This document shows, in pieces, positions 1 to 40,432 of a stretch of 40,432 bases of DNA; the stretch's first letter is position 1, and each line of letters starts with the position of its first letter. The stretch is from the NCBI GenBank assembly GCA_031763465.1, contig JARFOE010000001.1:1013558-1053989 (forward strand), given 5' to 3'. Made by a program: the position numbers and the translations under genes. Source of the DNA: Squatina squatina (taxonomy: Eukaryota). The notes beneath the pieces are model-generated. The model was not told the origin of the DNA. It saw only the letters and a list, made by a program, of their open reading frames with translations, and ran no database searches.

Positions 1-336
1 AGGCATTGACTCTTGTTCTGTGTATGGCTCCACAGGCATCAGCAGCCTTCTGGTATCATGCAAACTGACCATCCTGCATCAGTGAACTTAGGCAGGGAGT
101 GCTGTCAGGTTATTGGAATGCATCACAGCTGAGCTCAATCCTGCCTCAGTGTCCATCCACATGCACTTTCCAGTAGGGGTGATTGTGTAGAATCAGGATT
201 AGGAACCCTGGGAGATTATTTCCCCCCTACCCCAGGAAACTGCTAAATTGTAGTGCTACACTGGCTAAGATCAGCAAACTTAACAAAGATTTAGTAAGCT
301 TGGGACCTCGGGTCTGCATGGCTTCGTACTGCACCC
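1..336 (-). mobile_element. Decayed tRNA-derived SINE, AmnSINE2-like family
   Basis: Reverse complement reads ...agccatgcagacccgaggtccc...gctgatcttagcc...actacaatt...cagggttcctaatcctgat...cccctactggaaagtgca...ggattgagctcagctgtgatgc..., collinear with the + strand copy at 18325-18617. Family name is from memory of the consensus. Confidence 0.6.
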
Positions 337-874
337 CTAAAGAGAATTTTAGATATCAAAGTTATTATATGTGCTGATGCAAAACTAACGTGGGCAATGA
401 TAAAATTCATGCATTGGAAATATGTACAAGTGTATATTGTATGTGAAGCATAATATACAAGAGAATAGAAAAAAAGCTATGTCTACCAAAAGCTTACTTG
501 TGTGTGGACAACGGGGTGGCCGAGCTTTGAAGCAATGGGTACTCGTGACAATGTTTCCCTTCTTAATTGCACTGTTGGGATGTATTGACCAAGCCAATGC
601 CAAGTGCCTAACTAACTATAAGGAGGGAGACAAATTCAGAAAGCAAGTTGTGCTAATTGTACTGATGCATCCCTTCTAGTGGGTTAGCTCAAGAGTGACG
701 TGGCTAGCGTGCTGGCATGGCAGGTTCACTCTCTCGGGGAATGCAGTGGAGCCCAGGGAAGGTTGAAGGCAGGGCATGAAATAATTTATAAGAATGTGAA
801 CAAAACATGCATGTCTGTTGAGAACGCAGCGAGTGTGTCTGTTGTAATTGATGCAGTCACTGTTTCTTCTGCAG

Positions 875-976
875 GCGGCTGCTAAGTGAGATTAAAAGTC
901 CAAAGTTCCGTGACTACAAAATTAAGATGATGGAAAAAATAAAGAAATACCTCACGTCATCCAAGTGCAGAAGAAA
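875..976 (+). CDS. WRN: Internal coding exon of Werner syndrome RecQ helicase (end of helicase domain into Zn-binding subdomain), phase 2 to phase 2, 102 bp
   Basis: Acceptor tgtttcttctgcAG (873-874), donor GTAAGT (977-982). One open frame from 876: [33 protein letters not shown], aligning without gaps to human WRN as remembered ([33 protein letters not shown], 21/33 identical). NRG1 downstream on the same strand matches known WRN-NRG1 synteny. Confidence 0.88.
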
Positions 977-1029
977 GTAAGTGTTTTGTTGTAATTACAC
1001 ACTGTTTTATCGATTTTCTATGCCGCTCA

Positions 1030-1340
1030 GTGCCAGCTTGGCTCAGTTGATAGCACTCTCATCTCTGAGTCAGAATGTCATGTGTTCAAGCTCCACGTCA
1101 GGACTTAAGTGCATAATCAAGGCTGACATTTCAGTGTAGTACTGAGGGAGGGCTGGATTGTTGGAAATGCTGTCTTTCAAGTGGAACGTTGAACTGAGGC
1201 CCAGTCTGCCTTCTCAAATGGGAATAAAAGATCCCATGGAGCTATTAGAAGCGCAGGGAGCTCTCCCGATGATCTGGCCAACATTTACCCTTCGACCAAC
1301 ATCCTTGATTAAGCAGTCATTTATCTCATTGCTGTTTGTG
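1030..1340 (+). mobile_element. DeuSINE (SacSINE1/AmnSINE1-type), 3'-truncated
   Basis: tRNA-like head with A-box TGGCTCAGTTG and B-box TGTTCAAGCTC, then Deu-domain-like gctgtctttcaagtggaacgttgaactgaggccc...aaagatcccatgg...tctggccaacattt. Collinear with 38398-38849. Confidence 0.8.
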
Positions 1341-1344
1341 CCGA

Positions 1345-2353
1345 TCTGTCCTTGCCCATCTTTCCCACAATTCCATGTTTGAACCCCTCCAATCTGGTTT
1401 CAACCCCTACCACGGCACTGAAATGACCCTAATCAAAGTCAGAAATCACATCCTCTGTCACTGTGACCAAGGTACACTATCCCTCCTCATCCTTCTCAAC
1501 TTCTCTGCAGAAGTTGTCACGGTCAACCACACCATCCTCCTTCTCCTCTTTTTTGTCCAGCTCAATGGACCCACCCTCCGTGCAGTTAGCTCGAGTTCCC
1601 CAAGGATCGATTCTTGGGTCCTTCCTACTTCTCATTTGCATGTTGCCCCTCGCGGACATCATCCTAAGCTTCCACGTGCACGCTGACAAGACCCAGCTCT
1701 ACATCACTACCAAGCCTCTCGACCACTGCTGCCTTCGTTGTCAGATTGCTTGTCCGAAATCCAGTCCTAAACGAGCTGAAATTTCCTCCAATTAAACATT
1801 GGTGAGACCGAAGCCATTGTCTTCATTCCCTGCCGCAAACTGTGTTTCCTCACCACTGATTCTATTCCACTCCCTGGCCATTGTCTCAGGCTGAACCAGA
1901 CTGTTCACAACCTCTGCATCCTATTTGATTCTGAGCTGAGCTTCCTACCTTGTTTCCGCTCCATCGCAAAGACTGCCTATTTCCACCTCCGAAACATTGC
2001 CTGTCTCCGCCTGCCTCAGCTTACTGCTGCTGAAACCCTAATTCCTGCTTTTGTTACCTCTAGACTCCACTATCCCAATGCTCTCCCATTTTTAACCCTC
2101 CATGAATCTGAGCTAATCCAAAACCCTGCTGCCTGCACCAGGTTCTGCTCATCCATTACCCTTATGCTTATTGACCTACATTGGCTCCTGGTGCACCATT
2201 GCCTCGGTTAATTTTTCATCCTTGTGTTCAAATCCCTACATGGCTTCACCATTCCCTATCTCTGTAACCTCCTTCAGACCTAAAGTCCTCCAAGAACTCT
2301 TGGTCCCCGCCAACTCTGGCCTCTTGTGCATTACCACTTCCTTCGCCCAGCAT
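1345..2353 (+). mobile_element. L2-clade LINE ORF2 (reverse transcriptase) relic, frameshifted
   Basis: Peptides PLQSGFNPYHGTEMTLIKV...SLLILLNFSAEVVTVNHTILL and VPQGSILGSFLLLICMLPLADII..SFHVHADKTQLY are degenerate versions of the L2 RT motifs QSGFR.HSTETAL, LLDLSAAFDTVDH, GVPQGS.LGP and YADDTQLY. C/T-rich sense strand. Confidence 0.85.
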
Positions 2354-2453
2354 NNNNNNNNNNNNNNNNNNNNNNNNNNNNNNNNNNNNNNNNNNNNNNN
2401 NNNNNNNNNNNNNNNNNNNNNNNNNNNNNNNNNNNNNNNNNNNNNNNNNNNNN

Positions 2454-2994
2454 GTTCAGTGACAGGAAGCAGAGGGTGGTGGTGGATGGATGTTTTTCAG
2501 ACTAGAAGGTGATTTGCAGTGATGTTCCCCAAGGTCAGTTTTGGGCCCATTACTCTTTTCAATTTTTAGAAACGACCTATACTCGGGTGTCGGGAGCAGC
2601 ATTATAAAGTCTGATAAGAATGATGATAAGAAATTTGCAAAGTAGTAGATAGGCTTCAGGCTGATGTAGGCAGGGCAGTGAAATAAGTAGAAGCATGGCA
2701 GATGGAGTTCAATGCGGAGAAGTGTGAAGTGATGCACTTTGGGAGGATTAATATGGAAAGACAGTATACTGTAAATGAACTTATTGAAAAGTGTAGATAA
2801 GCAGAGAGACCTTGGTGTCCATATACACCAATTCTTTAAGGTGGCAGGGCAAGTTGATTAGGTGATCAAAAAGCACATGGATTAGTTGGGTTTATAAATG
2901 GATGAATAGAATATAAAAGCAGAGATCATGCTAGAATTTATAAATCAGTCGTTAGGCCTCAGCTGGAGTATTGTGGACAATTCTGGGCATCACA
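2454..2994 (+). mobile_element. CR1-clade LINE ORF2 fragment
   Basis: Encodes, with disruptions, QRVVVDGCFSD, DVPQG, WQMEFNAEKCEVMHFG, QRDLGV and LYKSVVRPQLEYCGQFW, all typical CR1 ORF2 motifs. Confidence 0.88.
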
Positions 2995-3094
2995 NNNNNN
3001 NNNNNNNNNNNNNNNNNNNNNNNNNNNNNNNNNNNNNNNNNNNNNNNNNNNNNNNNNNNNNNNNNNNNNNNNNNNNNNNNNNNNNNNNNNNNNN

Positions 3095-3300
3095 AGTTTA
3101 ATGGGCAATTAATGTGCAACTGCAGAAACTTCGTGAATCTCATGATGCGCGTGATGCCATTTTTGCGTTATACAGCAACCTGTGGCGATTCGCAATTCAC
3201 TGAGTATCTCTTCCTCGCTACAAGCTCCTGACTAATTTGCATATTGATAACGGTGTGCGTTGTTCAGATGCTGTCATTTTTTTTCCAGCAAATCTGGCCC
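3095..3300. mobile_element. Probable end of a non-autonomous DNA transposon (MITE)
   Basis: CpG-containing segment next to a gap that ends in ...ttccagcaaatctggccc, a GGGCCAGATTT-type terminus on the minus strand. The partner TIR is not visible. Confidence 0.35.
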
Positions 3301-3323
3301 AGCCATTTCTAAATAAAGATTTG

Positions 3324-3984
3324 TGTAAGGATTGGCCTTTTATGGATTTTGTATTGTTAGTTGGAGAATTGTTAATATGCCATTTTGTTAGTGTTTATTG
3401 TTGTTGTTATTGTAACCAGTTAAATGAAACTGTTTGTTTGTGAATTTTGCTGTGCTGTATAAATGGCTGGGTGTGTACGGAACATTCCAGAAACTGAACT
3501 CGAACACCTGTGAAAGTAATAAAGCAGGAAACCACTTGTAAGGGATTCAAGTGTTCTACCCGGAGACAAGGAACAACCAATCAAAACGGTGCAACTGTTG
3601 AGCTGCCTGGAAAGTGCTGCAACCAAGGCTATTGCCAGTTGTCTTACCAAATAAGGCAATGGCGGGAAAACTATCGATTTATGTTTCAGGGTATAAAGGA
3701 CAGAAGAAGCCAGCCCAAGAGAGGGGAAGCCAGCCCAAGACAGAGGAGCCCAGCTCAGGACAGAGAAGGAAAGGAGGCAGGACAAGAGACTATGCCAGCA
3801 AGATTTGGGGAAACTGGAGCTGAGTTTGCTTTTACCTGTTGCCTTGATGAGTAGTGCTTTTGTTACATTATCTTAAATGTACTCAATAGAGGCTTTTGCT
3901 TTAATCTAAAGTGCAGAGTCTGTACCTTTGTAGGTCTCGTGTTAGGTCAAGAACCCACCGTGAGATTAGTAGAGAATTTTTACA
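3324..3984 (+). mobile_element. Candidate solo LTR
   Basis: Begins TGTAAGGATT and ends AATTTTTACA (8/10 inverted match, TG...CA). Internal CCAAT (~3577), TATAAA (~3692), then purine-rich repeats (gaagccagcccaaga x2). No target-site duplication found. Confidence 0.4.
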
Positions 3985-5488
3985 TCTCACAAAAGTTATC
4001 AGTGCTGATACAAATTGTATAAGGGATATTTCCCAAGAGCAGGATAACTTTAAAAAAAAAATGAACAACTGGCAACCCAGTGTTCAGATGCTGTCATTTT
4101 TCTCCAGCAAAATCTGACCCAACCGTTGTTATATAAAGGTTTTAAACTGGACCTTTTTCCCCCTCTCCCACTTTTAATTCTTTTTGATTTTCCTGTACCT
4201 TGGCCATCCACTCCCATGGAAAGGCTGGACAAGTAACCCGTACTTCCTTGTGCCTTTTGGTCTTGCTCTTGAGGCAGCCGTTGGGAGATTCAGGAGAGCA
4301 GCCTGGGGTCTGTTCTTTGCATACCCACAGAGAAATGTGTGATTTGTGCTCTGTGGCCCCCCCCGCTGACTACACAAGTGGGGCCAGAACTCATAAGCTG
4401 TAAAACAGTGGGCCATAAACCACCTCCTACCTCAGTGACAGAACATATTCTACTTCACTGTCTTGTCCTTGAATCTGAACATGGAATTGGTACAGATTTT
4501 AGATCACCTTGCAGAATAGATGGGACCTTAATAAAAGATCATGTCATTAATTTAAAGAAGGGTGTGGCACCATGTTGTTACTACAGACAGCGTGCACCTA
4601 CATACAGATGGGTTTTAAGGCAGTATTCATTTTAACTTACAGACAGCTGTATGATTGCCAGATTAACAATTGTTGTGTCAGCTCCCCTTTTAATATACAA
4701 CAATGCTCTAGTCTGTAATGTCATGAGCAACTCACTGTCCAGCCTCTAAAGCAACCTGGTAATCTTGAAAGAGAGATGTGTTTATACTTTTTCATTATTT
4801 CACATGGTACTTGGGAGACATCACAAACTGGACAGAAGGAAAACTTGAGTAGGTTGTGAATAGGAGACATCATAAGGCCCTCACACCCCTTGATCTAAAG
4901 TTAGTTCAGGACATGAATACAACTAATACTGCTGCAAGCAGTATTTTGCACAAAACAGAACTTACTGAACCTCACAGAAGATGGCACTGACAGGAATGGT
5001 TGCCAAAAACACATCCAAACTAAGAGATTGCAAATATTTTGAGAACCAGCTCCCAATTGTTTGCACTGTTAAAATTGGGATTACAAGCTTCTCTCCCTGT
5101 TTACTTCTCTGATTTATATTGTGCATCATCTGTAAAACAAAGTAATGAAGAATAAAAAAGGAGAAATTGATGTGATGGCTGCTATCAAAGTGTCACTACA
5201 GGATGACTTTTTTAGCACTCACATTACATTTGTAACAACTTAAATGCTCTAATTTGATTGATGTGAATGTTTTAAACGTTGCACTTCTGCAAGAGACTCC
5301 CAGCACATAAATGAACTATTCCTTTTGTATAATTTACTTCACTGAACAAGAGCAGTTTGTCAAGTTAGCATCTCTATTGCATTTCAAANNNNNNNNNNNN
5401 NNNNNNNNNNNNNNNNNNNNNNNNNNNNNNNNNNNNNNNNNNNNNNNNNNNNNNNNNNNNNNNNNNNNNNNNNNNNNNNNNNNNNNNN

Positions 5489-8024
5489 TGCCCGATTTAC
5501 ACATTGCCCGAATTACACAGTGCCCGATTTACCTATTGCCCGATTTACACAGTGCCCGATTTACACTATACCCGATTTACACATTGCTTGATTTACACAG
5601 TGCCCGATTTACACATTGCCTGATTTACACAGTGTCTGATTTACACATTGCCCGTTTTACACATTGCCCAATTTAAACAGTGCCCTATTTGCACCTTGCC
5701 CGATTTACACCTTGCCCGATTTACACAGTGCCCAATTTACACACCGCCCGTTTTACACAGTGCCTGATTTACACAGTGCCCGATTTACACTGTACCCGAT
5801 TTACCCAGTGCCCGATTTTCCCATTGCCTGATTTTCCCATTGCCTGATTTACCCATTGCCCAATTTAACAGTTCCTGATTTACACATTACCTGATTTACA
5901 CAGTGCCCGATTTACACATTGCCCGAATTACACAGTGCCCGATTTACCTATTGCCCGATTTACACAGTGCCCGATTTACATTGTACCCGATTTACACATT
6001 GCCTGATTTACACAGTGCCCGATTTACCCATTGCCCGATTTACACAGTGCCCGATTTACACAGTGCCCGATAATCACAGTGCCCGATTTACACATTGCCC
6101 GTTTTACACTGTGCTCGATTTACAAAGTGCCCGATTTACACACCGCCCGTTTTACACAGTGCCCGATTTACACAGTGCCTGATTTACACACCGCCCATTT
6201 TACACAGTGCCGGATTTGCACAGTGCCCGATTTACACATTGCCCGTTTTACACAATGCCCGATTTGCACAGTGCCCGATTTACACATCGCCTGTTTTACA
6301 CAGTGTCTGATTTACACAGTGCCTGATTTACACATTGCTATTTTGCACACTGCCCGATTTACACAGTGCCCGATTTTCACACTGCCTGTTTTACACAGTG
6401 TCTGTTTTACACAGTGCCTGATTTACACACCGCCCATTTTACACAGTGCCCGATTTACACAGTGCCCGATTTACAAATTGCCCAATTTGCACACCGCTCG
6501 TTTTACACAGTGCCCGATTTACACAGTGCCCGATTTACCCATTGCCCAATTTACACATTGCTCGATTTACAAAGTGCCTGATTTACCCTTGCCCGATTTA
6601 CACAGTGCCCGATTTGCACATTGTCCGATTTACGCAGTGCCCGATTTACACAGTACCCGATTTACCCATTACCCGATTTTCACAGTGCCCGATTTACCCA
6701 TTGCCGATTACACAATGCCCGATTTACCTATTGCCTGATTTACCCATTGCCCGATTTACACAGTGCCCGATTTACCCATTGCCTGATTTACACATTACCC
6801 GATTTACACAGTGCCCGATTAACACAGTGCCCGATTTACACACCGCCTGTTTTCCACAGTGTCTGATTTGCACAGTGCCTGATTTACACACCGCCCATTT
6901 TACACAGTGCCCGATTTACACAGTGCCCGATTTATAAATTGACCGATTTACACACCGCTCGTTTTACACAGTGCCCGATTTACACAGTGCCCGATTTACA
7001 AATTGCCCGATTTACAACTTGCCCGATTTACACAGTGCCCGATTTACACATTGCCCGTTTTACAAATTGCCCGGTTTACACACTGCCCGATTTACACAGT
7101 GCCCGATTTACACATTGCCTGTTTTACACAGTGCCCAATTTAAACAGTGCCCGATTTACACAGTGTCCGATTTACACATTGCCCGTTTTACACAGTGCCT
7201 GATTTACACAGTGCTTGATTTACACATTACCCGATTTGCACAGTGCCCGATTTACACATTGCTCGAATTACACAGTATCCATTTTACACAGTGCCCGATT
7301 TACACAGTGCCCGATTTACAAATTGCCCAATTTACACACCGCTCGTTTTACACAGTGCCCGATTTACACAGTGCCCGATTTACACCTTGCCCGATTTACA
7401 CTGTGCCCGATTTACACAGTGCCCATTTGACACCTTGCCCGATTTACACCTTGCCCGATTTACACAGTGCCTGTTTTACACAGTGCCCAATTTAAACAGT
7501 GCCCGATTTACACCTTGCCCGATTTACACAGTGCCCGACTTACACAGTGCCCAATTTACACACTGCCCGTTTTACACAGTGCCCGATTTACACAGTGCCT
7601 GATTTACACATTGCCCGATTTGGACAGTGCCTGAATTTGCACAGTGCCCGATTTACACAGTGGTCGATTTACACCTTTCCCGATTTACCCATTGCCCGAT
7701 TTACCCATTGCCCGATTTACACAGTGCCCAATTTTCACATTGCCCAATTTACACATTGCCCAATTTGCCCATTGCCCGATTTACACAGTGCCCGATTTAC
7801 CCATTGCCCGATTTACCCTTTGCCCAATTTACACAGTGCCTGATTTACACAATGCTCGATTTACAAAGTGCCTGATTTACCCTTGCCCGATTTACACAGT
7901 GCCCGATTTACACATTGTCCGATTTACGCAGTGCCCGATTTACACATTACCCGATTTACCCATTACCCGATTTTCACAGTGCCCGATTTACCCATTGCCG
8001 ATTACACAATGCCCGATTTACCTA
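5489..8024. repeat. Satellite array, 16-bp unit TGCCCGATTTACACA(G/T), about 158 units, open at both gap ends
   Basis: Direct reading. It explains all the CPIYTVPDLHSARFTQ-type ORFs (3 units = 48 bp = 16 aa). Confidence 0.97.
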
Positions 8025-8124
8025 NNNNNNNNNNNNNNNNNNNNNNNNNNNNNNNNNNNNNNNNNNNNNNNNNNNNNNNNNNNNNNNNNNNNNNNNNNNN
8101 NNNNNNNNNNNNNNNNNNNNNNNN

Positions 8125-8332
8125 TAATCCCAATCTAATCCAGGATATAAACTTCAATATAATCCATGATATCAACTCCAATAGAATTCAGGATATAAAC
8201 CCCAATATAATCCAGGATATAATCCCAATATAATCCAGGATATAAAACCCACTATAATCCAGGATATGAACCCCAATATAATCCATGATAACCTCAATAT
8301 AATCCAGGATATAACCCCAAAATAATACAGGA
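8125..8332. repeat. Minisatellite, ~24-bp unit ATAATCCAGGATATAAACCCCAAT, 8-9 copies
   Basis: Direct reading; starts at a gap edge. Confidence 0.92.
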
Positions 8333-9689
8333 TCGCCTATCTCACAGCTTGTAGATACTGCCATTTTTGAGGCCTTTGTTTCCTGAGAGTAAATGGCTTT
8401 AGGGATGTGCGGAGGACCTTTGACTTTAAATGAGATAAGCTTTCCAAAATTCATCCCCAATCTGAAGCTGAGCTTTGCTCTAAACTCGGTTTAGCTCCTT
8501 CTGATTGAATTTGGCCCAGGCTAATTCGTACCATTTGGGATGTCAATGCGTTGGGATTTGCTGCACATCCTTAATATGCTTATCTGGGCTTTAATGGCCA
8601 CCTGGGCTCAGCCATATGTGCTTTGGTGCAGCTCTTAGCAGCCAGATTAAGTATGAATTTTCACTCAAGACAACCGTTAAGATTTAGCACCCTTCTGTCT
8701 CCAGATGACACAGTCATGCCTCTTGCCTCTTCGTGGGGAACCTAGTGCTTCAGTCTTGCAGCAGCTGGTCTAAAGTGCAACTATAGGGTAGTTTTTTTCA
8801 TTATATACGAAAGTTAAGTTTTAAATTCATTCCGCAAAATTGAGCAAGGACCCGGGAGCAGGTTGCATTCCTATTGCCATTGGTTTTATAATGATATGTG
8901 ATACCCACAAGCCCAGGAGCAAGAAGANNNNNNNNNNNNNNNNNNNNNNNNNNNNNNNNNNNNNNNNNNNNNNNNNNNNNNNNNNNNNNNNNNNNNNNNN
9001 NNNNNNNNNNNNNNNNNNNNNNNNNNNTTAATCTTATTAAACACAATACGGTTGAGCCCGAAAAACGTGTGTCCGAGTCTGATCTGTCCATATAATCCCT
9101 ATCGCCCAGAACTTGTAGTAAGAGGTGCGTTTTCAGTACGCCCGAGAAAACCACTTACAATTTGCAGCATTCTCTATTTTTATTTCAGATTCCAGCATCC
9201 ACAGTATTTTGCTTTTGTATTAGTGTTAAAGCATGTTTGATTCTGTTGTGTAGCTACAATGCAGCTAACAAAGGCAGCAATAACCAGCACATTTGCACAA
9301 AGAATATTCGTAAATTGAAAAAAATGAATCTGCCGTTGATTTATTATTACTACACAATAAAATGCATTCAGGTTGAAAGTGTGTTGCAGGAGGATGAAAT
9401 TACAGGGAAGTTCAAAGACAGAATGAAATGGGTAACCTTCAATTAGCATTTACAGCTTCAGCTGCTCTGCACCCTGGCCTTTATTAACTAATACAAAGAT
9501 ACTAACAATAAGATCATTAAGATTCCATTTTATTTTTTTGATATCTGCTTACACTCCAACAATTCCTCTTCTCTAACTCCCTCTAGAAAACTTCTCTGTT
9601 ACTTCAAAACACACAATTATGCACACTGTTAATTATGCAGTACGTCAAAAATAAATGTCAAGCAGTTCCTCTATTGTAAATAATTCCTC

Positions 9690-10070
9690 CTCAGCCATCC
9701 CCCAGCAAAATGGCAACTCACGATGGGGTAGTTTCACCAGTCCAGTACTGCACCTGGCCATTCTTCATGTGGGAGCCCAAATACTGTGTAGATTGGCTAT
9801 TCATGCTTGGAAGGCATCATTCATTCACCCAATTCTATCTTCGTTTATGCACTTTTGATTCGGGTTACGAAATAACAAAAATACAGTTGGAGCCTTGGCT
9901 AATTTTTTCCCTTCATTAGATAAAGGGACAAATGTCAATTTTTGCATGTACCACTGTCTCACTTCAAATTAGCGAACTTAGCACAAGCCTGGGATCAAAA
10001 TGGGATCTGCTTGGTTGCTATGTCTTAAGTACACCAGTCGATGCATTTATTCACTGAACTATTGAGAGGT
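9690..10070 (-). mobile_element. Decayed AmnSINE2-like SINE (head at ~9945-10068, 3' part at ~9690-9805)
   Basis: Reverse complement gives atagttcagtgaataaatgcatc...ttgatcccaggcttgtgctaagttcgctaat (head), and ggccattcttcatgtgggagcc pairs with ggctcccagatgaaaaatgac in the 18325-18617 copy. Confidence 0.5.
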
Positions 10071-10309
10071 CCCAAATAATTACACAGAGTTTTCAGCAGC
10101 TGCCCTATCTAGACAGACTCAAGCGATCTTGAAGAAAAGATGGACATTACCATAGTGGCTAGACTAATGTACACAGAGTAATAAACTTGAATCAGTGTTA
10201 GCTCAACAGGCCGACAATCATAGCTGTGATTAGCATTTTGCTGATCATATATTGGAAGTCAAGCTTCAAACTGGAGACAATAATTTTTGTTTGGCAGGAA
10301 GGGGATTGA

Positions 10310-10652
10310 GTATAGAACAGCAGCAGACCATTGAGCCCCTCAAGCCTGTTCAATTAGATCATGGCTGATCTGTGTCTTAACTTCATCTACCCTCCTTGGT
10401 TTTGTAACCCTGATTACTCTTGCCTAACAAAAATCTATCAATCTCAGATTTGAAATGTTCTACTGATTTAGCTTCAAAGGCTTTTTGGGGGAACAAGTTC
10501 CAAATTTCTACCACCCTTCGTATGAAGAGGTACTTCCCTACATCACCTTTGAACAGCCTAGTTCAAATTTTAAGATTCTGCCCCCTTGTTCTGGACTCCC
10601 CCACCAAAGGAAATAGTTTCTCTCTATCTACCCAATCAAATCTGTTCGTCAT
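10310..10652 (-). mobile_element. CR1 LINE 3' end
   Basis: Minus-strand peptide FDWVDREKLFPLVGESRTRGQNLKI plus the CR1 3' UTR (gatcagccatgatctaattgaa...ggggctcaatggtctgctgctgttcta). Confidence 0.88.
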
Positions 10653-11409
10653 NNNNNNNNNNNNNNNNNNNNNNNNNNNNNNNNNNNNNNNNNNNNNNNN
10701 NNNNNNNNNNNNNNNNNNNNNNNNNNNNNNNNNNNNNNNNNNNNNNNNNNNNCACGGGCATTTAGCGGCAGCAGTAACCTGGAGCGTCCCGCTCCGCTGT
10801 GTAAGGTAGGACCTACAAAAAAGGGTTAAAACCCTTTTCCTCGGACACAACTTAAAAATACAGAGAGAAAATGGCTGACAAGCCAAACCGAGAGATGGTC
10901 TCGAGCTTGCAGCTGCGAGAATAGACAGTAAATAAGCAGAGATAAGGGAACTCAGTCTTAAGGTCTAACATAAGAACAGCAATTTGTTTTGGGATGCCCT
11001 TTAAGTAAGTGTGTTGGTTTAATGGCCGTGCGCAGCCTTACTGGAGAGGTGATGCAATAGTATAGGCTTCTCCTGATCATCTTGGTTTGTCTTCTAATTA
11101 GGTGTCTCAAGTATAAAAATGGTGGCACGATATTTTGATAACTTAAATTTGACTTGCAGGAAGGGGGATGGCAGATTGAAATCCATCAACGATGTACTTT
11201 GACTTGTTTGTATGTCCCATAATCGTTTGTAGTGTCAGCTGGAAAGAATTCTCCAGGCTGGAGGTTGTAATTTCTAGACTCTTCCATATTAGGAAGAGCT
11301 GTGAGACTGCTGGAAGGGAATGAGGAGACGAGTCTGAACGCTTTCAATTGACTAACAGAATGCTTGTAAATTGCTCGAATTAGTGGTATCAATTATTTCC
11401 GGAGCTCTG

Positions 11410-11845
11410 TTTAGAATCATACGGCACAGAAGGAGGCCATTTGGCCCATTGTGTCTGCGATGGCCGACAAAGAGCGATCCAGCCTTATCCCACGTTCCAG
11501 CTCCTGATCTGTAGCCCTGTAGGTTACAGCACTTCAAGTGCATATCCAAGTACTTTTTAAATGCTATGAGGGTTTCTGCCTCTACCATCCTTTCAGGCAG
11601 TGAGCTCCAAGCCCTCACCACCCTCGGGGTGAAAAGATTTCTCCTCGACTCCCCTCGAATCCTTCTACCAATTACTTTAAATCTATGCCACCTGGTTATT
11701 GATCTCTCTGCTAAGGGCAATAGATCATTCCTACCCACTCTATCTAGCCACTCACAATTTTATACACCTCAATTAAACCTCCCCCCTGGCTCCTCTGTTC
11801 CAAAGAAAACAACCCCAGCCTATCAAATCCTTCCTTATAGTTAAA
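11410..11845 (-). mobile_element. CR1 LINE 3' end
   Basis: Peptides DRLGLFSLEQR..GGLIEVYKI and RRNLFTPRVVRAWSSLPERMVEAETLIAFKKYLDMHLK, followed by 3' UTR gggccaaatggcctccttctgtgccgtatgattcta. Confidence 0.92.
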
Positions 11846-12709
11846 ATTCTCCTTTTTAGCACCTTGCAGAGATACAGTTATGTGATTTAGTAGAACAGTT
11901 TTTGGTCCAGACTGCACATCGATGGTTACCAGCAAGCAACAGGTTTAACAAGAGCCTGAAATAATTTTAAGGAACTGTTCAACAAATTGATAACGTCTTC
12001 TCATGCTGACAATGGCACTCCTTATCGGTCAATGGTGACTTAGTGATTTATACGAGAAAGTATCAGCTCTCAGTGACCTTTGCCTGCTAAGCCATTGAAA
12101 TGAGTACAACTATAAATTCTCAAGTGTTACATTGCAGGTTGCTGAGTCTGTTGACCTATCTCGGTGTTGTGTCAAGATAACATTTAGAATTCGTTCAGGA
12201 AAATTTCATGGTGCATCAGTTGGCAATGGCCATGATTCATTGCTCATTTATAATAAAACTGACTAACCACTTAAAGATACCTTGCACTGTCACATGAAAC
12301 GGGTTTATAGGTTTGTCCTGTACTCTATTTTGCCGATTATCTCGCAGTTATTCTGCCATATCTATGGGTCTGTATCTTTTCTCGTTAGGAGGCTGAGATG
12401 AAGCAGTCAGAAGGCAAGCCTAGAGAAAGTCTCAATGTTGTTCTTGGGTTGACTCAATAGACTTAATGCAGAAGGTAAACCTTGTATGATTGCCATGCCT
12501 GGAATTGTAAAATGTGGAACCCTAGTCACAGAGAGAAATTGAGCTTATTCTCAACAACAAAAAATGCTACATTGAGATAACATTTTCACAAAAACAATAC
12601 TCTGCCCACAACTCCGTTCAACCTGATTTTCTTTTGGACAAATTCAAATTTGAACTTTGCAATTTCTAACTGAGCCTGCATTACTTATTCTTGCAACAGT
12701 AAAGGTGGT

Positions 12710-13065
12710 GGTCTTGGCTCAGTGGGTGGCACTCTCACCTCTGAGTCAGAAGGTTGTGGATTCATAGTCCCATTCCATAGACTTGAGCACAAAAATCTAG
12801 GCTGACATTCCAGTGCAGTACTGAGGGAGTTCTGTACTGTCTTTCAGATGAGACGTTTAACCGCAGCCCCGTCTGCCCTCTCGGGTGGACGTAAAAGATC
12901 CCCTGGCACTGTTTGAAGAAGAGTAGGGGAGTTTTTCTGGTGTTCTGGCCAATAACAGTAAAACTGATTATTTGGTCATTATTTCATTGCTGTTTGTAGG
13001 AGCTTGCTGAGTGCAAATTGGCTGCTGTGTTTCCTAAATTACAACAGTGACAGCACTTCAAAAGT
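12710..13065 (+). mobile_element. DeuSINE, interrupted at its 3' end by a CR1 tail
   Basis: A-box TGGCTCAGTGG, Deu domain (gtctttcagatgagacgtttaaccg...gtaaaagatcccctggcact), collinear with 38398-38849 up to cacttcaaaagt. Confidence 0.85.
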
Positions 13066-13068
13066 TGT

Positions 13069-13144
13069 TAGAAACATAGAAAATAGGAGCAGGAGTAGGC
13101 CATTCGGCCCTTCGAGCCTGCTCCACCATTCAATATGATCATGG
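13069..13144 (-). mobile_element. Young CR1 3' tail running into a gap
   Basis: Reverse complement ccatgatcatattgaatggtggagcaggctcgaagggccgaatggcctactcctgctcctattttctatgtttcta, nearly identical to 38225-38298. Confidence 0.88.
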
Positions 13145-14049
13145 NNNNNNNNNNNNNNNNNNNNNNNNNNNNNNNNNNNNNNNNNNNNNNNNNNNNNNNN
13201 NNNNNNNNNNNNNNNNNNNNNNNNNNNNNNNNNNNNNNNNNNNNGTGTCGGATTGTCTAATTTCCTTATTGATACCATACATTACCATGCACCCATCACT
13301 TTTTTTGAATCAGTATTTAAGGTGAATCCAAAAGTAGGTGCAGCAGCAGATCTACAGAAATAAATCTGGGGCTAGTCTTCTATATTTGATGGTTATCAGC
13401 ACATGGAATTTATGGCAAATGAATATGCTGAATGTTCATAGCCGGATAAATGATGAAAGGGCTGAAAGTCATTGAAGGGTAGAAAAGCATTCAAGGAGCT
13501 TAGCCCTCTGGGCTCTTCCTGCCATGAAATTTCCAATGATTGATGGGACAGTCAGCCCTCCTTAATGTTTAGAAATGAAAAGCAGGCTGCCCGAGTGTTT
13601 CTTTTTAAGACTTTGTTAAAGTTTAACTGCAGCTGACGTGCCTCACTCGCACTTCATGCGTAGCTCTCTGAAGGGGAGCCCTGCCTGTGACTGTTACCTC
13701 ACACCTGCGGAGCACCATTGCACATATTATACTGGAGCCCTATGGAAGGCTAGACCAGCCGGAAGGCAGACTTGGACTTTCACTAGAGGAAAGCGGCTTA
13801 CTCAGTGGATCAATGCAATTTTCTGCTTCTGCTGCTTCAAGCCCCTAAGCTTGTCCTGGGCCAGATATAGAGTATTCACAAGCAGATGAAACTCAAACCT
13901 GTCTAGTACGTCTGGCGTTTTAATGCCATCTGTCACTTCATCAATTCAAACAGTTTCTACCTAGGTAACGTTTCTGACAGCATTTTGCCCCACTTCAAAA
14001 GATGTTGCAAGGTTAGAATTTCTACCATTTCTTTGAAAGACATGACTTG

Positions 14050-14827
14050 TGAAATTCCTAGACCAAAATTTGCAGCTTGCCTGTATTCCACCAGACCAAT
14101 TTCCTCTTACTTGTGCCCCAGATTTTTTTTTCTTTCTCCACTTCACTACCCACCCATATCTGTGGCTCTTCTGATGCTTTGACGATTTCAATTGGGGCCC
14201 TCCAGCCCCAATTGTCTCCATTTTACCATGAACACCATGTCTGTATAGTCCCTCTACACCATCACCGTACAGTCCCTCTACACCATGGGCATACAGTCCC
14301 TCTACACCATCACCGTACAGTCCCTCTACACCATGGGCGCACGGTCCCTCTATACCATGGGTGCACGGGGTCTCTACACCATAGACACACATTCCCTCTA
14401 CTGCATGGGCATAGAATCTCTCTACAAGCTGGGACACATTCTTTCTAAACTTTGCCATAGATTCCCGCTACACACAGTACTTGTATATCTCCTTCCCTCA
14501 CCAGGATTGTCTCCGGGCCCTCACCCTTTCCTTCAACCGTAGTGCAAACAGACCCCGTTCATTGTCACCATCATCCTTTGCCACCGAGCTGAACATGCTC
14601 TCACCTTGATTAAGAAGAACCTCCCTTTCACTTCTTCCTGATAAAAGTTGTTGCCATGGGAACCTGCATGGATCTCTACTCTACCCGTCTGTTTGTGGCA
14701 AACTTTTTGTTCCAATTATACGTGGGCCTACCCCTGACCTCTTCATCTTTTACATCGATGACTGGGTTGGTTCTGATTCCAGCTCCTCTCTGATTTTGAG
14801 AATTTTGTTTGCCTCCTCATCCAATTT
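14050..14827 (+). mobile_element. Penelope-like element reverse-transcriptase relic
   Basis: Ordered, frameshifted peptides PRPKFAACLYSTRPISSYL, SLPTHICGSSDAL, FTMN..SLY, LYISFPHQDCLRAL, KVVAMGTCMDLYSTRLFV and FYIDDW match PLE RT motifs RPIVS.C.CPTE.IS.YLD, SLPTYI.D..DAL, FTMDV.SLYT.IPH, G.AMGT.MGP.YA.LF and RYIDD. Confidence 0.82.
14234..14425 (+). repeat. Minisatellite, 8 x 24-bp unit ACCATGGGCRTACAGTCCCTCTAC, inside the Penelope RT
   Basis: In-frame units read TMSV*SLY TITVQSLY TMGIQSLY TITVQSLY TMGARSLY TMGARGLY TIDTHSLY CMGIESLY. Confidence 0.93.
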
Positions 14828-16238
14828 NNNNNNNNNNNNNNNNNNNNNNNNNNNNNNNNNNNNNNNNNNNNNNNNNNNNNNNNNNNNNNNNNNNNNNNNN
14901 NNNNNNNNNNNNNNNNNNNNNNNNNNNGGAACTTGGAGGTGGTGGTGCTCCCATACATCTGCTGCCATAAATTTGATTCAAATACTCGCCTCTGCAGTTG
15001 AGGACAGAATATCCCCACTGAGGCCAATGCCTTTCCTGGCACGTTGTACGGTGTATATATATATTCTCAACTAGTAAAGCCCATGTCTATATTTGACAAC
15101 GGATGAGCTTACATATAGTATATAGTCCAGATGGGACAATTCTAAGCTTATTGTTGGACTAAAAAGATCTGGCAGCGGTTGTAATCATCCAATTGTATGT
15201 AGTGATACCAATGACTGTGTTGTGTGATGGTAAAATCCTGTCGGAAATGGCAGGCGCCACATTGTGAAGAAATTAGTCAGCAGGATCTCTTAGAGACCAA
15301 GCAGATCTGGACAAACACTGTCCTTTCATTGCACTCACATCCTCCTGTAAACAGTTTTAGTATGAACACCTTTGCAAAATTCACAAGCTGTCGCCACACA
15401 AACCGGCTGCGATTTAATTTTGTCTCTTATCAGGAGGTCCCTGGGCTCCACTGGGATGTAATAAGAAGTGGCTGCACTCCAAGGCATTTTTGGGGCGTGA
15501 GGTCTCGTGATCCGTTATATCCTGTTCATTTCTTTTAAGAGCATGCTCTGCTTTTTTTTTAAATACTGACAGGTTTATCTGCAGTGTCAAGCATGAACAG
15601 TGGGCTTTTGAGTGTCCGGTGAAGCAGTCATGTTCACAGTGACGCTCCCGACACAACAGAGTGAGCACAGACACAGACGCTGGCCTACCCACATGGTTCC
15701 TGCTCTCTCTAGCCACCATTGATTTCCCCATGAAGGGATATGGCAGGATGTGTTATTAAACAAGTATCAGCCTTCTAGTAATTATGTAACGCAACAATGG
15801 CAATATCAAGTTTGCCAGACAGTTGGGCGATAGGAGTTGTGACTTGGCCTTAAACTGAGGTTGATGTTTAACAAATTATACAACTACACTGTAGTTTTTT
15901 GTATCGGTTTTGGGTCTGGCAGTAGAGTAAATGGAGGGTTTATTCCAGTGCAATTTTTTTTTTAACCTCTCCATTCGGGACCCAGTGCTTGCCCAGAATG
16001 GAAAAGAGGATCTTTACACTTGGTTACAGTCTCTTTTTTGCAGCTTAATGCAATGGAGTTTCTCCAACACCAGTTACAGGGAAATACAACTGTTAAAAGT
16101 TTTGTCTGGGGATATACAGTAATAATGTGCAAATCCCANNNNNNNNNNNNNNNNNNNNNNNNNNNNNNNNNNNNNNNNNNNNNNNNNNNNNNNNNNNNNN
16201 NNNNNNNNNNNNNNNNNNNNNNNNNNNNNNNNNNNNNN

Positions 16239-16886
16239 GCAGCAGTTATGACTGAACACTTGATCTAGAATGAGCTCATCAAAAAAAAGTAGTCATGGAT
16301 TTGTGAAGGGTAGGTCATATCTGCCTAATCTAGTTGAATTTTTTGAGAACGTCACCAGCTTGGTGGATAGAGGTTTGTCTATGGATGTTGTCGATATAAA
16401 CTTCCAGAAGGCATATGATGAGATTTGGCACAAGAGATTATTATTAAAAGTGAAAGCACACAGTATTGAAGGTAATGTGACATGGGTTGGTAATTGGTTT
16501 TTGAGTCAGAGCAGAGATAAAGGGTTCAATCTCTGATTGGCAGGGTGTGACAAGTGGTGTTCCCCTGGGATCTGTTTTGGGGCCTCCACTTTTTACCATA
16601 TTTATTAATGACTTGAATGTGGTGGTGTATCCAAGTTTGCAGATGGCGGTAAGTTAGAGGCAGTAAGAAGTGCAGATGGGAGCAGGAAGCTGCAATGGAA
16701 CATAGACGGATTGAGTGAATGGGCAAAACTATGGCAAGTGGAGTTCAACATGGGCAAGTGCGAGGTCTTCCAATATGGAACAGACAAATGAGTATTGGAG
16801 TTGAGGTACAGATCAGCTATGACCTAATTAAATGGCGGAGCAGTTTTGAAGGGCTGAATGGCCTGCTCCTGTTCCTTATGTTCCTG
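16239..16886 (+). mobile_element. CR1 LINE ORF2 relic with internal deletions and 3' tail
   Basis: SHGFVKGRSYLPNLVEFFENVT...[44 protein letters not shown], then tail gggctgaatggcctgctcctgttccttatgttcc. Confidence 0.92.
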
Positions 16887-18029
16887 TTTTGCTCTATTTG
16901 GAAACTATGGGATAAGAATTGCAAATTTTCTTGCATCTTGTCTGGGTCTGTTGTAGACTAATTGATTGCTATGATTAGTCAACAACTCCATTACTGTTGT
17001 ATCGAGTGACTGCCAGGATGGTAGAAGGTGAGAGTGAGAGACCTTGGTCTTTTATTTTTGTCTAGCAGTTCCTACGTTCTTAATTAAAATGAGATGATGA
17101 ATATTCATTTGATGGTAAAACCGTCACCTAAATGACTGAGTGGAGGGCCAGTTTCCTGACTTCAGTTTTGGAATGCAGGGAATACGTTGACCAGTGATCT
17201 GAGGCACAAGAAAAGTAAAATTTGCAGTGCAGATGAGGATCAAAAAGGATGTTCAAAAATAAAGAAAGAGTAAAACATAAATTAATCTCACTTCTACACG
17301 TTAAAAATGTAACTTGAGTTGTATGGGTGAGATTGAGGAATTGTATTGTCGCAGCACTGGCTGTTTGACTTATTAAGCATTCTGTTATTTGATCTACAAC
17401 AGATAACCAATGTCCGAAATCCTTTCTTATAAAGACTTTCCCTTTCTTTGCAGTGATTTATTGGGCAGGTGGTCAATCTCTCTTTAAAAAAATATCATGC
17501 AGGAAAGGGTGATTGAGCAAGATTGAAACCAACAAATTGAACTGTGACTAAAGCAAGTCCATTGACAGAAAATAGCCGCATTGAGGGATCAGGAGACTGG
17601 AGCTGGAGCAAAACGGAACGTGACTACTAAAGCAAGATGGTAAACAACAGAGCTTGACAGGAAATGAAAGTGGAAGAAAGAAAACAGAGTGAAGAAGTAG
17701 CTGAGTGACCAGGAATCAGGACTCTTGTTTGTGTTGCCCTTTCAGGCTCTCCCAGCCACAGAGATTTTAACGTACCCTCAAAAACCTGGAAACCTTGTTC
17801 AAAAGTTGCACTGCCTGTGACCACCATCTCTGCTGCTGGCCCAGGTCAGTCCTCTGGTGGATGGAAGCTCTTCATCTTCAGAAACTCTGCCCCTGGCCCA
17901 GAAAAATATTTGATCAGTCTAAATTAACAGTGGAAAAAAAATCGTTTTATTTAATTAGCACAGTTGCAATGTTTTTGCGTTTCTTTATTAATAACGTGTT
18001 ATAAATACTTGTACTTTTACAATGTCTTA

Positions 18030-18183
18030 TCATGTTAAAATGTTTCAAAGAGCTTCACAGAATGCATTTTTCTTTGAGTCGCAGTGACTGTTGTGTAGTT
18101 AAACACAGCAAGCATTCTGTGCAACAGTGTCCCAGAAGCAGCAATGAGATTTTTATGTATTGGATGCTGGTGGATCTGGAAAT
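18030..18183 (-). mobile_element. Decayed DeuSINE 3' portion
   Basis: tcccagaagcagcaatgagat and gcagtgactgttgt are reverse complements of DeuSINE 3' motifs seen in the other copies. Confidence 0.5.
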
Positions 18184-18324
18184 NNNNNNNNNNNNNNNNN
18201 NNNNNNNNNNNNNNNNNNNNNNNNNNNNNNNNNNNNNNNNNNNNNNNNNNNNNNNNNNNNNNNNNNNNNNNNNNNNNNNNNNNTGAGTGTATAGATATTG
18301 GCCTTTAGAACAATTAGAAATATC

Positions 18325-18617
18325 TGGCGTCCGTGCTGAGTTAACCAATTTCAGCTGGGGCAGCGGTTTGTACGACTGGCTTTAGCAGTCTTGTGCTAGG
18401 GAAGTGGAAAATCAGCTGGGATCCCCATTCCTGATCGCTGCTATGGTGACCACTGCTGGAAGTGCAAACAGGTGTGGATGTGGGGCGAGGTCAGGATCTG
18501 GCTCGCTTGCGATGTCCTTCTACACAGCACAACAGTCCCCTTACATTCACTGTCTAGGCTCCCAGATGAAAAATGACGACTTGCATGAGATACCAGAGGG
18601 CTTTTGGCATCCATGAA
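18325..18617 (+). mobile_element. AmnSINE2-like SINE body
   Basis: gtccgtgctgagttaacc...gctagggaagtggaaaatcagc...cctgatcgct...ctgctggaagtgc...cactgtctaggctc...ataccagaggg; homologous copies at 1-336, 9690-10070, 30695-30960, 39215-39380. Confidence 0.62.
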
Positions 18618-20384
18618 AATAAATCCCCCTCAAAAAAAGGCCAAGGAGGACAGAAAATTAGATCATTACAAAATTGTTAAGTGGCAATTCTGTAGGATAC
18701 ATTTCCCCTTTAATTTCACTGAAATCCAGTTGTTGTAAAACACCGATCGTTCGATTTTTATGAACTTCACTTTGTAGGGACGGAGATATGTGAAGGTTTG
18801 AATCGAGGAGTCTCCCAACCAGCAGGGTGGTTTTGGATTTTGGCCTCATTTGGGCTCAAAACCTCCTCTGGGCAAGTTTTGGTGTCTAGCCACCAGTTAC
18901 AGCAACATTCTGTGGTTCTTGGGAGGGGCGCGTTGGAGGGAAAGAAAAGGAGTGCAAAAAAAAGCATTGGGACTTGGCCCAGCAAAACCGGGTGGGACCA
19001 AGTGATCATAACCCGACCCCAAGTACAAACAGCAAGTCATAGCCAGGAGGAAGAGATGGCTCTTATTTCCTTTTAAAGAAGACATCTAGGCCAGGGTAAT
19101 TCACAGAAAAAAAAAATCGTGTGAAGAATTTTTACAATTTTTTTAAAAAATTTGAAACATGAGCCTTTATTGGGCCTCTTCAAATGTCAGACCCCTGCCC
19201 TCCTTACCACATCCTGCTGCAGATCCTGCAAAAAGAAGAAAAGAAAAAGCCCACCCTGCCTGCACAAGAAGGGGCCTGAAGCCAGGAAGGCAAAGCGCAA
19301 GAAGGAACTGGAACTGGAACGGGGAGGGGGGTGGTTGTCGAAGGCCAACAGCTACAGGCAGACGGTGCCAAGACCTAGTCTCCGCACTTCACTGGCCGGC
19401 TACATTTTGTTCTAGTCACGTGATGTGTGAGAGGCTAGTTGCAAGGCTCCCAGTCTGGCAGACGGCCTAGAGAGCAATAAAGGCTTTTCATGGCTGAGTT
19501 AACCCTTCGGTAACTTCCTTCATACTGCTTTCTTTTACGTTCAATGAACACCAGTGAAAAAAAGTCAGTGCTTTAGATGGTCGAAAAAGACTGAATTCAC
19601 GGCAAGCACAGCGGCACAATTTTTTAAATATTTAAAACTACTTTTCAATGGCTATATCTTGCAGAGGATACTCAATATTTTTAAGCATTCTTCCAGTGCA
19701 TCCTTCAGTGTCCCAGAGTCGGTCTAGAAAGGGGGAGGTGGAGACAGCCCAGTCTGCATATATTTAAAAACGGAAGCCTTAGCAAAGGGGCCGAACTCAA
19801 AATGCCTAATGCAAGAGCAAACAAGCATTTGAGAGACTATTCTCTCCTCTCCACAAGTACAGCACAAATTAACTATTGCCAAGGTTCGTAATGATTGTGA
19901 GAGTTAAACTCTTGATTTCCCCCTCCCCCCCACTCCAGCCTCAACCTCCGCGGAACTAAACAGATTCAAATGTTTTGTCAGGGCACCTTCCCGTTACCTG
20001 CTAATGTACAATTCACACATCACACCTTCCTTTTCAAACTGGCCACTTACAATGAGAGCTGAGTTGCATATCGCACGTCTACTCTACCGCTTAGATTAAT
20101 TAAATCTAACAATGGGCATCCCAGAAATGTATTGATGCATTAGAATTTTACAGAAATTGCTTTTATAGCCTATTTTAAATGCTCAGAAATCCATGTAATC
20201 GAGTGAAATTGATTTTGTTCAGGAAGCAGTTGACAGTGGAATGATGTGTTTCAATGATAATAACTCCTGTGCAGATGTTTTGACCTGCTAGGTAATACCA
20301 ATTTGATTTGATTTTTGACAGCAATATTTTAATTCCCTAAATAGACAAACCAAGACTGGAGGGTTTTAGATTGCTGAGTCATTG

Positions 20385-21149
20385 AGACCATTTCTGGGGA
20401 AGGTGGGCCCTGTACAAGCTGGGCGGGTTACAGTCCAGCAGGACTGGGACCAATATCCTCTCAGGGGTATTTGTTAGCATTGTTTAAACTAACTTGGCAG
20501 GGGGATAGGAAGCTGAGATGGGATTCAGAAGGGAGAGAAACAAAGCTGAAAGTTTAAGGCAGAAAAGTAGTAAACAAAATTGGAAGGCAGCGGAAACAAA
20601 GGCGAGTAGCAAATAGAGTAAAGTATGAAAAAGTTTTAAATTGACAAATTTAAAGGCACTTTATCTGAATGCACAAAGCATTTGCAATAAGGTAGCTGAA
20701 TTAATGGCACAAATAGATGTGAATGGGTACGATATAATTGTGATTACGGAGATATGGTTGCAGGGTGACCAAGGCGGGGAACTGAATATTCAAGGTTATT
20801 CGACAATTAGAAAGGACAGGCAAAAAGGAATGGAAGTGGGGTAATGCTGTTAATAAAGGGTGAGATCAATATAATAGTGAGAAGGGATCTTGGCTTAGAA
20901 GATCAAGATGTAGAATCAGTTTGGCTGGAGCTAAGAAACAGCAACGGGCAGAAAACATTGGTCGGAGTTGTTTATAGGCCACCAAACAGTAGGGGTAATG
21001 CAGGGCACGGTGTAAATCAGGAAATTTGATGTGCATGTAACAAGGATAACACAGTTATCATGGGGGACTTTAATCCACAAATAGACTGGGCAAACCAAAT
21101 TAGCACGAATAGTGTAGAGGACGAATTCCTGAAATTCATACAAGGTAGT
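20385..21149 (+). mobile_element. CR1 LINE: end of ORF1 (SGNH esterase-like) and start of ORF2 (APE endonuclease)
   Basis: DHFWGRWALYKLGGLQSSRTGTNILSG (cf. FWGR.DLYK.DGLHL...GTNIL), then LYLNAQSICNK..IIVITEIWL..GYSTIRKDR, ESVWLEL..VGVVYRPPNS and VIMGDFN. Confidence 0.9.
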
Positions 21150-21852
21150 NNNNNNNNNNNNNNNNNNNNNNNNNNNNNNNNNNNNNNNNNNNNNNNNNNN
21201 NNNNNNNNNNNNNNNNNNNNNNNNNNNNNNNNNNNNNNNNNNNNNNNNNCATAACTCAAGTTACAGAATGTGCACATCCAATCATAGTGGGCGCTCAAAG
21301 AGATAATAAATTAGTTCTCGCACCCCCTGGGGAAAAAAGACAACATGACATGATTGCTAAAGGATGTTGCTGGAATATTTATTCCCATCTTACTGTAGAT
21401 ATTTGGTCTGGTTGGTGTAATGAGTTTGCATGCAGCTGGGAGTGTATAATAGGCTGTCAGTTCTGATTATCAGGCTTCTATGGGCTAACGACATTGCAGA
21501 ACTGTGCACTGAAGTAGTTTTTTTTAATACAGGGCTCTCAGTAAAGTGTTGGATATTATTGAACTGGCTGATGCATTTCAGACAGTTCAGGACTGCATTA
21601 ACCAAACAATGCGTTACCCTTTTTTATGCCAACAAAACAATCCTTTCCTATTGTTGCAGAAGCTACTTCCTTCTTTCCTGATGTCTCCTCCTTCTGCCTT
21701 GCCTTCTGCTCCAATCGACAATGAGTTCAGTGAGCTTTCCTAACTTCATCTGAAGACTTCAGTGTTGCCCTGAGAGTTTTTGCAAAGATATCAAACATAT
21801 TTTCATATTTCTTATTCTAACCAAATAATTGGTTCCTTAGGTGAATCTAGTT

Positions 21853-22075
21853 GTCAACCATGGCTCAGTGATAGCACTCTCTCACCTCAGAGTCACGCCA
21901 GAGACTTGATCACATAATCTCGGCAGGCACTTCTGTGAAGTAATGAGGGAATGCTGCACTGTCGGAGGTGCCACCTTTCAAATGAGACATTAAACCGAAG
22001 CCCTGCCTGCACTTTCGGGTGGATGTAAAATACTCTATGAAAGTTGCTATACAAGTGCAAATCTTCCTTTCCTTT
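21853..22075 (+). mobile_element. DeuSINE with internal deletion
   Basis: Head catggctcagtgatagcactctc, Deu 5' part gtcggaggtgccacctttcaaatgagacattaaaccg, joined directly to tail gctatacaagtgcaaatcttccttt. Confidence 0.75.
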
Positions 22076-22089
22076 TTCTTTCGTTCCAC

Positions 22090-22297
22090 CTTGCACATCT
22101 AAGGATGTCTCAGAAAGCTTCACAATCACTTTTGAACTATGTAGGTGAACATGGCAGACAGTCTACACACAGCAAGGTCCCAGAACAGGAATGAAATGAA
22201 ACACCAGTTAATCTGTTTTCGGTTGAAGGAGAAATGTTGGCCAGACACTGCGAGAATACGCTGCTCTTCTCCAAATACTTTTGCGTCCACTTGAGCA
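22090..22297 (-). mobile_element. DeuSINE 3' half
   Basis: acagcaaggtcccagaacagga...ggttgaaggagaaatgttggccagacac...ctgctcttc is the reverse complement of the DeuSINE 3' half. Confidence 0.7.
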
Positions 22298-23661
22298 NNN
22301 NNNNNNNNNNNNNNNNNNNNNNNNNNNNNNNNNNNNNNNNNNNNNNNNNNNNNNNNNNNNNNNNNNNNNNNNNNNNNNNNNNNNNNNNNNNNNNNNNATA
22401 AATTCAATCCTGCAAATCCAACATGAACAAGATCTACCATAGGTAGGAATAGTCCTAACTACATAACATTTGTCCTTAAACTTAATGCAGTCGCTGACTA
22501 AGCACTGTGTTGTTTTATGTGGAAAGTCAGATTTAGTATAATTACTATATACAATTACTGCATTCCAGTGAATCTCCGACTGCAACCTGGCTGGTGCAAA
22601 AAGGCTTCTCTTGCAGCTTGTATTATAAACAGCAATAACCTGAAGGACTAACAACTAAACTGCAATGGTGTAAGACACTGTAGATGCAGAGCTGGAAATG
22701 TGTTTAGGTTATTCAGCTCAGCAATATAGTTGTGGCCCTTAAAAGTCTTCAGTTTCCTTGTAATGGATCTTTGTTAAGACTCTAACGCTGGCATTACTTG
22801 AAGCTGTTCTGGCATTCCAAGACACAGCAATCCATCCCAATAAAATCCCATTATCCCGGTCCCTGCAGCGGAATGCTGTGTGGATGCTTTGCTTCAGTAT
22901 TTCAGATCTCTAACACATGCCGTGGATTTACTGCTGCCTGTCTTAGATGACGTCTAACGCTGCTCCATTCATACAAATCTCTGGCAATCAGCTACCTTTT
23001 ATGACTGGGATATGCCGTCTGCAACGAGTATGGCACATTCATAAAGTCGGAGGGATTTTTGATTTCCCCCTGTTCAAATGAATGAACATTTTTTTAACGT
23101 GTCCCTGCCACTTTCGCGGTCACAAGTTGAGAACTCCTTGTTTGATTGCCAACAATTGCAGAATTCCAACGCCAGTGGGATTTCTAAATTACTACAAGCA
23201 TGGAAGAGCTTGCCAGGTGGCAGTCAAGTTTATAAATCATTTGATGCAATTATTTAGCTTCATTTTGGCTCGAACCTGGGTAACAATGTGAGTCTCCAGT
23301 CAGTTCTGCACACATCTTCTGCAAAATCCATCCAGCTACTCAGACACACAGCCCCAGTTCAGTACTTCCAGAAGTGATCTATTTGATGTCATTGAATCAG
23401 AATCTGCTGGAAGGCTGCAGAAAATGACAGACAACAGCAGGTAACATTGAACCAAAATGGGTTATTCTGTTATGAACGTAATGATTGTAAAATGCACTGT
23501 GATTGCGAAAAATTTTTTATTGAGCCAAATAGTTTGTGACAGGTCTGATTTTAGGAGCTCTTTTTTTTGTGCCTTGTTTGAGCTGAGCTGCTTCGGTGCT
23601 GGGGACGATCGTTATTTGCATGCACAGGACCTGAAACGTTTCTGCTGCAAGCTCTTTATTT

Positions 23662-23737
23662 TTGGATAGGTTGAGCGAGTGGGCAAATGCATGGCAGATG
23701 CAGTATAATGTGGATAAATGTGAGGTTATCCACTTTG
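23662..23737 (+). mobile_element. CR1 ORF2 fragment at gap edge
   Basis: DRLSEWANAWQMQYNVDKCEVIHF. Confidence 0.85.
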
Positions 23738-35150: not shown

Positions 35151-36949
35151 TTGCTTTGTGCCATGTGTGGTTAAGCAGACTTCGCCGCCATCGCAAAAGT
35201 GACTGCTGCGTCCGGGTCCTGCAAAGGTGCTCAGCACTGGGACCTTGGAGTCTCTTGTTCAAAGGATAAATTATATCCAACTGGGGCTGCGCCGTGTTGC
35301 GGACAGTGAGAATTGGAGAGGTGCTCGGCGCTGAACCGAGCTTGAGTGAGATTGTATCAGCGCAGGTGGCAGGTTCCTCTCCATTGGCACAGGGCTGCCT
35401 CTGTGCATCAGGCCCAGCGCTAGACTCACTACAGAGACGACATCTTCATGCTTCAACCCCAGGGAGCGGTAGCTGAAAGATTTCTGTCTGTGGTTGGGCC
35501 CAGAGTGTGAGACCAACGCCGTGTTTTCATCTCTGTGACCCAGCCCAGGCAGCCTTGGCCAAAAGTCTGAGCCTTTGTGGAGGAGGCTGTGATCAACAAC
35601 AAGCGGGCCTTTCAACTCGGTGACTTCAGCTTAGAGCTAGCACAGGGAGCACTGGAGAGAGACAGGGTGAGAGAAAGGGAGANNNNNNNNNNNNNNNNNN
35701 NNNNNNNNNNNNNNNNNNNNNNNNNNNNNNNNNNNNNNNNNNNNNNNNNNNNNNNNNNNNNNNNNNNNNNNNNNNNNNNNNNTGAATCAGCACCTTCATT
35801 ATCACCATTAAATAAACTAAAAATTAAAATTGAGGATGGCAAATAAGATTCATGTTTTTCATAATTAGATACACGACCTTCACATAACATCAGACAGGGA
35901 ATTAACCACAGGAGAGAGCAGGGGAGAGGTTTGGAGGAGGTGAGGAACACTTTCTCCTTTGACAGTCACAGGATCGCGGACCTGCATAAATCACATTTGT
36001 ATTGAGAAAAGTTCCTGAATATGTATGCAGGTCCTACAGAGGCGAGGAACAGCCTTGGCACTAAATGTAATAGTGCAACAATGTGTGCTTCGAACCATTG
36101 CAAATCTGGCCTTTTTCAGTAGGTTAATGTCCACTGCCTCAGCCAATTTGGTTGCTCAATCTGATTAATCCATCTACTAATGTAATGAGTTAAGTGAGCA
36201 ACTGCTACAGGGTGGAGTTGAATGCTGAATCGATGCAGTTATTTTGAGAACTGGCCCATACGTTATCTTTGAAGGATGCATTAATCCTTTTCTTAGAGCA
36301 GCCTCTGACCTTCCTTTGAAGATTTTCCTTTCGGAATGAATCCTTTCACTGGTCAGTTCTGTTCAAGTGGATTATCTGAGAACAGCACTTACTGTGAATG
36401 AGCTTGGAACTGTACTTCGCTTTGTTAATCGCTGGCAATTATCTTGAAATTGGAATCCTGATTGAACTGCATCCGTTTCATTGAGGAAAATAGCAAAATA
36501 TTTAGATCCATCAGTTCACTGTCACATAGCTGCACTGGAGAGCTCATCTGTGTTTTGTACCACTTTCCAAAAATGTCTACCACTGGAGGATCTGGCATAG
36601 ACATGCCTAGTCATCTGATGAACACATGCCCATCTTGCATCCTGGTTGATATTAGAGATCTCCTATAGCTGCCTTAAATGACCCGGTGCCATAAAAGCTG
36701 AGTGTGGTGGCACCTTCAAAGTCACAGAGAGAGCTGTGCAGGCAGATGACCAGGCCTGCAGATCCTCATTCAGTTGGTGGCACAGGTTCCCTATTACATC
36801 TTCTAATACACATCTCCTCACTAAGGTCCTCATTGGACCTGTGTTGCCTGTATATTCTTTGAGAGGGGGTAATATGGGTGGAGTGCTTCCTGCTTAAATG
36901 ATGCCCACTCCACTTTCCTCCATTCTCCTCCTCCTCCATGGTAATGCAA

Positions 36950-37209
36950 AACTGTGGCAAATGGACTTCAACTCAAGTAAATGGAGCAAAGAAAGATGGA
37001 TCCAAGTATTATTTAAATGGTGAAAAGCTAGGAACAGTGGAGGTCCAAAGAGATTTATAGGTTCATGTATGCAGATCAGTAAAATGTAGTAGTCCGGTAC
37101 CAAAAATAATCAAAAAGAATGTTAGCCTTTATAACTCAAGGGTTAATATAAAAAAGAGGAGGAAGGTTTGCTACAGCTATACAAAGCCCTGATTAAACCA
37201 CATCTGGAG
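36950..37209 (+). mobile_element. CR1 ORF2 fragment
   Basis: WQMDFN, YYLNGEKLGTVEVQRDL, LLQLYKALIKPHLE. Confidence 0.88.
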
Positions 37210-37309
37210 NNNNNNNNNNNNNNNNNNNNNNNNNNNNNNNNNNNNNNNNNNNNNNNNNNNNNNNNNNNNNNNNNNNNNNNNNNNNNNNNNNNNNNNNNNN
37301 NNNNNNNNN

Positions 37310-37525
37310 AAGAGTTGGGAGAAAAAAAACTTCATTCAGTCCGCTCGGCAGCAGAGCAAACTTCCAGGGCAGAGCAGGAGCAGGAATCAGGATCTGGACC
37401 AGGACAATTCAGGAACAGCCCAGGGGCAGCACGGCACGGCATCTCACCCCGCTCCAAGGCTTACACCCACCTTGCACAAAGTGCTCTGAGGGATTATTCC
37501 TTTAAAAAAAAATCAACCAAGAGAA
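37310..37525 (+). promoter_or_regulatory. Probable 5' UTR or proximal promoter of NRG1 type I (upstream part lost in gap 37210-37309)
   Basis: ATG-free, non-repetitive stretch directly before the start codon; in-frame TGA at 37487-37489. Confidence 0.6.
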
Positions 37526-37613
37526 ATGCGCGAAAAGAAACAGAGGGGGAAAGGCAAAGGCAAAGGGAAGAAGGGCAGAAAAGGAGCGAGTGCCAAGGAA
37601 GAAGTTACAACAG
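37526..37613 (+). CDS. NRG1: Neuregulin-1 type I first coding exon (basic N-terminus), 88 nt, phase 1
   Basis: MREKKQRGKGKGKGKKGRKGASAKEEVTT then G|GTAAAA. Resembles human heregulin MSERKEGRGKGKGKKKERGSGKK. Purine at -3, upstream in-frame stop, and G+CT forms an in-frame Ala with the Ig exon. Confidence 0.87.
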
Positions 37614-38224
37614 GTAAAAAGTAGGGAAACTTTGGGGAACTTTTCCTCTTACTGAATCCCGGGCTGTCATTGAGAAAGTTTAAGCCCCTGCGGTTTCTTG
37701 AAGTGAGGGGGACCCTCTCCCACCTACTCTGGAGTGGCAAAACTTTTCCTAAAGTTGAATTCTTCTTTTTTCCATCGAACTATTTTGACCGGGACATTTC
37801 CTCAGGCTCGTGAGTCGAACTGACTTTCTGTTTCGAGTTTTATTCTTGCTTTTTTTTTAAAAAAAATCTGATGGTCCGCTCATTGATGCTGTAAAGAAGG
37901 GGTCTGGGTGGTGGGCTTTGAACTCTTGTCGCTGCTCAGCCGTTGGCAGTGGCTGGGATGCCAGGACCTGATGCCCTGAGCCCAGCCGGCGGTGAGCACT
38001 TGTACCTGGAGCCCTGGAATTGCAGCTCTCGGCGTCCTGACCGTCACCAGCCTTTTAAGACGTCTCGATGGCTCCCTCTGCTGGACCCTGACACCTCCCC
38101 TTCTCCTCTCCTTGACTTTCCACTNNNNNNNNNNNNNNNNNNNNNNNNNNNNNNNNNNNNNNNNNNNNNNNNNNNNNNNNNNNNNNNNNNNNNNNNNNNN
38201 NNNNNNNNNNNNNNNNNNNNNNNN

Positions 38225-38298
38225 ATGATCATATTGAATGGCGGTGCAGGCTCGAAGGGCCTAATGGCCTACTCCTGCACCTATTTTCTATGTTTCTA
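38225..38298 (+). mobile_element. Young CR1 3' tail in NRG1 intron
   Basis: ...ggctcgaagggcctaatggcctactcctgcacctattttctatgtttcta, ending in the CR1-type TTCTATGT repeat. Confidence 0.88.
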
Positions 38299-38397
38299 CA
38301 TCCATTGGTAGTTCTTTTTTTGATAAAACAGGTTGATAGGGTGGCGCGTGTGTGTGTTTAGAATTACGATGGTAATCAATTTCTCTATCATTTTAAA

Positions 38398-38849
38398 GTG
38401 TCAGCCGCGGCTCAGTTGGTAGTTCTCTCACCTCTGAGTCAGAAGGCTGTGGGTTCAAGTCCCACTCCAGAGACTTGAGTGCATCAATCTAGGCTGACAC
38501 TCCAGTGCAGTGCTGAGCGAGAGCTGCACAGTCGGAGGTGCCGTTTTTTGGATGAGACGTTGAACCGAGGCCTCATCTGCTCTCTCCGGTGGATGTAAAA
38601 GATTCCGTGGCACTATTTTGAAGAAGAACAGGGGAGTTATCCCCGGTGCTCTGGTCAATATTTATCCCTTAATCAACATAACATAAACAGATTCTCTGGT
38701 CATTATCACATTGCTGTATGTGGGAGCTTGCTGTGCGCAATTGGCTACTGCATTTACAACAGTGACTACACTTCAAAAGTATTTCATTGACTGTAAAGCA
38801 CTTTGGGACGTCATGAAAGGCGCTATATAAATGCAAGTCTTCCTTTCTT
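38398..38849 (+). mobile_element. Full-length DeuSINE (SacSINE1-like)
   Basis: A-box CGGCTCAGTTGG (38408-38419), B-box GGTTCAAGTCC (38452-38462), Deu domain gtcggaggtgccgttttttggatgagacgttgaaccgagg...tggcactattttgaagaagaacaggggagttatccccggtg, LINE-type tail ggcgctatataaatgcaagtctt. Confidence 0.9.
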
Positions 38850-39214
38850 ACAAGTGGTGCGGATTAGCGTGCACCATGAACACAGCACCAAAGCAAGCTA
38901 ACCCCTGCCGCCTGATAACAGAGCCTCATCCCATCAGCCTGGGCTGAATTCAAAGGCCTGTTCCCAGAGGTCAGAAGCTAGGGCGCTAACCCACCATTCA
39001 GCTAGTTCCTAACTTGATGTGTTTTCTTCCCGACCCCACTGCCATCTGGTTTCAGTCAATATTTGTCATCGTCAACAGAAATCGGCTCATCACTTATTTA
39101 AGGTTTAAAGACATTCTGTCAACGCCAGTTGCAGTATTTATTGATCTCTGGTGAGGCACATCAACCCATTGGCACAGGTTCCTTCTGCTGGGCCCGTATG
39201 TCTGTTTTCTTTCC

Positions 39215-39380
39215 GTGCTCCATATCTCCAATTTTCTGTCCAGGTGTTGAGTCCTTGCTAAGGTACAATTGTCCAGCTGCTGGATGCCCTACACAAGTAC
39301 TATTCTTTGCTTGTGAGTCTTGACAATGAGTGTCGGCAAGATATTCAGCTGTGGAAAGCATTACAACCAAGACCAAAACC
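39215..39380 (-). mobile_element. AmnSINE2-like SINE 3' part
   Basis: ccaattttct...gtgttgagtccttgct...gtgagtcttgacaatgagtgtcggcaagatattc, collinear with 30695-30830. Confidence 0.5.
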
Positions 39381-39559
39381 AAAGCTGACATTTGCACATG
39401 TGCTTTNNNNNNNNNNNNNNNNNNNNNNNNNNNNNNNNNNNNNNNNNNNNNNNNNNNNNNNNNNNNNNNNNNNNNNNNNNNNNNNNNNNNNNNNNNNNNN
39501 NNNNNNAGGCTGCCATACAGACCCTACAATAGGCCTTGTGTTACTCCAGCCAGTTTAAT

Positions 39560-39607
39560 GTAATGAACAGGCTTGTGGGACTGAATGGACTACCCCTGTT
39601 GCTATGA
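39560..39607 (+). mobile_element. Old CR1 3' tail remnant
   Basis: gaacaggcttgtgggactgaatggactacccctgttgctatg. Confidence 0.55.
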
Positions 39608-39681
39608 TAGCCATGTTATTTTTTTTCTCTCTCTGGAAACAGCTGATTAACTCATGGTCTTCTTCCTCTTTTACCTCGCAG

Positions 39682-39862
39682 CTTCAGCTCCAAAGATAAA
39701 ACCACTGAAGAGTGACGTGGTGGTGAACGAGGGGAAGAAGCTCGTATTGAGATGTGAAGCCATTTCAGGATATCCGCAGCCCACCTTCAAATGGTATAAG
39801 GATGGCAAAGAGCTGATCGGCAATAAAAAATCCAAAGAAATCAGGATTAAGAAAAAGAAAAG
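39682..39862 (+). CDS. NRG1: Neuregulin-1 first Ig-domain exon, 181 nt, phase 1 to phase 2
   Basis: Acceptor tcttcttcctcttttacctcgcAG (39680-39681), donor AG|GTAAGT (39863-39868). (A)SAPKIKPLKSDVVVNEGKKLVLRCEAISGYPQPTFKWYKDGKELIGNKKSKEIRIKKKK(R) has the Ig B-strand Cys and C-strand Trp and the KLVLRCE and FKW motifs of NRG1. Confidence 0.92.
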
Positions 39863-40014
39863 GTAAGTCCAATTCTGAAGTTGATATCTTTCTGGGATTT
39901 CTGCTGCCTCAGCAGTTATTTAATCAGATTTATCACTTGTTCAAAGGGGCAGTGTCTTCATATTAGCTATTTTCTCATTTAACTATAAATACACATCTCT
40001 TGGGTACAATAGTA

Positions 40015-40285
40015 TGGTCCTGGATTAATAACCTGGGGGTTATAAATTCAAATCCCACCGTGGCGAGTTGCATAATAGAATTGAACACATGCGGTAATTT
40101 GTGGGCTGCTACCTGGAAGGCTTCAGGTCTGAGGTGAAAATCCAACTGCTTCGCTAATGTCCGTTACTGAGGTAACTCTGTTCAACACCCAAATCCTGTC
40201 CCACTCTCTGGAGGTGATCCAGAGACAATGAGGGATGGGCAATAAATATGGCCCTGCTGGTGTTGTCCGCATCTCAAGAACAAAC
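40015..40285 (+). mobile_element. Decayed copy of the third SINE family
   Basis: aattcaaatcccacc (B-box-like), aactgcttcgctaatgtcc, tail gggatgggcaataaat...cgcatctcaagaac; matches reverse complement of 26858-27208. Confidence 0.55.
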
Positions 40286-40432
40286 AGAAACATGAACTGA
40301 AATGTGTCGCTTGTGTGACTTCGCCACGACGGAAATATTGCGTGGCTCAAATCTTGGCGATAATAGCCCTTTTAGAGAGATCAGGCTTACTTGCTACTTC
40401 CAAAAGTCTCTGCACTCGCTGGTAGATTGTGC

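Follow-up and report, generated by a model that had tools for sequence, protein, structure and literature searches.

A 24-bp minisatellite of probable microhomology-mediated origin within a dead Penelope-like element of Squatina squatina

Minisatellites that derive from transposable elements (TEs) have been reviewed (see the sections on the subject in PMC9659126 and PMC6947457), and for the human genome, the part of the study by Ahmed and Liang (2012, PMC3389668) that deals with their number gives 7,276 TE-derived minisatellites, corresponding to 23%, of which 300 are flanked by direct repeats of 5–20 bp. The same article cites the Alu-derived minisatellites of Jurka and Gentles, and the model of Haber and Louis, as it is cited in PMC6947457 and PMC3389668, places the birth of a minisatellite between flanking direct repeats of 5–10 bp. 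Microhomology-mediated tandem duplication is described as a widespread and mostly neutral process in the relevant part of PMC13167724. A repeat born from the reverse transcriptase (RT) motif of a Penelope element was not reported in the literature that we searched, in which subscription journals are thinly covered. Here, we describe such a candidate in a window of 40,432 nucleotides from Squatina squatina (contig JARFOE010000001.1 of assembly GCA_031763465.1, positions 1,013,558 to 1,053,989), to which all coordinates refer. We consider it highly probable that a 24-bp tandem array replaces the motif-A codons of a dead copy of an RT plus GIY-YIG element, that its birth was microhomology-mediated between two arms, and that growth followed later.

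The array and its extent

The array is hosted by a contig (13245-14827) that is bounded by gaps of 100 N, and it comprises, together with its host element, the following features:

14059-14224, + strand: decayed Penelope-like RT copy, 5' part (alignments to the family copies L039, L049, L050 and L012; tblastn)
14218-14227, + strand: site of the upstream homology arm, in which 7 of 10 letters still agree with family copies
14225-14233, + strand: unit stub of 9 bp, ACC ATG AAC (T-M-N codons), preceding unit 1
14234-14425, + strand: eight 24-bp units attributed to the T-M-D-V-Q-S-L-Y codons (TRF, letters, family comparison)
14247-14338, + strand: 48-bp higher-order duplication of young age, with 14247-14290 and 14295-14338 identical over 44 nt
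14426-14486, + strand: roughly three decayed units, of which two are almost complete and one has lost 9 bp (alignment model)
14487-14827, + strand: decayed RT copy, 3' part, with SFPHQD, AMGT (14653-14664) and YIDD (14751-14762)

An earlier sequence-only reading of this DNA had listed eight units of 24 bp, and our reading of the window letters reproduced them exactly at 14234-14425 on the forward strand, with the translations TMSV*SLY, TITVQSLY, TMGIQSLY, TITVQSLY, TMGARSLY, TMGARGLY, TIDTHSLY and CMGIESLY for units 1 to 8. The units are arranged head to tail, and their length lies inside the minisatellite range of 10–100 bp. TRF called periods of both 24 and 48 over the array; the identity at period 24 is 0.76, as compared to 0.42 for the best of 2000 shuffles (periods 10–49), and the units differ from one another at 4–10 of their 24 letters, with the exception of units 2 and 4. 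In other parts of the window, TRF found small tandem arrays at 3699-3765, 8129-8333 and 32669-32932, with periods of 20, 24 (71) and 39 (78), respectively, and a 16-bp satellite of about 159 copies at 5489-8021 that occupies a whole contig between gaps.

The units had been placed between FTMN and LYISFPHQD, and this location is correct, but LYISFPHQD does not abut unit 8: a spacer of about 49–60 bp lies in between and represents further decayed units. Compared with a tandem of the unit of one family copy, the spacer scored 29, a value reached by none of 1000 shuffles. We also aligned the window to a model consisting of a flank, n units and a flank of the family copy L038, and the score was highest at 11 units (263; 10 units, 257; 8 units, 212; 1 unit, −22). 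Modeled in this way, the array comprises about 11 units overall, or about 260 bp, and is decayed at its 3' end, where the units at 14426-14486 run back into the parent sequence and where the frame change sits.

The description of the units as in-frame holds only nominally, as unit 1 contains a TAG, LYISFPHQD is off the frame of the units, and AMGT and YIDD lie in two further frames. The first catalytic Asp is retained in one of the eight units, and the window copy carries several frameshifts on both sides of the array; because of this loss, the stop and the frameshifts, the array appears to be without any sign of function. Stop-free frames that could code for a repetitive peptide do cross it, with 128 aa on the forward (14062-14448) and 168 aa on the reverse strand (13961-14467), the former His-rich and the latter Gly/Val-rich. 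However, a repeat whose unit length is a multiple of three will produce such frames by itself, the TAG interrupts the RT frame, and indels have accumulated in the decayed 3' units, which makes it exceedingly unlikely that the repeat is kept for an expressed peptide or as a regulatory repeat. Most likely, the array is neutral, non-coding DNA.

An assembly artefact, comprising either the whole array or only the young 48-bp doubling, would be conceivable, given that the assembly consists of short contigs and that the window contains 25 gaps of 100 N each. Independent coverage comes from one other run, of which only the contig X1, a single contig with a depth of 2.7, covers the 3' half of the array (14336-14486), leaving units 1–4 uncovered. 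X1 is nevertheless identical at 149 of 151 positions, and these 2 differences correspond to the level in other unique pieces (three pieces; 2–3 differences in 151–172). Furthermore, units that diverge from one another to the degree given above, units 2 and 4 excepted, are beyond what an assembler would invent, and we regard an artefact as very unlikely.

The parent family and the source of the unit

The assignment of the relic to a Penelope-like RT has been corroborated, as the flanks of the array align to genomic copies of a family with RT and GIY-YIG domains. Both flanks are collinear with these copies, the left one from 14059 and the right one up to the contig end. The 5' part opens at an RPIVS-like motif about 165 nt ahead of the motif-A codons; local alignments of the window to L039, L049 and L050 begin at 14059 with scores of 72–82 (shuffle maxima, 34–39), and in the alignments to family copies, nothing upstream of this position aligned to the element. 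The identity to the family copy L012 is 76% with 8 gaps for the 5' part and 71% with 10 gaps for the 3' part, which is frameshifted and ended by the assembly gap at 14828, and the tblastn comparison of the window with L047 gave an E of 4.6e-5. In the flank comparison, the K2P distance of the window copy to nine family copies is 0.33, as compared to 0.13 among those copies, and its closest DNA relative in the genome DNA search is only 73% identical. By these comparisons, the window copy is to be regarded as an old, truncated relic. Another trace of an RT may be present at 1309-2211 (+ strand) of the window, where overlapping stop-free frames contain the RT-like words PQGSILG and ADKTQLY, and we take these frames to resemble a broken LINE RT.

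The genome search with the window DNA, which passes over common words, gave 56 matches, mostly to the 3' flank, with 65–73% identity over longer stretches. Translations of the family read LLFTMDVQSLYTSIPHQDG ... KGVAMGT ... YIDD. Stop-free frames of family copies were used for the Pfam scans, as every frame of the window relic contains stops. Of five family fragments scanned, three had no RVT_1 match, whereas the fragment L047 matched RVT_1 with an E of 3.8e-5 (23.9 bits at a curated cut-off of 29.6), and L039 matched with an E of 0.013, also below the curated cut-off. The motif, YIDD and GIY-YIG are found on one contig in L012, with an E of 1.5e-4 and 22.5 bits at a cut-off of 22.6 for a GIY-YIG domain that is cut by the contig end, and GIY-YIG is also visible in the translations of L005, L014 and L060. 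The domain is known from these family copies, and the window copy stops at the gap before any GIY-YIG could appear. We take FTMDV.SLYT.IPH to be motif A of the RT of Penelope-like elements, and T-M-D-V-Q-S-L-Y to bear the first catalytic Asp. The position of the RVT_1 match is consistent with these labels, and among the PDB sequences, L047 had no match below an E of 0.75. In the window and five loci, no Rfam entry, the hammerhead included, reached its gathering score; pLTRs possibly lie outside these sequences.

As to the type of element, a CX4CxxC linker is present ahead of the endonuclease in L005; among the four copies read, the whole motif was found in one and its CxxC half in three. The part of PMC8557442 on the clades describes a CX2-5CxxC linker between RT and endonuclease as a feature of Neptune and Nematis that Penelope/Poseidon elements lack. 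Because of this clade feature and the linker in L005, the parent is probably a Penelope-like element of Neptune type rather than a strict Penelope/Poseidon element. A genome search for the family with PF01541 was a dead end, as it gave only another Penelope-like family. This second family (L073, 2799 bp on the reverse strand, and L074) is A-rich, has a GIY-YIG domain and a long RT frame with few stops, and showed no DNA match to the parent family of the array.

The origin of the unit from the T-M-D-V-Q-S-L-Y stretch, as had been proposed, is in agreement with our comparisons: seven of the eight units match the motif position of L012, a family copy of 1322 nt, above any other site on both strands. 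Between 14 and 19 of the 24 letters are shared with the L012 motif. The expectation that the units are nearer to the motif DNA than shuffled sequence held for six of them, whose match values were reached by 0–1 of 60 shuffles, whereas unit 8 is weak (equalled by 4 of 60) and unit 6 is at chance level (14/24, equalled in 32 of 60). The majority unit agrees with 34 family copies at an average of 19.8 of 24 letters, these copies having been chosen by patterns that include the motif. In its single-copy form, the motif had 129 exact-pattern matches in the genome, with 0 for the control. The unit is in register with the single-copy parent segment, and both array junctions are in register as well.

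Two satellites of the genome resemble the unit. A 26-bp satellite constitutes the whole contigs L008, L016 and L017 with 48–77 copies each and has a 12-nt core in common with the unit, and a separate 24-bp satellite with the same, C-rich core constitutes the whole contigs L032, L033, L064 and L065; in both families, the contigs are array end to end, without flanks. A derivation of these satellites from the element was not supported, as they are no closer to it than shuffles outside the shared core (p 0.08–0.87). It is unlikely that the motif-A codons are a recurrent seed, with the 24-bp and 26-bp satellites stemming from earlier births, our locus representing the first stage, and RT motifs being general seeds. 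The reverse direction has to be considered as well: DNA of one of the satellites could have been copied, entirely or partially, into the dead element at the shared core by break repair or gene conversion, and could afterwards have mixed with the motif. Both families carry a 9–12-nt core of the unit and provide the sole other matches to the array. Outside the core, unit 5 resembles the 24-bp family with p=0.025 and unit 2 the 26-bp family with p=0.036, both uncorrected; the spacer scores 33 against the 24-bp satellite and 29 against the element, and units 2 and 4 fit the 26-bp satellite as well as the element (maximum 15 versus 14). However, the two p values come from a series of 19 tests, for which the families had been picked for similarity, and unit 3 matches the element outside the core with p=0.0006 in an ungapped comparison. 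Moreover, six of the eight rotated units are best against the element or tied within one point, and the period equals the arm spacing of the element, with the junctions in register at both ends. Satellite input is therefore improbable, and we favor the motif-A codons of the host copy as the source of the unit.

Homology arms, reciprocal loss and growth

The family copies contain two arms at a spacing of 24 bp, in which 9 of 10 offsets (−7 to +2) agree in 62–100% of 32–34 copies. The arm sequence is CCTCT-x-CACY, with one internal mismatch. Microhomology had been suspected in the ACC codons on both sides of the motif; microhomology is indeed present at the motif, but the actual arm is longer, with 9/10 nt. 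In the window copy, the upstream arm has decayed, and its ancestral arms are presumably represented by those of a younger family. The array was likely born by tandem duplication between these two near-identical 10-bp arms. Misalignment at such arms predicts both the gain and the loss of the unit.

Both outcomes could be followed in 100 family copies that hold both anchors around the motif, of which 89 have the normal length, 10 have deletions of at least 3 bp, and one has an N gap. In two of the 100 copies, L066 and L067, exactly the 24-bp unit is deleted with the breakpoint inside the arm, and these two account for two of the five deletions over 3 bp, as compared to 6/645 per deletion at uniform placement. 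L066 and L067 are identical at all but 3 of their 63 shared letters; their deletions may descend from one event, and the chance would then be about 0.05. L068 and L069 were discarded, as they are not clean 24-bp deletions. None of the 100 anchored copies has a duplication or insertion (0 gains).

The duplication could also date back to a source element, whose descendants would then share it as a subfamily, or the array could be the outpost of a dispersed satellite, and the fragmented assembly (1.15 million contigs), the exact patterns, which miss diverged copies, and the disregard of common words in the DNA search leave some room for this. However, the patterns of the duplication junction match nowhere in the genome but in this array, the anchored copies lack insertions, and the period-24 pattern search finds only the window array and the unrelated-looking 24-bp satellite of L032, L033, L064 and L065. 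Both scenarios are thus highly improbable, and the genome search for the tandem 24-mer, which the sequence-only reading had suggested, ended with a locus-specific junction and without any wide array that lacks Penelope flanks. Some candidates of the junction search were rejected: L070 has no motif duplication, and L080-L082 are chance matches that are not element copies.

The array had been interpreted as the birth of a repeat from an RT active site. The motif-A codons stand as the source of the unit, but by our tests, the catalytic codons are not special. That the arm pair is unique in the element was rejected, as it scores 7 in L039 and is one of six pairs with this score in 608 nt. Its score is lower in the piece of L038 (6) and in both L012 and L047 (5), so that in some copies the pair ranks high among the direct repeats without being the best. 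Deletions of 24 bp occur elsewhere in the element in L022 and L062, with homologies of 3 and 0 nt. By these tests, the motif-A codons are not uniquely prone, and the active-site origin is a coincidence at the DNA level; with its C-rich codon usage, the element offers many similar seeds. Small tandem duplications were also noticed elsewhere in the element (L057:206-229, L059:70-100, L060:1296-1319 and L070), which are units of 7–9 bp repeated about three times and, in one case, a 19-bp insertion that duplicates its neighboring letters.

A later 48-bp duplication had been suggested as well, and this step is clearly visible, as the longest exact run is 44 nt at period 48 versus 19 nt at period 24. 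Because a 44-nt exact match has a chance of about 3e-6 at 25% divergence, and would be that improbable had the repeat diverged like the flanks, the last doubling is dated by this estimate to long after the death of the host copy. As to a subtelomeric position, no telomere hexamers occurred within 6 kb of the two ends of the scaffold, where a large part of the sequence is N.

We infer the following order of events. A 5'-truncated copy would have inserted and then decayed, after which misalignment at the arms would have caused the first 24-bp duplication. Further slippage or unequal exchange would have led to about 11 units, the 3' units would have decayed, and late, a two-unit block would have doubled at the 5' end. 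As to the molecular route, the sequence alone would fit replication slippage, unequal crossover or an Okazaki-flap route alike. The parent family, the register of the junctions, the arms in the copies, the reciprocal 24-bp deletion in two of them, and the younger 48-bp step are direct observations.

Comparison with known systems

In conclusion, the array is an example of a known process, the microhomology-seeded formation of a TE-derived minisatellite, at a new locus. It does not change any model, and its weight would rise if the large 24-bp and 26-bp satellites came from the same motif, a derivation for which our tests give no support. Its value is that of a tidy, teaching-grade minisatellite birth in which the parent, the arms, the reciprocal loss and the late higher-order step are all readable, and which is easy to trace because sister copies carry the matching 24-base loss. 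It also illustrates that a retrotransposon with numerous copies offers natural replicates, in which gains and losses at a single pair of microhomologies can be measured.

With the Neptune/Nematis elements, which are Penelope-like elements with endonuclease (EN+) as described in the pertinent part of PMC8557442, the parent family shares the order of RT and C-terminal GIY-YIG, the CCHH-type residues, and, in L005, the CX4CxxC linker. Unlike intact elements of this type, the copy in the window is a relic, both truncated and frameshifted, and its family has been assigned by domains and linker rather than by an RT tree. As in the TE-derived minisatellites that PMC3389668 describes in its relevant sections, an internal piece of a dead element is repeated at one locus, head to tail, in register, and in association with short direct repeats; what differs from these is the Penelope-like parent, the piece from the first catalytic motif of an RT, and the reciprocal deletion in sister copies. 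Our locus also agrees with the Haber and Louis model, in the form in which it is cited, in that a single-copy segment between arms of 5–10 bp is gained or lost and then expands, in a mostly neutral manner. In contrast to that model, the arm has one mismatch here, and paralogues serve as replicates, with two losses and 0 gains in 100 copies, and one expanded array.
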